This document shows positions 1 to 64,000 of a stretch of DNA of 64,000 nucleotides, piece after piece. Where the stretch lies: positions 8,857 through 72,856 of the forward strand of contig CANQXN010000001.1 in NCBI GenBank assembly GCA_947627815.1, read 5' to 3'. Made by a program: the position numbers and the translations under genes. Position 1 is the stretch's first letter. Each line of letters opens with the position of its first letter. Origin of the DNA: an uncultured Clostridia bacterium. Lineage in GTDB: Bacteria > Bacillota > Clostridia > Oscillospirales > CAG-272. Under the pieces are notes generated by a model, which was not told the origin of the DNA, did not search any database, and was given only the letters and a program-made list of their open reading frames with translations.

Positions 1-632
1 AGTACAGGCACATCCAAAGCGTTAGCCAGCTGTTCTTCCGATTTGATTTTGGTATCGCTCAAATCAACGAAAAGAGAGATACCGAAGGAAAGAACGGCAC
101 TTACCAAAAAGGCGATTACACAATTTGTTACGATGGAGGGGGAGGATGGGTTGCTCGGGACAACGGCTTCTCTTTCTGGCTTCAGTATAGCAATATCATT
201 AAGAGTGTATGCCGCCGCTTCCCTCACTTTGTTGGCGATCGTGGCGGCAGCATAGGGATTATGGCTTTTAGCGGTGATATACAGGATCGGCCGTCCTTCT
301 GCAAATTCGATCGAAATCATGGATCTGATTTGCTGCGGCGTGTAAGAATCGTCAACGATCAAATCAGCGGCGGCTTTCATGGTATCGTCTGATTGAATGC
401 TTTCCGCATAGATATTTATGATTTTTGCGGCATAATCGTATTTGCCGGTAGCTTGCAAGTTCAAGTCATCAGTCCAGATAAGGGCAACAGTCGTGGCCTC
501 ATATGTCGGCGTTATCAGAAACAAGGTGTAGGCGGCCGTTCCCAGTGTTACCAGAGCCGTGATGCTAATAATGAGCAAAATGTGCTTTAAAAAAGACTTG
601 AGCAAAACTTTCAGATTGATTTCTACATCCAT
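1..632 (-). CDS. Polysaccharide chain-length determinant (Wzz/CpsC-type) protein, partial; the 3' end lies beyond the window start
   Basis: Not in the supplied ORF track because it runs off the edge. ATG at 632-630 has GGAG about 9 nt upstream. My translation is MDVEINLKVLLKSFLKHILLIISITALVTLGTAAYTLFLITPTYEA...NCVIAFLVSAVLSFGISLFVDLSDTKIKSEEQLANALDVPV. It shows TM1, a ~150-aa loop, then TM2, the topology typical of Wzz/CapA/CpsC co-polymerases. Confidence 0.6.
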   Translation of the reverse strand, partial: MDVEINLKVLLKSFLKHILLIISITALVTLGTAAYTLFLITPTYEATTVALIWTDDLNLQATGKYDYAAKIINIYAESIQSDDTMKAAADLIVDDSYTPQQIRSMISIEFAEGRPILYITAKSHNPYAAATIANKVREAAAYTLNDIAILKPEREAVVPSNPSSPSIVTNCVIAFLVSAVLSFGISLFVDLSDTKIKSEEQLANALDVPV

Positions 633-886
633 GATTCCATTCTCCATTTAGCTACGGATCTTTACGCACGGGCGCAATCTTGAATAATTATATCATATCA
701 AAGCGGATTTGTAAAGAGCTTTTTGGCGTTTTTATTCTGTTTTGCTCTCAGAGATGGCAGGAAAAATGTGACTGATAGGCGATACTCTTATTATTTCTTT
801 TATTTTTTCGAAAAATGCGGCGCAACCTGCTTTTTTCTTGCTTTTAAGGAAATAATAAAAAGGAAAACAAGCAAGGAGGATTTTAT

Positions 887-2158
887 ATGGATGTTATTTC
901 ATCGATTCGGGTTGCGCATCTTCACGGCAGGCAGATTTTTGATTCTCGCGGGATTCCGACAGCGGAAGTGATCGTAACACTTTCCGATGGGACGGAAACG
1001 GCGGCTTCTGTCCCATCAGGCGCCTCCACCGGAAAATACGAGGCGTGCGAATTGCGGGACAACGACCGGGGCTATGGGGGAAAAAGCGTTTATGCAGCCG
1101 TCAACGCCATTGACACCGTACTGAACGACGCCGTCTGCGGATTGGATGCCGACGATCAATACAAAATCGATCTGGCGATGCGGGAGGCGGACGGAACCGA
1201 AAACAAACGGCATTTAGGCGCCAACGCGATTTTGGCGGTATCCTTGGCCATAGCGCGCGCGGCGGCCGCCTCCCGCCGTTTGCCGCTTTTCCGATATCTC
1301 GGCGGCACTTGCGCGCGGTTGCTTCCCCTGCCCTTTATGAATGTGCTCAACGGCGGCGTTCATGCCTCCAACAATTTGGATATCCAGGAATTTATGATTG
1401 TTCCTATTGGCGCTTCCAACTTTTCAGAGGCAATGAAAATGGGAACAGAAACCTATCATGCTTTAAAGACCTTGTTAAAAGAGGAAGGCTTGTCCAGCGC
1501 CGTGGGAGATGAGGGCGGGTTTGCGCCTTCTTTGTCATCTGACGAGGAAGCGCTGCGCTATTTGACAGATGCGGTTGAAAAAGCGGGATATCACCCGGGA
1601 AAAGATATTTCCTTTGCGTTGGATGTGGCGGCTTCCGGTTGGTATGACGGCGGGGAGTACCGCTTGCCCAAACGCGGGCGGGTCATGACCCGGGATGAAC
1701 TGTTTCGATATTATCGCAAAATTTTGTCCGATTATCCGATCGTTTCCATCGAAGACCCTTTCGGTGAAGAAGACTGGGAAGCGTTTCGTATGATTACGGT
1801 TTCCGATCCGTCGTTACAGATCGTCGGAGACGATCTCTTTGTTACCAACCCCGCTCGCATCCGGCGCGGTATCGAAATGGGCGCCGGCAATGCGGTTCTC
1901 ATCAAGCCCAATCAGATCGGAACGCTGTCGGAAACATTGGAATCGATTGCATTGGCGGCGGAAAACCGCTTTCATACCATGATCAGCCATCGCAGCGGAG
2001 AAACCTGCGACGACTTTATCGCCGATCTTGCCGTGGCCGTCAACGCCGGTGAAATCAAAACCGGAGCGCCTTGCCGTGGAGAACGGCTTGCCAAATACAA
2101 CCGCCTTTTACGGATCGAGGAATTGTTGGGAGACAGCGCCCGCTTTGGCGTGTTTTAA
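887..2158 (+). CDS. eno: Enolase (phosphopyruvate hydratase)
   Basis: 423-aa ORF with AAGGAGG RBS. Enolase motifs present: SGASTGKYEA.ELRD, GDEGGFAP, LDVAAS, IEDP, GDDL, IKPNQIGT, SHRSGET, KTGA..R.ERLAKYNRLLRIEE. Confidence 0.95.
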   Translation: MDVISSIRVAHLHGRQIFDSRGIPTAEVIVTLSDGTETAASVPSGASTGKYEACELRDNDRGYGGKSVYAAVNAIDTVLNDAVCGLDADDQYKIDLAMREADGTENKRHLGANAILAVSLAIARAAAASRRLPLFRYLGGTCARLLPLPFMNVLNGGVHASNNLDIQEFMIVPIGASNFSEAMKMGTETYHALKTLLKEEGLSSAVGDEGGFAPSLSSDEEALRYLTDAVEKAGYHPGKDISFALDVAASGWYDGGEYRLPKRGRVMTRDELFRYYRKILSDYPIVSIEDPFGEEDWEAFRMITVSDPSLQIVGDDLFVTNPARIRRGIEMGAGNAVLIKPNQIGTLSETLESIALAAENRFHTMISHRSGETCDDFIADLAVAVNAGEIKTGAPCRGERLAKYNRLLRIEELLGDSARFGVF

Positions 2159-2227
2159 TTAAAACAGCATTATTTAAAAGCATAATTGCGTAACAATATA
2201 GTCGATATGACTTGCAACCTTGGGAAA

Positions 2228-2257
2228 AGACCCGCAAAAGTCTGCGGGTCTTTTTTG
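2228..2257 (+). terminator. Rho-independent terminator after eno
   Basis: AGACCCGCA / loop AAAGT / TGCGGGTCT followed by TTTTTT. Confidence 0.8.
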
Positions 2258-2328
2258 ACGCAAAAAAACGACAGGCAAAACGATATTCTGCTTTGGAAAA
2301 GAGCGAGCCGGAAATTTTTTTCTTACTG

Positions 2329-2357
2329 TTGACAAGACAATTAAACTGTGATAGAAT
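2329..2357 (+). promoter_or_regulatory. Sigma-A type promoter of the lysine operon
   Basis: TTGACA (2329-2334), 17-nt spacer, extended -10 TGaTAGAAT (2349-2357). Confidence 0.7.
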
Positions 2358-2365
2358 ATCATAAA

Positions 2366-2603
2366 CATAATAGAGGAGCGGTTTGCCATCAGTATTCCCT
2401 TCATATTCGGTCACCGTGGGCCGAAGGGAGGAAAGGGACAGCCGCCGAAGGATGTCCGCTTACGGAACGAGCGGATATACCTGGTCTGGCAAATAAGATT
2501 TGTCTGACTGTCGCAGAGATGCGGAGAGCTATTGTTATTATCACAGGTCGGCTTCATGTCGTTGGTTTTATAACAATAGCTGAGGATCTCAGCTATTTTT
2601 TTA
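2366..2603 (+). promoter_or_regulatory. Lysine riboswitch (L-box) with terminator expression platform
   Basis: L-box hallmarks read directly: AGAGGAGCG (2372-2380), CCGAAGGGAGG, GCCGCCGAAGG, CCTGG, ACTGTCGCAGAG. AGCTATTGTTAT (2527-2538) is perfectly complementary to ATAACAATAGCT (2570-2581). That segment overlaps the terminator hairpin AGCTGAG-GAT-CTCAGCT (2578-2594), which is followed by a T7 run. Confidence 0.85.
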
Positions 2604-2635
2604 TTGCAGTGAACTGCAGAAAGGAAAAATCAGCC

Positions 2636-3523
2636 ATGAAAAAGCAAGTTTTTACCGGCGCCGCTACCGCGTTGATCACGCCGCTGAAGCCAAGCGGCAT
2701 TGATTATCCCGCCTTTGGAAGACTGATCGATTGGCAAATCGAAAAAGGCATTGACGCTTTGGTGATTTGCGGTACGACAGGCGAGGCTTCCACCCTGAAT
2801 GACGAAGAACATATTGACGCCATCGCTTTTGCCGCTGAAAAAATCGCGCATCGCGTCCCCCTGATCGCCGGTACAGGAAGCAACGATACGCCGCACGCGA
2901 TCAAGCTTGCGCGGGCGGCATGGAAAGCGGGCGCCGATTCTCTTCTCGTGGTGACGCCTTACTATAATAAAACTTCACAGCGCGGGCTTGTCCGTTATTA
3001 TTACGATATTGCCGACAGTACGCCCCTTCCTGTCATTCTTTACAATGTTCCGTCGAGAACCGGCGTTACCATCGAGCCTTCCACTTGCGCGCTACTGGCG
3101 GAGCATGAAAATATTGTCGCGCTGAAAGAGGCAGGCGGCAATATTTCCAAAACGGTCGAAACGATGGCGCTGGTCGGCGACCGCCTTGCCCTTTATTCGG
3201 GCAATGACGATCAGATTGTCCCGCTTTTGGCTTTGGGCGGTTTGGGCGTTATCTCGGTTCTTTCCAATTTACTCCCGGCCGAAACCAGAGAGATTTACTA
3301 TCGTTTTGCCGCCGGCGATGTGGCGGGCAGTCTTGCTTTGCAGTTGGGATATCACCGCCTGATCCAGGCGCTGTTTTCCGATGTCAACCCCATCCCCGTC
3401 AAAGCCGCGATGGCCGCGCTTGGCTTTTGCGACAATTACCTGCGCGCCCCCCTGCTTCCCATGGAAAAAAGCGCCGAAGAAAAATTGCTCGGTGTGATGC
3501 GCGATATGGGGCTTTCGGTCTGA
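2636..3523 (+). CDS. dapA: 4-hydroxy-tetrahydrodipicolinate synthase
   Basis: In-frame ATG at 2636 downstream of the riboswitch. MKKQVFTGAATALITPL...VICGTTGEASTL...VVTPYYNK...YNVPSRTG matches the DapA family. The track ORF start at 2348 is a non-coding extension across the riboswitch. Confidence 0.93.
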   Translation: MKKQVFTGAATALITPLKPSGIDYPAFGRLIDWQIEKGIDALVICGTTGEASTLNDEEHIDAIAFAAEKIAHRVPLIAGTGSNDTPHAIKLARAAWKAGADSLLVVTPYYNKTSQRGLVRYYYDIADSTPLPVILYNVPSRTGVTIEPSTCALLAEHENIVALKEAGGNISKTVETMALVGDRLALYSGNDDQIVPLLALGGLGVISVLSNLLPAETREIYYRFAAGDVAGSLALQLGYHRLIQALFSDVNPIPVKAAMAALGFCDNYLRAPLLPMEKSAEEKLLGVMRDMGLSV

Positions 3524-3603
3524 CGGCGGCAAGAAAGTAAAAAAATCAGGAGCCGCCTTTGAAAATCGGTTTTCCCGGGCGGACAGAAAGGAAATAAAAA
3601 TAC

Positions 3604-4333
3604 ATGAAAGTCATTATCCATGGTGCATTGGGAAGAATGGGCATTGCGCTGACCGAACTTGTGTGCAGCGGCAAAGAAAATGCCGTGCTTGCCGCGATGG
3701 TGGATAAAAACGCGGCGCCGTCTGATAATCTGTTCACGCGGCTGGAAGATTACGACGGAAGCGCCGATGTGATCATTGATTTCTCTCATCACACCGCCGT
3801 GGCTTCCCTGCTCCCCTATGCGGTGGAGCGCGGTATTCCGGTCGTCATCGCGACAACCGGTCATGACGAGGCGGAAAAAGAAGAGATTCGTCGGGCGGCC
3901 ACACATATCCCGATTTTTCTTTCCGCCAATATGTCGCTCGGTATTGCCGCCCTCGCGGCCTTTGCGCAATGTGCCGCCAAGATGTTCCCTGAGGCCGATA
4001 TTGAGATTGTGGAAACGCATCATACCGGCAAGCTGGATGCGCCCAGCGGCACGGCGCTGCTTTTGGCGGAAGGCATTCGGAAAGAGCGCCCGCAGGCGAT
4101 CATCCATTGCGGCCGTGTCGGTATGGGAAAGCGCGACCCCAACGAGATCGGCATTTCTTCCCCGCGTGGTGGGAATCCATGAGATCATCATCACCACAGG
4201 CACCGAAACCCTGACACTGAAACACGAGGCACATGACCGTTCTCTGTTTGCGCAAGGCGCGCTTGCCGCCGCGGCTTACCTTTGCGGAAAACCGGCCGGC
4301 TTGTATTCGGTCAATGATATGGTGAGGATATAA
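3604..4333 (+). pseudogene. dapB: 4-hydroxy-tetrahydrodipicolinate reductase, reading frame interrupted near 4160-4180 (true frameshift or sequence error)
   Basis: The frame starting at 3604 gives HGALGRMG (Rossmann) and ETHHTGKLDAPSGTA, then stops at TGA 4180-4182. The conserved DapB C-terminus VVGIHEIIITTGTETLTLKHEAHDRSLFAQGALAAAAYL continues in the +1 frame to 4333. Confidence 0.85.
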
Positions 4334-4334
4334 C

Positions 4335-5186
4335 ATGAAAAAAATTGCTTTTACCAAAATGCACGGCATCGGCAATGACTATATCTATATCAACTGCTTT
4401 GCCGAACAAGTATGTTCTCCCAATAAGCTTTCTTTGAAAATGTCGCCTCGACATTTTTCGGTCGGCGCCGATGGTGTGGTCTTAATCTGCCCTTCGGAAA
4501 GAGCGGACGCCCGTATGCGAATGTTCAATGCCGACGGCAGCGAAGGAAAGATGTGCGGCAATGCCATCCGATGTGTCGGAAAGTATTTATACGATAACGG
4601 CATGGTTACCAAAGATGAAATCACGGTGGAAACCCTGAGCGGCATCAAAAAGCTGCAACTGCATCTGGAAAACGGCAAGGTGCAAGGCGCTACTGTGGCC
4701 ATGGGGAAAGCGGATTTTTCTCCTGCGGCGATTCCGCTGTCTCCTAGTCTTTCTTCTTCGTCGTTTTCCCTGTCGGTCGGGGGGAGCGATTGGCACATGA
4801 CCTGTGTTTCTGTCGGAAATCCCCATGCGGTGACCTATGTGGCTGATCCCGGACGCCTGAATCTTGCCGACATCGGGCCTCTTTTTGAGTATAACGGCGC
4901 TTTCCCCGAGCGTGTCAACACCGAATTTGTGCGCGTTATCGACCCTACGACTTTGGAAATGAGGGTCTGGGAACGCGGGAGCGGCGAAACCTTCGCCTGC
5001 GGCACCGGCGCCTGCGCCGTGACGGCGACCTCGGTAAAAAACGGATTCTGCCCCGCCGATACGCCGATTACCGTCCGGCTTTTGGGCGGCGAACTTTCCA
5101 TCGTCTGTACGCACGATTACGAGTTGTTTATGACCGGCCCTGCGGTCAAAGTTTATGAAGGGATTTACGAATATGATGAAGATTAA
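4335..5186 (+). CDS. dapF: Diaminopimelate epimerase
   Basis: MHGIGNDYIYI, CGNAIRC, SVGNPHAV, ERGSGETFACGTGACA (both catalytic Cys motifs). Confidence 0.93.
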   Translation: MKKIAFTKMHGIGNDYIYINCFAEQVCSPNKLSLKMSPRHFSVGADGVVLICPSERADARMRMFNADGSEGKMCGNAIRCVGKYLYDNGMVTKDEITVETLSGIKKLQLHLENGKVQGATVAMGKADFSPAAIPLSPSLSSSSFSLSVGGSDWHMTCVSVGNPHAVTYVADPGRLNLADIGPLFEYNGAFPERVNTEFVRVIDPTTLEMRVWERGSGETFACGTGACAVTATSVKNGFCPADTPITVRLLGGELSIVCTHDYELFMTGPAVKVYEGIYEYDED

Positions 5187-6360
5187 AATCAACGAAAACT
5201 TTAAAAAAATAAAGCCCAGCTATCTTTTCTCGGATATCGGAAAAAAAGTCCGTACTTTTTCTTCAGCACATCCTGATTTAAAAATCATTCGTCTGGGTAT
5301 CGGCGATGTGACGCTTCCGCTTTCGCCCTGTGTGATCGACGCCATGACAAAAGCGGTGGCCGAAATGGGAGAAAAAAGCAGTTTTCGCGGCTATGCCCCG
5401 GAATATGGCTATGATTTTCTGCGGGAAGCGATCGCCCGTCATTATGAACGGTTTGGCGTCAGCCTGTCGCCGGAAGAAATTTTTGTCAGCGACGGCGCGA
5501 AAAGCGACCTTGGCAATCTTGTCGATATTTTCGGTGATAATGAAATTCTGATCCCGGACCCCGTCTACCCTGTCTATCTTGACAGCAACCTAATGAGCGG
5601 GCGTCGGGTTCGTTTTCTTGCGGCCAACGCGGAGAACGGATTTCTTCCCTTGCCCGACGAGTCCCTGACCGGCGAGGGCTATATTATCTATCTTTGTTCT
5701 CCCAACAACCCGACCGGCGCCGCTTATGAAAAAAATGAGCTTGCCGAGTGGATTTCGTTCGCCATAAAAACAGGATCGCTGATCATTTACGATTCCGCTT
5801 ATGAGGCTTACATTCAGGGCAGCGCTCCCCACAGTATTTATGAAGTGGAAGGCGCCAAAGAATGCGCCATTGAAGTATGTTCCCTTTCCAAAACCGCCGG
5901 ATTTACCGGAACGCGCTGCGCCTGGACGGTTGTGCCTGCCGGCATAACGGCAGGCGGCCTTTCGCTCTCGGCGCTCTGGGCCAGACGGCAGGCCACGAAA
6001 TATAACGGATTGCCGTATGTGGTTCAGCGCGGCGCGGAAGCGGCGCTTTCCGACGAAGGGCGAAAGCAATGTATGTCTCTTGTCGCCTATTATATGGAAA
6101 ACGCGGCGCTGATCGCCGATCTTTTAAAGAAAAAAGGCATCTGGTTTACCGGCGGGCGCTCTTCCCCGTATCTCTGGCTGAAATGCCCCGGCGGGATGGG
6201 TTCCTGGGCGTTTTTCGATTATCTTCTGGAAAATATTCAGGTGGTAGGCACGCCGGGAGAAGGATTCGGTGAAGAAGGCAAAGGATATTTCCGCCTGACC
6301 GCGTTCGGCAGTCGGGAAGATACCGAGGAGGCCGTGCATCGCATGGAGGCTTTGTTATGA
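5173..6360 (+). CDS. dapL: LL-diaminopimelate aminotransferase
   Basis: MMKIKINENFKKIKPSYLFSDIGKKV...IRLGIGDVT...FRGYAPEYGYDFLREAI...SLSKTAGFTG matches the DapL class of PLP aminotransferases. Start moved to ATG 5173 (GAAGGGA RBS); it overlaps the dapF end. Confidence 0.85.
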   Translation: MMKIKINENFKKIKPSYLFSDIGKKVRTFSSAHPDLKIIRLGIGDVTLPLSPCVIDAMTKAVAEMGEKSSFRGYAPEYGYDFLREAIARHYERFGVSLSPEEIFVSDGAKSDLGNLVDIFGDNEILIPDPVYPVYLDSNLMSGRRVRFLAANAENGFLPLPDESLTGEGYIIYLCSPNNPTGAAYEKNELAEWISFAIKTGSLIIYDSAYEAYIQGSAPHSIYEVEGAKECAIEVCSLSKTAGFTGTRCAWTVVPAGITAGGLSLSALWARRQATKYNGLPYVVQRGAEAALSDEGRKQCMSLVAYYMENAALIADLLKKKGIWFTGGRSSPYLWLKCPGGMGSWAFFDYLLENIQVVGTPGEGFGEEGKGYFRLTAFGSREDTEEAVHRMEALL

Positions 6361-7685
6361 AAACCAGAGAAAAAAAGAAATTGCTGACGCCCGATCTCGA
6401 TATCAACGAAAAAGGTCACCTGACCATTGCCGGACGAGATGCCGTGGCTTTGGCGGAAAAATATAAAACGGCGCTTTTCGTTATGAATGTCGAACGCTTT
6501 CGTGAAAATTGCGCGATCTACCGCCGGACGATGAAGGAGTGTTTCGGGCCGGACGCGCTCCCGTTGTTTGCCTCCAAATCCCTCTGCTTTACCGGGCTTT
6601 ATCAATTGGTGGACGAATGCGGTCTTGGCACTGATCTTGTTTCTCCTGGGGAAATCTATACCGCTTTTCACGCCGGATTTCCGATGCAGAAGGCCTATTT
6701 TCACGGCAACAATAAAACCGACGCGGATATTGCCTACGCCATGGACTGCGGCGTCGGCACCTTTGTGGTCGATAATGACGAGGAATTAGAAGCCATCAGC
6801 TATATTGCCACGCAAAGAAGAAGGAAACAGCCCATCTTGCTCCGCATTACGCCCGGCATCGATCCCCACACGCATAAAGCCGTTGTGACCGGCAGTGTGG
6901 ATTCCAAATTCGGTCAGGCGATTGCCACCGGGCAGGCGTTTTCCTTTACCGAAAAGGCGCTGTCGCTTCCCGGCCTTGTGTTAAAAGGGTTTCACTGTCA
7001 TATCGGTTCTCAGATTTTTGAAAGCGAACCCTTTTGTCAAGCCGCTTCTATCATGCTCCACTTTATTGCCGATGTCCGCCGCCGGTTCGGCTATACGGCC
7101 GAACAGCTGAATTTGGGCGGCGGGTTCGGCGTCCGCTATGTGGAAAGTCAACCGAGCATCGATATTGCCGCGAGTATTCGGCAGGTGGCCGCGCAAGTCA
7201 AGAGATGCTGTCAGGAGCTTGCCCTGCCTTGCCCCGCCATTTTGATGGAACCCGGGCGCTCTTTGGTGGCGGATACCGTCACAACGCTTTATACCGTCGG
7301 TTCGGTCAAGGAAATCCCGGGCGTTAAAAACTACATATCTGTGGACGGCGGCATGACCGATAACCCGCGCTATGCTTTATACGGCTCGGAATATACGCTC
7401 CTTAACGCGACAAAAGCCGCAGAAGAGGCGGATTTTATTTGTTCCGTCGGCGGGCGCTGCTGTGAGTCGGGCGATCTGATTCAGGAAAATGTTGCTTTGG
7501 CGCGTCCGACACGCGGCGATATTCTTGCCGTCTTTACGACGGGCGCTTATAACTATGCCATGGCTTCTAACTACAATCGTATTCCCCGTCCGGCGATCCT
7601 TCTCTTGGATAAAGAGAAAGAGATTCTCGCTGTCCGGCGTGAAACTTATGAGGATCTTTGCCGCTGCGATATGCCCTTGACATAA
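6357..7685 (+). CDS. lysA: Diaminopimelate decarboxylase
   Basis: 442 aa with ATGA overlap with dapL. Alanine-racemase-fold decarboxylase motifs: FASKSL, HCHIGSQ, LNLGGGFG, EPGRSLVA, CESGD. Confidence 0.92.
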   Translation: MKTREKKKLLTPDLDINEKGHLTIAGRDAVALAEKYKTALFVMNVERFRENCAIYRRTMKECFGPDALPLFASKSLCFTGLYQLVDECGLGTDLVSPGEIYTAFHAGFPMQKAYFHGNNKTDADIAYAMDCGVGTFVVDNDEELEAISYIATQRRRKQPILLRITPGIDPHTHKAVVTGSVDSKFGQAIATGQAFSFTEKALSLPGLVLKGFHCHIGSQIFESEPFCQAASIMLHFIADVRRRFGYTAEQLNLGGGFGVRYVESQPSIDIAASIRQVAAQVKRCCQELALPCPAILMEPGRSLVADTVTTLYTVGSVKEIPGVKNYISVDGGMTDNPRYALYGSEYTLLNATKAAEEADFICSVGGRCCESGDLIQENVALARPTRGDILAVFTTGAYNYAMASNYNRIPRPAILLLDKEKEILAVRRETYEDLCRCDMPLT

Positions 7686-7688
7686 CGC

Positions 7689-7726
7689 ATGACAGGCTGC
7701 CCAGTCGGGCGGCCTGTCATTTTTTA
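7689..7726 (+). terminator. Terminator of the lysine operon
   Basis: ATGACAGGC...GCCTGTCAT hairpin followed by TTTTT. Confidence 0.75.
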
Positions 7727-7746
7727 AAATTTTTTGTCGCCCCCTA

Positions 7747-7775
7747 TTGACAATCACATGATTGTGTGCTACAAT
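7747..7775 (+). promoter_or_regulatory. Sigma-A type promoter with embedded 7-2-7 palindrome
   Basis: TTGACA (7747-7752), 17-nt spacer, TACAAT (7770-7775). ACAATCA-CA-TGATTGT (7750-7765) overlaps the -35 and the spacer. Confidence 0.6.
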
Positions 7776-7876
7776 TAAGTGAGCAGAAAAAGAAAGACAC
7801 CGTCGAAAGCAATTTTGCCGATCGATCGGATCGTTTTCTGCATCACCAAAGAAGCAAAGAAAAGAGGTAATGAAGT

Positions 7877-8905
7877 ATGCTTTGGTTTGTTCTCGGTATT
7901 CTTGCCATCGTGGTATGCGGCGCTGTCGCCGTCAGCCTGAAAATGTCTAAACGCTCGATGAACCAGAAGAAAGGAGCCGTTTCGGCATCGGTCGGTGCCG
8001 TCGGCACGCTTCTCGGTATCGTCTTGATCGTGCTTGGCTGTATCCGCACGGTTCCCACCGGGCATACCGGTATTGTTACGACCTTCGGCCGTGTGCGCGA
8101 TTTCACTTATGAAGCGGGTGTTCACTTCACAGCCCCCTGGAATACGGTAATCAACATGGATAACCGCAACCAGAAGGCAACCATCGATCTCTCCTGCTTT
8201 TCCTCCGATATTCAGGAAGTGGCTGTCATCTATACGCTGAACTATCAGATCGAAAAAGCCAATGCGCAGGAAATTTACCGCAACATCGGCACGGGCTATT
8301 ATGAAACCGTGATCGCCCCTCGGGTGCAGGAAACCGTGAAAAGCGTTATGGCAAAATTCACGGCGGAAGAGCTTCTCGATAACCGCGCCCAGCTTTCCGA
8401 AGAAATCCGCAATCTTTTGACGGCACAGCTTGCCAATTATAACATTGTTGTTTTGGATACATCCTTAGAAAATCTCGACTTTTCGGATGCGTTTACCGAT
8501 GCGGTAGAAGCCAAACAAGTGGCGGAACAGCGCGCCAAACAAGCCAAGATCGAGGAAGAGCAAAAAACGATGGAGGCGGAGGCGGCCGCGAAACGGGCAA
8601 AAATCGAAGCGGAAGCCGAGGCCAATGTGGCAAAGATCGCGGCGCAGGCCGAACTCGATGTAACCAAAATTCAGGCGGATGCCGCCGAATACGCCGGCCA
8701 AAAGGACGCCGCGATCGTCAAACAGTTGAGAGATACCCTTGCCAAAAATCCCGATGAAATGACACAGGAGGATTTTGAAAATCTTCTGATGTACTATTAC
8801 ATCATGCAGTGGAACGGCGAACTTCCCTCCACCTATGTCGGCGCGGATGATTTTTACAAACTGCTCAGCGCTGTGGTGAACAGCGGGGCGGCCGCCGGCG
8901 AATGA
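7877..8905 (+). CDS. SPFH/band-7 (prohibitin-like) membrane protein
   Basis: N-terminal TM helices, then HTGIVTTFGRV...HFTAPWNTV...APRVQETVKSVMAKFTAEELL (SPFH core), then an A/E/K-rich coiled coil. Confidence 0.85.
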   Translation: MLWFVLGILAIVVCGAVAVSLKMSKRSMNQKKGAVSASVGAVGTLLGIVLIVLGCIRTVPTGHTGIVTTFGRVRDFTYEAGVHFTAPWNTVINMDNRNQKATIDLSCFSSDIQEVAVIYTLNYQIEKANAQEIYRNIGTGYYETVIAPRVQETVKSVMAKFTAEELLDNRAQLSEEIRNLLTAQLANYNIVVLDTSLENLDFSDAFTDAVEAKQVAEQRAKQAKIEEEQKTMEAEAAAKRAKIEAEAEANVAKIAAQAELDVTKIQADAAEYAGQKDAAIVKQLRDTLAKNPDEMTQEDFENLLMYYYIMQWNGELPSTYVGADDFYKLLSAVVNSGAAAGE

Positions 8906-8915
8906 GGCAAGCGCG

Positions 8916-9875
8916 ATGAAACTTGTCATTACAGATGCCGCGACAGTGACAAACGGCGATGTCGATCTTTCCTGTTTCTCGGATTTCGGCGAGGTGATTT
9001 CTTACCCCTTGACAGCGCCTGATTTGCTTGCTCAACGGGTGAAAGACGCCGATTTTGTTCTCTGCAATAAATCCCGTATGACGCGCGAGGTGATGGAGGG
9101 AGCCAAACATCTTAAATATATCGGATTGTTTGCTACGGGCTATAACAATATCGATACAAGCGCCGCCAAAGAATTGGGCATTACGGTATGCAACGCCGGG
9201 AGTTATTCCACCGACGCCGTGGCGCAGCTGGTCTTCTCTTTCCTGCTTCATCATGCGTCCCGCGCGGCGGAATACAACAACTTTGTTCAGCAAGGCAGTT
9301 GGATCAAAAGCGCGACTTTTTCTCCCTTTGTCTTTGATATGACAGAACTTGCCGGCAAAACGATGGGCATTTTCGGCTTTGGCAGCATCGGCAAAAAAGT
9401 GGCACGCATCGCGCTTTCCTTCGGTATGAAGGTTTTGGTGACCACACGGACGGTACATCAGGAAGAGGAAGCGGCCTATGGCGTTTCCTTTGTGGATTTT
9501 GACACCCTTCTCTCCTCTTCCGATGTCATTACCGTTCATTGTCCCCTGACCGATCGCACCGCCGGATTGTTCGACCGCACGGTCTTTTCAAAAATGAAAC
9601 AGGGCGCCTATTTTATCAACACTTCCCGTGGCGGCGTTTTGGTGGAAAGCGCTTTGGCAGAAGCGGTCAAAAGCGGGCATCTGTCTGGCGCCGGCATCGA
9701 TGTCCTGACGACCGAACCCATGCTGCCGGATTGTCCCTTGCTCGGAATTGATGCCATCACCATTACCCCGCATATTGCCTGGGCGCCGCGAGAAACCCGG
9801 GAACGGCTGATCGGCATTGTATATGACAACATCAAGGCGTTTTTAGACGGGCATCCTGTTCATGTGGTATCATAA
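8916..9875 (+). CDS. D-isomer-specific 2-hydroxyacid dehydrogenase (glycerate/hydroxypyruvate reductase-like)
   Basis: GIFGFGSIGKKVA NAD-binding motif; VHCPLT...INTSRGG...DV...EP...TPHIAW catalytic-domain pattern. Confidence 0.85.
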   Translation: MKLVITDAATVTNGDVDLSCFSDFGEVISYPLTAPDLLAQRVKDADFVLCNKSRMTREVMEGAKHLKYIGLFATGYNNIDTSAAKELGITVCNAGSYSTDAVAQLVFSFLLHHASRAAEYNNFVQQGSWIKSATFSPFVFDMTELAGKTMGIFGFGSIGKKVARIALSFGMKVLVTTRTVHQEEEAAYGVSFVDFDTLLSSSDVITVHCPLTDRTAGLFDRTVFSKMKQGAYFINTSRGGVLVESALAEAVKSGHLSGAGIDVLTTEPMLPDCPLLGIDAITITPHIAWAPRETRERLIGIVYDNIKAFLDGHPVHVVS

Positions 9876-9884
9876 CAAAAGTAC

Positions 9885-9917
9885 GGCTCCCGACTTTTTG
9901 GCCGGGAGCCTCTTTTG
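9885..9917 (+). terminator. Rho-independent terminator
   Basis: GGCTCCCG...CGGGAGCC followed by TCTTTTG. Confidence 0.75.
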
Positions 9918-9959
9918 TAGGTTTCTCATAAAAAAATACGGCAAAATGACTTTGTACCC

Positions 9960-9988
9960 TTGAAATTCAAGCGGGGATATGATACAAT
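9960..9988 (+). promoter_or_regulatory. Sigma-A type promoter of the AAA_28-CYTH gene
   Basis: TTGAAA (9960-9965), 17-nt spacer, extended -10 TGaTACAAT (9980-9988). Confidence 0.6.
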
Positions 9989-10001
9989 AAGAAAGGTTGG
10001 G

Positions 10002-10037
10002 ATCCGCCCGGATCTGGGGCGGATTCTTGATTTTTTT
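10002..10037 (+). promoter_or_regulatory. Terminator-like hairpin in the 5' leader (possible attenuator)
   Basis: ATCCGCCC (10002-10009) pairs with GGGCGGAT (10017-10024) around a 7-nt loop, followed by TCTTGATTTTTTT. It lies between the predicted TSS and the start codon. Confidence 0.45.
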
Positions 10038-10065
10038 GCAAATACGCCGAATGGAAGAGAAAAAA

Positions 10066-11166
10066 ATGACTGTTACGAAAATTGTGATTACCGGCGGGCC
10101 ATGCGCCGGAAAAACCACGGCAATGAGCTGGATTCAAAACGCGTTTTCACAAAAAGGTTACACGGTTTTGTTTGTTCCCGAAACGGCAACCGAACTCATC
10201 ACAGGCGGCGTGGCGCCCTGGACTTGCGGAACCAATTTAGAATATCAAAAATGCCAAATGCGCTTGCAGATGGAAAAGGAACGGCTCTTTGAACAGGCGG
10301 CAAGAACCATGCCGGACGAAAAGATTCTGATCGTATGCGACAGAGGCGCCCTTGACAACAAAGCGTATATGACGCAAGATGAGTTTGCGCAGGTGGCGGC
10401 TTATGTTGGCTCCAATGAAGTGGAACTGCGGGATCAGTATGACGCCGTTTTTCATCTTGTGACGGCAGCCAAAGGCGCTACTGAATTTTATACGACAGCC
10501 AACAACGCGGCGCGCACCGAAACCGTGGAACAGGCGGTGGCCTTGGACGATAAACTGATGGCGGCCTGGGCGGGTCATCCGCATTTTCGCATTATTGATA
10601 ATTCTTGCGAATTTGAAGATAAAATGAAGCACCTGATCGGGGAGATTTCCTCCTTCCTCGGCGAGACGGCGCTTTATGAAGTGGAACGCAAATTCTTGAT
10701 TGAATATCCTGATATCTCCTGGCTGGAGTCGCTGCCCAACTGTCGGCGGGTGGAGATCATTCAAACCTACTTAAAGACGGTCAATCATGATGTCGTACAC
10801 CTGCGCCAGCGCGGGATCGACGGGCATTATATTTATATTCAGACGATCAAACGCGAGGTGGATAACAATAAGCGCGTGGAAATTGAGCGCCGGCTCTCAC
10901 AGGGCGAATATTTACGGCTCCTCATGGAGGCGGATTATACGAAGCGGCAGCTGCGCAAAACGAGATATTGCCTGATCAGCGGGGCTTTGAATATCGATAT
11001 AGATATTTATCCCTTCTGGAGCCATCAGGCCATCTGCAAAACCAAGCTCAGCGATGAGAACGCCACCATTCTCTTCCCTGACAAAGTCAAGGTCATACGG
11101 GAAATCACGGGCGACCCCGCCTATAAAATGTCATCGCTCGCGGCCTTGAATCTTGATAATAATTGA
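10066..11166 (+). CDS. AAA_28 P-loop ATPase fused to a CYTH (triphosphate tunnel metalloenzyme) domain
   Basis: N-terminus KIVITGGPCAGKTT (Walker A) and ILIVCDRG (Walker B-like). C-terminus YEVERKFLI (ExExK CYTH signature). Start chosen at ATG 10066 (GGAAGAG RBS); ATG 10051 is an alternative. Confidence 0.8.
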   Translation: MTVTKIVITGGPCAGKTTAMSWIQNAFSQKGYTVLFVPETATELITGGVAPWTCGTNLEYQKCQMRLQMEKERLFEQAARTMPDEKILIVCDRGALDNKAYMTQDEFAQVAAYVGSNEVELRDQYDAVFHLVTAAKGATEFYTTANNAARTETVEQAVALDDKLMAAWAGHPHFRIIDNSCEFEDKMKHLIGEISSFLGETALYEVERKFLIEYPDISWLESLPNCRRVEIIQTYLKTVNHDVVHLRQRGIDGHYIYIQTIKREVDNNKRVEIERRLSQGEYLRLLMEADYTKRQLRKTRYCLISGALNIDIDIYPFWSHQAICKTKLSDENATILFPDKVKVIREITGDPAYKMSSLAALNLDNN

Positions 11167-11170
11167 ATGA

Positions 11171-11211
11171 AAAAGGAGCCGGAACGGCCTGACCGTTCCG
11201 GCTCCTTTTTC
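11171..11211. terminator. Bidirectional terminator between convergent genes
   Basis: GGAGCCGGAACGG / CCTGA / CCGTTCCGGCTCC flanked by an A-run and a T-run. Confidence 0.85.
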
Positions 11212-11213
11212 TA

Positions 11214-11672
11214 TCAGGAATACATGCTGTTGGTACTCATATAGTCATAAATGGCTTTGCCGTGTCCCTGCTCCTCTGTCTGAATGTGATTTAATACATC
11301 GCGAAGCGGCTGTTGGGCAAATTCAAAGACGCAGGTATCATACAGATGGGAGGCGTGCTTCTCCATGGTAAGAAGATCGTTGCAAAGATAGCAGTCGTTT
11401 GTCTTGTTTTCGGTTTCGCCGGTATAGGTTTGGCTGAAGGTGGGCTGACTTTTGCTTCCGCTGGATATGGTCGGCACATTGCCCGCTTTGATGTCATTGA
11501 TCATATCCAGATGGTGCTGTTCTTCCGACGCAATGCGGGAGAAAAGATCGCGCAGTTGGGGGTCTTTGGCCGCCGCGGCGTGTTTGGTGTATTTGTCGGT
11601 GCAAAGTTTTTCCGATGTGCTGAGATCCTTTAATAATTCGGTCTCTTTGGTCGTCAATTGCATTCTGATCAC
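11214..11672 (-). CDS. Spore coat protein, CotF family
   Basis: Two Coat_F-like repeats: TKETELLKDLSTSEKLCTDKYTKHAAAAKDPQLRDLF and NDLLTMEKHASHLYDTCVFEFAQQPLRDVLNHIQTEEQ. Confidence 0.75.
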   Translation of the reverse strand: MIRMQLTTKETELLKDLSTSEKLCTDKYTKHAAAAKDPQLRDLFSRIASEEQHHLDMINDIKAGNVPTISSGSKSQPTFSQTYTGETENKTNDCYLCNDLLTMEKHASHLYDTCVFEFAQQPLRDVLNHIQTEEQGHGKAIYDYMSTNSMYS

Positions 11673-11747
11673 CTCTTTGCCATGAGTATTGCCGGGTTTG
11701 GAAAGGTCTATTCAGGCGATCGGATATAATTATTTTTTACTTGCATA

Positions 11748-11781
11748 GAAAAACCCCCGCCTTTATGGGCGGGGGTTTGTG
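11748..11781 (-). terminator. Terminator downstream of the lipoprotein gene
   Basis: CCCCCGCC (11754-11761) / GGCGGGGG (11768-11775), with a U-run on the minus strand (plus-strand GAAAAA). Confidence 0.75.
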
Positions 11782-11801
11782 GTTTTACGCATTAGGAGAC
11801 A

Positions 11802-12929
11802 TTACGGAGCAACATATTCGTAGAAGATGAAGTAGCCGTTGGGGTTCTTGCAAAGCTCACCGGTCTGATCATCCGCTTCGACGACAATGACAAACTCATA
11901 TGTCTCGCCGGAAACAAACTCGGGCATATCAACGATTTCAAAGTAAAGCTGATACCATTCTTTGGTCCGATAATTTTCGACTTCATATTCCTTGCCGTTA
12001 ATATACAGCTTGCTGATATGCGTATGAGATACACCGTAATCGGTAATCTCTGCACCTGTGTCATCCGTTCCCGCAGACTTATCACCAAACTGATTTTGAG
12101 ATCCGAAAGTGAAGTGCAGGCAGTTCGGAGCGGTCGCCTCATCGCCGAAGAGGAATTTATCGTGATACGGCAATTCGCTGCGGTCATGGAAGTTGGGAAC
12201 CATCTCTTCGATGTTGCCATAACTTGAGACAATCGGAGAAGGAGCGGTCCACCAGTTTTCTTCGTCCATGTTCCAGAAGTAGAGGCTGGTGCTGTAGGTT
12301 GTCGTCTCTTCATCGCCGGTGATAAAGAGATAAAATTCATAGCGGTGACCGGGTTCGGGCGTCCATCCTTCAGGAGCAACCCAAATCTCCCACCAGTTCG
12401 CGGTTTCATAGAAGGCTCTTTCGTACAGCGTGCATTCGGGATTCTCCGCAGGAGAGGTGGCGGTGCCGTGATCTACAATGTAAAGACGGTCAAATACTGT
12501 ATGGGAAAGCCCCGGCTTACCGTCTGCATCGTTTACGAAGTTGCCGCCTTCAGACTTTATCGTGAAATAAATTGAATTTTTGTGTTTAACGCTGTTTGTA
12601 TCCGTATGGTCGCCAACTGTTATCGCCATGTGCTGCAACAGATAGTCACGCTCTTCAGCGTACATATATTCTTCAGCGGCGTTGGTAGGTTCAATCGGCG
12701 GGATCACAATCGGATCAGTGGTGGTTTCTGCCGGCTTCTCCGTGGTATTGGCCGGCGCCTCCGTCGTATTCGACGGGACAGACGAGGTGGCAGCGGGCGC
12801 TTGACTGCTGCTCCCGGACGGATTGGTAGATTCGGACGCTGTTGTTTCATCGCCGTTGCAAGCTACAAACGCAAGACAAAGCGACAGGACAACGACCAGA
12901 AATACCACAAGGAATTTGAGGTTTTTCAT
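11802..12929 (-). CDS. Lipoprotein of unknown function with S/T/P-rich linker and two tandem homologous domains
   Basis: Signal peptide plus lipobox (LCLAFVAC) and a low-complexity linker. Two segments share the patterns (I/L)xFT, LYI, W(W/Y)x(I/L)(W/Y) and GxxYEF. Confidence 0.7.
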   Translation of the reverse strand: MKNLKFLVVFLVVVLSLCLAFVACNGDETTASESTNPSGSSSQAPAATSSVPSNTTEAPANTTEKPAETTTDPIVIPPIEPTNAAEEYMYAEERDYLLQHMAITVGDHTDTNSVKHKNSIYFTIKSEGGNFVNDADGKPGLSHTVFDRLYIVDHGTATSPAENPECTLYERAFYETANWWEIWVAPEGWTPEPGHRYEFYLFITGDEETTTYSTSLYFWNMDEENWWTAPSPIVSSYGNIEEMVPNFHDRSELPYHDKFLFGDEATAPNCLHFTFGSQNQFGDKSAGTDDTGAEITDYGVSHTHISKLYINGKEYEVENYRTKEWYQLYFEIVDMPEFVSGETYEFVIVVEADDQTGELCKNPNGYFIFYEYVAP

Positions 12930-13027
12930 ATGTACCTTCCTTTCAAATTATTGCGGCTTCACGAATCTATGATAGCCGCTTTTTCCGTTGCCGCCAAGGC
13001 AAACGAAAAAATAATCTTTACAAGGAT

Positions 13028-13056
13028 ATTATACATACACAAGCGCGGTTTGTCAA
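13028..13056 (-). promoter_or_regulatory. Consensus sigma-A promoter of the lipoprotein gene
   Basis: On the minus strand: TTGACA (13056-13051), 17-nt spacer, TATAAT (13033-13028). Confidence 0.7.
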
Positions 13057-13145
13057 TGATAAATTGTCTTTTCTTATGCACATTGTATCAGTCGCACTAA
13101 TTTTACATGTAACTTTTGTCTATTTTCACCAGCGAAAAGACGGCA

Positions 13146-15836
13146 TTATGTATGAGATTGGACGGAAAAGAGCTTTTTGATCGGAAGCGCGCGGAATTTT
13201 TGCCAGAATGACAGCGTGCTGTAATAAAAATCGGCGAGATACTGTTTCATGATCGCTTCTTCCGCGCCTGTGTGACAGCATTGAAGCATGACGGCAAATG
13301 CTTTCGGTTTTCTCTTCAGCGGGATTGTCATGAGATACTGCCGGAAGCCCTGTTCGGCGATGCTCTGCTGTTTTTTTATGCGAAACAGGTAAAGAAGATA
13401 GGGCGTCATCAAGCGTAACATTTCTGTTTCCTGTATCACATTGGAGGAAAAGATGAATTCCACCGTTTCCTTTTCAAAAGAGCTATCCCATTGGGGCGAC
13501 AAGAGCCTGTAAAAAAGATCTGTGGCATCGGCCTCTTTGACGGCGACCTCCGCCATAAAGGCGAGAAGATAGGGCAAGAAACGCTGATTCCATTCTTTAT
13601 CAAAACGGCCGGACAGCAATACCGCCGCAAAGTCGGCATGACTTCGGATTTCGAGGAGCAGTTTGCGGTAGTCGTCTTCGGTCGGCTGTGTGTGATAATT
13701 CCGCAGCCGAATGCCGATACCTGCTGCCATAAAAGCAAGACCGAGATCGGGATGCACATGGGACAAAAGGACATAAATTTTGTAGAAATCATCTGTATTG
13801 TTGATATAATAATCGTATATGTCGAGCGGCGACTGTTTGGCGATCACATCAAACAAGCGCCGCGCCAGACTGTCGCTGCCAAGACGATCTACCGAGGCGG
13901 CCAATAACATCAGGAAGTGTCCCGCTTCCTCGATCTGATGAACCGGTTTTAAGGAATCGAGATAATCTTGCAGTCTTTTTTCAAAAATCCCGCTTCCCTC
14001 TTCATCGCAAAGATATATGGCAGAAAAGAAATACTCCAATTCGTTCCGCGAGGCATGAGGCTCGGACAAAAAACGGAGTCTGTCCATTTCGTTCAAAAAT
14101 CCGATGTGGCTTTCCTCGCGTCTGAGGACGGCGTCGATGGCGGCCGTTTCCTCGGGGAGCGCGGAGCAGACTTTGCTATATTCCTGCAAGGTGGTTTCGC
14201 TGTAGTGTCCCGGTTCGGCATAAAACGCGACAATCGCGGCCGCAGCCTCGCTTTTATCCGCGATTTCCCGCACGACGGAAAAAACAAAGGCGTCGTCCGG
14301 GTGAAATTCTTCATCGGTTATCGCTTTTCCTATCGCCGGCACAATGACCTTTTCGGCAAACTCCGCCGGGAGAGAGGCGGTTTTCCGGCAGATGTCAAGA
14401 AAGGCGTTTTCCTCCGCCGTTAAAAGCGCGGACATGATTTTCCGGCAGGCTTCCCAAACGGCGTTTTCTCCCAAGGTAAAGGTCAATTTGTCGTAGCTGT
14501 CGGCAATCATATACATCAGGATACAGATTTCATTGGTGCCGGACAGCCCGTCCGCCCGATTGATATTTTCCGCCAGATAGGCGTCCAGTGTGTCGGTTTC
14601 CATGAGATGGGTCGGCAAATACTCTACTAAGAAAAAGAGTTTATCCACGATTTCTTTATAATACTCGCGGAGAGAAAGCGCGTCATTGACGCCGATTTCC
14701 TGATGGTGACTGTCGATAAAGGCGCGGATATCTTCTTTTGTCGTTTCATCGGTATGGCGGAAAATATAGGCGATGACAGGAAGAAGCGATTCGTTGCAGC
14801 CGAATTTAAAATCGGATTTTTTGATTTCCCGCCAAAGGCTGTCCGCTACCCAAGGCAGTTGGGCGGCGTCGGCAAGACCGATCTTGTTGAGAAAATATTG
14901 GATCTCATGAGCCGAATCAAACCAGGCAAAATCGTGTTCCAGCAGATAATAGACACCGGCGGCGGAAGAGACAGGCAGATGATATTCCTCCATGATCCGC
15001 TCCGTTCCTTCGAGAATGGGCGCGGTTTCTTCCGCATTTTTCAGAAAGACATCGACAATGGAGGTGGTGTATTTTACCGCTTCAATATCTTCGCAGGAAA
15101 TGCCGCCGCGATTATCGATGACAAAGCTTCCCGCTTCAATATCCTGCGCCACCTGCAAATCCACACTGGGCGCTGCGCAGATCAGCTTGCAATCTCTCAC
15201 CTTTTCAAAGGCGTAAGAACAAAGCGTAATCCGGCTTTTGATGTTTTTGGGGAGACAGCAATGCAGTCCGTAAAACCAATATTTCAGCGAAGGATATTTA
15301 TCGTTAAAGATAACAATGCGTCGATTGTCATACGAGTCAATGACCGCTTGCACCAAGTTGATCAGTGTCTTGCGACGCCCCTGTGAAAAAAACTTATGAA
15401 TCTCCGGCTGGCTCAAACGAAATTGCGGATGCGGAAAAGAGACGGCAGGCAGGGCTTCCCCGGCTTGCAAAGCCTTTTCTTCCTCTTCCGTCAAGCTGTT
15501 TTTAAAGCAGTTGTTGATAACATAAAGAAAAGGCGAAAAATCCTCGCTTTTTTCTTCTACCAAAACATGAAGGATGCCGCGGGGCGTGTCATTTTCCGAA
15601 AGATAATACACACCGCTTTTCGCAAGCGCGATTCGGTTGTCCGGCAGATCGAGGCAGTATATACCGGCAAGCGTTTCGTTATCTTCGTCTTCCGGCAACG
15701 GTTCTTGCCGGACAGGCAGTGTGACAGCGGAAAGAATGAGCCGGATATCCTCTTCCGAAAACGCGGCGGAAGCGGCGGTTATATTCTTTTCTCCTTGATC
15801 GGTATGCCATGACACATAGATCATTTGCTCGGCCAT
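13146..15836 (-). CDS. Large (896 aa) cytoplasmic protein of unknown function
   Basis: Long uninterrupted ORF. Start moved to ATG 15836 (MAEQMIYVSW, preceded by GGAAGGGAGAA RBS). No TM segment or catalytic motif that I recognise; predicted to be mostly helical. Confidence 0.75.
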   Translation of the reverse strand: MAEQMIYVSWHTDQGEKNITAASAAFSEEDIRLILSAVTLPVRQEPLPEDEDNETLAGIYCLDLPDNRIALAKSGVYYLSENDTPRGILHVLVEEKSEDFSPFLYVINNCFKNSLTEEEEKALQAGEALPAVSFPHPQFRLSQPEIHKFFSQGRRKTLINLVQAVIDSYDNRRIVIFNDKYPSLKYWFYGLHCCLPKNIKSRITLCSYAFEKVRDCKLICAAPSVDLQVAQDIEAGSFVIDNRGGISCEDIEAVKYTTSIVDVFLKNAEETAPILEGTERIMEEYHLPVSSAAGVYYLLEHDFAWFDSAHEIQYFLNKIGLADAAQLPWVADSLWREIKKSDFKFGCNESLLPVIAYIFRHTDETTKEDIRAFIDSHHQEIGVNDALSLREYYKEIVDKLFFLVEYLPTHLMETDTLDAYLAENINRADGLSGTNEICILMYMIADSYDKLTFTLGENAVWEACRKIMSALLTAEENAFLDICRKTASLPAEFAEKVIVPAIGKAITDEEFHPDDAFVFSVVREIADKSEAAAAIVAFYAEPGHYSETTLQEYSKVCSALPEETAAIDAVLRREESHIGFLNEMDRLRFLSEPHASRNELEYFFSAIYLCDEEGSGIFEKRLQDYLDSLKPVHQIEEAGHFLMLLAASVDRLGSDSLARRLFDVIAKQSPLDIYDYYINNTDDFYKIYVLLSHVHPDLGLAFMAAGIGIRLRNYHTQPTEDDYRKLLLEIRSHADFAAVLLSGRFDKEWNQRFLPYLLAFMAEVAVKEADATDLFYRLLSPQWDSSFEKETVEFIFSSNVIQETEMLRLMTPYLLYLFRIKKQQSIAEQGFRQYLMTIPLKRKPKAFAVMLQCCHTGAEEAIMKQYLADFYYSTLSFWQKFRALPIKKLFSVQSHT

Positions 15837-15974
15837 AGTGGATTCTCCCTTCCTATTCCGCCTCTGTGGACACTTCCACAGAGTACACACCATTATATCA
15901 TAAAATAATGCATTCGTCAATTGATTTTAGAAAGAAGATAACGCAAAGGGGCAAAATGGATCGAAATTCATATG

Positions 15975-16008
15975 CAAACAGGAGGGGGCTTGTCTCCCCC
16001 TCCTGTTT
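15975..16008 (-). terminator. Hairpin downstream of the Cys-rich gene (probable terminator)
   Basis: CAAACAGGAGGGGG / CTTGTC / TCCCCCTCCTGTTTG, a 14-bp stem. The U-tract on the minus strand is weak. Confidence 0.55.
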
Positions 16009-16018
16009 GGCTCGTCAT

Positions 16019-16288
16019 TCAGCATACGCCGCCGCATCCGCCGTTTTGTGAATCGGTCTGACAGGGATCATCGGCGTTTTGGTTATCCGCGTTTTCGCCG
16101 GATGGACAGCAGCAGTCTGCGGCTGATTTGTCGCCGCTGCCCTCCCCCTGCGGTTGACAGGGGGCGCACTGACAGCTTTTTTTCTTTTTACGGCACATTT
16201 TTCCGATCATGGTGCTGATCAAGAGGATCATGGCGGCAATCAGAGACGCCCACAGCATGATTTTGCAAAGTTTGGCTTTCGATTTCAT
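16019..16288 (-). CDS. Small Cys-rich single-pass membrane protein (89 aa)
   Basis: Start at ATG 16288 (AGGGA RBS). MKSKAKLCKIMLWASLIAAMILLISTMIG is the TM segment. Then RKKKKSCQCAPCQ...DCCCPSG...GGCGGVC, with 12 Cys in the last ~58 aa. Confidence 0.6.
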   Translation of the reverse strand: MKSKAKLCKIMLWASLIAAMILLISTMIGKMCRKKKKSCQCAPCQPQGEGSGDKSAADCCCPSGENADNQNADDPCQTDSQNGGCGGVC

Positions 16289-16413
16289 GGTTCCATCCCT
16301 TTCCCTATTGTATTCACATAATAGTATATCCCTAAAAGGACAAATTACTATTTGAAAAAAATTTTTGTTATGCCTTGATTTTGGCGTCCTTGTGTTTTTT
16401 GGGGATATGAAAA

Positions 16414-17784
16414 TCAAAGGTTGCCGGCAAGAAACGCTTTATAGCCGAGATAGGTTTCATAGACATCGGCTTTGGCGACGATTTCCATGGGGGCGTGCAT
16501 ATTGAGTACCGCGATGCCCGCGTCTATGACATTCATATTATACTTGCCGAGAATGTAAGCGATTGTGCCGCCGCCGCCCTGATCGACTTTGCCGAGTTCC
16601 GCGGTCTGGAAATGGACATCCGCTTCATCCATGACCCGACGGATCCACGCCACATATTCGGGGTTGGCGTCATTGGAGCCGGATTTGCCGCGCGATCCGG
16701 TATATTTGTTGAAAACAATGCCGGCGTTGAGATAGGCTGCGTTTTTGGCGTCATTCACCTCGGGGAACAGCGGGTCAAAGCCCGCGCTGACATCGCTGGA
16801 AAGCATTCTGGCGTTGGCCAGCGCTTTTTTCAGAGAAAGATAGGAAGTATCGCCGGATTTGCAGAGCAGTTCAGCGATGATGTTTTCAAAAAACACGGAG
16901 GAAGCGCCGGTAGCGCCGACACTGCCGATTTCTTCTTTATCTACTAAGATGCAGCAAGTGGTATATTCCTGCGCGCCGGCATCCAGAAGGGCGCGCAGCG
17001 AGGTATACCCGCAAACTCTGTCATCGTGGCCGTATCCCGCGATCATGCTTCTGTCAAGTCCGTAGTCTCGGCTGGGGCCGGCAGGCACCACTTCAATTTC
17101 AGCGGAAAGAAAATCTTCTTCCTCTATGCCGTATTTTTCCTTGAGCAACTTCATGATATTGGCTTTGACGGTATCTTTTTCTTCGCCTGCCAGCGGAATC
17201 GAGCCGACCATAACATCTAACTTTTCGCCTTCTATGACAGAGGCGGCGGGCTTGTTCATCTGATTGCCGGAAAGATGGATCAGAAGATCGCTGATCCCCA
17301 CGACAGGATCGCCGTCGGCGTCGCCGATACTGACATCGACCGTCGAGCCGTCCTTCTTGCAGACAACGCCGTGAAGCGCCAGCGGAATGGTCACATACTG
17401 ATATTTTTTGATTCCGCCGTAATAGTGCGTGTCCAAGAGCGCAAACCCGTTGGATTCGTAAAGCGGATTTTGCTTCAGATCGAGCCGAGGCGAGTCAATG
17501 TGGGCACCAAGAATGCGCATTCCTTCGGTCAAGGGCTTTTCGCCGATCACAAACAGCGCGATGTTTTTTCCCATATTGACAAAATAGACTTTATCGCCCG
17601 CTTTGAGCGAAGAAAGACGATCGAAGGGGACAAACCCGGCCGCTTCGGCAAGCGCGACGCTTTCTTTTACACAGAGGCGTTCGGTTTTGCTCTTGGTGAG
17701 GAAGTCGGCATATTCTTTACCGAAGGTAAAGATCGCTTCCCTTTTTTCATCGGAAATGTCTTTCCAGATATTTTTTGCGTACAT
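16414..17784 (-). CDS. M18-family aminopeptidase
   Basis: MYAKNIWKDISDEKREAIFTFGKEYADFL...GAHIDSPRLDLK...GYGHDDRVC...VDKEEIGS...NMHAP. Start moved to ATG 17784 downstream of GGAGGT. Confidence 0.85.
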   Translation of the reverse strand: MYAKNIWKDISDEKREAIFTFGKEYADFLTKSKTERLCVKESVALAEAAGFVPFDRLSSLKAGDKVYFVNMGKNIALFVIGEKPLTEGMRILGAHIDSPRLDLKQNPLYESNGFALLDTHYYGGIKKYQYVTIPLALHGVVCKKDGSTVDVSIGDADGDPVVGISDLLIHLSGNQMNKPAASVIEGEKLDVMVGSIPLAGEEKDTVKANIMKLLKEKYGIEEEDFLSAEIEVVPAGPSRDYGLDRSMIAGYGHDDRVCGYTSLRALLDAGAQEYTTCCILVDKEEIGSVGATGASSVFFENIIAELLCKSGDTSYLSLKKALANARMLSSDVSAGFDPLFPEVNDAKNAAYLNAGIVFNKYTGSRGKSGSNDANPEYVAWIRRVMDEADVHFQTAELGKVDQGGGGTIAYILGKYNMNVIDAGIAVLNMHAPMEIVAKADVYETYLGYKAFLAGNL

Positions 17785-17875
17785 ATTCATACCTCCGTTT
17801 TGTTTGATTTCTTGTATATTGTACCGCATCATAGTTGATTTCGTATGGCGCGGATAAATATCACATAAAAATGAG

Positions 17876-18541
17876 TCAGTCATAAATGCCGCGATACTCA
17901 TCGCGAAAAGAATTGACATTTCGGACATAGGCGGCGGTTTCCCGATTGGGGATCGCGGTCAATTTGCCGTCTTGGGCATATTGTTCCTCTTTCAGCCATT
18001 TCCAGACATTCCCCATGCCGGCATTATAAGCGGCAAGCGCTGTATCGTAGTCATGAAAAATGTCATACAGATAGGCAAGATAACAAGTGCCGCAACGAAT
18101 GTTGATGGCGGGATCGAAAAGATCTTCGGTGCTATAGTTGGTTTTCAACATGCGGTTGATATCGAGCAAGGCGGTTTTCGGCATGATCTGCATCAGACCG
18201 CGCGCGCCGACATCCGACACGGCATTGGGGTCAAAATCGCTTTCCGCCCGAATCACCGCAAGAATGAGATCGACAGGAAAGGAAAACTCGTTTGCGCTTT
18301 CAAGAACATAGGCTTTGTAGGCGGCGGGCGAACCGATATTTCGAGCACGCAGGCTGTTTCTATACAGAATTACCGTCAGCATGGCCAAGGCGGCGATAAT
18401 AAGAAGGATCAGCAAAATAACAAGAGCGTAGCTCCCCTTAGGTTTTGCGGCATCTTCTTTCACCATCGAGCGCTTGTTTCGCTTTTTCCCTGCCGTTTTT
18501 CTTCTGTCGGGCGCCGATTTATGAGAGCGGCGTTCATTCAT
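17876..18541 (-). CDS. Membrane-anchored lytic transglycosylase (SLT domain)
   Basis: N-terminal basic region plus TM, then AVIRAESDFDPNAVSDVGARGLMQIMP...AAYNAG. Confidence 0.85.
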   Translation of the reverse strand: MNERRSHKSAPDRRKTAGKKRNKRSMVKEDAAKPKGSYALVILLILLIIAALAMLTVILYRNSLRARNIGSPAAYKAYVLESANEFSFPVDLILAVIRAESDFDPNAVSDVGARGLMQIMPKTALLDINRMLKTNYSTEDLFDPAINIRCGTCYLAYLYDIFHDYDTALAAYNAGMGNVWKWLKEEQYAQDGKLTAIPNRETAAYVRNVNSFRDEYRGIYD

Positions 18542-19136
18542 GCTGCCATAGTCCCTCTTTTTTCAGTACATCTATCACTTGTTTTTCCGGATCGTCGTTT
18601 TCGGAATTATCGATCACATATTGACAATGCTTGCGGAAAAAATCATCGCTGTGTTGGTTTGACAGCAGGCGAAGCGCGTTTTCCTCGGTGCGATTGTCGC
18701 GAGCCATGATTCTTTTGACTTTTTCCTTGTGGTCGGCGATCACGGCGATCAGGCAGTCACAGGAGCGGTCAAGACCCGCTTCAAACAAGGTGGGGGCGTC
18801 GAGAAGCAGGCCTTGGCAGCCCGCTGTTTCATAGGAACGCCTGACGGTTTCGTATCGTTCGGCAATGAAAGGAAACACCGTTTGATTTAGCAACGACAGT
18901 TTGCGCGGATCCGAAAAAACCATGCCGCCCAAGCGGACGCGATCAACGGCGCCGGTGCTGTCTAAGATTTCTTTTCCGAATTGAGCGGCGAGCGCTTGCG
19001 TACAGGCGCCCTCTTGCGCGTAGAGCTGATGAACCAGCTTGTCAAAATTGAGAGAAGGGATCCCGTGTTTTTCGAAAATCCGGGCCACATAACTTTTTCC
19101 GCTGCCGGAGGTCCCTGTCAGTCCGAGTATTTTCAT
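18534..19136 (-). CDS. coaE: Dephospho-CoA kinase
   Basis: MKILGLTGTSGSGKSYV P-loop; typical length of 200 aa. Confidence 0.9.
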   Translation of the reverse strand: MKILGLTGTSGSGKSYVARIFEKHGIPSLNFDKLVHQLYAQEGACTQALAAQFGKEILDSTGAVDRVRLGGMVFSDPRKLSLLNQTVFPFIAERYETVRRSYETAGCQGLLLDAPTLFEAGLDRSCDCLIAVIADHKEKVKRIMARDNRTEENALRLLSNQHSDDFFRKHCQYVIDNSENDDPEKQVIDVLKKEGLWQHE

Positions 19137-19167
19137 GACGGCTTCCCTTCTTTTTCCTTTTTAGCTT

Positions 19168-19196
19168 ATTATACTACATTTATTTTGGGAATTCAA
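19168..19196 (-). promoter_or_regulatory. Sigma-A type promoter upstream of coaE
   Basis: Minus strand: TTGAAT (19196-19191), 17-nt spacer, TATAAT (19173-19168). Confidence 0.6.
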
Positions 19197-19257
19197 TAGA
19201 ACTTCAACAAGTTTTATCGGAAATCCTTGCAAGAGAACAAGAGAAACCGAGATGGTT

Positions 19258-19782
19258 TCAATTGAGAAGAACCACGCAGAAATTCAGAACAAAAGCGAAA
19301 ACAAACCAGAGAACCACCGGCACCATCATAATGGCGGAAAGATAACTTCCAGAGGCATAAGAGCGCAATGTCATAAGCGAGAGGAAAAGAATGGCGCCGC
19401 AGAGAATCAGAGAAAAAAGGAAAAGTCTTGCGGAGAAAAAGACGGGATACCAACTGACGATCGCCAGCATCAACAGAGAAAACCAAAGAATCGATTGGAG
19501 TTTAGCGCGTTTGCCGCCATGACGGCAGGGCGAGATCGCGATCCCGAAGGAAGCGCCGAGCAAGGCGAAAACGATGATCCATACGATCACAAATACCAAG
19601 GCCGGCGGCGCGAATCGCGGCAGGAGCAGCATACCGTAGAGTTTGGGGCGTCCGCCTAAGAGAAAGGAAAACAAACCGAGCAGAAAAGCGCCGAGCGCGC
19701 CAAACAGCGCGTATTTCAGATTAGCGCAGCGAAATTCCCTTTTCACATAAACAATTACTTTCAATGAAATCACCTCGCACAT
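19258..19782 (-). CDS. tspO: TspO/MBR family membrane protein
   Basis: LPRFAPPALVFVIVWIIVFALLG, WYPVFF and VPVVLWFVFAFVLN match TspO signature helices. Start is uncertain: ATG 19782, or TTG 19764, which has GAGGTG 6 nt upstream. Confidence 0.75.
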   Translation of the reverse strand: MCEVISLKVIVYVKREFRCANLKYALFGALGAFLLGLFSFLLGGRPKLYGMLLLPRFAPPALVFVIVWIIVFALLGASFGIAISPCRHGGKRAKLQSILWFSLLMLAIVSWYPVFFSARLFLFSLILCGAILFLSLMTLRSYASGSYLSAIMMVPVVLWFVFAFVLNFCVVLLN

Positions 19783-19796
19783 ATTTATGCGAGGTG
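19771..19796 (-). promoter_or_regulatory. Intercistronic hairpin covering the tspO Shine-Dalgarno sequence
   Basis: CACCTCGC (19771-19778) / GCGAGGTG (19789-19796) form an 8-bp stem 18 nt after the PBP stop. The 3' arm on the minus strand is the GAGGTG SD. Confidence 0.45.
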
Positions 19797-19813
19797 AAGG
19801 CCGAATATTTCGG

Positions 19814-22171
19814 TCAGGAAACCGCCGCCGGCAAATGCCGCGTGCAGAATCGATTATAAGGAGAGGAAGTGCTGCTTTTGCCCATAAAGACATCATCGGG
19901 AACATAATTCTGATAGTATGGCTCTGATAACCCCATATAGGGCAGATAGGCGGCGGGCAGTTTCATGGCGGTATACTCGGCGTCCGTTATTGTGATCGAA
20001 AAAGGAAAGGATCTGTCCACGAGCAAAAACCCCTTTTTTGTCAACGATTCCCAAGGGCAGGCCGATCCCGCAATCCCCTCGCCTTCGGTGCAATAATCCA
20101 GAAGAATATGCGTCTCACAAAGCGTTTTCGGCAATGTGGTTACCGTAAAGAAGCCGATTTTGGACTGTGAGCCGCGGGGATCCGCCAGACAGGCCTCGGT
20201 AGGAATACCGCCGGAACATGCGCAGTAATGCGCTTCGACCAACAGGCCGAAATCAAACTCCTTTGTTGGCGTTTCTTTTTGTTTTGTGATTTCTGTCATG
20301 ATCTCATCCCAAACCCGAATGTGCTTTTTTAACGATATTTTGGAAAGAGAGGCGGGGGTATCATACCCAAGCCAGATACCGGCGAGATAATCGGGCGTAT
20401 ATCCGACAAACCAGCGGTCGCGATTGTCATCGGTGGTGCCGGTTTTTCCCGCCACATCGCAAAGATCGTTCAATTCTGTAATGCCTCCGTGGGCCGTGCC
20501 GCCGCTTTCGGAAATCACCTTGGTCAAAAGCTTAGTCAGCGTTTGCGTCGTTTCTTCGGATAGCACGATTTCTCCTTTTGCGGTGTTATCCACAATGACA
20601 TTTCCGCTGCGGTCAAGTATTTTCAATACCGTTCGGCCTTGAGAATAAATGCCGTCATTAGCCAAAGCGGTGTAACCGCTGACCAGAGAGGCGAGCGAAA
20701 CGCCATATTTCATGCCGCCCATGGCCAAAGCGGAAGCAGATCGGTCTTCCGTATCATCTAATGTGGTAAAGCCCAATTGTTCGGTGAGAAACTGATAGGA
20801 GGCGTCGATTCCCAATTGATCCAGCACTTTGACGCTGACCGTGTTGAGCGAGCGGGAGATAGCATATTCCAAAGAAACAAGTCCCGCATACACGCCGGAA
20901 GCGTTGTGCGGCCAGTAGGTTCTCTTTGCGGTGTCAAAACGAACCGGCGTATCGTCAAAGGCGGAACCGTAATGAATCAGTCCGGCCTCCAGTGCCGGCG
21001 CATATACCGACAGAGGCTTGATCGAAGAACCCGGGGAGCGCAGTGTCTGAACCGCCCGGTTTAATACCCGACTTCCCTGTTTGTCTCCCAGACCGCCGGC
21101 CAGCGCAAGAATGTTGCCGGTCTTAGGGTCCATAACGACAAACGCCGACTGTACGCCTTCGGCGCCGAAGAGGTCGGCATCGGCATAATACCGTTCCACG
21201 ATGGCTTGAAGAGACGGGTCTTCCGCTATGATGATACGGTATCCGCCGTTATAAAGGTATTGCAACGCCACCTGGCGGGAGACGCTTAAAGTGTCGGAAA
21301 GCAGTGCTATCGCCTCGTCAATGACAGCATCGGTATACCAGGAAGTAGTCACACTCGCCGTATGCTGACTGTTGACAGAGAGCGTCAGCTCTTTGCCGTA
21401 TGCCTCTTGAAATTCATCGGCGGAAATAAATCCCTGCGCATACATTTCTTCGAGGATCAGGTTGCGCCGTTCGGCGTTATTTTCGGGGTGAAGAATGGGA
21501 TTCCATTTGGTGGGCGCTTGAGTAATGGCGGCGATGGCTGCGGATTCGATTAAGGTCAATTGGGAGATGTCTTTGTTGAAATAAATCTCTGCGGCCGCTT
21601 TGACGCCGTATGCGCCCTGCGATAAATAGATGGTGTTCAGATATAACTCCAAAATATCATCTTTGGACAGTTCTTTTTCAAGAGCGATGGCCCGCATGAT
21701 TTCTTCTAACTTCCGATGAACGGTGATTTCATCTTCTCCGGTGATGTTTTTGATTAGTTGCTGGGTAATGGTAGAGCCGCCCGGCGTGGAGCCGGAAGAA
21801 AACAAATATTTCCAGGCGGCTTTGACGGTCGTGATAAAATCAAAGCCTTTATGGCTGTAAAAACGCTTATCTTCAATCGCAATAAACGCGTTTTCCAGAT
21901 TATCCGGGATATCTTCCAGCGTGGCATATTCATTGTATTTGCCGGAAACGAGTTCTCCCGCTCCCACCTCGGACAAGCCTTGTTCCGTGACGGCGTACAT
22001 TTGAGACGGATTGCCCTGATTGCCGGATAAAAGGACAATATTCGAAACATCGGTGTCTATCTGTGTATGAATATACACGGTAAAAACCACGGTGCCGATC
22101 ACGGTGATAACCAAAAAAACCGAGCCGACGATCAAAAAAACGCGCAGAGCCGTTCTGCCGAACTTTTTCAT
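19814..22171 (-). CDS. Class A penicillin-binding protein (PBP1A; glycosyltransferase plus transpeptidase)
   Basis: GT51 motifs: IAIEDKRFYSHKGFD, GGSTITQQLIKN, RKLEE. Transpeptidase motifs: SPGSSIKP, SLN, KTGTT. There is a ~150-aa Cys-rich C-terminal extension. Confidence 0.92.
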   Translation of the reverse strand: MKKFGRTALRVFLIVGSVFLVITVIGTVVFTVYIHTQIDTDVSNIVLLSGNQGNPSQMYAVTEQGLSEVGAGELVSGKYNEYATLEDIPDNLENAFIAIEDKRFYSHKGFDFITTVKAAWKYLFSSGSTPGGSTITQQLIKNITGEDEITVHRKLEEIMRAIALEKELSKDDILELYLNTIYLSQGAYGVKAAAEIYFNKDISQLTLIESAAIAAITQAPTKWNPILHPENNAERRNLILEEMYAQGFISADEFQEAYGKELTLSVNSQHTASVTTSWYTDAVIDEAIALLSDTLSVSRQVALQYLYNGGYRIIIAEDPSLQAIVERYYADADLFGAEGVQSAFVVMDPKTGNILALAGGLGDKQGSRVLNRAVQTLRSPGSSIKPLSVYAPALEAGLIHYGSAFDDTPVRFDTAKRTYWPHNASGVYAGLVSLEYAISRSLNTVSVKVLDQLGIDASYQFLTEQLGFTTLDDTEDRSASALAMGGMKYGVSLASLVSGYTALANDGIYSQGRTVLKILDRSGNVIVDNTAKGEIVLSEETTQTLTKLLTKVISESGGTAHGGITELNDLCDVAGKTGTTDDNRDRWFVGYTPDYLAGIWLGYDTPASLSKISLKKHIRVWDEIMTEITKQKETPTKEFDFGLLVEAHYCACSGGIPTEACLADPRGSQSKIGFFTVTTLPKTLCETHILLDYCTEGEGIAGSACPWESLTKKGFLLVDRSFPFSITITDAEYTAMKLPAAYLPYMGLSEPYYQNYVPDDVFMGKSSTSSPYNRFCTRHLPAAVS

Positions 22172-22254
22172 AAAATCACCTCTATGAAAGTATCGGCAGA
22201 ACGGCTCTGTTTTAGTCGCTATAACAAACGCCCCTGTTTAAATTTGAGACAGCA

Positions 22255-25200
22255 TCAGCGAAGAATAACATTTTCTTCCCCGAGGATTTTTTTCATCGTC
22301 TCTACAACAATACGCGAGGTGCGCAGGCGCGTACCCGTCACTTTGATATATTTCTTTTCCGCGTTGTTATAAAGCACAATTTCCGCATTGGCTTCCTCAA
22401 AGAAAATTCGGATAAGTCCCATGATCCGGCGGTAGGCAGAGCCGCTCATATCCGGCAGGCGAAGAAAGATTTTTTGCGCCGGCAATACTTCCTCGATGGG
22501 GGCTTTGAACGCGGGTCTTGCGGCAAACCGAGCGGGCGGCGCCTCATGGACGGTCGTTCCCGCTTCTGACCTTGCGACAGGGTTTATGCGTGTCGCAGTG
22601 GGTGTTTGTTGACTCTTCTCTGTCACCATCGTTCTGGTGGCGGCGGTTGGCTGCGTTTTTGAATTGGCAAAAGCCTCTGCCGGGGCTACCCTGCCGGAAA
22701 GGTTCGAGCCTGCCGTCTGTTTGGCGGCGGCGTTTAATTTCAACGGGCGCAGGGACTGGACGATCAGTTTGACAGCCTCGTCCTCTCGCGATGTGACGGT
22801 CGCGTTGACCGCAATCGCCTGATCAATTGTAAAAAGATCTCGGTATGCCAGATAGAGTTTGGGAAAGACGATCAGTTCGATTTCGCCAAAATAATCATCT
22901 ACGGTAACAAAGGCCATGACCTCGCCCGACTTCGTGTTCTTGCGCGTTATTTTGGACACAATTCCCACGATGGATACAACATCCTTGTCGTGCATTGTAC
23001 CATATTCTTCGCTTTCCTCATTGAAGGCGGCGTGGATTTTGGTGATGGGCAAGTGCTGTAAAGCGGCAATATCGTCCGAATAGTCGTCCAAAAGATTGCC
23101 GGAAAGATAGATTCCGATGCACTCCTTTTCTAAACGGAGCTTTTGCTGTGCCGTGAGCGGCTCGCATGAGGGGAAAACATAGCCGCTTTCCGCCGTGATA
23201 TCCTCTTCTAGTTGCGAAAAGAGATCGGTTTGGCCGCTCAAATTGCGGTTGGCGGTATTGGACAATTTATTGTGCAACTCTTCCGCAGCCGTGAGGAGGC
23301 GGTTTCTCTCTATGCCCAAGGCGTCAAAAGCGCCCACGCTGATTAAGGCGATAAGCTGCGCTTTGGTGATCCCGTATTTCAGCATCCGTTCGTTGAAGTC
23401 AAGATAAGAAGCAAACGGCTTGAACCGGCGCTCCGCCAGAATATTCTCCACCAAAGAAGTGCCGATCTGCTTGACTCCGGCAAGGCCGAATCGGATGGCA
23501 TCGCCGCTGACCGAAAAATCGACGCCGCTTTCGTTGATATCCGGCGGCAGGACACGAATTTTTTGTTTGGCACATTCGTTGATATACTCGGCAATCTTTT
23601 CGTTTCTTCCCATCACCGAGGAAAGCAAAGAGGCGTAATATGCCAAAGGATAATGAGCTTTCAGATAGGCGGTTCTGTAAGAAATAAAGGCATAAGAGGC
23701 GGCGTGGCTTTTATTGAAAGCATATTTCGCAAAGCCTGCCATCTCATCAAAAAGCGCGGAAGCGTCCTCCTGAGAAATCAAATTGGCTTTGGCGCCTTTC
23801 AGAAAATCGGCGCGTTCCTTTTCCATACCGTCGGCTTTCTTCTTCGCCATGGCGCGCCGGATGATGTCGGCTTTGCCATAAGAGAAGCCGGCCACTTTCC
23901 GGCAAATCTGCATGACTTGTTCCTGATAGATGATGATCCCACTGGTATCATCCAGAATTTCTTTCAGTTGAGGAATTTTATAGGAAATGCGTTCGGGGTG
24001 TTCGCGGTTTTCAAGATACCGTGGAATGGATTCCATGGGACCGGGGCGATAAAGCGAAATAGCCAGTGTGACTTCTTCGATATTGCGCGGCTTCATTTTG
24101 CTGAGCAGCCGTTTGAGTCCTGCGGACTCCAATTGGAAAACGCCGGCCGTCTGCCCTTTGGCGATCAGATCCAGTGTAACGGCATCGTCGGTCGGAATCT
24201 TTTGAATCCGAAATTCAGGTTCGCTTCGCCGGATTATTTTTTCCGCTCTGTCAATGATGGTGAGATTGCGCAGCGCCAGAAAATCAAATTTTAAAAGTCC
24301 AAGCGCCTCCACATTGGTCATATTGAACTGGGTCAGCACGACATCGCCGCTGGTGGTCAGCGGAACATAGTCGGTGAGCGGTTTTGCGGTGATAATTACG
24401 CCGGCCGCGTGAGTCGAAATGTTTCTGGGCATACCCTCCAGCGCCTTGGCTTTTTCGATGAGATCGTTGACTTTGGCGGATTGGCGGCAGAGCGTCCGAA
24501 GCTCGTCGGTCATCAGCTCGTCGATATGGGTGGCTTTGCTGTTATTGAGCATTTTGACGATCTTATCTACCTCGGCATAAGGCATGTCCATGACCCGTCC
24601 CACATCGCGGATCGCCTGCTTGGCCGCCAGTGTGCCGAAAGTAATGATTTGAGACACCCTGTCGCTGCCGTATTTCTGTGTGACATATTCAATTACGGCG
24701 TCCCGTTTATCGTCTCCGAAATCGATATCGAAATCGGGCATGGAGATTCGCTCCGGATTCAGAAACCGTTCGAACAACAGATGATAGCGCAGAGAATCCA
24801 CCTCGGTGATGCCGATCAGATAGGCGACAAGACTGCCCGCGCCGGAACCGCGCCCCGGCCCTACGGCAATCCCGTGCGAGCGGGCATAATTGACAAAATC
24901 CCAGACAATCAGATAATACTGATCGTACCCCATGTTGGAGATGACCAAAAGTTCGTATAGAATCCGCGCCTTATAATCATCCCGCGTGAGTGTGTCATCA
25001 AAGGTGATTTCGCCCGATCGGATTTTGTTTTCCAAGCCCTCGTATGTGAGCTTTTCCAAAAATTTTTTCGGCGTCGTATTTTCCGGGAGCGGATAAACCG
25101 GCAATTGGTTTTTGCCGAAAACAAAATCAAATTGGCATTTTTCGGCGATCCGTACCGTGTTTTCCAATGCCTCCGGCAGATCCCGAAAAAGCGCGTTCAT

Positions 25201-25947
25201 TTCCTCGGTGGAACGGTAATAGAAATCGTTTGTGGCAAAGCCCATGGCGTTGGGGTCTGATAATTTGGTGTTTGTCTGAATGGCGAGTAAGACCGCCTGT
25301 GTTTCGGCATCGCTTTTTTTCAGATAGTGAACATCATTCGTGGCCACAATGGGAATGTCGAGTTTTCTGGCAATTGACAGCGCCTCTTTGTTGACGATTT
25401 CCTGTTCTTCTATCCCATTTCTTTGCAGTTCGATATAAAAGTCATCGCCGAAAAGCCCCTTCAACTCGGCGGCAAAGCGTACGGCTTCTTCTATGTCGTT
25501 TTGGAGAATCGCTTTGCTGATGCGGCCGGAGAGACAGCCGGAAAGACAAATCAACCCCTCGTGATGTTCGCGCAATAGCTCCATATCGATACGCGGCTTG
25601 ACATAAAATCCTTCGGTGAAGGATTTCGAAACCATATAGATTAAATTCTGATAGCCGGTTTGATTTTTTACCAAAAGAATCAGGTGACTGTTGAAATAGG
25701 CTTGCGTCCGTATTTTATTCAACCGGGATGCTTCCGCGAGATATACCTCACACCCGATGATGGGTTGGATCCCTTCTTGCACACAAGCCTTGTAAAAATC
25801 AACGGCGCCGTACATGACACCGTGATCTGTGATTGCTACCGCTTTGTGACCGGCCGCCTTCGCCATACGGGGAATTTCGGCAATACGGCAGGCGCCGTCC
25901 AGAAGACTGTATTCACTATGGAGATGAAGGTGAACAAAATCACTCAT
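22255..25947 (-). CDS. dnaE: DNA polymerase III alpha subunit (DnaE type)
   Basis: PHP domain HLHLHSEYSLLDG, polymerase core (PDFDIDF, GLLKFDFLALRNLT) and an OB fold. Then a low-complexity linker and an extra ~75-aa C-terminal module. Confidence 0.93.
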   Translation of the reverse strand: MSDFVHLHLHSEYSLLDGACRIAEIPRMAKAAGHKAVAITDHGVMYGAVDFYKACVQEGIQPIIGCEVYLAEASRLNKIRTQAYFNSHLILLVKNQTGYQNLIYMVSKSFTEGFYVKPRIDMELLREHHEGLICLSGCLSGRISKAILQNDIEEAVRFAAELKGLFGDDFYIELQRNGIEEQEIVNKEALSIARKLDIPIVATNDVHYLKKSDAETQAVLLAIQTNTKLSDPNAMGFATNDFYYRSTEEMNALFRDLPEALENTVRIAEKCQFDFVFGKNQLPVYPLPENTTPKKFLEKLTYEGLENKIRSGEITFDDTLTRDDYKARILYELLVISNMGYDQYYLIVWDFVNYARSHGIAVGPGRGSGAGSLVAYLIGITEVDSLRYHLLFERFLNPERISMPDFDIDFGDDKRDAVIEYVTQKYGSDRVSQIITFGTLAAKQAIRDVGRVMDMPYAEVDKIVKMLNNSKATHIDELMTDELRTLCRQSAKVNDLIEKAKALEGMPRNISTHAAGVIITAKPLTDYVPLTTSGDVVLTQFNMTNVEALGLLKFDFLALRNLTIIDRAEKIIRRSEPEFRIQKIPTDDAVTLDLIAKGQTAGVFQLESAGLKRLLSKMKPRNIEEVTLAISLYRPGPMESIPRYLENREHPERISYKIPQLKEILDDTSGIIIYQEQVMQICRKVAGFSYGKADIIRRAMAKKKADGMEKERADFLKGAKANLISQEDASALFDEMAGFAKYAFNKSHAASYAFISYRTAYLKAHYPLAYYASLLSSVMGRNEKIAEYINECAKQKIRVLPPDINESGVDFSVSGDAIRFGLAGVKQIGTSLVENILAERRFKPFASYLDFNERMLKYGITKAQLIALISVGAFDALGIERNRLLTAAEELHNKLSNTANRNLSGQTDLFSQLEEDITAESGYVFPSCEPLTAQQKLRLEKECIGIYLSGNLLDDYSDDIAALQHLPITKIHAAFNEESEEYGTMHDKDVVSIVGIVSKITRKNTKSGEVMAFVTVDDYFGEIELIVFPKLYLAYRDLFTIDQAIAVNATVTSREDEAVKLIVQSLRPLKLNAAAKQTAGSNLSGRVAPAEAFANSKTQPTAATRTMVTEKSQQTPTATRINPVARSEAGTTVHEAPPARFAARPAFKAPIEEVLPAQKIFLRLPDMSGSAYRRIMGLIRIFFEEANAEIVLYNNAEKKYIKVTGTRLRTSRIVVETMKKILGEENVILR

Positions 25948-25980
25948 TTTTTCTTCCTTTCCCTTCCCTGGGGTATCATA

Positions 25981-26898
25981 TCAGAGAAGGTGTTCTTTGG
26001 CAAAACGGAGAATTTTCTGCAAGCGATGATTGACGCCTGATTTGGTGAGCGGCGGCTCGTGCATCGCCGCGATTTCCGGCAAGGAACATTCGGGATGTTC
26101 CAGACGAATTTGCGCCGTGATTTGCAATTCCTTGGGGAGCAGTTGAATTTTTCCAGACTCCGCAAGCAAGCGGATCGCGCGCAGTTGATGCGCGGCGGCG
26201 GAGGTGGAACGGGCGATATTGAAGGTGTCGCAATTGACACGCCGGTTTTCTTCCCCGCGCAGTTTGCGGAAACGGCCGATATCCATCATTTGGAAGGAGG
26301 CGTTTTGCGCGCCGATAGCGAGAAGAAAATCTTCAATGTTTTCACTGTTTTTGAAATAAAGCGCCGGACTGTTGCGGCGGATAATTTGTTTGGGAGCAAG
26401 CCCGAGTTCGGTTAGAAGAGCGGCAAACATCGCGCGCACCTGTTCGCTTTTCAAGAGTAATTCCAGATGGTATCCCTTGCTGTCCGGCGAGGAGACGGTG
26501 CCGGAGGCGAGAAAGAGGCCGCGCAAAAGGCAAAAGCGGCAGGCCTCGCAGGTGAGAAAGGTCGTCATGTCGGTAAGGCAGGCATTTAATACCTCGACGC
26601 TTCTGTTTACCGTCTCGACAGGCGGCGCAAGAAGTTTGGCATAAGAGGAGCCACCGGGGCGTCCGACGGCCGAAGGCAACGCGCCTGTTTCTTCAAATTG
26701 CGGCGTCACCGATGTCATTTGCCTAAAAAGCCAGGAAAAAAGCGCCCGGATATTTTCGTTGTCGGTGGAAAAAACAAGGACGCGATTTTCCGGAACATAC
26801 TGCGCAAACAACATGCCCAACAAAAGAGCGCGCCGACAGCATCTTTTTTTTACGGTCAGTGTGCAAAGGGTATCTTTGACTTCCGAAGAAAAAGACAC
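25981..26898 (-). CDS. whiA: Sporulation/cell-division transcription regulator WhiA
   Basis: (V)SFSSEVKDTLC N-terminus, LAGLIDADG-like repeats and a C-terminal HTH (IAAMHEPPLTKSGVNHRLQKI). Start moved to GTG 26898 with GGAGGGA RBS. Confidence 0.88.
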   Translation of the reverse strand: MSFSSEVKDTLCTLTVKKRCCRRALLLGMLFAQYVPENRVLVFSTDNENIRALFSWLFRQMTSVTPQFEETGALPSAVGRPGGSSYAKLLAPPVETVNRSVEVLNACLTDMTTFLTCEACRFCLLRGLFLASGTVSSPDSKGYHLELLLKSEQVRAMFAALLTELGLAPKQIIRRNSPALYFKNSENIEDFLLAIGAQNASFQMMDIGRFRKLRGEENRRVNCDTFNIARSTSAAAHQLRAIRLLAESGKIQLLPKELQITAQIRLEHPECSLPEIAAMHEPPLTKSGVNHRLQKILRFAKEHLL

Positions 26899-26909
26899 GA
26901 GAATCCCTC

Positions 26910-27776
26910 CTATTTGGCAATATCCCGATGCATCGTCAGCGCGGTGCAATTTTCACAGCCGCCAAGATGCTTACAAAGCGCTTCCGCCATGGTGACAGAA
27001 CGGTGTTTTCCGCCGGTACAGCCGAACGCCACATTGAGCTGCGACCGACCGTCCCCGAGATAAAGCGGCAGAAGATACTCCACAAGATCACAGATCTTTT
27101 TAAAAAAGGTTTGTGATGTTTCAAAAGACATGACATAATCGGAAACTTCCTTGTCAAGTCCTGTTTTGTGTTTTAACTCATCGATATAAAAAGGATTGGG
27201 CAAACAGCGCACATCAAAGACGAGATCCGCTTCGTGCGGCAGCCCATACTTGAATCCAAACGAAAAACACTGAACCACGAGCTGCGGCGCGGTGTTGCCG
27301 TGAACAATGCGGTTCAACTGTTCACGGCAGGCGTTTTGCGATAAATGACTGGTATCGATGACATCGTCCGCCAAACGCTTGACTTCCGAGAGCATGAACT
27401 GTTCTTTCTGCAGTGCCTGAGAGAGCGTCATGGGATGAGAGAGCATCAGCGGATGCGTACGCCGCGTTTCTTTGTAGCGATTGATCAGAACTTCCGGCGA
27501 AGCGTCAAGGAACAGCAGATGGCAATGACCGTAGGATTTTTCACGAATCCCGTTGAGAATGGTGATCAACTCGTTAAAGTTATCGCAGCCCCGAACATCA
27601 ATGATCAAGGCAATCTTCTGGTTTTTTCCTTCTTGGTGGGAATATAGATCAATAAATTGAGAAAGGAGGCTGACGGGAATATTATCAATACAATAATAAC
27701 CAAAATCCTCAAGTACACTGCCGACAAAAGTCTTTCCCGCGCCGGACATACCGGTTACAATCATGATATCCATCAT
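26910..27776 (-). CDS. rapZ: RNase adapter / nucleotide-binding protein RapZ (YvcJ)
   Basis: IVTGMSGAGKT P-loop, FLDAS, FGFKYG.P..ADLVFDVR.LPNP, GCTGGKHRSV. Confidence 0.92.
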   Translation of the reverse strand: MMDIMIVTGMSGAGKTFVGSVLEDFGYYCIDNIPVSLLSQFIDLYSHQEGKNQKIALIIDVRGCDNFNELITILNGIREKSYGHCHLLFLDASPEVLINRYKETRRTHPLMLSHPMTLSQALQKEQFMLSEVKRLADDVIDTSHLSQNACREQLNRIVHGNTAPQLVVQCFSFGFKYGLPHEADLVFDVRCLPNPFYIDELKHKTGLDKEVSDYVMSFETSQTFFKKICDLVEYLLPLYLGDGRSQLNVAFGCTGGKHRSVTMAEALCKHLGGCENCTALTMHRDIAK

Positions 27777-27812
27777 AACACCATCCTTCTCCTTATAGAA
27801 ATTTCAAGCGTT

Positions 27813-28718
27813 TTATTTTTCGCTGACAAATTCGATTTCCCGTTGAAGCTGTATATGATACCGCCTGAAAATCCTCTCGATAATCTGCTCAGTCAAAGCG
27901 GCAACATCGGCGGCTGACGCCTGCCCGGTATTTACGATGAATCCCGCGTGCTTTTCCGATACGCAAGCGCCGTTGACCGCCAGGCCCTTCAGTCCCGCTT
28001 CATCGATCAGGCGAGCGGGTATCACACCGTCAGCACGACGGAATACGCTGCCCGCGCTTTTTTCGCCGACAGGCTGTGTTGCCTCTCTTTTTTTTCGATT
28101 GGTTTGCATCGTCTCTTGGATCAGCATGGGATCGCCCGGCAGAAGAGAAAGACGGCAGGAAAGTAAAATCCGGTTTGTCTTCTGATATACCGAATGCCGA
28201 TAGGAAAAATCATGCTCGATACAGCGGCCAATTTTGCCGTTTTCGTCAAGATACTCGGAAAAAACCACAATATCCTTCATTTCCCTGCCATAGGCGCCGG
28301 CGTTCATGCGCACCGCGCCCCCGACCGTTCCCGGAATACCGCAGGCAAATTCCAATCCGGTCAACGACTTTTTGGCGGCTTGAGCCGATAAGGCAATCAA
28401 GGAGGCGCCGGCCTCGGTCCACACTTCGTTTTGTTCCCATCGTATGGCACGCATACGGCGGGTGAGCAGAACGGCGCCGCGAAACCCGGCATCGGCAAAC
28501 ACTACATTGGAGCAGTTACCGAAAATCCGCGTGCGGATTCCATAAGCCCGCAGCAAGGCGAGCGCCTCGCTTAACGCTTCTGCGCTTTCCGGTTCGATCA
28601 AAAAATCTGCGGGGCCGCCGATCCCGAAAGTGGTATAAGGAGCCAGAGGAATGTTTTCGCGGACAGTCGCCGCGTTCCCTAACCGAGCGGTCAATTCGTC
28701 GCAAAGCTTCATAGGCAA
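27813..28718 (-). CDS. murB: UDP-N-acetylenolpyruvoylglucosamine reductase
   Basis: [45 protein letters not shown]. Confidence 0.92.
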
Positions 28719-29935
28719 ATAAAGCGGTGGAAACTCTTTTTACCCTTTTTCACCAATACATCCTTGCCGGCAAAGAGCGCCGCTTCTATTTTTTTGTCAA
28801 TTTCAAGGATTTTTTCGCCGTTTACCGTAATGCCCCCCTGCTGGATCAGGCGGCGCGCTTCGCCCTTGGAGGGCGCAAGACGGGATTTGACCAAAAGATC
28901 CACCACCGAAATACTGCCGTCGGTAAAGTCTTCCGCCGAAAGTTCGGTCGTGGGCATATCTTCGGTCACAGAACCGGCGGCAAAAACCGTGCGAGCGGCG
29001 GCCAAGGCTTTTTCCGCCTCTTCTTCCCCATGGATCAGTTTTGTCAGTTCATAAGCCAGGACTTCTTTGGCTTGATTGATCTCGCTCCCCTGAAGCGCGG
29101 CATATTTTTCGATTTCAGACAGCGGCAGGAAAGTGAGCATTTTCATGCATTTGATGACATCGGCGTCGTCAATATTGCGCCAATACTGGAAAAATTCGTA
29201 AGGCGGCGTTTTTTCGGGATCCAGCCAGACCGCGCCTTTTTCGGTTTTGCCCATTTTTTTGCCTTCGCTGTTCAAAAGCAGATTGAAGGTCAGACCGTAA
29301 ACCTCTTTCCCTTCTTTTCTGCGCACAAGCTGTACACCGCCCAAAATATTGGACCATTGATCATCGCCCCCCATTTCCAGAACGCAATGATAGTCTTTGA
29401 AAAGACGGTAGAAGTCATATCCCTGCATGAGCATGTAATTGAATTCCAAAAAGGTCAGGCCGTTTTCCATGCGGGATTTATAGCATTCCGCCGTAAGCAT
29501 TTTGTTGACCGAAAAATGTACGCCTACTTCCCGGAGAAAGTCAATGTAATTGAGCGAAAGAAGCCAATCGCCGTTATTGACAAAATAGGCTTTTTGGTCG
29601 CTGGTATCGATGAATTTTGCCATCTGCTTTTTAAAGCATTCGATGTTGTGGGCAATGGTTTCTTTGGTGAGCATTTTCCGCATATCGCTTTTGCCGGAAG
29701 GGTCGCCGATCATGCCGGTGCCGCCGCCAAAGAGCGCGATGGGCGTATGTCCTGCCATCTGCATATGCGCCATGATCTTCATCTGGATAAAATGGCCGAT
29801 ATGAAGACTGTCCGCAGTCGGGTCAAACCCGATATAAAAAACGGTTTTTTGGTTGTCGAGAAGATCTTTAACGGCCTCCTCATTGGTGCATTGCGCAATA
29901 AGACCGCGATCGATAAATTCCTGATACAATCCCAT
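28709..29935 (-). CDS. tyrS: Tyrosine--tRNA ligase
   Basis: [13 protein letters not shown] (HIGH motif), KMGKT (KMSKS motif) and a C-terminal S4 domain. Confidence 0.95.
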
Positions 29936-30049
29936 GGGTCGATTCTCCTTTTGTTGCCTTTTCGTGATTGTTTTAAAATGTTTTAGACAGTATTTGCTTT
30001 CAGAAAATGGAACGATTTAACTATATTGTTCTGCATTATAGCTTTTATA

Positions 30050-31744
30050 TCATGCTTTTTTGCGCGAGGTTTCGAGAAGCTCCTTCGCCGTGTCTCTGAC
30101 TTTTTCGGTGATATTGATGCCGCCTATGATGCGCGACAATTCTTCTATCCTGCCGGATGTCGATAAAAGCTCGAGCGATGTTTGGACGCGCCCCTCTTTT
30201 TCTTCTTTTCGGATCAGATAATGGGTATCCGCCAGGGCGGCTATCTGCGCGGCGTGCGTAATGCAGATCACCTGTGCCGTTTCGGAAAGTTCATGCAATT
30301 TGAATCCGATTTTTTGCGAGGTTTTGCCCGAAACGCCGGTGTCGATCTCATCAAAAATCAGCGTACTGACGGATTCCGCGTTGGACAGCACGCATTGAAT
30401 GGCCAGCATGGTGCGGGACAGTTCCCCGCCCGACGCCACTTTGGTCAAGGGTTTCATGGGTTCGCCCGGATTGGTGGAAATGAAAAATTCAACCTTGTCA
30501 AAACCGTCCTGTCCAAGCGCCGGGCCATCGTTTACGAGCTGTTCTTCTACCGCGACCGAAAAGGAAACTTTGTTCATGTCAAGATACTGCAGTACGGCGC
30601 AGATGCTTTCCGACAGATTTTTTCCCGCCTCGCGCCGTTTATCATGGAGTTCTTTTGCCAGTAACAGCAATTTCTTTTTCTGCGTTTCCACGACCTTTTC
30701 ATATTGCTGTATCTTTTCGTCCATGGATTCGATCTCATTCAGAGAAGCCTTGGCTTTTTCGAGAAAGTCAAGCACTTGCGCAACGCTGTCGCCGTATTTC
30801 TTTTTGAGTTTTCGGATCTGATTCAGGCGCTCGTCGATTTCTTCCAATTCCTGTTCGGGAGAGGCGGAAGAAGAAGGCAGATAGGCCCCGATCTGTTTGG
30901 CGGTATTTTCTAATTCCGCCGCGATGTCAGCCAGACGGTCGGCGAGCGGCGCACATTCCGGCAGGATGGCCGAAAGCTGTACGACGGCGTCTTGCGCATA
31001 TTCCACAAGTTGCACGGCCGGCGTCCCCTTGCTGTTTTTGTATAGCGCCCGGTAAGCTGAAATAATATGTTTGCTCAACAGTTTGGCGTTTTTCAAAAGT
31101 GTTTTTCTTGAAAGCAGCTCTTCCTCTTCCCCTACGGTCAGATTGGCGCTTTCGATATCACTGATCTGATAGGTGAGAAGGTCACGCATACGCTCCTTGT
31201 TTTGTTCGCTTTCCGAGAAACGGCGCAGCGAAAGGAGCGCATCTTTATAGAGCGCGTATTCTTTTTGATACTTTTCCAGAAGTTCCTGTGTCGCGGCAAA
31301 TCGGTCAAGATAACCGATATGATTGGCCGGATTCTGAATTATCTGGCTGTCATGCTGACCGTGAATATTGATAAGCCCCATGCAACAGGCGCGCCCCACG
31401 CCGTTGCTCACGGCGCGGCCGTTAATCCGTGTGGTAACTTTGCCGTCATCGGTGATCGTTTTGGCAATTTCAATGGCGCCGTCATCGGGAGCAATGCCAT
31501 AGGTTGCAAGAAGCGTGATAGCGTCCGGCGATATATCCGTGAAAAATCCCGAAACAAGCGCTCGGTTTTCGCCGGTTCGCACAAGGTCGCGCTGCGCTTT
31601 CCCGCCCAAGAGAAACGCAATGGAGTCAATCAGAATCGATTTTCCCGCGCCGGTTTCACCGGTCAGCACGGTAAAGCCTTTTGAAAAATCGGCATCCAGT
31701 CGCTTGATCACAGCGATATTTTCAATATGCAGCGATTTCAGCAT
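30050..31744 (-). CDS. recN: DNA repair protein RecN
   Basis: LTGETGAGKSILIDS Walker A, a long coiled coil, SGGELSR signature and LIFDEIDTG Walker B. Confidence 0.95.
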   Translation of the reverse strand: MLKSLHIENIAVIKRLDADFSKGFTVLTGETGAGKSILIDSIAFLLGGKAQRDLVRTGENRALVSGFFTDISPDAITLLATYGIAPDDGAIEIAKTITDDGKVTTRINGRAVSNGVGRACCMGLINIHGQHDSQIIQNPANHIGYLDRFAATQELLEKYQKEYALYKDALLSLRRFSESEQNKERMRDLLTYQISDIESANLTVGEEEELLSRKTLLKNAKLLSKHIISAYRALYKNSKGTPAVQLVEYAQDAVVQLSAILPECAPLADRLADIAAELENTAKQIGAYLPSSSASPEQELEEIDERLNQIRKLKKKYGDSVAQVLDFLEKAKASLNEIESMDEKIQQYEKVVETQKKKLLLLAKELHDKRREAGKNLSESICAVLQYLDMNKVSFSVAVEEQLVNDGPALGQDGFDKVEFFISTNPGEPMKPLTKVASGGELSRTMLAIQCVLSNAESVSTLIFDEIDTGVSGKTSQKIGFKLHELSETAQVICITHAAQIAALADTHYLIRKEEKEGRVQTSLELLSTSGRIEELSRIIGGINITEKVRDTAKELLETSRKKA

Positions 31745-31778
31745 GTGACGGTCCTTTCTTTTCTCTCTTTACGCCAAG

Positions 31779-32231
31779 TCAATAGCGGAGCATTCCGCTG
31801 AGTTTCTGTTGCATTTCCGATGCTTCCTGCTCGGTGTGAAGTACGGCAATAATGGTATCATCGCCGGCGATGCTGCCGAGAATCTCATTCTGACAGATCG
31901 TATCGATGGCGGCGGCGGCCGCGTTTGCCATGCCTGGATAGGTCTTGATCACCATCAGATTTCCGGCATATTGCACGGAAACGACCGTTTCAGACAGGAT
32001 CGTGCGATACTTCGCGCCGCTGTCTGCGGGATCGGAGGTTTTGACCGAATATTTGTATCGATCGCCATCGAAGGAGATTTTTACAATTTTCAGTTCCTTG
32101 ATGTCCCGTGAAACCGTAGATTGCGTGACGGCAAATCCACGACGGACGAGTTCCGCTGTCAATTCTTCCTGCGTTTCAATGTTCATTTGCGAAATAATGG
32201 CAATAATAGCGTTTTGTCTTTCTTTTTTCAT
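31779..32231 (-). CDS. argR: Arginine repressor
   Basis: TQEELTAELVRRGFAVTQSTVSRDIKEL winged HTH; C-terminal GTIAGDDT-like motif (GSIAGDDT). Confidence 0.92.
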   Translation of the reverse strand: MKKERQNAIIAIISQMNIETQEELTAELVRRGFAVTQSTVSRDIKELKIVKISFDGDRYKYSVKTSDPADSGAKYRTILSETVVSVQYAGNLMVIKTYPGMANAAAAAIDTICQNEILGSIAGDDTIIAVLHTEQEASEMQQKLSGMLRY

Positions 32232-32301
32232 GTTAAATCCTTACAAGCGGTAACTGTAGTACCGATATTTGAATCCGCCGGCCATCGGCCGGTATGACCA
32301 A

Positions 32302-33150
32302 TCAAAGATCAGACATTTTGCGATAGAGAATCCGCCCGAAACTACCGGGCGTGGCGATCAGAGAAAGCGGCGTGGGTGAGATGCGGATGACGGTTCGGTC
32401 TTCCTGCGTGAGAAGCGTTGTTTCGTCCCCGTCTAAAGTTAGGCAGGCGTTGGGGCTATGGGAAGTCATTGTGATCACATGATCCTTGTCAAAAACGATG
32501 GGGCGCGCTTTTAATGAATGCGCGCAAATCGGGATTGCTTCCATGACCGAAAGCGAGGGATCCAACACCACGCCGCCGGCCGACATGGCGTAAGCGGTGG
32601 AGCCGGTAGCGGTGGAAACGATCATGCCGTCTCCGCGATAGCCGCAGATGAGATCGGAATCACAATAAAGCGATGTTTCAATGACCCCGTGTCCCGTGTT
32701 TTTGGTAATGACCGCGTCGTTAACCACAAGCCGATCTTCAAAAACCGGAGTGGCGTTCCGATAAAGCGAAACCGAGAGGAGCGCGCGTTTTTGTATTGGG
32801 CTTTCCGTCTGCAATAGCGGCACAATCTGATCCAGCTCCTGCCGTTCCAACTGCGCGATATAGCCGAGCCGCCCCGTGTTGACCGCCAATATGGGAATAC
32901 CGTGGAGAGCGGCGACAGAAGCCGCCCTTAAAATGGTGCCGTCTCCGCCGATCACCAGCATGGCATCGGCGTTTTGATATAACGCCTCCGCTGTTTTTGG
33001 CACAATACGCGGATCAATCATGCGCGGATCGGGCGTTGCCATCCGCGCGGTAACACAAAATCCGGCGGACAAAAGCAGTTCGGCGGCTTTCGCTGTTACC
33101 GCAAGTCCGGGATCGCGGTCGGCATTATAATGTAAAACAACAGTTTTCAT
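32302..33150 (-). CDS. nadK: NAD(+) kinase
   Basis: GGDGTILRAA, NTGRLGYI, TGSTAY. Confidence 0.92.
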   Translation of the reverse strand: MKTVVLHYNADRDPGLAVTAKAAELLLSAGFCVTARMATPDPRMIDPRIVPKTAEALYQNADAMLVIGGDGTILRAASVAALHGIPILAVNTGRLGYIAQLERQELDQIVPLLQTESPIQKRALLSVSLYRNATPVFEDRLVVNDAVITKNTGHGVIETSLYCDSDLICGYRGDGMIVSTATGSTAYAMSAGGVVLDPSLSVMEAIPICAHSLKARPIVFDKDHVITMTSHSPNACLTLDGDETTLLTQEDRTVIRISPTPLSLIATPGSFGRILYRKMSDL

Positions 33151-33207
33151 AAACCCTCCTCGGTATAGCCCGCGTTTGAAAAGTAGCGGTCGCCACGGAT
33201 CGGCTGC

Positions 33208-33936
33208 CTATCTTCCCTTCCGGAACAACGCCAGATATTCGATATTGCCGTCACCGCCCCGGATGACCGATTCCATGAGGCCGCACGCAGAGAATCCGCA
33301 AGATGCGGCAGAGGCCAACACCCCATCCACAGAGGAACGCCGGAGCGAATCGTTTTTGACGATGCCGCCTTTCCCGATGCCGCTTTTCCCCACTTCAAAC
33401 TGCGGTTTTATCAGCGAAATAAAGAATCCGCCCTCCTTCAGTAAAGAAGCGACGACCGGGTGAAGGAGTTTTTGAGAAATAAACGAGACATCCATGACGG
33501 CAAGATCGCAAAGTTCGCCGATCTGTTCTCGGGTCAGATATCGGGCATTGGTGTTTTCCATAGAAATGACAGCGGGATTTTCTCGCAATTTGTGGTGCAA
33601 TTGATCGTGTCCGGCATCCAGCGCATAGATTTTTTTTGCGCCGTATTGTAAAAGACAGTCGGTAAATCCGCCGGTAGAGGCGCCGAAATCGATGGCGGTC
33701 ATGCCGACCGGGGAAAAATCGAAAAAGAGGAGCGCGGCTTCTAACTTTTCGCCGCCGCGACTGACAAAACGCGGCGCATCGCCTTTCAGTGTCAGAACCG
33801 AAGTTTCTTTAAGATCGGCGGAAGGCTTTTCTATCGGGCGCCCATCGCATAAGACAATGCCGCGGTCGATGAGCGCGGCCGCCTGTGTCCTGCTGGTCGC
33901 CAGTCCTTTTTGAAAAAGAAGTTTATCGGCACGCAT
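33208..33936 (-). CDS. tlyA: TlyA-family rRNA (cytidine-2'-O)-methyltransferase
   Basis: N-terminal S4 domain (RADKLL..KGL..SR..A). FtsJ-like domain with DFGASTGGFTDCLL and MDVSFIS. Confidence 0.9.
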   Translation of the reverse strand: MRADKLLFQKGLATSRTQAAALIDRGIVLCDGRPIEKPSADLKETSVLTLKGDAPRFVSRGGEKLEAALLFFDFSPVGMTAIDFGASTGGFTDCLLQYGAKKIYALDAGHDQLHHKLRENPAVISMENTNARYLTREQIGELCDLAVMDVSFISQKLLHPVVASLLKEGGFFISLIKPQFEVGKSGIGKGGIVKNDSLRRSSVDGVLASAASCGFSACGLMESVIRGGDGNIEYLALFRKGR

Positions 33937-33988
33937 AGAGCGCTTTCCTCTCTGATCTTTTTTGCAACAGTTTGCGGCGTCATCTTTC

Positions 33989-34903
33989 TTATTTGGTGCG
34001 CAGGAGCAAATATCTTGCCAAACAAGTTAGCTGATCGTTCCCCTCAAACGGCAGAATCGCGCGCATGGCTTCTACCGTTTGGCAAACGGCGAAATCAAAC
34101 GCGTCGCCGGGAGACATAAACCGAAGAAAAGTGAGTTTATCGTTGGCTTCATCGCTGGCGCTTTTCCCGGTGTCGGCTTCGCTTTCGGTATAATCGAGAA
34201 GATCGTCGATGATCTGAAATGCCAGACCAACGGCATCGGCGTAAGCGGTCGCGGCCGCGACCGCCTGCGCGTCATCATATTTTCCCGCCGCGAGTACGCC
34301 GAGCAATGCCGCGCAGCGGATCATGGCGCCGGTTTTTAACCGGTGCGTTTTCAAAAGCCACTCGAACGCCGGCGTCGGCTGTTTTTCCGCAAGGTCCATT
34401 TCTTGTCCTGCCACCATGCCAAGAGGTCCCGCAGCCTGTGCTAAGAGTATGACGGCGCGGTTATTATCCGATGCCGTTGCATAGGGATTGGAAGCGGCCA
34501 GCTCGAAAGCATAGGTCAAAAGACCGTCTCCCGCCAAAACGGCGCGCGCTTCGCCAAACTGTTTGTGGCAGGAAGGGCGTCCACGGCGAAGGTCGTCGTC
34601 ATCCATACAAGGCAGATCGTCATGAATCAAAGAATAGGTATGAATGCATTCGAGCGCCGCGGCGTAAGGGAGCACCTTTTCTTCCGATCCGCCGAAGAGC
34701 CGGCAAAAGAGTTGCGCCAGCGCCGGACGGATGCGCTTTCCGCCGCCCTGTACCGAATAACGCATGGCGTCCCAAAGCGGGAGAATATCGGGATCCTGAC
34801 AAGAGAGAGCTTTTGCCAGGACCTGATCGGTTTTTTCGGCCATTGTTTCAAGCACTTTCTGAATCTCCATAGGGTTCCTTCTTTTGGCAAACAATGCCGT
34901 CAT
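33989..34903 (-). CDS. ispA: Polyprenyl (farnesyl/geranylgeranyl) diphosphate synthase
   Basis: First DDxxD motif as LIHDDLPCMDDDDLRRG; second as FQIIDDLLD. ATGA overlap with xseB; ATG 34870 (MEIQK, GAAGGAA RBS) is an alternative start. Confidence 0.9.
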   Translation of the reverse strand: MTALFAKRRNPMEIQKVLETMAEKTDQVLAKALSCQDPDILPLWDAMRYSVQGGGKRIRPALAQLFCRLFGGSEEKVLPYAAALECIHTYSLIHDDLPCMDDDDLRRGRPSCHKQFGEARAVLAGDGLLTYAFELAASNPYATASDNNRAVILLAQAAGPLGMVAGQEMDLAEKQPTPAFEWLLKTHRLKTGAMIRCAALLGVLAAGKYDDAQAVAAATAYADAVGLAFQIIDDLLDYTESEADTGKSASDEANDKLTFLRFMSPGDAFDFAVCQTVEAMRAILPFEGNDQLTCLARYLLLRTK

Positions 34904-35163
34904 TCATTGCTTTCGTTTTTTTCGCCGTTTTGGGGAAAAGGCGTTTCGCTTACCGTTCCGTCCGGATTTTTCGTAAGCAGGCGGATTTTGCTTTCCGCCG
35001 TATCCAGTTTTTCATTGCAGAACTTGACTAGGCGTACCCCTTCTTCAAAGAGCGAAAGCGATTCATCCAAGGGTGCCGAACCATTTTCCAGCGAACGGAC
35101 AATCTGCTCCAACCGGGCAATGGCGTTTTCAAAGTTCATTTCTTTTTCCTTTTCGCTTCCCAT
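34900..35163 (-). CDS. xseB: Exodeoxyribonuclease VII small subunit
   Basis: NFENAIARLEQIVRSLENGSAPLDESLSLFEEGVRLVKFCNEKL. Start is ATG 35163 or ATG 35139. Confidence 0.88.
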   Translation of the reverse strand: MGSEKEKEMNFENAIARLEQIVRSLENGSAPLDESLSLFEEGVRLVKFCNEKLDTAESKIRLLTKNPDGTVSETPFPQNGEKNESNE

Positions 35164-35170
35164 GCGTTCC

Positions 35171-36403
35171 TCATTTCTCAGCCGGCACCGGCTTGTTTTT
35201 TTCTTTGTTTTCCACGCGGGCGCCGATCTTGCCGTCACCTGTGGTAAGGGTCAGATATTCCCCTTGGGAAACATCCTCCACACTTTTGACAAGCTTTCCC
35301 TTTTCGGAAAAGACCGCCGCATAGCCGCGAAGAAGCACCGAAAGCGGGTTGAGGGCTTCCAATTTGGAGGCGATTTTCTCCCATGCCGTCCGTTTTGTCA
35401 AAAGCAGTGTGCGCGCGGCGTTTTCAAATTGCGCCGTATCCATGATGAGTCTGGTTTTCTTTTCATCCAGAATGTAGATCGGCTCGCGCATGACTTTGCT
35501 GTCCGATAGAAAGGTCAGCGCTTTTCTTTTCAGCGCAAGGGAGGAGGCGGTCAGCGTCTGCATTCTGCCGATGATGTTCAAAATTTTCCGTTTTAATTCC
35601 TGCGTTTCCGGCACGGCAAGTTCGGCGGCCGCCGACGGCGTCGGCGCGCGGCGGTCGGCGACAAAATCGCAAATAGTAAAATCTGTTTCATGACCGACGG
35701 CCGAAATCACGGGAATCCGTGAGGCGGCAACAGCGCGTGCCAACGCTTCGTTGTTAAACGCCCATAAATCTTCAATCGAGCCGCCGCCCCGCCCTAAAAT
35801 GATGACATCGACGGAATTGCCGGTATTGAAATAGGTCAGCCCTTCTATGAGCTGGGCGGGAGCGCCGTCTCCCTGAACCAAGGAAGGATAGAGATAAATC
35901 GTGGCGTAGGCAAAACGGCGGGTAATGATATTGATGATATCGCGAATGGCAGCGCCTGTCGGCGATGTGATGACCCCGATGCGGGTCGGGATTTTGGGCA
36001 GCGGCTTTTTGCGCGCCGGATCGCACAGCCCTTCGGCCTGTAATTTCCGTTTTAACTGTTCAAAAGCGATATACAATGCGCCGATGCCGTCAGGCTCCAT
36101 GCTGTCGGCATAGAAATTATAGATGCCGTCGCGCAAATATCCGCTGACGCGTCCGTGCAGAATCACTTTCATGCCGTTTTCCGGCACAAACTTCAGTTTG
36201 GCCGCCGATGACGCGAACATCAAAGCGCGGATCAGCGAATTTTCATCCTTGACGGTGAAGTACAGATGTCCGGTTTTATGGTGGACAAAATTGGAGATTT
36301 CGCCTTTCAGATACAAAGAAGACAAAAAACGGTCGGAATCGATTTTACTTTTAATGTATTCGTTCAGCGCCGACACCGTGAGAATGACTTTTTCATCAGC
36401 CAT
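35171..36403 (-). CDS. xseA: Exodeoxyribonuclease VII large subunit
   Basis: LTVSALNEYIK...LKGEISNF..H.TGHLYFTVKD OB-fold N-terminus; RGGGS.EDLWAFN; SAVGHETD. Confidence 0.93.
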   Translation of the reverse strand: MADEKVILTVSALNEYIKSKIDSDRFLSSLYLKGEISNFVHHKTGHLYFTVKDENSLIRALMFASSAAKLKFVPENGMKVILHGRVSGYLRDGIYNFYADSMEPDGIGALYIAFEQLKRKLQAEGLCDPARKKPLPKIPTRIGVITSPTGAAIRDIINIITRRFAYATIYLYPSLVQGDGAPAQLIEGLTYFNTGNSVDVIILGRGGGSIEDLWAFNNEALARAVAASRIPVISAVGHETDFTICDFVADRRAPTPSAAAELAVPETQELKRKILNIIGRMQTLTASSLALKRKALTFLSDSKVMREPIYILDEKKTRLIMDTAQFENAARTLLLTKRTAWEKIASKLEALNPLSVLLRGYAAVFSEKGKLVKSVEDVSQGEYLTLTTGDGKIGARVENKEKNKPVPAEK

Positions 36404-37325
36404 GGCTCAAGTACCTTTCTTCACATAGTAGAGCAATCCCGGCCGCGTTGTCAGACGAAAAAGCAGGCTCGGCAAACCAGGCGTCCATTTTTTGTCCGAT
36501 GGTTTTTTGCAAATAGCGGTTCCCCATCACGCCGCCCGAGAATAGAACGACAAGATTGCCCACCTGTTTCAGCGCGTTTTGGGCAAGAAGCGAAAGCGTT
36601 TTTTCAACGCTGGCCAACACAAAAGCCGCGACAACGCCGGGCGAATATCCGGCGCCAAGGTAGTCGGCCGCCTTGTTTTCCAAGCCGGAGAAATGACAGG
36701 CGAGGCCTGACACCGTTGCCATCGGTGTGACTCTTCCCTTCAATTCGGCAAGCGCGTCAAAATCCGCTAATTGCTCCAGCGCCGGTCCGCAGGGGAAGGC
36801 AAGCCCGAGCGAGACGCCGACGCGGTCAATAAGCTGTCCCGCGTGGATATCGAGACTGCCGCCAAGACAGGTAATTGCGCCCTTTTCATAAAGCAAGACT
36901 TCGGTTGTGCCTCCCGACACATGAAAGGCAAGACAGCGCCCGCCAACCAGATCATTGCGTCCGGCGGAATACATGGCGGCGCGCACATGGCCCGCCTGAT
37001 GAGAAAAAAAGGAAAGGGGGATATTCAAAATCTGCGACAACATGGTTGCCGCGCTGACGCCGGCAAGAAAACAAGGCATGTAGGAGCCTTCCACATCCCT
37101 CGGTCTCGCGGAAACGCCGATGGCCTGCGGATGATAAGAAGCAACCGCCTCTATGACTTCCGGCAAGTTTTTGACATGGGAGAAAACCGCCTCGTTCTGG
37201 CGGATGCCACGCTCTCCGGGGCGAACCGATACCGGCCGTTTGCTGTTGACAAGAACGGCGCCTTTTGCGACAACGGCGGCCGATGTGGTATAATTACTGG
37301 TATCAATCCCGAGAAAGGCGCTCAT
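36396..37325 (-). CDS. TsaD/Kae1-family (ASKHA fold, 'M22 glycoprotease') paralog of unknown function
   Basis: LGIDTSNYTTSAAVV resembles the GIETSCDET of TsaD. The HxxxH metal motif is retained (SHQAGH). The GGVVPE motif is absent, and the protein is 309 aa. Confidence 0.65.
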   Translation of the reverse strand: MSAFLGIDTSNYTTSAAVVAKGAVLVNSKRPVSVRPGERGIRQNEAVFSHVKNLPEVIEAVASYHPQAIGVSARPRDVEGSYMPCFLAGVSAATMLSQILNIPLSFFSHQAGHVRAAMYSAGRNDLVGGRCLAFHVSGGTTEVLLYEKGAITCLGGSLDIHAGQLIDRVGVSLGLAFPCGPALEQLADFDALAELKGRVTPMATVSGLACHFSGLENKAADYLGAGYSPGVVAAFVLASVEKTLSLLAQNALKQVGNLVVLFSGGVMGNRYLQKTIGQKMDAWFAEPAFSSDNAAGIALLCEERYLSHG

Positions 37326-37723
37326 TTTTTCAGGTTTGCCGCTTCGGCAACAGCATTCAGAACGCCGTTGATAAACGCCGGCGCCTCGTCGCTGTCATAT
37401 TTTTTGGCAAGTTCCACAGCTTCGTTGATGGAAATGGAAAAGGGGATGTCGGCATAGAGCATTTCATAGACCGAGATGCGCAGGATCGCGTGGGAAATGC
37501 GGGAAAGGCGATTCAAGCGCCAACCGTGTATTTTCGCGCCAATTTTTTCGTCGATTTCCGATAAATGTTCATAAATTCCGTGAACGGCGTCTATCAGATA
37601 GGGATCGTCAAGGTCGCGATTGTCCTTTTCCTTGAGAATGGTATCTTCCAATTCCTCTGCGGGATTAAAAGACATTTCGTATAAAAGAACCAGCAGTGCC
37701 TCGCGGGCTTCGCTTCGTTTCAT
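37322..37723 (-). CDS. nusB: Transcription antitermination factor NusB
   Basis: MKRSEAREALLVLLYEM...ILRISVYEMLY..DIP..ISINEAVELAK.Y. Start moved to ATG 37723. Confidence 0.9.
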   Translation of the reverse strand: MKRSEAREALLVLLYEMSFNPAEELEDTILKEKDNRDLDDPYLIDAVHGIYEHLSEIDEKIGAKIHGWRLNRLSRISHAILRISVYEMLYADIPFSISINEAVELAKKYDSDEAPAFINGVLNAVAEAANLKK

Positions 37724-37999
37724 GGGAGTCTGTGCCTTTCTTTGCATCATATGTGCATGAATATACAAATTATATTATACTTGTTTTTCCTGTTTTGTCA
37801 AGGGATTGCTTTGCGGAAATAAGGCTTTTACCAAAGGTTTTTTCACAAAACGATTCCGCCCGTCATGCTTTTTTTCATTTGGTTTGAAAGAAGCGCCGCT
37901 TCCCTCTTGCCAAAGCGCTTTCTTTTGTGGTATAATATTTTTAAATCTGACGGTTTTACGGTTTGTTCCAACCGTTTTTGTTTTCCGAAAGGAGCGGCC

Positions 38000-38452
38000 A
38001 TGAAGTCCCTCTCTTTTTTTCTCAAAAAAATTTTAGCGCCCGCCTGTGTGTTTTTTACCGTGATCGTCACGGTTCTGGCGCTCGCGGTAAGCGCGGCGGC
38101 CGATCAACTCGTCAATCTCAACTTAGCTTCGCTGGCCATGTGCTTTGTCGCCGGGCTATGCCTTTCCCTGACCGACCGCCTGCTGTATCTCAATAAAATC
38201 AGTTTTATTCTTCGGCTCCTTCTCCACATGAGCCTGTCGGTGCTTTCGGTCAGTCTTACCGTCGCTCTTTTCTCTCTGGCGGGCGGTATTCTTTATCCTG
38301 CCACCTCCTGCAGTTTTTACCTTGTGCTGGCCTTGATCACGGTCTATTTTGTTTTGATCTTCCCTTTTGTTCTCATTCGCCATGCGTTGGAAAAACGAAA
38401 CGCAGCTTTCGAGATGCAAAAGAAAGATTCCCGTTCGTCTTTCCAAAAATAA
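38000..38452 (+). CDS. Small integral membrane protein (about 4 TM), unknown function
   Basis: ATG 38000 with AAAGGAG RBS. Four hydrophobic helices and a basic C-terminal tail. Confidence 0.6.
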   Translation: MKSLSFFLKKILAPACVFFTVIVTVLALAVSAAADQLVNLNLASLAMCFVAGLCLSLTDRLLYLNKISFILRLLLHMSLSVLSVSLTVALFSLAGGILYPATSCSFYLVLALITVYFVLIFPFVLIRHALEKRNAAFEMQKKDSRSSFQK

Positions 38453-38480
38453 AACCGCCGGTATCGGCGGTCAGGTTTGG
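38450..38480. terminator. Bidirectional terminator between convergent genes
   Basis: ACCGCCG / GTAT / CGGCGGT flanked by an A-run and a T-rich tract. Confidence 0.65.
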
Positions 38481-39121
38481 GACACGGTATTTTCGGCTTT
38501 TTTGTGAATCACAACCCGATGAATCGGAAAGCCTTGTGAAGAAAAATTCTTCTCGTATTCGGTCATAATATTGTCGGCATTGTAACTGCTGTTGTGCAGG
38601 TCGTAAGTGAGATCGGTAACGGGCAGCGACAGCGCGGCGCACTCTTCCAAGGTGAAGTCAAAGAGCGGGCGGTTATCGGTTTTAAAAATGATTTTGCCGT
38701 CCGGTGTGAGGACAGAACAGTATTTTTCAAGAAACAGCCGATAGGTTAGCCGGCGCTTGAAGTGGCGGGCTTTCGGCCATGGGTCGGAAAAATTGAGATA
38801 GATGGTGGAAACTTCGCCGCTTTCGAAGAGTTCGGGCAGATGTACCGCGTTGGCATTGATAAAGCGCAGATTGGCAAGCGATTCGGCTTTGGCCGTTTCC
38901 AGCGCCGTGATCAGCGCCGAGGTGCTGACTTCCAGCGCGACAAAAAAGCGTTGCGGATACCGACGCGCCATCTGGCAGATGAACCCGCCCTTGCCACATC
39001 CGATTTCCAATTCAAGCGGCATTTTATCCCGATAGACAAGAAGATCTTCCCTGCTTTTCAGCAAATAGTCTTCGCAGGCAAGCAGGCGGCTTTCGGCGTT
39101 TTTCTTTTTTCTCATGCGCAT
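38471..39121 (-). CDS. trmB: tRNA (guanine46-N7)-methyltransferase
   Basis: LEIGCGKGGF SAM motif; LNFSDPWPKARH.KRRL. Confidence 0.92.
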   Translation of the reverse strand: MRMRKKKNAESRLLACEDYLLKSREDLLVYRDKMPLELEIGCGKGGFICQMARRYPQRFFVALEVSTSALITALETAKAESLANLRFINANAVHLPELFESGEVSTIYLNFSDPWPKARHFKRRLTYRLFLEKYCSVLTPDGKIIFKTDNRPLFDFTLEECAALSLPVTDLTYDLHNSSYNADNIMTEYEKNFSSQGFPIHRVVIHKKAENTVSQT

Positions 39122-39213
39122 GATCGTAAAATCCCCACAAATCGTAATGAACAGGCTTTATTATAGCATCGTTTTATAGAAAAAGCAAGAGATTTTTCAA
39201 AAAGGAGGCCGGA

Positions 39214-40323
39214 ATGGAAGAAGCGATTTATTGGCAAAAACTTCGCGAGGAACTTTTAAAAAAGTCTCTCTCTTTTCTTGCCTGCGAAAAAATCCTGACC
39301 GAAGAGCAAGAAAAAGCCGCCGCCCTCGCTCAAGCAGAGCGTCTTGCTTTTTTCTCGTATGAACATCTCGAGCAATGTCTACACTCCGTAGAAGAAAAAG
39401 ACGCCGATCCCGATATGACCGCTCAAACCAGACTGTCTCCTGTTTTTTTAGCGGTCGATCCGGACAAAACTATCACGCCGGAAAAAACGGTGGTTTCTTC
39501 TTTCAAACAACGGCTCCCGCAGGGCAACGATGTCATGATTTCGTCGGAAACTTCTACAGAAACGGCTGACTCCACTGTCATTATCCCGCCGTCGCTGTCC
39601 CAACTGATCGACCAGACCGCCACCATCCCCATTTCGCGAAAGCCTTTCGGGGATCGGATGGAGGATGACACCCTACCGCCTGACCAAATGAAAAAAAAGG
39701 CAGAAGCGGCGCCGGCGCCTTCTCGGGCCTTGACGCCCCAAGAAGAAGCGGGTACTGCTCATCGGAACGCTTTGGCGGCAGAAAAAGAGCCTCCCGCTCC
39801 TCCTGTGGCCGTCACACCGAACACGCCGACGCAAGCGCCTTCGTCCTCTCGGCAAGCCGCGCCAAGCGCGGCGTCATCGGTGGCTTTGGCCATGGCTCTT
39901 TCGGAAGGACACGGCAAGCGCAACGCCCTTCTTTTTGCGGCGGCGGAGCTTCCCTTTTTGTGCTTGCTCCCGATTGTCGGGATGGTTTTGCTGATGGCGA
40001 TCCATCTTCTTTTCTTCTTCGGCCTTGTTCTGATTGCTTTTTTGGCAGCGGCTCTGTTTTTGCTGCCCGTTTCTCTTTGCCTCTGGTCGGTCTTTTTTGC
40101 CGGTCAGGCGTTTGTTCAGGGGCATTTGGCGCAGGGCGCCGCAGAGGGGGCGCTGGCGCTTGTTGCCTTGGGTTTTACGCTGCTTGGCCTTCTTTTGATC
40201 CGCCTGCTTTATCAAAAGCTTTTCCTTCCGCTCTGGCAAGGAATGATCGCTTTTGACAGGCGCTTTCTCTCCCGCTTTGGCGCGGCGTGCGCTTTTATCC
40301 GAAAGGGGGCGGCTCGGTTATGA
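39214..40323 (+). CDS. Membrane protein of unknown function: helical N-domain, P/A/T-rich linker, C-terminal multi-TM block
   Basis: 369-aa ORF with GGAGG RBS. Residues ~230-369 contain at least 4 hydrophobic helices. No motif I recognise. Confidence 0.6.
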   Translation: MEEAIYWQKLREELLKKSLSFLACEKILTEEQEKAAALAQAERLAFFSYEHLEQCLHSVEEKDADPDMTAQTRLSPVFLAVDPDKTITPEKTVVSSFKQRLPQGNDVMISSETSTETADSTVIIPPSLSQLIDQTATIPISRKPFGDRMEDDTLPPDQMKKKAEAAPAPSRALTPQEEAGTAHRNALAAEKEPPAPPVAVTPNTPTQAPSSSRQAAPSAASSVALAMALSEGHGKRNALLFAAAELPFLCLLPIVGMVLLMAIHLLFFFGLVLIAFLAAALFLLPVSLCLWSVFFAGQAFVQGHLAQGAAEGALALVALGFTLLGLLLIRLLYQKLFLPLWQGMIAFDRRFLSRFGAACAFIRKGAARL

Positions 40324-41048
40324 AACATCGTTTTTCCAAAACGACGGTCTTGATCGGCGTTGCCTGCGCGCTCATTTTTCTCGGGCTGTTTCTCCTGATT
40401 TTACTGCCCAAACAATCTTTTGCCGTTTGCGAGCCGATCATCTTTGATCTGTCAAAAGAAGATATGCGTCTTTTGTCGTTTGATATTTCGGACTGTGAGA
40501 TCATCTTGCGGCAAGGGGAAACCTCGTCGATTGTCGCCACGGGGTTCTATCGGGAAGAGCTGCAATTTGTCAGAGAAAACGGCAGTATTTCGCTGAAAGA
40601 ATCAACATCATTGTTTGGCATAGGAGCTGAGCCTGTGGGCGCTGTCACCTATTGGCAGCACAAGATGCCGCAAGACGAAAGAAAGATCGAAATCACCCTT
40701 TCTCCCGATGACTCTTATCTGCTGCTTTCTTTTGCCTTACAAAACACGGTCGTCGATTTTTCCGGTTCTTTTTACCATATGTCGCTTACGGCTGTTAATT
40801 CGGAAATAGATATGTCTATCGAGGCGTTTCATGACATCCGGGTCGATCTCGACCAATGTAAGACAAATTTTCACATTTTCCGCTCGTTGGATAGTTTTTC
40901 ACGCCTGATTGAAAGTTTTGACTGCGATTTTTCATTCAACGGAGAAACCGCGGTAAATTCTGACAGCTATCAGGCGGCAAAAGCCGACGATATACTGAAA
41001 CTTCGTTTACAGGGCGGAAACGCCGATATTGCCATAGACCGCTCATAA
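40320..41048 (+). CDS. Membrane-anchored beta-rich protein of unknown function (DUF4097-like by pattern)
   Basis: ATGA overlap with the upstream gene. N-terminal TM (TVLIGVACALIFLGLFLLILL), then ~210 aa with alternating beta-strand-like segments. Confidence 0.55.
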   Translation: MKHRFSKTTVLIGVACALIFLGLFLLILLPKQSFAVCEPIIFDLSKEDMRLLSFDISDCEIILRQGETSSIVATGFYREELQFVRENGSISLKESTSLFGIGAEPVGAVTYWQHKMPQDERKIEITLSPDDSYLLLSFALQNTVVDFSGSFYHMSLTAVNSEIDMSIEAFHDIRVDLDQCKTNFHIFRSLDSFSRLIESFDCDFSFNGETAVNSDSYQAAKADDILKLRLQGGNADIAIDRS

Positions 41049-41176
41049 AGGCTTGTCCTAGTCGCGCTATCGCGTTGACGGTCAAAAACGCATAACTGCT
41101 ATTTTTTCGGGCAAACTAACCCTGCACGAAATAGACAGACGTGCAACTTCCACAATCAGAAAGGCTATAAGCGGAT

Positions 41177-41395
41177 ATGATACTCGATAGAATCGCGCTT
41201 ATTCTTTTGATCGTCGGCGGTCTTAACTGGGGAAGCATCGGTCTTTTCCGTTTTGATGTCGTCGCCTGGATTTTCGGAGGACAGGGTGCTGTCGTCAGCC
41301 GTATTATTTACGTTCTGGTGGGCCTTGCCGCTCTCTGGAGTGTTTCCCTTTTCTTCCGCGAAAGAAACGCCGTTATCGACAATACGAAAGAATAA
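41177..41395 (+). CDS. DUF378 family small membrane protein
   Basis: LILLIVGGLNWGSIGLFRFDVVAWIFGG matches the characteristic DUF378 GGLNWG..G.F.FD.V motif. Confidence 0.8.
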   Translation: MILDRIALILLIVGGLNWGSIGLFRFDVVAWIFGGQGAVVSRIIYVLVGLAALWSVSLFFRERNAVIDNTKE

Positions 41396-41401
41396 AACCA
41401 T

Positions 41402-41442
41402 AAAAAAGAGCTGTAGCGCTTTGTGCGTCACAGCTCTTTCTT
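41402..41442. terminator. Bidirectional terminator
   Basis: AGAGCTGT (41407-41414) / ACAGCTCT (41430-41437), with A6 upstream and TTCTT downstream. Confidence 0.65.
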
Positions 41443-41447
41443 ATGGT

Positions 41448-41942
41448 TCATGTTGCAGTGGAAAGCAAAGATCGGATGGTTTGGACGAAACGATCGTTGT
41501 TGTCGGTCGCGAGAAGGATCACAAAATTCTGCGCCGTCAGAACGGTGACTTGGGTTGTGTCGGTAAGCGCATCTCCCATGGCGCCGGATTCTAACAGCGC
41601 GGCGCGGGCGGCAAGCATTTCTTCCACCTGCGGCGTATCGTAAAGCGAAGCGGTACGGAAAAGACAGATTTCAAAAAGTTCGCTTCCGCTGCCGGTACAG
41701 ATGAGATAATCATCGCAGAGGGATAACGCCGGATGAAGCCGATCCGATCCTTGAAAAAACATGCGCAATAACAAGGGAGAATTGGTGTCATCGGCGCGAA
41801 AGCTCGCCACTTGACAGGGCGGCAAGACGATCTTTTCGGTCAAGGCGGAAAAAAGCTCATAGGCAGACATATCGCTCTTGCCATGACAGGCCGTCATCGA
41901 TAAGAGCAAAAAAACAAGCAGGAGCAGCGCGCACTTTTTCAT
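41448..41942 (-). CDS. Lipoprotein of unknown function (DUF4358-like by size and pattern)
   Basis: MKKCALLLLVFLLLSMTAC gives the signal peptide and lipobox. Start at ATG 41942, 5 nt after GGGGTGA. Confidence 0.6.
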   Translation of the reverse strand: MKKCALLLLVFLLLSMTACHGKSDMSAYELFSALTEKIVLPPCQVASFRADDTNSPLLLRMFFQGSDRLHPALSLCDDYLICTGSGSELFEICLFRTASLYDTPQVEEMLAARAALLESGAMGDALTDTTQVTVLTAQNFVILLATDNNDRFVQTIRSLLSTAT

Positions 41943-41945
41943 AAC

Positions 41946-41985
41946 AATCACCCCGCTCTCACTCTATGAGCAAGGCGGGGTGATT
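41946..41985 (-). promoter_or_regulatory. Perfect 11-bp inverted repeat between recR and the lipoprotein gene; it covers the lipoprotein SD
   Basis: AATCACCCCGC (41946-41956) / GCGGGGTGATT (41975-41985) with an 18-nt loop. On the minus strand the 3' arm contains GGGGTGA immediately upstream of ATG 41942. Confidence 0.5.
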
Positions 41986-42000
41986 ATTCCTTGATCCAAA

Positions 42001-42600
42001 TCAGGTGATCGGATTACGGGCGCGCAGGGCGCGAGCGAGCGTGACTTCATCGGCATATTCGATGTCGGCGCCGACGGGAATACCGAGAGCGGGACGCGTC
42101 ACTTTGATGCCGATGGGCGCGATCAGTTTCATAAGATAGGCCGCTGTGGTGTCCCCTTCTATGGTGGGATTGGTCGCTACAATCACTTCTTCCACCTCTT
42201 CTTTTTGCAGGCGTTCCATCAGTTTATCCAGCCCCAACTGGTCGGGACCGATCCCCTTCATGGGCGAGAGAACGCCGGAAAGGACAAAAAATTTGCCGCG
42301 ATAATCCCGTATCCGCTCAATGCGCATCAAAGCCCGGGTATCTTCTACCACGCAAATCACCTTTTCCCGGGTGGTATCGGCGCAGATATAACAGATATCG
42401 CCGTCCGTCAAGTTATTGCAAAGCGGACACCGTTTGATGGCCGTCTTGGCCTCGGTGATGGCCTCGGCAAAAGTATTGGCCGTTTCCGCCGGCATATCCA
42501 AAATCGCCATGGCATAGCGGGTCGCTGTTTTCCGACCCACGCCCGGCAGGCGGCGGAACTGCTCGATCAATGTTTCAATGGGGGGGAGAAATTCACTCAT
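42001..42600 (-). CDS. recR: Recombination protein RecR
   Basis: LPGVGRKTA HhH motif, CPLCNNLTDGDICYIC zinc finger and a Toprim domain. Confidence 0.95.
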   Translation of the reverse strand: MSEFLPPIETLIEQFRRLPGVGRKTATRYAMAILDMPAETANTFAEAITEAKTAIKRCPLCNNLTDGDICYICADTTREKVICVVEDTRALMRIERIRDYRGKFFVLSGVLSPMKGIGPDQLGLDKLMERLQKEEVEEVIVATNPTIEGDTTAAYLMKLIAPIGIKVTRPALGIPVGADIEYADEVTLARALRARNPIT

Positions 42601-42605
42601 GTAAT

Positions 42606-42962
42606 TTAAAACAGACCGGGAATCCCGGAAAGACCCATATTGCCGGTGATCTCCGACATGGCTTTGGCGTTGGTTTCTTCTACGGTTTTTATGGCTTGAT
42701 TAATGCCGGCGACAATGACATCGGAAAGCGTTTCGATGTCGTCAGGATCGACGAGAACCGGCGAAATCGCAAGAGAAAGAATCTCTTTTTTTCCATTGAT
42801 TTTTACCGTGACAGCGCCGCCGCCGGCCTGAACTTCATATTCAGCCGCATCCAATTCTTCCTGTTTGGCGGCCATTTCTTCCTGCATTTTTTGTGCCTGC
42901 TTCAACATGCCCTGCATATTGGAGGGTCCCCCGCCGAAGCCTTGCGGTAATCTCGATTTCAT
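42606..42962 (-). CDS. ybaB: Nucleoid-associated protein YbaB/EbfC
   Basis: MQGMLKQAQKMQEEM...GGGAVTVKINGK and the conserved dnaX-ybaB-recR order. Confidence 0.92.
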   Translation of the reverse strand: MKSRLPQGFGGGPSNMQGMLKQAQKMQEEMAAKQEELDAAEYEVQAGGGAVTVKINGKKEILSLAISPVLVDPDDIETLSDVIVAGINQAIKTVEETNAKAMSEITGNMGLSGIPGLF

Positions 42963-43018
42963 AATCTTTTCCTTTCCGTGATGGTAAAATATGGTCTGGG
43001 TTTATATACCTTTGATGC

Positions 43019-44590
43019 TTACGCAAAATCGCGCAAGGGATCCTGCGGTGAGGCATCCTTGGGGCTGACCCGAAAGTTCAGCGTTTTGGCGGTGATGCCG
43101 TACTGCGCCAAAAGAAGAGATAGCGCCTCTTTGATCTCGGGACGGTCGAGCATGATCATGGAAAAAGAGCTTTCTAAATAAACGGTGACCTCGCAGGCCG
43201 CTTTGACATAGGTGGCGGTAGAGGAGCCGAGAAAAGCGGCGGCGCTGGGATTTTGTTTGGCAAAATCCTCTTTGATATCCACCCAATCGGCCAAAAGGCG
43301 CGCCGGTTCTTTTTCTTCTTTGCTAACGGGTTTTGGCTCATCGGAAAGCGCTGTCGGCGCGGGAGAAGGCGTTCCCTCTTGCGGCAGAGGTTCCGCTTGG
43401 GATGCCAAAGCCGAGGAAGGAAGCGTTTTCAGAGGGGCGCGCACCTCAAGCGCGGCGATTCTTGCTTCCAGCCCTTCCAAGGAGGAATCGGTTTTCCCAA
43501 GTGCCATTCGCACCAGCGTCAGTTCCGCCGTAATCCGCTTGACATCGCTTTTATTCATGCGGATATAGGCGTTTTCCAAAAGAGAGATATGATAGACGAT
43601 CTTTTCACGGGTAAAGGCGTCCGAAAGCCTTTTAATATCGGAAAACTCCTGCTCCGATACATCCAGAATATCACGGTTTAACGCGGAGACAGAAGGAAAC
43701 CGCATGATTTTGTATACCAGCATATCCCGGTACAGGGCGATTAGATCGGTCATGAAAACCGAAAGGTCTTTGGAAGAACGAAAAATATCGGAAATAATCG
43801 AAAGAATTTTTTCCGTGTCTCCCGCGCGTATGGCGTCCAGCGTTTCTACGACCGTTTCGCGGCCAACGATTCCGGCGGCGGCACGCACGCCTTCTTCCGT
43901 CACGCGGCCGTCGCGGTCGATGCACAGTTCAAACAGGCTGACGGCATCCCGCATCCCGCCCTGCGCCAGGCGGGCGATCAAAAGGCCGGCACTTTCTTCT
44001 AATATCAAACTCTCTTGCGTGGCAATGTAGTTTAATCTCTGCAAAATATCGGCGCTCGTCAAACGCTTGAAATCAAATCGCTGGCAGCGGGAGAGGATGG
44101 TGGCGGGGATATCCTGAAGTTCCGTTGTCGCAAGGACAAAAATGACATTCTGCGGCGGTTCCTCCAGCGTTTTCAGCAACGCGTTGAAAGCGCCTTCCGA
44201 AAGCATATGCACTTCATCGATGATATACACTTTCGTGCCAACGGCGCTGGGGGTAAAAATGACCTCTTCACGGATCTCGCGGATATAATCCACGCCGGTG
44301 TTGCTGGCGGCGTCCATTTCCAATACTTCTACCGAGGCGCCGGAATCGATCGCAAGACAGGAAGGACACTGATTGCAGGGATTGCCGTTGGAAGGATGTT
44401 CGCAGTTTACGGCTTTGGCTAAGATTTTGGCGCAGGAGGTTTTTCCCGTGCCGGCGGAACCGCAAAAAAGATAGGCGTGGCTGACTTTATGATTGGCCAC
44501 TTCCCAAGACAAGACGGATGTGATATGTTCCTGCCCGATCACATCATCAAATGTGGCCGGTCTGTATTTCCGATATAGTGCCTGATGCAT
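43019..44590 (-). CDS. dnaX: DNA polymerase III subunit gamma/tau
   Basis: YRKYRP.TFDDVIGQEH, GSAGTGKTS Walker A, a zinc module (CEHPSNGNPCNQCPSC), IIDEVHMLS, SRCQRF. Confidence 0.95.
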   Translation of the reverse strand: MHQALYRKYRPATFDDVIGQEHITSVLSWEVANHKVSHAYLFCGSAGTGKTSCAKILAKAVNCEHPSNGNPCNQCPSCLAIDSGASVEVLEMDAASNTGVDYIREIREEVIFTPSAVGTKVYIIDEVHMLSEGAFNALLKTLEEPPQNVIFVLATTELQDIPATILSRCQRFDFKRLTSADILQRLNYIATQESLILEESAGLLIARLAQGGMRDAVSLFELCIDRDGRVTEEGVRAAAGIVGRETVVETLDAIRAGDTEKILSIISDIFRSSKDLSVFMTDLIALYRDMLVYKIMRFPSVSALNRDILDVSEQEFSDIKRLSDAFTREKIVYHISLLENAYIRMNKSDVKRITAELTLVRMALGKTDSSLEGLEARIAALEVRAPLKTLPSSALASQAEPLPQEGTPSPAPTALSDEPKPVSKEEKEPARLLADWVDIKEDFAKQNPSAAAFLGSSTATYVKAACEVTVYLESSFSMIMLDRPEIKEALSLLLAQYGITAKTLNFRVSPKDASPQDPLRDFA

Positions 44591-44636
44591 AAGAAACCGT
44601 CCTTTGTTTTTGGTTTACTTGCGGTCACCGCCCTTT

Positions 44637-45518
44637 TCATGAACCGACACTAGGCGAAACGGTGAGGATCACATAGCCGGTGTTATCGGGAGAAACGACG
44701 ATGGAACCATAGGTTTCAGGGATCGGAATCGTTTCATCCATGGCGGTGCGGCAGATGAGGTATCCGTGAAAAGAATAAAACACATCCGGTTTTAAAAACT
44801 CGGTGATATATTCTTCCAGTGTCAGCGAGTTGAGCGTGATCAGTTCCGCATGGGGCGCTCCGACATAGCGCAGATGCCACGGCTCGTAAGTGATGCCGGT
44901 AATATCGCTTTTTCCGTGCGGATAGCGGATGATAAAGCCGTATTCATAGCAGTATCGGTTGACAAAACGCCCGGCTTCGCATTTGGGAAAAGAGGAGCCG
45001 GCATAGCCCGGCACAAAAACATCCAAAGCCAAACCGGTCTGATGTTCGCTGGCGCCGACTACCGCCGCCACATTGGCGGCGCTGTCCTGATAGATTTCCT
45101 GCTGCTCTTCGGCGGAGCGATAAGAGGAACGAATGTACAGCGGAAGATCAAATTTTTCCCGTACGGTTTCTACCAATTGACAATAAGGTTCCAAGACGGA
45201 AGCGGCAAAGACGGTGTTTTTATAGGTGGTAAGATCGGGCTGATAGGCATCATCAATCAGATGGCTTTCGTTGATCAGCATCAAGGCATCGCTCAAGGTG
45301 ACATTCGGCATCGTCTTCAGCGCGTCCCATGAAACATTTCTTGTTGGCGGTTGGACGCTTTCCGCCTTGGCGCTGTGGGTCAGGCTGTACCATTTTTGTT
45401 CCAGAATAAAGCGATAGTCCCCGCGCGTGGCCAGAAAGACCGTCCCCATAAGAACCAGGGCGGCCAAAAAAACGGCCGAAATCAAAATCAACCGCCGAAC
45501 AAAGCGCCTTTTTTTCAT
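44637..45518 (-). CDS. D-alanyl-D-alanine carboxypeptidase, VanY/M15B family, membrane anchored
   Basis: N-terminal TM, then SSYRSAEEQ, SEHQTGLALDV and EPWHLRYVG (intact zinc/catalytic motifs). Start moved to ATG 45518. Confidence 0.88.
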   Translation of the reverse strand: MKKRRFVRRLILISAVFLAALVLMGTVFLATRGDYRFILEQKWYSLTHSAKAESVQPPTRNVSWDALKTMPNVTLSDALMLINESHLIDDAYQPDLTTYKNTVFAASVLEPYCQLVETVREKFDLPLYIRSSYRSAEEQQEIYQDSAANVAAVVGASEHQTGLALDVFVPGYAGSSFPKCEAGRFVNRYCYEYGFIIRYPHGKSDITGITYEPWHLRYVGAPHAELITLNSLTLEEYITEFLKPDVFYSFHGYLICRTAMDETIPIPETYGSIVVSPDNTGYVILTVSPSVGS

Positions 45519-45555
45519 GCAACGAATCCTCATAGAAAAACAGCAGAACATCAAT

Positions 45556-45838
45556 TAGAACCATACACCATTGTTCGAACATACGATACATGCGCGAAAC
45601 CGAAGTTTATTCTCCCGACAGGCAACCCTGTGGCACACCAAAGAACCTGCTTAATGCTGCTCGGTTCCCCGCCTGACATGGTTCACAGGATTTGATTGCA
45701 CAGGACCCATCGTTCAACGAATAAAGCGTTCGGTGCATAGACCACACACCGTAAGCCCTCATAAATGGAAACCACCCCTGCTGTAGCGGATTGCAGGTTC
45801 AGGGCACCGCTATCTCCCCGGCTGGTATGGCCCTAATT
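45556..45838 (-). ncRNA. ffs: Signal recognition particle RNA, large (Bacillus/Clostridium) type
   Basis: The minus strand reads GGUGCCCUGAACCUGCAAUCCGCUACAGCAGGGG (Alu-domain-like). It also reads CCUGUGAACCAUGUCAGGCGGGGAACCGAGCAGCAUUAAGCAGG...GUGUGCCACAGGGUUGCCUG (domain IV with GGAA loop). The ends pair (AGGGCCAUACCA with UGGUGUAUGGUUCU). It sits in the classic position upstream of dnaX. The ends are approximate. Confidence 0.85.
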
Positions 45839-45879
45839 CATATTCTGCTGTTGTATTGATTGGTTTTCAATACTTCTAT

Positions 45880-45908
45880 ATTATAACAGAAAAGAAAAAC
45901 TTATGCAA
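45880..45908 (-). promoter_or_regulatory. Sigma-A type promoter for the SRP RNA precursor
   Basis: Minus strand: TTGCAT (45908-45903), 17-nt spacer, TATAAT (45885-45880). Confidence 0.6.
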
Positions 45909-45964
45909 GACTTTTTCCGGAAACGGAAAAATTTTTTGTTTTTAAAACACGGATGAAAGAAAGA

Positions 45965-46002
45965 GGACGGACGGCGCAAGAGGCGCCGTCCGTCCCTTTT
46001 TG
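45965..46002. terminator. Strong GC hairpin terminator (bidirectional)
   Basis: GGACGGACGGCGC / AAGA / GGCGCCGTCCGTCC followed by CTTTTTG. It lies immediately downstream of the minus-strand gene ending at 46008. Confidence 0.8.
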
Positions 46003-46007
46003 TCGGT

Positions 46008-46376
46008 TTATTCGGCGTCGTTTTCGGCGTCGGAAGCCTTGTCGGCGTCCTTCTCTTCCGCCGTGTCCTCATCCAGAGGAGAATCGTCGTCTGTGCAGAA
46101 GATCACATCTTCTTCATCGCTGATATCGTCATCGCCGATGTCAAAGAAGTCCTCGCGCAGCGCTTCCAGCATTTCGTTCTTTTCCTCTTCCTCTTTGGAG
46201 CCGGTTACCAACAGACAGGCACCGGCGGCACCGCAGACGGCGGCGACGGCGGCACAGGCGGAGGCGAGGCTCTTTCTCTTTTTCCACTGGGAGAAGAAGA
46301 TAACCAGCGCGGAGAAAGCCTGGATCAAAAGGCAGATACCGATCATAAAACGGGATTTCATGAGTGCTTTTTTCAT
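46008..46376 (-). CDS. Small membrane protein with a highly acidic C-terminal tail
   Basis: Two hydrophobic helices (FMIGICLLIQAFSALVIFF; ACAAVAAVCGAAGACLLV), then ~65 aa rich in D/E. Confidence 0.55.
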   Translation of the reverse strand: MKKALMKSRFMIGICLLIQAFSALVIFFSQWKKRKSLASACAAVAAVCGAAGACLLVTGSKEEEEKNEMLEALREDFFDIGDDDISDEEDVIFCTDDDSPLDEDTAEEKDADKASDAENDAE

Positions 46377-46441
46377 GGGAATAACTCCTTTCAGTTTTTT
46401 GTTCTATTACAGGTGAAGGGTGGATGAACAATGATTCTGAT

Positions 46442-47542
46442 TTACACTTTGGCGTTCATTTTCAGATAGGCGTTGATAAAGCCGTCCAAGCGTCCGTCCA
46501 TGACAGCCTGAATATCGCCTTCTTCATAGCCGGTTCGTGTATCTTTGACCAGTGTATAGGGCATAAAGACATAGGAACGGATCTGCGCGCCCCACTCAAT
46601 GTTGGTTTTATTGCCCTGAATATCTTCAATTCGCTCTAAATTTTCGCGTTGTTTGATTTCGGCCAGCTTGCTTTTCAGCATTTTCAGCGCCGTTTCTTTA
46701 TTCTGGAGCTGGGAGCGTTCCGTCTGACAGCCGACGACAATGCCGGTCGGGATATGGACAATACGGATGGCGGAATCGGTCTTGTTAATATGCTGTCCGC
46801 CGGCACCGCTGGAACGGTGCGCCGTGATTTCAATATCTTCGTCCCGGATTTCAATCGAACCGTCATCGGTAAACTCCGGCATGACTTCCACCGAGGCAAA
46901 AGAGGTATGCCGCCGGCCAGAAGCGTCAAAAGGAGAAACACGCACAAGACGGTGGACGCCGTTTTCACTTTTCAGATAGCCGTACGCATTGATGCCTTCA
47001 ATCATGATGGTAGCGCTCTTGATGCCGGCCTCGTCGCCGTCTAACCAGTCGATCAGTTTTACGGTATAGCCGTGCGTCTCGCCCCACCGGCAGTACATAC
47101 GGTAGAGCATCTGCGCCCAGTCCTGCGCCTCGGTGCCGCCGGCACCGGGATGAAAGGTGAGAATGGCGTTGTGTTCGTCATATTCACCGGTCAAAAGAGC
47201 GCTGAGACGCTGTTTTTCGGCTTCCTGTTCAAGCTCCGCGTTGACTTCGTCGGCGAGACTTTCGTCGTTTTCTTCGATCCCCATTTCGGCCAGAACATAG
47301 GCATCGTCCACTTTTTGGCAGAGCGCGTCATAAGCGCCGACTTTATCTTTATATTGCTTGATTTCCTGCAAGGTGAGCGAGGAGGTCTGCGGGTCATTCC
47401 AGAATCCCGCGTCTATCGTGAGTTTTTCAAGCTCTGTAATTTTTTCTTTTGTTTCACTGATTTTCAGCGCCTGCGCCAAATCGGTGAGATCCTTTTTGAT
47501 CTGTCGAAGACGGATCTTTGCTTCTTCCAATTGAATGATCAA
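46442..47542 (-). CDS. prfB: Peptide chain release factor 2 (single uninterrupted frame)
   Basis: SPF tripeptide (RVSPFD), GGQ (SGAGGQHINKT), and FWNDP at residues 47-51 as in full-length RF2. No in-frame UGA. Confidence 0.93.
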   Translation of the reverse strand: MIIQLEEAKIRLRQIKKDLTDLAQALKISETKEKITELEKLTIDAGFWNDPQTSSLTLQEIKQYKDKVGAYDALCQKVDDAYVLAEMGIEENDESLADEVNAELEQEAEKQRLSALLTGEYDEHNAILTFHPGAGGTEAQDWAQMLYRMYCRWGETHGYTVKLIDWLDGDEAGIKSATIMIEGINAYGYLKSENGVHRLVRVSPFDASGRRHTSFASVEVMPEFTDDGSIEIRDEDIEITAHRSSGAGGQHINKTDSAIRIVHIPTGIVVGCQTERSQLQNKETALKMLKSKLAEIKQRENLERIEDIQGNKTNIEWGAQIRSYVFMPYTLVKDTRTGYEEGDIQAVMDGRLDGFINAYLKMNAKV

Positions 47543-47579
47543 GGCGGTTCCTCCGGCATTATGATTCTTCTGCTGTTTT

Positions 47580-48347
47580 TTAAATTGTCACATGGATTAG
47601 ATTGCTGTGAAATGTCACCGTTTCAATGGAAGAATCCAATTGATATACGGTTTGTTTCATGCCGCCAAGGACGGGATTTTCGGTAAAGAAATGGCCGGCC
47701 ATGATAAGAGCAAGGCCACGGTCGGCCGCTAAGGCGGCGGCGTTATATGAAATTTCTCCGGTAATCAGGGCGTCGGCTTTGGCGGCCAGGGCTTCTTCAA
47801 TAAAATCCTTGCCGGAGCCGCCCACGACCAAAACCTTGCGGATCGTGCGGTCGGGGCAAGTGTAGGTAACGGAATCGGCTTTGAGTTTTTCCTTTACCAG
47901 TTTAGCCAAATCGGCGGATTTTATGGGGGAAATCCGGCACAATCGCGCCATCGGCTGCCCCTCGGTCATCCACACTTCCCTGTCATTCATCCCTAAGGTG
48001 TCGCAAAGGCAGTCATTGACGCCGCCTTGCGCGGCATCCAACCGGGTATGAAAAGAAAGAGCCGCGATTTCCGCCGTTACCAGTCGGCACAACAGATGCG
48101 GGATCAAGTCGTCGGCATCGAGATGACGAAGCGGGGAGAAAATCAGAGGATGATGCGAAAGAATGACATCGCACCCCTCTTGTATGGCCCGATCCACGGC
48201 GTCCTCCGTGATATCCAGCGTAAGCAGGACTTTTTTGACCGGGCGATCCGGCAGAGGCACGCACATGGCGCCGTCATTGTCCCAGGAGCAGGAGAGCGAA
48301 GAAGGCCAAATATGATTTAAAGCCGTTATAAAATCGCGTAGAATCAC
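47580..48347 (-). CDS. Nif3-like dinuclear metal centre protein (YqfO/GTP cyclohydrolase 1 type 2 family)
   Basis: WDNDG, ILSHHPLIF, ...MAGHF; conserved pairing with trmK. Confidence 0.85.
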   Translation of the reverse strand: MILRDFITALNHIWPSSLSCSWDNDGAMCVPLPDRPVKKVLLTLDITEDAVDRAIQEGCDVILSHHPLIFSPLRHLDADDLIPHLLCRLVTAEIAALSFHTRLDAAQGGVNDCLCDTLGMNDREVWMTEGQPMARLCRISPIKSADLAKLVKEKLKADSVTYTCPDRTIRKVLVVGGSGKDFIEEALAAKADALITGEISYNAAALAADRGLALIMAGHFFTENPVLGGMKQTVYQLDSSIETVTFHSNLIHVTI

Positions 48348-48366
48348 GGCAACCTCCCGGATCGTT

Positions 48367-49095
48367 TCAGTGTTGGTTCAGCCCGTCAAGCCGGGCGGCA
48401 ATCCCTGCCAGCAATGCGGTCAGCCGCTTTTTGTCCGTGCTATCCGGATCGCGGCAGCCGAGCAGTTGCTTTTGCAAACAGCGCCGCTGTTTTTCAAGAT
48501 ACGCGGCATAAGCTTTGTAATCGGAAGGATCGCAGCATCTGCCGCAGAGCGCATCGGCGACTTTCCCGTCCGCATTGACGCCGCGATAGACGGCAAGCAG
48601 CAGGCGATAGGGTTTGACACCTTCCAAAGCGTAGCGCTCTTTGACAATTTCAAATCCGTTGTTCCATAGCCAGAAACAGACGGTATCGGCATCGGTCATG
48701 GGTTGGAGAACCAACCGAAGACCTTCGGTTTTGAGAAAGGGAGCCTTTTGCAGAATGTAGCAGATGGTCTCGCCGCCCATACCGCAAATCACGATATCGG
48801 TGGGATGATAGGGCGCCACGCTGTCAAGCCCATCGGTCAAAAGTGTGACCGCGCGTTCCGCGAGACCGGCTGCGGCCAGATTTTGCGCCGCGGACGCTAG
48901 CGGCCCCTGCCGGAGATCACTGCATACCGCAAAGGAAGCGATACCGCGCAGCAAAAGATCTGCGGCCAAATAGGCGTGGTCACAGCCCACATCGGCAAGA
49001 ATGACAGAGCCTGCCTGCCGACATGTCGCGTCATCGATCGGGGTTTCGACCAATGACGCGGCCAGACGCAGGCGCGGCGTGAGCGAAAAAGTCAC
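48367..49095 (-). CDS. trmK: tRNA (adenine22-N1)-methyltransferase TrmK
   Basis: LADVGCDHAYLAADLL, ICGMGGETI. Confidence 0.85.
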   Translation of the reverse strand: MTFSLTPRLRLAASLVETPIDDATCRQAGSVILADVGCDHAYLAADLLLRGIASFAVCSDLRQGPLASAAQNLAAAGLAERAVTLLTDGLDSVAPYHPTDIVICGMGGETICYILQKAPFLKTEGLRLVLQPMTDADTVCFWLWNNGFEIVKERYALEGVKPYRLLLAVYRGVNADGKVADALCGRCCDPSDYKAYAAYLEKQRRCLQKQLLGCRDPDSTDKKRLTALLAGIAARLDGLNQH

Positions 49096-49292
49096 TGTGC
49101 CGCGAGAAAATCGTTGATCTTCTTGACCAATGCGTCAACATCGGTTCCGTGTACTTCGCAGGCCTCCTGCAGGGATTCGCCGCGCGACGCGGGGCAGCCC
49201 AGACAGTGCATACCGATCTCAAAGAAGAAGGGCGCGCAATCGGGCGCTTGGTCGAGAATATCGCCGATAATGCTGTCTTTGGTAACAGTCAT
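49092..49292 (-). CDS. DUF1858 / hybrid-cluster-protein-associated redox disulfide protein
   Basis: MTVTKDSIIGDILDQAPDCAPFFFEIGMHCLGCPASRGESLQEACEVHG, with a CxxC in the typical context. Start moved to ATG 49292. Confidence 0.8.
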   Translation of the reverse strand: MTVTKDSIIGDILDQAPDCAPFFFEIGMHCLGCPASRGESLQEACEVHGTDVDALVKKINDFLAAQ

Positions 49293-49420
49293 AGTTTTGT
49301 TTCCTTTCCCGGAATAGGCGTTTCCGAAGGATTTGTGAGGAAGGCACAACCTACCACAATTGTATTATATCGTATTTTTCCCCTTCTGTCAATTGATTTA
49401 TTGATTTTTTTCCGGCTCTC

Positions 49421-49449
49421 TTGCGCATTTTGAAAAAAGGTGCTATAAT
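49421..49449 (+). promoter_or_regulatory. Sigma-A type promoter of the HIT gene
   Basis: TTGCGC (49421-49426), 17-nt spacer, extended -10 TGcTATAAT (49441-49449). Confidence 0.6.
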
Positions 49450-49475
49450 CGAAACAGAAAGGACGGTATCGTAAC

Positions 49476-49811
49476 ATGTGCATTTTTTGTGAAATCGCGA
49501 AAAAATCGGTTCCATCTCAGGCAGTATTTGAAAATGACACCATCTTCGCTTTCCGGGACATCAATCCCCAGGCGCCTGTTCATATTCTGGTGATCCCGAA
49601 AACGCATATTGCCTCGGTCGATGCCATTACCGCCGAAAACAGCAAGGTCGTTGCCGAAATCTTTGAGGCCATCCCGAAAATTGCCGCGAACGCCGGCCTT
49701 GCAAACGGCTATCGTGTGATCTCCAACTGCGGGGCGGATGCCTGCCAAAGCGTCAAGCACCTCCATTTTCACATCTTAGGCGGCAAACAGCTCAGCGAAA
49801 CCATGGCCTGA
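49476..49811 (+). CDS. HIT-family (histidine triad) nucleotide hydrolase
   Basis: CIFCEI, PQAPVHILVIPK, and HLHFHILGG (HxHxHxx triad). Confidence 0.92.
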   Translation: MCIFCEIAKKSVPSQAVFENDTIFAFRDINPQAPVHILVIPKTHIASVDAITAENSKVVAEIFEAIPKIAANAGLANGYRVISNCGADACQSVKHLHFHILGGKQLSETMA

Positions 49812-49828
49812 TCTTTTGTCCATTGTGA

Positions 49829-49879
49829 CAGCAAAAAGCGCCGTCGGAAGTATTTCCGGCGGCGCTTTTTGCTGTTTTG
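49829..49879. terminator. Bidirectional terminator
   Basis: CAGCAAAAAGCGCCG...CGGCGGCGCTTTTTGCTG followed by TTTT. It lies between convergent genes. Confidence 0.8.
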
Positions 49880-49884
49880 GCAAG

Positions 49885-50385
49885 TTAGGCAAGACACATT
49901 TTTTCAATCACGACCGGTTCGGCCGGCTCGCTTGGCGTGCCGAAGAAAGAGGGCTTTTTGCGGCAGGTCGCCACTTTATCGATCACTTCCAGCCCTTCGG
50001 TTACTTTGCCGAACGCGGCGTATTCGCCGTCAAGCCAATCGCACTTGCACTGGCAAATAAAAAATTGCGAGGTGGCGCTGTTGGGATCCTGCGAACGCGC
50101 CATCCCGAGAACGCCCCGCTCAAATTTCAGATCGTTGGGAAATCCGTTGTGCGAAAACTCCCCGGGAATGCGCTTTAACGAGGGATCGCCCCGCCCTGTG
50201 CCGGTGGGATCGCCGCCTTGAATCATGAAATCGGGAATGCAGCGATGAAAAGTCAGGCCATCATAGAACCCGGACTTTACATAGGAAAGAAACGCTTCTA
50301 CCGAGGCGGGCGCCTTGTCGGGATATACTTCTAAGGTCATCGTGCCGTAATTTTTGATCGTGAGAATCACTTTTTGCGTTTTCAT
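49885..50385 (-). CDS. ppiB: Peptidyl-prolyl cis-trans isomerase, cyclophilin type (cytoplasmic)
   Basis: FHRCIPDFMIQGGDPTGTGRG, SATSQFFI, YAAFGKV. Start moved to ATG 50385 (GGAG RBS). Confidence 0.92.
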   Translation of the reverse strand: MKTQKVILTIKNYGTMTLEVYPDKAPASVEAFLSYVKSGFYDGLTFHRCIPDFMIQGGDPTGTGRGDPSLKRIPGEFSHNGFPNDLKFERGVLGMARSQDPNSATSQFFICQCKCDWLDGEYAAFGKVTEGLEVIDKVATCRKKPSFFGTPSEPAEPVVIEKMCLA

Positions 50386-50457
50386 AAACAAACTCCGTTC
50401 TTTTTTTTTGAAAAAGGGCTGCCGAACCTTGCGGTTCGGCAAACCCTGACAGGCAAA

Positions 50458-51207
50458 TTATTTTTCCTCTAAAAGATACATGGACTCAATGATAATCGCC
50501 TCTTTCGGCTGATAATAGGCGCCGCTCGCGTCCTGCGCCGAGGTTTTGGGGCAGTTGGCAATCGCATCTACCACATCCATGCCCTCGACGACCTTGCCGA
50601 ACGCGGCATACTTGCCGTCTAAGTCATGCGCGCTGGCATGACAGATGAAAAATTGCGAAGTGCCGCTGTCATAATCCTGACTGCGCGCCAGACCGATAAC
50701 GCCGCGATCAAAGAGAAGCTTGTTGTCATAGAAATTGTTTTCGGCAAATTCCCCCGACACATTAGGAAGAATCGAAAGACCGTATCCTGTGCCGGTGGGG
50801 TCGCCGCCCTGGATCATAAAGCCGGAGATGCAACGATGAAAAGTCAGACCGTTATAAAAGCCGGATTTGACATAAGAGACAAAACGAGCCACCGTCTTCG
50901 GCGCATATTGCGGATAGAGTTCCATGACAATGGTGCCATAGTCTTTCACTTTCATGACAACACGCGGCGTCCCTTCGGGAACCGGCGGATCTTCCTCAAA
51001 CTCTGTTGGCAGCGTGTTGGATGCGGCCGGTTCCATCGTAGAGGAGGATCTTCGCACAAGCGTCACTACCAATGCGACAATCAGCGCCACCGCGATCACG
51101 GCCAGTACAATGCAAAGAATGACGGTACTCTTCTGCTGTTTGGGCTGTTTTGCTTCTTTTTTCAGCCGAGCTTGATATTCAGCCATCTTTTTTCTGTTAT
51201 GACCCAT
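50458..51207 (-). CDS. Membrane-anchored cyclophilin-type peptidyl-prolyl isomerase
   Basis: Basic N-terminus plus TM (VILCIVLAVIAVALIVALVVTLV) and a linker. The cyclophilin core follows: FHRCISGFMIQGGDPTGTGYG, SGTSQFFI, YAAFGKV. Confidence 0.9.
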   Translation of the reverse strand: MGHNRKKMAEYQARLKKEAKQPKQQKSTVILCIVLAVIAVALIVALVVTLVRRSSSTMEPAASNTLPTEFEEDPPVPEGTPRVVMKVKDYGTIVMELYPQYAPKTVARFVSYVKSGFYNGLTFHRCISGFMIQGGDPTGTGYGLSILPNVSGEFAENNFYDNKLLFDRGVIGLARSQDYDSGTSQFFICHASAHDLDGKYAAFGKVVEGMDVVDAIANCPKTSAQDASGAYYQPKEAIIIESMYLLEEK

Positions 51208-51228
51208 GTTGTTTTACCCCCTGGCTTG

Positions 51229-51957
51229 TTATGCTTCCACATCGTAAACGAAGTTTTCAAGGACAATATTGAGATTTCCGTTGAGACAGCGGATCTCGTC
51301 AAACATTTCTTTTTGATTGGCGCCTTTTTTGAAATTGACCGCATAAGACAACTCAAACATGGTGCCGAAATTCGAGGATTTTACCTTGCACACTTCCCAG
51401 TGAACGCAATATTTATTGAGGATTTCATCAAAGATGCCGACATAATTGAGGCTTTCCGGAACAACCACTTTCAGAAGTTTTTTAGGATTGCGCTGATCGC
51501 CGAACCGCACGAACATGAGAATGATCATGACAACCGAAACCAGCACGGCAAGGACGGCGGCAACGCCGATATAGCCGCGGCCGCAGGCAAGACCCAAGGT
51601 AAGGGAGGCGAAAATGTAAGCGAGATCTTTCGGACTGCCCTGCGTAGAACGGAAACGGATAATGGTCAAAGCACCGCCGATGGAAACGGCGCTCAGAACC
51701 GTGGTCGAACCCGCCCCCGAAAGATTGGAAGAAACAAGGCATAAAACAGAAAGGATCGGCGGCAGCATCATCAGCGTATAGGCCATGCCCTTGGAGTACC
51801 CATCCAAGCGGTTGGTGAACATATAAAGAGCACTGATCAGAAGGCCGAAAACAAGGCCGCTCAAAAGGATCTCAATGAGCAGGACAAAGCTGATCTCGGA
51901 AAGGTTCTGACTGTCGATAATGGATTGCATCAGGTTGACTGCGAGAAATGTTTTCAT
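51229..51957 (-). CDS. DUF4956 family membrane protein
   Basis: Multi-TM N-terminus with GGALTIIRFRSTQGSPKDLAYIFASLTLGLACG, the DUF4956 IVRFR-type motif. 4-nt overlap with the VTC gene. Confidence 0.8.
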   Translation of the reverse strand: MKTFLAVNLMQSIIDSQNLSEISFVLLIEILLSGLVFGLLISALYMFTNRLDGYSKGMAYTLMMLPPILSVLCLVSSNLSGAGSTTVLSAVSIGGALTIIRFRSTQGSPKDLAYIFASLTLGLACGRGYIGVAAVLAVLVSVVMIILMFVRFGDQRNPKKLLKVVVPESLNYVGIFDEILNKYCVHWEVCKVKSSNFGTMFELSYAVNFKKGANQKEMFDEIRCLNGNLNIVLENFVYDVEA

Positions 51958-52709
51958 AATTCATTGACCTCTGTTACTGGGACAGCGTGTCCGTTAATAT
52001 AATATTCATATTCTTTGCCGTATTTTGAAAAGCTGGAATTGAAGATCTTGTGTTCGCTCAAGTAACGCGCCAGCCATAGCGGTACGGTGTTGGGAATCTT
52101 GATTTCCATGAGAATGTATCCTTGCGGCAGTACATCAAAGCCTGAGGTATCGCCGTTAAAGTTGACATTTTCGCGGCGCGTGAAGATCTCTTTATCAAAG
52201 GTAATCCGGAGTTCGGGATTGTCCTTGCCGAACATGGCGACCCGATCGTACGAGATATACACATTGGGGCGAAGGTCATAATACTTCAGCATCCGGAGAA
52301 TTTCCTTTTTGACCTGGAGATTGAAATAGGATTCTCCGGGCAGAGGCGCGGGAAGTTCCTGGTGTTCGACCATATATTCGGCATCCTTGTAAGGCATGGT
52401 AGCTCTTCTCTTGGTAACAACACCGTTATATTTCTGCTTGATCTCAAAAAACACATTGTCCTCCGGCGCGCGGTGAGGATAGTAGGAACGCATACGCAGT
52501 TTTTCCTTATAAATCGGCGCGTCGGAAGAAACGCGGATCAAATCGTTATTGACGGAGTCGTAATAGATGTTATAGAGTTTATACGAGCGGTCGTCTAAAC
52601 AATAGGGGTCATAGTCCATATAGGAAGCGAGAAACCGCCGGATCTCGTCATATTGCGCTACAGTGAGCAGATATTTTTTTTCATAGCGTTTGAACACCGT
52701 AATCGCCAT
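51954..52709 (-). CDS. VTC-domain (polyphosphate-polymerase-like, CYTH superfamily) protein
   Basis: FKRYEKKYLLT...YNIYYDS...KEKLRMRSYY...FFEIKQKYNGVVTKRR matches bacterial VTC domain proteins. Start moved to ATG 52709 (GAGGGGAGG RBS). Confidence 0.8.
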   Translation of the reverse strand: MAITVFKRYEKKYLLTVAQYDEIRRFLASYMDYDPYCLDDRSYKLYNIYYDSVNNDLIRVSSDAPIYKEKLRMRSYYPHRAPEDNVFFEIKQKYNGVVTKRRATMPYKDAEYMVEHQELPAPLPGESYFNLQVKKEILRMLKYYDLRPNVYISYDRVAMFGKDNPELRITFDKEIFTRRENVNFNGDTSGFDVLPQGYILMEIKIPNTVPLWLARYLSEHKIFNSSFSKYGKEYEYYINGHAVPVTEVNEL

Positions 52710-52726
52710 ACCATGCCTCCCCTCTT

Positions 52727-52770
52727 TTTGAAAAAGAAAAGCGTTATCCCTCAAAGGAAAACGCTTTTCC
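52727..52770 (-). terminator. Terminator after the MscS gene, lying just upstream of the VTC RBS
   Basis: AAAAGCGTT (52737-52745) / AACGCTTTT (52760-52768). On the minus strand it is followed by CTTTTTC. Confidence 0.65.
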
Positions 52771-52883
52771 TTTATCAACCACAGTATTGTATCGAATCAA
52801 TATAAATCTAATATGAAGACTTGCCAAACAAGGCGTGAATTTTGTGTATGGAATGCGGTATAGACACCGACAGTCCGATCCTT

Positions 52884-53690
52884 TTACTTAGGCGTTTTCT
52901 CGTTCACATGGACATCCAACTGCGGGAAAGGAATTTCCACACCGGCCATACGGAACGCCTTATCGATCGCTTCGTTGATATCGAAAAACACGGTCCAATA
53001 ATTTTCGGTTTTCGTCCAAACGCGGAAAGAAAGCGTAAGCGAGCTGTCGGAAAACGCGGAAAGATAGCAGACCGGTGCGGGATCGTCAAGCACCAGCTCG
53101 TGATTGGCGGCGATAGCGATCAGGATCTTGTTCACGCGGTCAAAATCGGAAGCATACGCCACATTTACGGTGAAGTCCACACGGCGTTTGCCTTCGGTCG
53201 AGAGGTTCTGCAAAGAGGCGTTCGAGGCGACGCCGTTCGGCAGGCAGACCGTGATATTATCCGGCTTTTTCAAAACCGTATAGAAGAGGCTGATATCGGC
53301 AACCGTTCCCTCTTCGCCCGCCACTTTGATGTAATCGCCTACGACATAGGGCTTGAAAATCACCAGCAAAATACCGCCGGCGATATTGGCAAGACTCCCC
53401 TGCAAGGCAAGACCGACGGCAACACCGGCCGAGGCGAGAATCGCCACGATAGAGGTCATTTCCACGCCCAGCATGGAGATGGCAATGATCAAAATAATCG
53501 CTTTGACGGAAAACTCAAAAAAGGAAGAGAAAAAGGAGGCCACGGTGGGATCCATTTTCTTGCTTTTCCGAATCTTTTTTGCAATTTTCCCTGAAAGAAC
53601 GAATCCGATCACAACCACCAAGATGGCGCCAAGCAGGCGGACGCCGGCCGTTGTGATAAATTCATAGAGAGTATCGAGAATTTTTTGCAT
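52884..53690 (-). CDS. Small-conductance mechanosensitive channel (MscS family)
   Basis: Three TM helices, then AGVAVGLALQGSLANIAGGILLVIFKPYVVGDYI (pore helix plus beta domain). Confidence 0.9.
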   Translation of the reverse strand: MQKILDTLYEFITTAGVRLLGAILVVVIGFVLSGKIAKKIRKSKKMDPTVASFFSSFFEFSVKAIILIIAISMLGVEMTSIVAILASAGVAVGLALQGSLANIAGGILLVIFKPYVVGDYIKVAGEEGTVADISLFYTVLKKPDNITVCLPNGVASNASLQNLSTEGKRRVDFTVNVAYASDFDRVNKILIAIAANHELVLDDPAPVCYLSAFSDSSLTLSFRVWTKTENYWTVFFDINEAIDKAFRMAGVEIPFPQLDVHVNEKTPK

Positions 53691-53767
53691 CGAAATACTG
53701 CACCTTTCTGTAGTTTATTCATTCACTGCGGCAAATAGCCGTCGGGAACACAAAAGTAGCGGGGGCA

Positions 53768-54817
53768 TCAGGTGTGATATGCCACAATGAAACCGCCGAT
53801 GTTGTCGCCGGATACGGTATAGACGGCGCCGGCCGGCAACCGGATCGAGGTCGTGGAAAGGACGGTTTCGGCCGGGCAATAGATCACCGACCATGTCACG
53901 CCGTCGGCGTCTTTAATTTGTAAAGTGCCGTTTGTCATTCGGACGAAATTCGCGTAATGATCCAGATTTTCTATATTTTGATTCTCCATCAATTGTGCAT
54001 GTGGCAACCCGACAAAACGGAAGGTAGCCAGCGCTGTGCTTTCCTGTCCCGAAAGCCCGGTATAAATGAAACCGTATTGCGCGGCATTCTGCCGGAACCA
54101 TTCAAGCGCGGTCATTTCCACGCCGCCCGCTGTTACCTTTTGGGTATGCAGCGGATAAGTGGCTTTGCCGTCGTATATGTTGATCGCGATAGAGTATCCT
54201 GTGACAAAGGGACTTTGCAGGCTGTTGGCGTCCGAAAACACATAGCCGTTTACCAGCTGGATATAGGTTTCGCCGGTCGCTTCGGTAAAAGCGTTCATTA
54301 AGGCTTCTAAATAGGGGAAAGCGTCCTCTTTAATCAGGAGATTGGCGTTTGCCAACTGATAATTCTTTGATTTTTGTCCGTAAAGAACGGTAAGATTATG
54401 AGCGGGTACGCGATTGACCGAAGAAGAAACGGCACGGGAGACCGGCAGACGCAGCGGATTAAAACAGAACGGATGAAATTCATTGATCACGAGAAGTGAG
54501 CCGGAAATGTAGGAATGGGAGTCGAGAGAAACAATCCCATCCTCCGGTACGATTTTCCCCTCCTGAAGAAGCGCTCTCGGCGCTTCGGTGTCCGGCGTAG
54601 GCAGCGTCGCTGCCGGCGTAGATTGTGCCGGCGGCACATAGGGACCGTCCGAAGAAGTTTCCAAAGGCGAAGAAGTCTTGTCCGCGCTTTCTGTCCCGAC
54701 GGTAGAGGATGCGGATGCGTCATCCGAAGAATCCGCCTGCTCCCCGCAAGCCACGGCGCAGGCCAAAAGCAGGGTGAAAGACAGTAAAATGAGCATGATT
54801 TTCACAAAACGCCGCAT
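53768..54817 (-). CDS. Lipoprotein with a degenerate VanY/M15-like domain (predicted catalytically inactive)
   Basis: MRRFVKIMLILLSFTLLLACAVAC gives the signal peptide and lipobox. It aligns by eye to the VanY at 44637-45518 (LLVINEFHPF, WFRQNAAQYGFIY). However, SEHQTGLALD is replaced by SPFVTGYSIA, and EPWHLRYVG by ATFRFVG. Confidence 0.65.
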   Translation of the reverse strand: MRRFVKIMLILLSFTLLLACAVACGEQADSSDDASASSTVGTESADKTSSPLETSSDGPYVPPAQSTPAATLPTPDTEAPRALLQEGKIVPEDGIVSLDSHSYISGSLLVINEFHPFCFNPLRLPVSRAVSSSVNRVPAHNLTVLYGQKSKNYQLANANLLIKEDAFPYLEALMNAFTEATGETYIQLVNGYVFSDANSLQSPFVTGYSIAINIYDGKATYPLHTQKVTAGGVEMTALEWFRQNAAQYGFIYTGLSGQESTALATFRFVGLPHAQLMENQNIENLDHYANFVRMTNGTLQIKDADGVTWSVIYCPAETVLSTTSIRLPAGAVYTVSGDNIGGFIVAYHT

Positions 54818-54858
54818 ACAAAAAACACATCCTTCCCCATGTATCAATATCTTTTTTG

Positions 54859-54887
54859 ATTCTATCACAGCTTCCCTTTTTTGTCAA
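54859..54887 (-). promoter_or_regulatory. Sigma-A type promoter of the degenerate M15-like lipoprotein gene
   Basis: Minus strand: TTGACA (54887-54882), 17-nt spacer, extended -10 TGaTAGAAT ending at 54859. The track ORF start at 54868 lies inside this promoter. Confidence 0.65.
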
Positions 54888-54965
54888 GATACCGTCGGCA
54901 AGTTATTTTGCACTTTTTGTCGAAAGCGCGCCTCCAAACGGAAAACGAGCGGAGATCGAAGGACA

Positions 54966-55005
54966 GAAAAACCGTCGGCCTCTTCTGACACTGCCGACGG
55001 TTTTA
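54966..55005. terminator. Terminator downstream of the ABC transporter operon
   Basis: AAAACCGTCGGC (54968-54979) / GCCGACGGTTTT (54993-55004). Confidence 0.75.
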
Positions 55006-55040
55006 AGATATGAATGAGAGAAAATATTTCGGCGATCCGC

Positions 55041-55622
55041 TTACGCATCCAGTTTCAGAACGCGCTCGCAAAGAGCGGCGGCATCGGAGGGATCATGCGT
55101 AACCAAAAGCAGTGTTTTCCCCCGCGCGTGTTTTTCGACAAATTGGCGGGCGATGATTTTGGTTCCTTCGTCCAGCGCGGAAAAAGGCTCGTCAAGCAAG
55201 AGAATCTCCCGATTCGGCAAAAATGTTCTCGCCAGCGCGACACGCTGCTTCATACCGCCGGAGAGTTCAGGCGGAAAAGAGGCGCCGACCGAAGCAAGCC
55301 CCAATTCATCCAGCAAGGCTTGGGCGTAAGGTTTTGCGCTTTTTAAAGGCTGCGGCGATACGATCGCCACATTGTCAAGAACAGAAAGAGAATCGAAAAG
55401 GCGGGCTTCCTGAAACATGAACGCGATCTGTTCGGGACGGCATCCTGTGATTTCTCCTTTTGTCGGCTTTTCAAGTCCTGCTATCATGCGGAGCAATGTT
55501 GTTTTTCCATAGCCGCTTTTTGCAAAAATGGCCAGGTGTTCGCCGGCAGCGATTTCAAGATTCAGATCGTCGAACACCACATGCGTGCCAAAGGATTTTG
55601 CGCACTGTATCAATCGGATCAT
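55041..55622 (-). CDS. ABC transporter ATP-binding protein (NitT/TauT-type), short form
   Basis: Walker A variant AKSGYGKTT, LSGGMKQRVALAR signature, ILLLDEPFSALD Walker B and VTHD H-loop. Confidence 0.88.
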   Translation of the reverse strand: MIRLIQCAKSFGTHVVFDDLNLEIAAGEHLAIFAKSGYGKTTLLRMIAGLEKPTKGEITGCRPEQIAFMFQEARLFDSLSVLDNVAIVSPQPLKSAKPYAQALLDELGLASVGASFPPELSGGMKQRVALARTFLPNREILLLDEPFSALDEGTKIIARQFVEKHARGKTLLLVTHDPSDAAALCERVLKLDA

Positions 55623-56458
55623 AACGCGCCCTCCTCTTGATGCGACGGCTCTTCCCTGCGCACCGAAGTCGGCTTCTTCCTTCTATGCGAAAGACGGCGG
55701 AAAAGCGCTTCCAAAAGCATACTCAGGAAAACCACCGTTATGGTCCAGGCAAACAGCAGATCGATATCTAAATTGGATTTGGCGTCGGCCAGATGCCTGC
55801 CGATGGTGTTTTTCAGCGAGCAAATCACCTCGGCGGAAATGCCGGCTTTCCAGGCAAGCCCCAGCGAGGAGGTCAGCGCGGCCGAAACATAAGGGCGAAG
55901 CTGAGGCCACCAGAGAACCTTTGCTTTTTTTCCAAAGGAAAAACGGTATACCGCGGCGACTTCCGCAAGTTCGGGGCGAAAGGCGTTATAGCCTTCCGTC
56001 AGATTGTTGAAGAAGAGCGGTGTGACCATCACGGTGACGATGACGATAGAAACCGAAATCAAGGGCAGATCGGCCAATCGGATCAGCACATAGACCAAAA
56101 TGATAAAGGAGGCAACCGGCGTGGAACGAAGGACAAGGATCATCGGCCGGACGACGGCGGCAACCGCTTCCCACCGATGGGCGGCGAGCGACAGCAGCGT
56201 GCCAAAGAGCGCTCCTAAGAGAAACCCTGCCATGATGCTGAGCAGCGACCCGCCCACGGCCTGCCAGAAAAACGCCTGCCCCAGCAGTCTGCCCCAGGCG
56301 ACAACCACGGTATGCGGATAAGGTAAAAACAGCTCGTTTCCGATGGCCAAAGCCAGCAAATACCAGACAGCTGTCCAGAAAAGAAAGGCGAAAAGGCCGT
56401 ACCGGAGCTTTTTGAGACGACCGCCGGAAGCGATTTTATTTGAAATAGTAGAAGCCAT
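55619..56458 (-). CDS. ABC transporter permease (NitT/TauT family)
   Basis: Six hydrophobic helices. 4-nt overlap with the ATPase gene. BPD-type permease layout. Confidence 0.8.
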   Translation of the reverse strand: MASTISNKIASGGRLKKLRYGLFAFLFWTAVWYLLALAIGNELFLPYPHTVVVAWGRLLGQAFFWQAVGGSLLSIMAGFLLGALFGTLLSLAAHRWEAVAAVVRPMILVLRSTPVASFIILVYVLIRLADLPLISVSIVIVTVMVTPLFFNNLTEGYNAFRPELAEVAAVYRFSFGKKAKVLWWPQLRPYVSAALTSSLGLAWKAGISAEVICSLKNTIGRHLADAKSNLDIDLLFAWTITVVFLSMLLEALFRRLSHRRKKPTSVRREEPSHQEEGAL

Positions 56459-57461
56459 CGTCCGGAACTTTGCCGCCTACCGAGGTAGGATCGGCTTCAA
56501 AAAGTACGGTGAGGAAGCCGGAAAGCTGATCTTTCATTTCAGTCCCCTCGATATAAACGATGTGACAACGAGGAATGGCCTGCAAGGCGACCGGCTTTTT
56601 GGGAATGATGCCCGCGTTTACGATCATATCGGACGCCGCATCTTGATTTTGATTGACGAAATCGACAGACGCGCGGTAGTCATCCAAAAATTCCATCAGC
56701 TGTTCGGGATATTGCTCGGCAAACGCCCGGCGCACGACGATACAGCCCTGCATCAAGGAAGAATCGGATACTTTGTTCCATTCTTCGGTCAGATCCATGA
56801 CGATGTGCGCGTCTTGCACCGTTGTCAAGGCGCTGGTCACATTCGGTTCGGGAAGCATAACGACGGTGTCGGGTTTTGACAAAAACGCGGCCACTTCGGC
56901 GTGATCGGAAAATGAAAAATCCAATGTGACATCGTTGTCGGGATCCAAGCCGTTTTCGGAAAGCAGATAACGAAGCACATACTCGGGCGTGGAACCGCCG
57001 CCCGCGCAATAAATCGTCTTGCCCTTCAGGCTGTTCCAATCGGTGACGCTGTTGCCGTTTTCCAAAAGATAAAGCACGCCGAGCGTATTGACGGCGGCGA
57101 TTTTGAGATCGGCTTTGCCGCTGTTATATAAAGCGGCGGCCACATTGGTAGGCAGCGCGGCAATGTCATAATTGCCCATGAGAATCTCGGTTTTGACAAG
57201 ATCCGGCGAGGCAAAGACGCTGACTTTATAGCGGGAATCGGGATTGTTGGTCATGGTGTTGTAAAGCTGCGCCATGCCCATACCGGTGGGGCCTTTGAGG
57301 CCGAGAATCCGGACTTCCGCCGCCGTTTCGGGAGCCGAAGGCGAGTCTGAAGAAGTGGAAGCGGGCGTGGTTTGCGTCTCATCGTCGCCGCAAGATACGA
57401 TCAGCGCGGCGCTGACGGTAAGGCATAGGGTCAAAAGCAGAAAACAGAGGAGTTTTTTCAT
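56436..57461 (-). CDS. ABC transporter substrate-binding lipoprotein (NMT1/SsuA-like)
   Basis: MKKLLCFLLLTLCLTVSAALIVSC gives the lipobox. Periplasmic-binding-protein pattern with GPTGMGMAQL and an operon context of permease and ATPase. Confidence 0.75.
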   Translation of the reverse strand: MKKLLCFLLLTLCLTVSAALIVSCGDDETQTTPASTSSDSPSAPETAAEVRILGLKGPTGMGMAQLYNTMTNNPDSRYKVSVFASPDLVKTEILMGNYDIAALPTNVAAALYNSGKADLKIAAVNTLGVLYLLENGNSVTDWNSLKGKTIYCAGGGSTPEYVLRYLLSENGLDPDNDVTLDFSFSDHAEVAAFLSKPDTVVMLPEPNVTSALTTVQDAHIVMDLTEEWNKVSDSSLMQGCIVVRRAFAEQYPEQLMEFLDDYRASVDFVNQNQDAASDMIVNAGIIPKKPVALQAIPRCHIVYIEGTEMKDQLSGFLTVLFEADPTSVGGKVPDDGFYYFK

Positions 57462-58201
57462 AAGATGTCCTTTCTTGATGGTTTATTTTCAGAATCACTT
57501 TCCCTCTCGGCAGATTCTGTCAAGTGAGAAAGCAATTTTGCGCGATCTGTCACCGTGACGGTTTTACCGCTTCGCTGAATACTGCCGTCCTTCGTCAGTT
57601 CGTCCAGCGCGCGGTAAAGGGTCATTCGGCTGATATTTAAGGTATTGGCCAGCGCCAGCATGGAAAGCTTGCTGCCGTTTTGTTCGGCAAGATAAAGGCT
57701 GAGCTTGGCAAGCGCGTTCGGCGCGGTAAAAGCATCTAATTTCGCATTGAGAAAGCGGATTTTCTGCGAAAGCAAGCGAATGTAGGCCAAGGAGGCTTCG
57801 GGAGAGGCGCTGAGGATTTCGGCCACGGTTTCCTGCGGCACAAAGACGACAAGCGCTTTTCGCGAAACGACCCGAATCTCGCTGGCATACGGCTCGTCTT
57901 CGGCAAAAAGCGCGGCCAGACCGAACAAACTCCCCGGCTGAAACCGGCTGACGGCAACATCGCCGCCCGCGTTGGTTTTCACGGCGACCGCTTTCCCTTC
58001 GAGCAAAAAGGCCAAGGCGCGCTCGAAAGCCTGCGGGGAAAAAATGCATTCCCCGTTTTCATAGCTTCTGACGGAAAACCCTTGGGAAGAAACGATTCTG
58101 TCAAAAAAAAGATCCCGACCTAAAATATCGTTTTCACTAAGCACAGTCCGAAAACGGGACAGCGCCCGAGAAAAATCGGCGCCCTCTTTCCGTTCCTGCA
58201 T
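57458..58201 (-). CDS. Crp/Fnr family transcriptional regulator
   Basis: cNMP-binding beta-roll (FSPQAFERALAFLLEGKAVAV...GSLFGLAALF) and a C-terminal HTH (LANTLNISRMTLYRALDELTKDG). ATGA overlap with the binding-protein gene. Confidence 0.85.
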   Translation of the reverse strand: MQERKEGADFSRALSRFRTVLSENDILGRDLFFDRIVSSQGFSVRSYENGECIFSPQAFERALAFLLEGKAVAVKTNAGGDVAVSRFQPGSLFGLAALFAEDEPYASEIRVVSRKALVVFVPQETVAEILSASPEASLAYIRLLSQKIRFLNAKLDAFTAPNALAKLSLYLAEQNGSKLSMLALANTLNISRMTLYRALDELTKDGSIQRSGKTVTVTDRAKLLSHLTESAERESDSENKPSRKDIL

Positions 58202-58341
58202 CGGCGGCACTTCCTCCTTCTTCCTAAGCGTTTTGAAAAAAGTGAAACATTTTTTACAGTATTATATCACACAAGCCCCGCCTTGTCAAGGGGACACTCT
58301 TCCTTTTTTTCGGCATACACTGAAGACGAGGTGATGAATTT

Positions 58342-59613
58342 ATGATACATACCATTCGTCCCGGCGATACCATCTACTCTATTGCCCGTGAATACGGGGT
58401 ATCGCCGGCTCTATTGCAGGCCAACAATGCGATCACGGCGCCGGAACAGCTTGTCGTGGGACAGACTTTGGTCGTTCTCTTCCCGCAAACCACCTATACC
58501 GTAAAACAGGGAGACACTCTTTTTTCGATTGCCAAAGAATATCAGACGACGGTAAAGAACCTGTACCGAAACAATCCGTCTCTGATGGGGAAAAGCGATA
58601 TTGTGCCGGGCGAGGAGCTTGTCATTTCTTATCGCGAATCTCCGAAACGGGCGATTACCGTAAACGGATATGCGTATCCTTTTATCGCCGACAATGTTTT
58701 AGCCGAAACGCTGCCGAACCTTTCCAATATCACGCCCTTTTCCTATGGCTTTACTTCGATGGGCGACTTGATCCTTCTGGCGGATGACGAACTTGTGGAA
58801 AAAGCCAAAAGCAGCCAGGTAGAGCCGATCATGCTACTTACTTCCCTCAATTCCAACGGCAATTTTGACAATACGCTTTCCGATCTTTTATTAAATGACG
58901 AAGAGCTTCAGGATACGCTGATCGAAGAGATCATCGAAACCATGCGTTTGAAAGGATATCACATTTTAGATGTGGATTTTGAATTTGTTTTTCCCAAGGA
59001 TCGGGTCGCTTATGCCGATTTCATCGCCAAACTGAACGAGCGACTGGAACCTTACGGCTTTGATGTCTGGGTGGCGCTTGCCCCCAAAACCTCGGCGGAT
59101 CAGAAAGGACTTCTCTACGAAGCGCACGATTATGCCCTGCTCGGGCAGGCGGCCGACCGCGTATTGCTCATGACCTATGAATGGGGCTATACTTACGGGC
59201 CGGCGCTGCCCGTGGCGCCACTCAATAAGGTGCGCGAAGTGGTGGAATATGCCGTCAGCGAGATTCCGCCCGAAAAAATTCTGCTGGGTATGCCGAATTA
59301 CGGCTATGATTTTACCCTGCCCTATGTACAAGGGGAATCCAAAGCAACTACATTGTCAAACATGGATGCTGTAAAATTAGCCTATCAAAAGAGAGCGGGC
59401 ATCGAATATGATGAAACCTATCAGTCGCCGTATTTCTTCTATACCGAAAACGGCAAACGCCACGAAGTCTGGTTCGAGGACGCCCGCAGCGTGCAGGCAA
59501 AGCTCGACCTGATGGATGAAAAAGAGCTGGCCGGCGTCAGCTTCTGGACGGTGATGAAGTATTTCCCCGCCGCCAATCTTTTGCTCCGCTCCTATCAATT
59601 GACCGACAACTGA
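58342..59613 (+). CDS. LysM-LysM-GH18 peptidoglycan hydrolase (SleL/YaaH-like spore cortex-lytic/germination protein)
   Basis: Two LysM repeats (HTIRPGDTIYSIAREYGV; YTVKQGDTLFSIAKEYQT). GH18 catalytic motif HILDVDFEF (DxDxE). Confidence 0.85.
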   Translation: MIHTIRPGDTIYSIAREYGVSPALLQANNAITAPEQLVVGQTLVVLFPQTTYTVKQGDTLFSIAKEYQTTVKNLYRNNPSLMGKSDIVPGEELVISYRESPKRAITVNGYAYPFIADNVLAETLPNLSNITPFSYGFTSMGDLILLADDELVEKAKSSQVEPIMLLTSLNSNGNFDNTLSDLLLNDEELQDTLIEEIIETMRLKGYHILDVDFEFVFPKDRVAYADFIAKLNERLEPYGFDVWVALAPKTSADQKGLLYEAHDYALLGQAADRVLLMTYEWGYTYGPALPVAPLNKVREVVEYAVSEIPPEKILLGMPNYGYDFTLPYVQGESKATTLSNMDAVKLAYQKRAGIEYDETYQSPYFFYTENGKRHEVWFEDARSVQAKLDLMDEKELAGVSFWTVMKYFPAANLLLRSYQLTDN

Positions 59614-59624
59614 AAGAAGAAAGA

Positions 59625-59669
59625 AAAAACACCTGCGCGGGAAAAGGCCATCCCTCGCAGGTGTTTTAC
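59625..59669. terminator. Bidirectional terminator between the GH18 gene and metA
   Basis: ACACCTGCG (59630-59638) / CGCAGGTGT (59657-59665), with an A-run upstream and TTTT downstream. Confidence 0.75.
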
Positions 59670-59683
59670 CGGGGTAATTTTTC

Positions 59684-60601
59684 TTATTTGATGGTGCGGA
59701 TGTCATAAGGGGTCGACTGATAGACAAAATAGTTGAGCCAGTTGGTATAAAGGAGATTGGCGTGAGAACGCCAGGTTGACAGGGGCGTTTGCGTGTCGTC
59801 ATCTTTAGGAAAATAGTTTTTCGGCAGCTTGGTGGCAAGGCCGTTTTTTTTGTCACGCTCGTATTCCAATTTCAAGGTGTCGGCGTCGTATTCCGAATGA
59901 CCCATGATAAAAATCTGCCGCCCTCTGTGAGAACTCAGGGCATACAGACCCGCCTCCTCGGAGGAAGCGAGAATTTTCAAACGGGTATTTTCTTCAATGT
60001 CTTCTCTTGAAATGGTGGTATAGCGGGAATGCGGCACCATGAAGACATCGTCGAACCCACGGAACAGCATCGAGTTTTTATATTCCACCCGATGCGGGAA
60101 AATACCGAACATTTTTTCCGGCAGGGGGTGTTTTTTTATGCCGTAATGATAATACAGACCGGCCTGCGCGCCCCAGCAGATGTGGAACACGCTGGTGACA
60201 TGCGTTTTGCTCCACTCCATGATTTCGCAAAGCTCGTCCCAATATTCCACTTCTTCAAAAGGCAGTTGTTCCACCGGCGCGCCGGTAATGATCATGCCGT
60301 CATAATTGTTTTCCCTGACATCGTCAAACACCTTATAAAAGGCGATCATATGATCCTGCGGCGTATGGCGGGATTCGTGCGTGCGGGTATGGATCAGTTC
60401 CATTTCCACTTGAAGCGGCGTATTGCCCAAAAGCCGCGCCAACTGTGTTTCTGTCGTGATTTTGGTCGGCATCAGATTGAGTACCAGAATCTTCAGAGGA
60501 CGGATATCCTGGGTGATCGCGCGCGTTTCGGTAATCGCGAAAATATTTTCATTCAGCAGCGTTTGCGTTGCCGGCAGATCGTTTGGTATTTTGATGGGCA
60601 T
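59684..60601 (-). CDS. metA: Homoserine O-acyltransferase (MetA family)
   Basis: [11 protein letters not shown]...[31 protein letters not shown] (active-site Cys). Confidence 0.92.
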
Positions 60602-60636
60602 GAGAACGCCTCCTTTGTGTTTGGTTGGGAAAAGGT

Positions 60637-61932
60637 TCAGATTTTGGAAAGCGCCTGTTCTACATCGGCAATAATATCGTCAATGTGTTCAATGCCCACC
60701 GACATCCGGACAAGATCGGCGCCGATGCCGCTTTCTTCAAGCTGTTTGTCGGTGAGCTGGCGATGCGTGGTGGAGGCGGGGTGCAGCACGCAGGTGCGGG
60801 CATCCGCCACATGAACCACAATGGCGGCCAGCCGGCAGGCGTCCATGAACTTCATGGCCGCTTTTCTGCCGCCCTTGACCCCGAAAGCGATGACGCCCGA
60901 GCAGCCACGGGGCAGATATTTTTGCGCCAGCGTATACTGATCGGAGGATGGAAGGCCGGGATAATTGACCCAACCGACCTTCTCTTGTTTTTCCAGAAAT
61001 TCAGCCAGTTTCAAAGCGTTTTCCGAGTGTCTTTCCATGCGCAAAGCGAGCGATTCCAGCCCTTCATTCAGCATAAAAGCGGTGATGGGCTGCTGAATGC
61101 AGCCGAAATCCCGGAGGAGCTGGGTGCGCGCCTTGGTGATATAGGCGGATTTGCCGAACGATTCGGTATAAACAACGCCGTGATACGATTCATCGGGGGT
61201 GGAGAGTTCGGGGTATTTGCCTCCCCTCGTCCAGTCAAAATTGCCGCTGTCAACGATAACGCCCCCCACGACGGAAGCATGGCCGTCCATATATTTGGTC
61301 GTGGAGTGGGTGACAATATCGGCGCCGAATTCAAAAGGACGGCAAAGCACCGGCGTCGGGAAGGTGTTGTCCACGATAAGCGGCACGCCGTGCCTGTGGG
61401 CGATGGCGGCAAAGCGCTCGATATCCAGCACCGCAAGACCGGGGTTGGAAAGCGTTTCGCCGAACACAAGACGCGTATTTTCATCAAAAAGCGCGTCGAT
61501 CTCTTCATCGGTCATGCCGGACAGGACAAACCGGCACTCGATCCCCATGCGCTTCATCGTGACGGAGAAAAGATTTACCGTACCGCCGTAGATAGAGGTC
61601 AGCGAAATAAAATTCTGCCCTGCGGCGGTAATATTGAAAACCGAAAGAAAGCTGGCGGCCTGGCCGGAGGAAACCAGCATGGCGCCGACGCCGCCTTCCA
61701 ACGCGGCAATATGGTTTTCTACATATTCTACCGTGGGATTGGAGATTCTCGTATACATATGTCCTGGCGCTTTCAGGTCAAACAGATCGCCCAAATGCTC
61801 GCTGGAATCGTATTTATAAGTCGTACTCTGATAAATGGGGATCACCCGGGGTTCGCTGTTTTTGGGTTCATAAGTTCCCTGCACACAGACGGTTTCAAGT
61901 TTTTTTCCGGATTCTGTCTTACTCATATACAA
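60637..61932 (-). CDS. metY: O-acetylhomoserine sulfhydrylase (aminocarboxypropyltransferase)
   Basis: [18 protein letters not shown] (PLP-binding Lys) and a VGIE C-terminal motif. Confidence 0.92.
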
Positions 61933-61977
61933 GCCCTCTTTTCCATTTCGTATTTCAGAACAGGCAGCTAATTGACA

Positions 61978-62017
61978 ATACAGTGTATATTATAGTATCG
62001 GGTTTCAAAAAAGTCAA
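61978..62017 (-). promoter_or_regulatory. Consensus sigma-A promoter of metY-metA, with an 11-nt palindrome at the start site
   Basis: Minus strand: TTGACT (62017-62012), 17-nt spacer, TATAAT (61994-61989). It is immediately followed by ATACAcTGTAT (61988-61978). Confidence 0.65.
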
Positions 62018-62106
62018 TGTTTTTTTCGCCGCTCTCCCGAAACGCCGGCAAAACTGTGGGAATTTGACCGGAAAACGGAAAAAAAGTAAAAAATTACAAT
62101 CCGATC

Positions 62107-62135
62107 TTGCAAAAGACCGCCGTAAGTGGTAAAAT
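62107..62135 (+). promoter_or_regulatory. Sigma-A type promoter of the GT2-GtrA gene
   Basis: TTGCAA (62107-62112), 17-nt spacer, extended -10 TGgTAAAAT (62127-62135). Confidence 0.5.
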
Positions 62136-62210
62136 AAAAAAGACCCGTCCCTGTCAAAGGCAGGTTTGGCGGTTCCCCGATAAAAAGCGCTGAAAAAAAG
62201 AGGATTTATT

Positions 62211-63257
62211 TTGGATACCGCTGTTCTTATCCCCGCCTACCACCCCGATGAAAACCTATTGAAGATGCTGGAATCGCTAAAGCAAAGCGGCCGGGATTTT
62301 TTGCCGGTCATCATCGACGACGGCTCCGGCGAGTCGTTCGATCCCATCTTTCGAAAAGCCGAAGCATTCGGTCCGATTTTGCGGCATGAAAGCAATCAGG
62401 GCAAGGGTGCCGCGCTGAAAACCGGCATTGCTTTTGTCAAAGAGTCGATGCCGGATATTCGCTATATCATCACAGCCGATGCCGACGGACAGCACCTGAC
62501 CGCCGATATCTGCCGTTTGGCCGACGCTCTGCGGGAAAAGGACGGCTTTGTGATCGGCGCGCGCAAATTTGAAGGCAAAGTGCCGCTTCGCTCCCGCTTC
62601 GGAAACAGCGTTACCAAATTGGTTTTTCTTGTGGCCGCCGGCAAAAAATGCAGCGATACCCAAACCGGGTTGCGGGGCTTTTCGTCCGATCTTTTCGATT
62701 TTATGTTAAAGGTTCGGGGCAATCGATATGAATATGAGATGAATGTGCTGATGCAATGCGCGCAAGGCGGCGTTCCCATCCGCGAAATCCCGATCCGCAC
62801 CGTCTATGAAGGAGGCAAAAACCAAAGCTCGCATTTTCGCCCGATTAAGGATTCGTTCCGCATTTACAGAACGATTTTTGCGGCTTCCTCGCTGATCCGA
62901 TACGGACTTACCGCCGTTGCCTGCTTTCTTCTTGACCTTGGCGGCATTTTCTTCTTTTCGCGTTTTGTCACCGATAAAAAATGGCTCTATACCCTCTTGG
63001 CGCGCTGTGTCAGCTCTCCTGTGAACTATCTTTGCAACCGCCTTTTTGTGTTTCATTCCAACGCCGATAAGCTGAAATCACTCATCAGCTATTTTGCGTT
63101 GGCCGGCGCCGTCATTTTGGCGAAAATGGGGCTGATGGAACTCTTAGTGGATCCTCTCGGGAAATTCTGGGCGGATATTCTGATAGAAACCGTGCTCTTT
63201 ATTACCAATTTCATCATCCAGAAACTGTTTATTTTCCGCAAAAAGAAAAAAATGTGA
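62211..63257 (+). CDS. Bifunctional family-2 glycosyltransferase / GtrA-like membrane protein
   Basis: TTG start with AGAGGA RBS. AVLIPAYHPDE...VIIDDGSG...ADADGQH gives the GT2 core. The C-terminal four-helix GtrA-like block includes LIRYGLTAVACFLLDLG and NFIIQKLFIF. Confidence 0.8.
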   Translation: MDTAVLIPAYHPDENLLKMLESLKQSGRDFLPVIIDDGSGESFDPIFRKAEAFGPILRHESNQGKGAALKTGIAFVKESMPDIRYIITADADGQHLTADICRLADALREKDGFVIGARKFEGKVPLRSRFGNSVTKLVFLVAAGKKCSDTQTGLRGFSSDLFDFMLKVRGNRYEYEMNVLMQCAQGGVPIREIPIRTVYEGGKNQSSHFRPIKDSFRIYRTIFAASSLIRYGLTAVACFLLDLGGIFFFSRFVTDKKWLYTLLARCVSSPVNYLCNRLFVFHSNADKLKSLISYFALAGAVILAKMGLMELLVDPLGKFWADILIETVLFITNFIIQKLFIFRKKKKM

Positions 63258-63266
63258 TCGCCGGTT

Positions 63267-64000
63267 TCACGCTTTCTTTCCCGCCGTGCCGTCATAAGGG
63301 CTTCCGGTAAAGGCTTCAAAATGTTCGATAAACCAGGCTATCGTATCGTGCATGGTAGTTTCAATCGGCAGGGGCGAATAGCCGAAAGCCTCTTGCGCCG
63401 CGCGGGAAGAATAGTCATGAGGATCGGTGAGAGCTTTCAGGGTGATTTTGCTCAAGACTTTGACAAAAGGCGCGGCAAGCCTTGCCGCAAAACGCGGAAT
63501 CGTGAGAATCGCGCGCTTTTTTCCTATCTCTTTGTTGATAAAGCCATAGAGATCACGCACGCTGACAGAATGGCCGCTGAGAATGTAGCTTCCCTGTTCT
63601 TGCCTTTGGCAAAGCAGATAGATGGCGGCCGCGACATCCCTGACATCCACAAAATTATAGCCGCCGCGAATCGCCCATTCCGCGCCGCCCGCCAGCACTT
63701 TGAGAATCACCCGCCCCACCGCGGAGGGTTTGTAGTCGTTGATTCCGATCACGGCCGAAGGCATCGCCATCGCGCAAGGAAAATCGGGATGGCGGCGCAT
63801 ACAGTCGGCGACATAATTCATGGCCATGGCCTTGGTTTTGCCGTAAGGGTCTTCGATCGCTTCGGGATAAAATTCCTTCGGCTCTGCGATTTTCACCATG
63901 CCGGGGCGTTTGGCGATACCGTCTACGCTCCCCACATAAAGAAACCGTCTGACACCGACTGCCAAAGAGCAGTCGGTGATCTTTTTTGTCAGCCGGTAAT
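63267..64000 (-). CDS. NAD-dependent epimerase/dehydratase (extended SDR), partial; the 5' end lies beyond the window end
   Basis: The frame stays open to the window edge (..YRLTKKITDCSLAVGVRRFLYVGSVDG..). PYGKTKAMA is the YxxxK catalytic motif. The Rossmann N-terminus lies outside the window. Confidence 0.75.
   Translation of the reverse strand, partial: YRLTKKITDCSLAVGVRRFLYVGSVDGIAKRPGMVKIAEPKEFYPEAIEDPYGKTKAMAMNYVADCMRRHPDFPCAMAMPSAVIGINDYKPSAVGRVILKVLAGGAEWAIRGGYNFVDVRDVAAAIYLLCQRQEQGSYILSGHSVSVRDLYGFINKEIGKKRAILTIPRFAARLAAPFVKVLSKITLKALTDPHDYSSRAAQEAFGYSPLPIETTMHDTIAWFIEHFEAFTGSPYDGTAGKKA

Follow-up and report, generated by a model that had tools for sequence, protein, structure and literature searches.

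A divergent GAP1 homologue of the N2 type without linked GTPase genes in uncultured gut Clostridia

GAP1 proteins have been described as the "third component" of DO-GTPase-centred systems (Kaur, Burroughs, Iyer and Aravind, eLife 2020, PMC7159879). Their genes typically lie directly downstream of a DO-GTPase gene (PF19975/PF19993) or are fused to it, and GAP1 co-evolves with DO-GTPase dimers, which it probably binds (PMC7159879). For the systems with an N2-type N-terminal domain (GAP1-N2), a near-membrane role was inferred, and Firmicutes are among the phyla in which they were reported (PMC7159879). We found no experimental work on any GAP1 protein in the literature.

Longin GAPs use a catalytic arginine finger and a GP motif (PMC12290439). 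DENN modules were known just from eukaryotic DENN proteins at the time of a 2012 description (Zhang et al. 2012), which contains no account of bacterial or TagF DENN homologues. TagF, a bacterial accessory protein and regulator of type VI secretion, depends for its function on TagZ, which is small, crosses the membrane once, and has a short basic N-terminus and a tail that varies (bioRxiv 10.64898/2025.12.08.692957).

Here we analyze an 896-aa protein encoded in a 64-kb stretch of Clostridial DNA, which is referred to as the window. The protein is a GTPase-unlinked variant of the known, uncharacterised GAP1 family. It is the partnership with DO-GTPases that defines GAP1 proteins, and the lineage in the window departs from the linked arrangement. 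A gut-Clostridia "orphan" can thereby be named as a divergent GAP1-N2 family protein.

The gene, its product and the relation to GAP1

The coding sequence occupies positions 13146..15836 on the minus strand in the list of open reading frames, with its stop codon at 13146-13148. The ATG at 15836 opens the 896-aa frame, and the product starts MAEQMIYVSW. We take this ATG as the start codon because a GGGAG ribosome-binding site (15845-15849, minus strand; read in the sequence) lies 8 nt upstream, because an "MA.Q" N-terminus is common to all orthologues, and because an independent public gene call agrees. A TTG at 15920, the mechanical longest-ORF start, was rejected since this codon sits within a sigma-70-type promoter (15892..15920, minus strand; TTGACG-17-TATAAT with a TG extension), which was identified by the promoter scan with 11/12 matches and by reading the sequence. 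Both the promoter and the ribosome-binding site of the gene are near consensus.

The protein has no transmembrane segment (the 19-residue Kyte-Doolittle mean peaks at 1.32), no P-loop, and no nuclease or peptidase family according to Pfam, NCBIfam and PADLOC, as an earlier sequence-only reading had stated; the NCBIfam and PADLOC scans gave no meaningful match of any kind. The same reading had called the protein mostly alpha-helical, which holds for residues ~250-890 but not for residues 1-95, a predicted beta-sheet domain.

The N-terminus had been likened by eye to GAP1-N2. The Pfam family PF20013 (GAP1-N2) does not match the window protein at E<=10, and PF20014 (GAP1-M) matches it at 16.7 bits (E 0.0086), below the gathering score of 24 bits. 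The link to GAP1 is made through relatives and profile-profile alignment. PF20014 is above the gathering score in the subfamily members P0008 (28.1 bits) and P0010 (24.7 bits), and it is matched by every close subfamily member scanned except P0011, a 250-aa fragment. PF20013 reaches 14.6, 14.7 and 18.3 bits in P0006, P0007 and P0011, respectively, against a gathering score of 24 bits.

An exhaustive phmmer search of 1.84 billion representatives yielded ~90 relatives and links the window protein to ~900-aa proteins with E values as low as 7e-31; the alignments start at residue 2-3. The scanned set of 53 proteins combined the window protein with four members of its subfamily and 48 further phmmer matches. 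PF20013 is carried by 48 of the 53 (best 3.8e-34) and PF20014 by 41, and no Pfam model for the C-terminal region matched any of them. The canonical GAP1 family was reached solely via this exhaustive search; word-indexed searches with a subfamily alignment (A1) and a mixed alignment (A2) returned nothing past the first four matches. A tblastn search with the closest canonical relative against plasmids gave no match.

Residues 2-130 of the window protein reach 35.4 bits against an HMM built from 62 N domains of canonical proteins, and hhalign of the window subfamily against canonical GAP1-N2 gives a probability of 100% over the whole protein (E 1e-78, 859 columns), 99.6% for the N region alone (E 2e-23), 99.8% for the M region (E 3e-28), 100% for the middle region (E 1e-39) and 97.8% for the C region, residues 641-896 (E 8e-13), all of these scores being somewhat inflated because the canonical profile set was chosen by similarity to the query. 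Cross-region controls all remained below 2%. By these sequence comparisons, the 896-aa protein is a full-length, divergent GAP1 (N2-type) homologue. The by-eye assignment is borne out by the end-to-end alignment and by the 48 of 53 scanned proteins with PF20013, and the pattern on which it was based (IY[TS]S, an S-rich stretch, R.GN..IH..V and a P-containing segment) fits the genuine GAP1-N2 consensus and aligns to residues 2-130.

The divergence is visible at individual positions. The residues T8, Y40, R83 and G85 and the LPY.PT loop with its prolines, which are canonical GAP1-N2 invariants, are lost throughout the window subfamily. R83 is the arginine of the "R.GN" motif, and its column, from which Arg is absent in the subfamily, falls in the predicted beta4-beta5 turn of the AF2 model. 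N86 is present in 55% of subfamily members and absent in the window protein, and Y7 and H90 are retained in the subfamily.

Three parts can be delimited along the protein. The N domain (residues 1-130; 15447..15836, minus strand) is assigned as a divergent GAP1-N2 domain with a predicted longin-type fold by HMM, hhalign, AF2 and Foldseek. The M domain (residues ~140-250; 15087..15419, minus strand) is assigned to GAP1-M by Pfam PF20014 and hhalign and is predicted to be an alpha/beta, DENN-like domain, with a model pLDDT above 87 throughout. An all-alpha solenoid of ~640 residues (residues 251-896; 13149..15086, minus strand) is assigned by AF2 and hhalign as the counterpart of the canonical middle and C-terminal regions, and ends in a conserved tail, ...YY..L..WQK..A...KKLF.

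The full-length AF2 model contains helices alone from residue 254 on. Foldseek matched it only to generic HEAT/ARM alpha-solenoids (TM ~0.14), and we therefore modelled residues 1-300 separately (pLDDT 93.1, pTM 0.91). The elements follow in the order E2-12, E15-22, H28-37, E58-64, E68-79, E82-95, H102-105 and H117-124, so that residues 1-130 of this model match the longin topology beta1-beta2-alpha1-beta3-beta4-beta5-alpha2-alpha3. The top three PDB matches to residues 1-300 are 6nzd_H from the folliculin complex (probability 0.98), TagF 9t0n (0.91) and 8dhb_J from the FLCN GAP complex (0.92), with TM-scores to the folliculin-complex chains of just 0.30-0.34, a large rmsd, and alignments to 6nzd_H and 8dhb_J that span more columns than the 300 residues of the model. 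Longin domains of Nprl and Lst4 appear lower among the matches. The Pfam DENN, uDENN, folliculin and longin families do not match the window protein at E<=10, and PDB sequence-profile searches with two alignments (A3 and A4) returned noise and nothing relevant.

The model thus suggests a longin plus DENN-like fold for residues 1-300. The resemblance to DENN/longin modules proposed from the sequence alone finds support here at the level of the fold, from the longin topology and from folliculin-complex chains and TagF as the best matches, which is also the outcome of the AlphaFold and Foldseek analysis that had been proposed with it. A longin plus DENN-like head of GAP1 is absent from the defining paper (PMC7159879) and did not come up in our literature searches; the "DENN" text matches in T6SS papers were author names.

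A fixed chromosomal site without linked GTPase genes

The window subfamily comprises ~10 clusters in the exhaustive search, from uncultured gut Clostridia, and is rare, with 4 clusters in 5.8 billion proteins in the word search. The gene order is fixed as PBP1-TspO-CoaE-SLT-M18 peptidase-small TM protein-GAP1-like gene, usually followed by a lipoprotein gene; CoatF and AAA_28/CYTH are further neighbours. The upstream synteny is identical in 10/10 loci, even where the GAP1-like proteins share just 32% identity. The subfamily is inherited vertically at one fixed chromosomal site. Neighbourhood conservation, named earlier as a point to examine, thus turned out to be that of a single site with housekeeping neighbours in uncultured gut Clostridia.

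The gene is also maintained. Each of the ten orthologues is an intact frame of 891-957 aa without internal stops, and a dN/dS of 0.165-0.177 indicates purifying selection. The subfamily has 79 invariant columns, and its specific motifs INNCF, PQFKLSQ.EI.KFFS and LKYWFYGIHCCLP are strongly conserved.

The same-strand neighbours had been described as a Cys-rich protein upstream and a repeat lipoprotein downstream. Both genes are there, but the lipoprotein has no internal repeat in a BLAST self-comparison. Upstream, an 89-aa small membrane protein (16019..16288, minus strand) has a basic N-terminus, one TM helix (maximal Kyte-Doolittle value 2.40), a KKKK stretch and a Cys-rich polar tail, with 11 Cys in all; its topology is ambiguous because both flanks of the TM helix are basic. 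Every orthologous locus encodes a small single-pass protein of like architecture directly upstream of its GAP1-like gene, and the small-protein gene is independently called in public assemblies and under purifying selection (dN/dS 0.09-0.24). This adjacency could merely reflect the shared ancestry of a syntenic block. A 10-bp G+C-rich hairpin followed by TTT (CAGGAGGGGG...CCCCCTCCTG; 15979..16005, minus strand; read in the sequence) lies 3' of the small-protein gene, and its opposite-strand version was detected by the terminator scan. The hairpin is a probable terminator; it and a separate promoter stand between the small-protein gene and the GAP1-like gene.

Downstream, a 375-aa lipoprotein (11802..12929, minus strand; list of open reading frames) has a signal peptide with the lipobox ...FVAC, then a linker rich in Ser, Thr and Pro, and a domain of ~290 aa. 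Its gene has a perfect sigma-70 promoter (TTGACA-17-TATAAT; 13028..13056, minus strand; promoter scan), and the terminator scan found no terminator between this promoter and the stop codon of the GAP1-like gene. A strong palindromic terminator hairpin with a 12-bp stem (11751..11778, unstranded; scan) closes the GAP1-like/lipoprotein transcription unit. The lipoprotein gene lies downstream in 5 of 7 informative loci and is absent in one (L007). Neither the 89-aa small protein nor the lipoprotein belongs to a Pfam family, and an Rfam scan of 11000-17000 gave just sub-threshold matches, on terminator hairpins.

The nearest canonical relatives are encoded in operons of HSP70, HSP70-vWA, two DO-GTPase2 genes, GAP1-N2 and LRR_5. 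We considered whether the small protein and the lipoprotein are leftovers of canonical partners and rejected this, since canonical loci hold 4-TM ~95-aa proteins and membrane-anchored LRR_5 proteins at these places, which are of unrelated architecture.

A DO-GTPase HMM, which recovered every copy in the control loci at 1e-113 to 1e-222, had no match across the 64-kb window and the 11 related loci L001-L011 (best E 0.17). The G1, G3 and G4 motifs were not found combined in one ORF of the window or these loci, apart from a spurious match inside the PBP1 gene of L011, and no HSP70, tubulin, kinase or FNIII-repeat partner gene lies near the GAP1-like gene in the window and related loci. The motif search and the HMM thus agree with the earlier remark that no NTPase partner is adjacent. 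They also fit the description of a solo or divergent member, given that no TRAFAC GTPase occurs in the window or the 11 orthologous loci and that several canonical invariants are gone. The conflict or defence role that had been associated with the family finds no support for the window copy, which lies in a fixed housekeeping neighbourhood, neither mobile nor variable, and has no PADLOC match.

A proposed role and its alternatives

We infer a function and mechanism that appear most likely in this analysis. It is reasonably probable that the protein is a divergent GAP1 homologue that has been uncoupled from linked GTPases and now serves as a cytoplasmic, membrane-proximal scaffold. It would no longer be the GTPase-coupled sensor or adaptor of a conflict system; as a scaffold close to the membrane, it may dock onto a partner through its longin/DENN-like head, with the solenoid as a protein-binding platform. 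The best candidate for the partner would be the small membrane-spanning protein that is encoded next to it in every locus, as TagF and TagZ suggest by analogy.

A complete N-M-C architecture under purifying selection could also belong to a still working component of a DO-GTPase conflict system that is split, with the genes for the GTPase and effector partners at other places in the genome and their products acting in trans. The co-evolution of GAP1 with DO-GTPase dimers and its probable binding to them (PMC7159879) point in that direction, and the DO-GTPase search was confined to the window and 11 loci. However, GAP1 usually sits beside a DO-GTPase or is fused to it, and does so in every canonical locus examined, whereas the subfamily loci, ~190 kb with the window counted in, contain no such gene. 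The loss of T8, Y40, R83, G85 and the LPY.PT loop across the subfamily and a context that is a fixed housekeeping block, not a mobile or variable one, further make partners acting in trans unlikely.

The gene order from PBP1 to the lipoprotein persists at GAP1-like protein identities as low as 32%, the GAP1-like and lipoprotein genes have no terminator between them, and a membrane-proximal role has been inferred for GAP1-N2 systems (PMC7159879). These observations could indicate a cell-envelope module, in which the protein would organise or regulate a membrane or wall process from the cytoplasmic side, its companions being the small membrane protein, the lipoprotein and perhaps PBP1A and the SLT lytic transglycosylase. 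But synteny among related genomes does not amount to a functional link, L007 lacks the lipoprotein, and each gene has its own promoter. The lipoprotein is outside the membrane and cannot directly contact a cytoplasmic protein, and Pfam, NCBIfam and PADLOC revealed no sequence relation to factors known from the divisome or elongasome. We consider such a module quite unlikely.

That the gene is now decaying, as what remains of a conflict system since lost, and has no current function is highly improbable: the partner genes and canonical invariant residues are gone and few family members exist (4 clusters among 5.8 billion proteins; ~10 representatives), but ten of ten orthologues are intact, at 891-957 aa, with a dN/dS of 0.165-0.177, and the 79 invariant columns, the subfamily-specific motifs and the near-consensus promoter and ribosome-binding site all speak against decay.

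The selection data carry a wider implication. A whole ~900-residue protein has long been kept under selection after losing its linked GTPases and several invariants, and therefore the GAP1 scaffold can serve some role outside the canonical neighbourhood.

Comparison with folliculin-type regulators, TagF and canonical GAP1

Folliculin/FNIP, like SMCR8/C9orf72 and NPRL2/3, are eukaryotic longin plus DENN proteins, and the head of the window protein is predicted to have two domains, a longin topology followed by an alpha/beta domain. They are GTPase regulators, and the parent family of the window protein, GAP1, is defined by GTPase association. In contrast to them, the window copy lacks a linked GTPase partner; nothing in those proteins corresponds to its C-terminal solenoid, and there is no detectable sequence similarity.

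TagF of A. baylyi (9T0N) ranks second among the structures that match residues 1-300 (E 2.7e-3, probability 0.91, TMq 0.36). Its alpha+beta N domain and alpha/beta C domain resemble the predicted head, but TagF has ~320 aa and no solenoid, and no sequence similarity between the two proteins was detected. The 89-aa small membrane protein resembles TagZ, its interaction with the GAP1-like protein being proposed by analogy only. Unlike for TagF, there are no type VI secretion genes in the 64-kb window, and the hosts are Gram-positive-type Clostridia.

One speculative extension is that the N and M domains throughout the GAP1 family, and hence in the window protein, are true bacterial homologues of the eukaryotic longin plus DENN module, with TagF as another bacterial member and the Clostridial subfamily as a natural "GTPase-uncoupled" derivative that keeps the module for a different, membrane-tethered role. 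We regard this as a tentative idea, with the odds somewhat against it. If it were true, DENN modules would have prokaryotic relatives already working with dedicated GTPases. A longin plus DENN-like GAP1 head, if confirmed, would predict the mode of contact between GAP1 and the GTPase, and would bear on the origin of eukaryotic DENN/folliculin-type regulators.

Canonical GAP1 of the N2 type is the closest described relative. It is collinear with the window protein over ~900 residues (N, M, middle and C regions) at a similar length, has the positions Q4, S23, L64, H90, F111, L115, E119, L129, P130 and P196 in common with it, and ends in the same KLF-type C-terminal tail; both are found in Firmicutes. 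The window protein differs in scoring below the Pfam gathering thresholds. Canonical genes lie beside, or are fused to, one or two DO-GTPase genes, and are linked to FNIII-repeat and variable partners (tubulin, HSP70/GrpE, kinase), whereas the window gene has none of these partners, and no DO-GTPase gene in the window and L001-L011. The canonical neighbourhood is mobile and varies among close relatives, whereas that of the window gene is a fixed housekeeping context. The window subfamily is a natural comparison for sorting out which residues serve GTPase coupling, and it differs from canonical GAP1 of the N2 type in having partners of its own, a small single-pass membrane protein and usually a lipoprotein.

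Family assignment and gene structure

The GAP1-like protein, an 896-aa product (N-terminus MAEQMIYVSW) encoded at 13146-15836 on the minus strand, is acidic and, as the sequence-only reading had noted, has neither a TM segment (maximal Kyte-Doolittle 19-mer, 1.32) nor a P-loop. NCBIfam and PADLOC scans of the protein gave no useful match, and its sole Pfam match at E≤10 was GAP1-M (PF20014; aa 153-232), whose 16.7 bits fall below the cut-off of 24. A word-indexed search of 5.8 billion proteins returned only four clusters (100, 53, 35 and 35% identity), while exhaustive phmmer against 1.84 billion cluster representatives retrieved 91 proteins: about 10 close full-length relatives at 29-38% identity, and others of ~900 aa at 18-29% identity with alignments starting from residue 2-3. 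We scanned 53 proteins with Pfam (the window protein, four members of its subfamily of close relatives from uncultured gut Clostridia, and 48 other phmmer matches), and identified GAP1-N2 (PF20013) in 48 (best E 3.8e-34) and GAP1-M in 41. Two subfamily members pass the GAP1-M cut-off, and three have sub-threshold GAP1-N2 matches (14.6-18.3 bits).

We took residues 1-140 of 62 such GAP1-N2-type relatives, here called canonical, to train an HMM, which matched the window protein over aa 2-130 with 35 bits. Aligning the subfamily and canonical profiles with hhalign gave a probability of 100% and E 1e-78 over 859 columns (1-888 versus 2-910), although the canonical set was picked by query similarity, which biases such scores upward but not by tens of orders of magnitude. 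Each region was significant alone (N, 99.6%/2e-23; M, 99.8%/3e-28; middle, 100%/1e-39; C, 97.8%/8e-13), with cross-region controls below 2%. Since the phmmer/Pfam, HMM and hhalign tests agree, the window protein is, judged by its sequence, a divergent but complete GAP1 (GTPase-associated protein 1) of the N2 type as defined by Kaur et al. 2020 (PMC7159879), and the earlier by-eye GAP1-N2 call was correct. The family was known before and is covered by Pfam, so the protein does not represent a novel type.

The mechanical longest ORF (13146-15920, minus strand, 924 aa) begins at a TTG, but the true start is ATG 15836. This start is supported by the position of the ribosome-binding site (GGGAG, 8 nt 5' of the ATG) and of the promoter (15920-15892, minus strand; TTGACG-17-TATAAT, TG-extended, 11/12 matches), which overlaps the TTG, together with the 'MA.Q' N-terminus common to all orthologues and a public gene call with the same 896-aa product. 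The longest ORF adds 28 5' codons (15837-15920, minus strand), up to a TTG that forms part of the strong promoter's -35 hexamer; automatic 'longest ORF' calls would therefore mis-start the gene.

No terminator was found between the GAP1-like gene and the downstream lipoprotein gene. A strong hairpin at 11751-11778, a perfect 12-bp palindrome (AAACCCCCGCC...GGCGGGGGTTT) with an A-run on one side and a T-run on the other, appears to close this two-gene unit. Lying between the lipoprotein gene and a CoatF-like gene (11214-11672), it resembles a terminator for both directions, and it also accounts for several sub-threshold Rfam matches. Convergent with the CoatF-like gene lies a 389-aa ORF (9997-11166, plus strand) with an N-terminal P-loop, which probably is shorter and starts from an internal ATG. 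Its 78% identical orthologue in subfamily locus L001 matches AAA_28 and, faintly, CYTH, a fusion of a kinase-like NTPase and a triphosphate-tunnel domain.

Predicted structure of the N-terminal head

The full-length AlphaFold model (nine sequences; pLDDT 77.6, pTM 0.45) opens with a beta-rich N domain, followed by an alpha/beta domain; between residue 254 and the C-terminus the only secondary structure is helix. Foldseek matched this model in the PDB only to generic HEAT/ARM solenoids (TM ~0.14). The model of residues 1-300 (37 sequences) is confident (pLDDT 93.1, pTM 0.91). Its N domain runs beta-beta-alpha-beta-beta-beta-alpha-alpha, which is the longin topology. In the second domain helices alternate with four strands. 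The DENN domain is described as a five-stranded alpha/beta three-layer sandwich (PMC3521125).

The top three Foldseek matches to residues 1-300 were 6nzd_H of the lysosomal folliculin complex (E 2.5e-4, probability 0.98), TagF of Acinetobacter baylyi (9t0n; E 2.7e-3, probability 0.91, TMq 0.36) and 8dhb_J of the active FLCN GAP complex (E 4.6e-3, probability 0.92). All three likewise have two domains of this kind, with alignments of 344-403 columns including gaps, more than the 300 model residues. Lower in the list were GATOR1 Nprl chains and the Lst4 longin domain; all other matches covered only ~100 columns with low probability. Longin domains are PAS-like GTPase platforms (PMC3521125), and FLCN, NPRL2 and SMCR8 are longin-domain GAPs with the catalytic Arg within the longin domain (PMC12290439).

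The N and M domains are predicted to form a longin+DENN-like module across the whole GAP1 family. True homology to the longin+DENN module is a tentative proposition that we would not favor. If the prediction is true, it would offer a concrete model for the direct GAP1-GTPase contact proposed from co-evolution by Kaur et al. (PMC7159879), and possibly give folliculin- and DENN-type regulators a prokaryotic relative.

Chromosomal context and linked GTPases

According to Kaur et al. (PMC7159879), the GAP1 gene typically lies just downstream of a DO-GTPase gene, and N2-type systems also occur with FNIII-repeat proteins and tubulin, HSP70 or kinase modules. We retrieved 37 metagenome loci of the nearest canonical relatives. 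Those with long flanks contain HSP70, HSP70-vWA, ~1020-aa protein, zinc-ribbon DO-GTPase, 4-TM ~95-aa protein, second DO-GTPase, GAP1-N2 and membrane-anchored LRR_5 protein, which was Pfam-confirmed for L013. Up to three tandem pairs of the 4-TM ~95-aa protein and a DO-GTPase precede GAP1 (L014 2949-10004; L013, L031, L035, L036, L039), and the same loci carry the HSP70-vWA fusion and, directly 3' of GAP1, the BspA-type LRR_5 protein; the partner domains listed in the accessible text of Kaur et al. (PMC7159879) do not include LRR. In subfamily locus L003, a 152-aa zinc-ribbon + LRR_5 protein (9528-9986, minus strand) lies ~3.6 kb 3' of the GAP1-like gene; its sharing of LRR_5 with the protein 3' of canonical GAP1-N2 may be coincidence.

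Seven GTDB-representative genomes carry the subfamily; each is a MAG of uncultured Clostridia or 'Lachnospiraceae', and several are named for animal-gut samples. The subfamily also occurs on several Logan and ENA contigs. N2-type neighbourhoods are mobile and variable according to Kaur et al. (PMC7159879), whereas the subfamily always occupies the same site, with the constant order PBP1, TspO, CoaE, SLT, M18 aminopeptidase, small membrane protein, GAP1-like gene and, usually, lipoprotein. A DO-GTPase HMM trained on canonical loci, which recovered every copy in control loci outside the training set, found none in the 64-kb window or the 11 subfamily loci (best E 0.17). ORFs with G1, G3 and G4 together were likewise absent from these sequences, beyond a spurious match in the L011 PBP1 gene; the P-loop proteins of the window are AAA_28/CYTH, RapZ-like, RecN-like, DnaX-like, an ABC ATPase and CoaE. 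The suggestions of a solo or divergent member and of no adjoining NTPase partner are borne out.

The subfamily has also lost T8, Y40, the LPY.PT loop, G78, Y81, R83 and G85 throughout, all columns conserved at ≥95% in the 62 canonical N domains, while it keeps Q4, S23, L64, H90, F111, L115, E119, L129, P130 and P196. Because GTPase genes and invariant residues were lost together, GTPase coupling has probably been given up. A split system, with DO-GTPases encoded elsewhere in the genome, appears unlikely from the window and the 11 loci: canonical GAP1 is typically operon-linked to its DO-GTPase, and both the residue loss and the non-mobile context argue against it.

Both same-strand neighbours are as first described, a Cys-rich protein upstream and a lipoprotein downstream. 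The upstream gene (16019-16288, minus strand), separated from the GAP1-like gene by a hairpin and the promoter, encodes an 89-aa single-pass protein without a Pfam family. A counterpart of 73-104 aa precedes the GAP1-like gene in every locus (window, L001, L003, L005-L011, L049, L050). In all of them the N-terminus is basic, a single TM helix is followed by a polybasic stretch, and the tail varies: it is rich in Cys in the window, L001, L006/L009 and L011, and in one lineage (L005, L007, L010) it closes with a conserved EWERG motif. Purifying selection acts on the small protein (dN/dS 0.09-0.24), whose membrane topology is ambiguous. The lipoprotein (11802-12929, minus strand; 375 aa) has a perfect sigma-70 promoter (13028-13056, minus strand; 12/12), a long Ser/Thr/Pro-rich linker and a ~290-aa domain without a family match; it was called a repeat lipoprotein, but BLAST self-comparison shows no internal repeat. 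Orthologues lie 3' of the GAP1-like gene in L001, L003, L006 and L011. The gene is absent at L007; at least one lineage does without the lipoprotein. That these two proteins and PBP1/SLT form an envelope module with the GAP1-like protein has the shared synteny in its favor, but synteny alone is weak evidence of a functional link, and we give this reading little credence.

A decaying relic is highly improbable: all 10 orthologues are intact, the subfamily has sharply conserved motifs of its own (INNCF, PQFKLSQ.EI.KFFS and LKYWFYGIHCCLP), and dN/dS values of 0.165-0.177, from the two pairs with unsaturated dS, indicate purifying selection on the GAP1-like gene.

Proposed working and comparison with known systems

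We then propose a model in which GTPase coupling has been given up. In canonical systems, the longin/DENN-like head is a natural candidate for binding the DO-GTPase dimer. In the window subfamily, the GAP1-like protein would act as a cytoplasmic scaffold with its solenoid as binding platform, and the preferred candidate for the head's partner is a stretch of the small membrane protein on the cytoplasmic side, by which the scaffold would be anchored at the membrane. The analogy is with TagF, the second-best structural match to residues 1-300, whose function requires the small single-pass protein TagZ (bioRxiv 10.64898/2025.12.08.692957). Much like the window small protein, TagZ combines a short basic N-terminus, cytosolic in its case, with a single TM helix and a variable tail (bioRxiv 10.64898/2025.12.08.692957). 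Compared with the canonical systems, what is new here is a GAP1-N2 lineage that is divergent in sequence, fixed at its chromosomal site and unlinked to GTPases, and that has different, constant neighbours.
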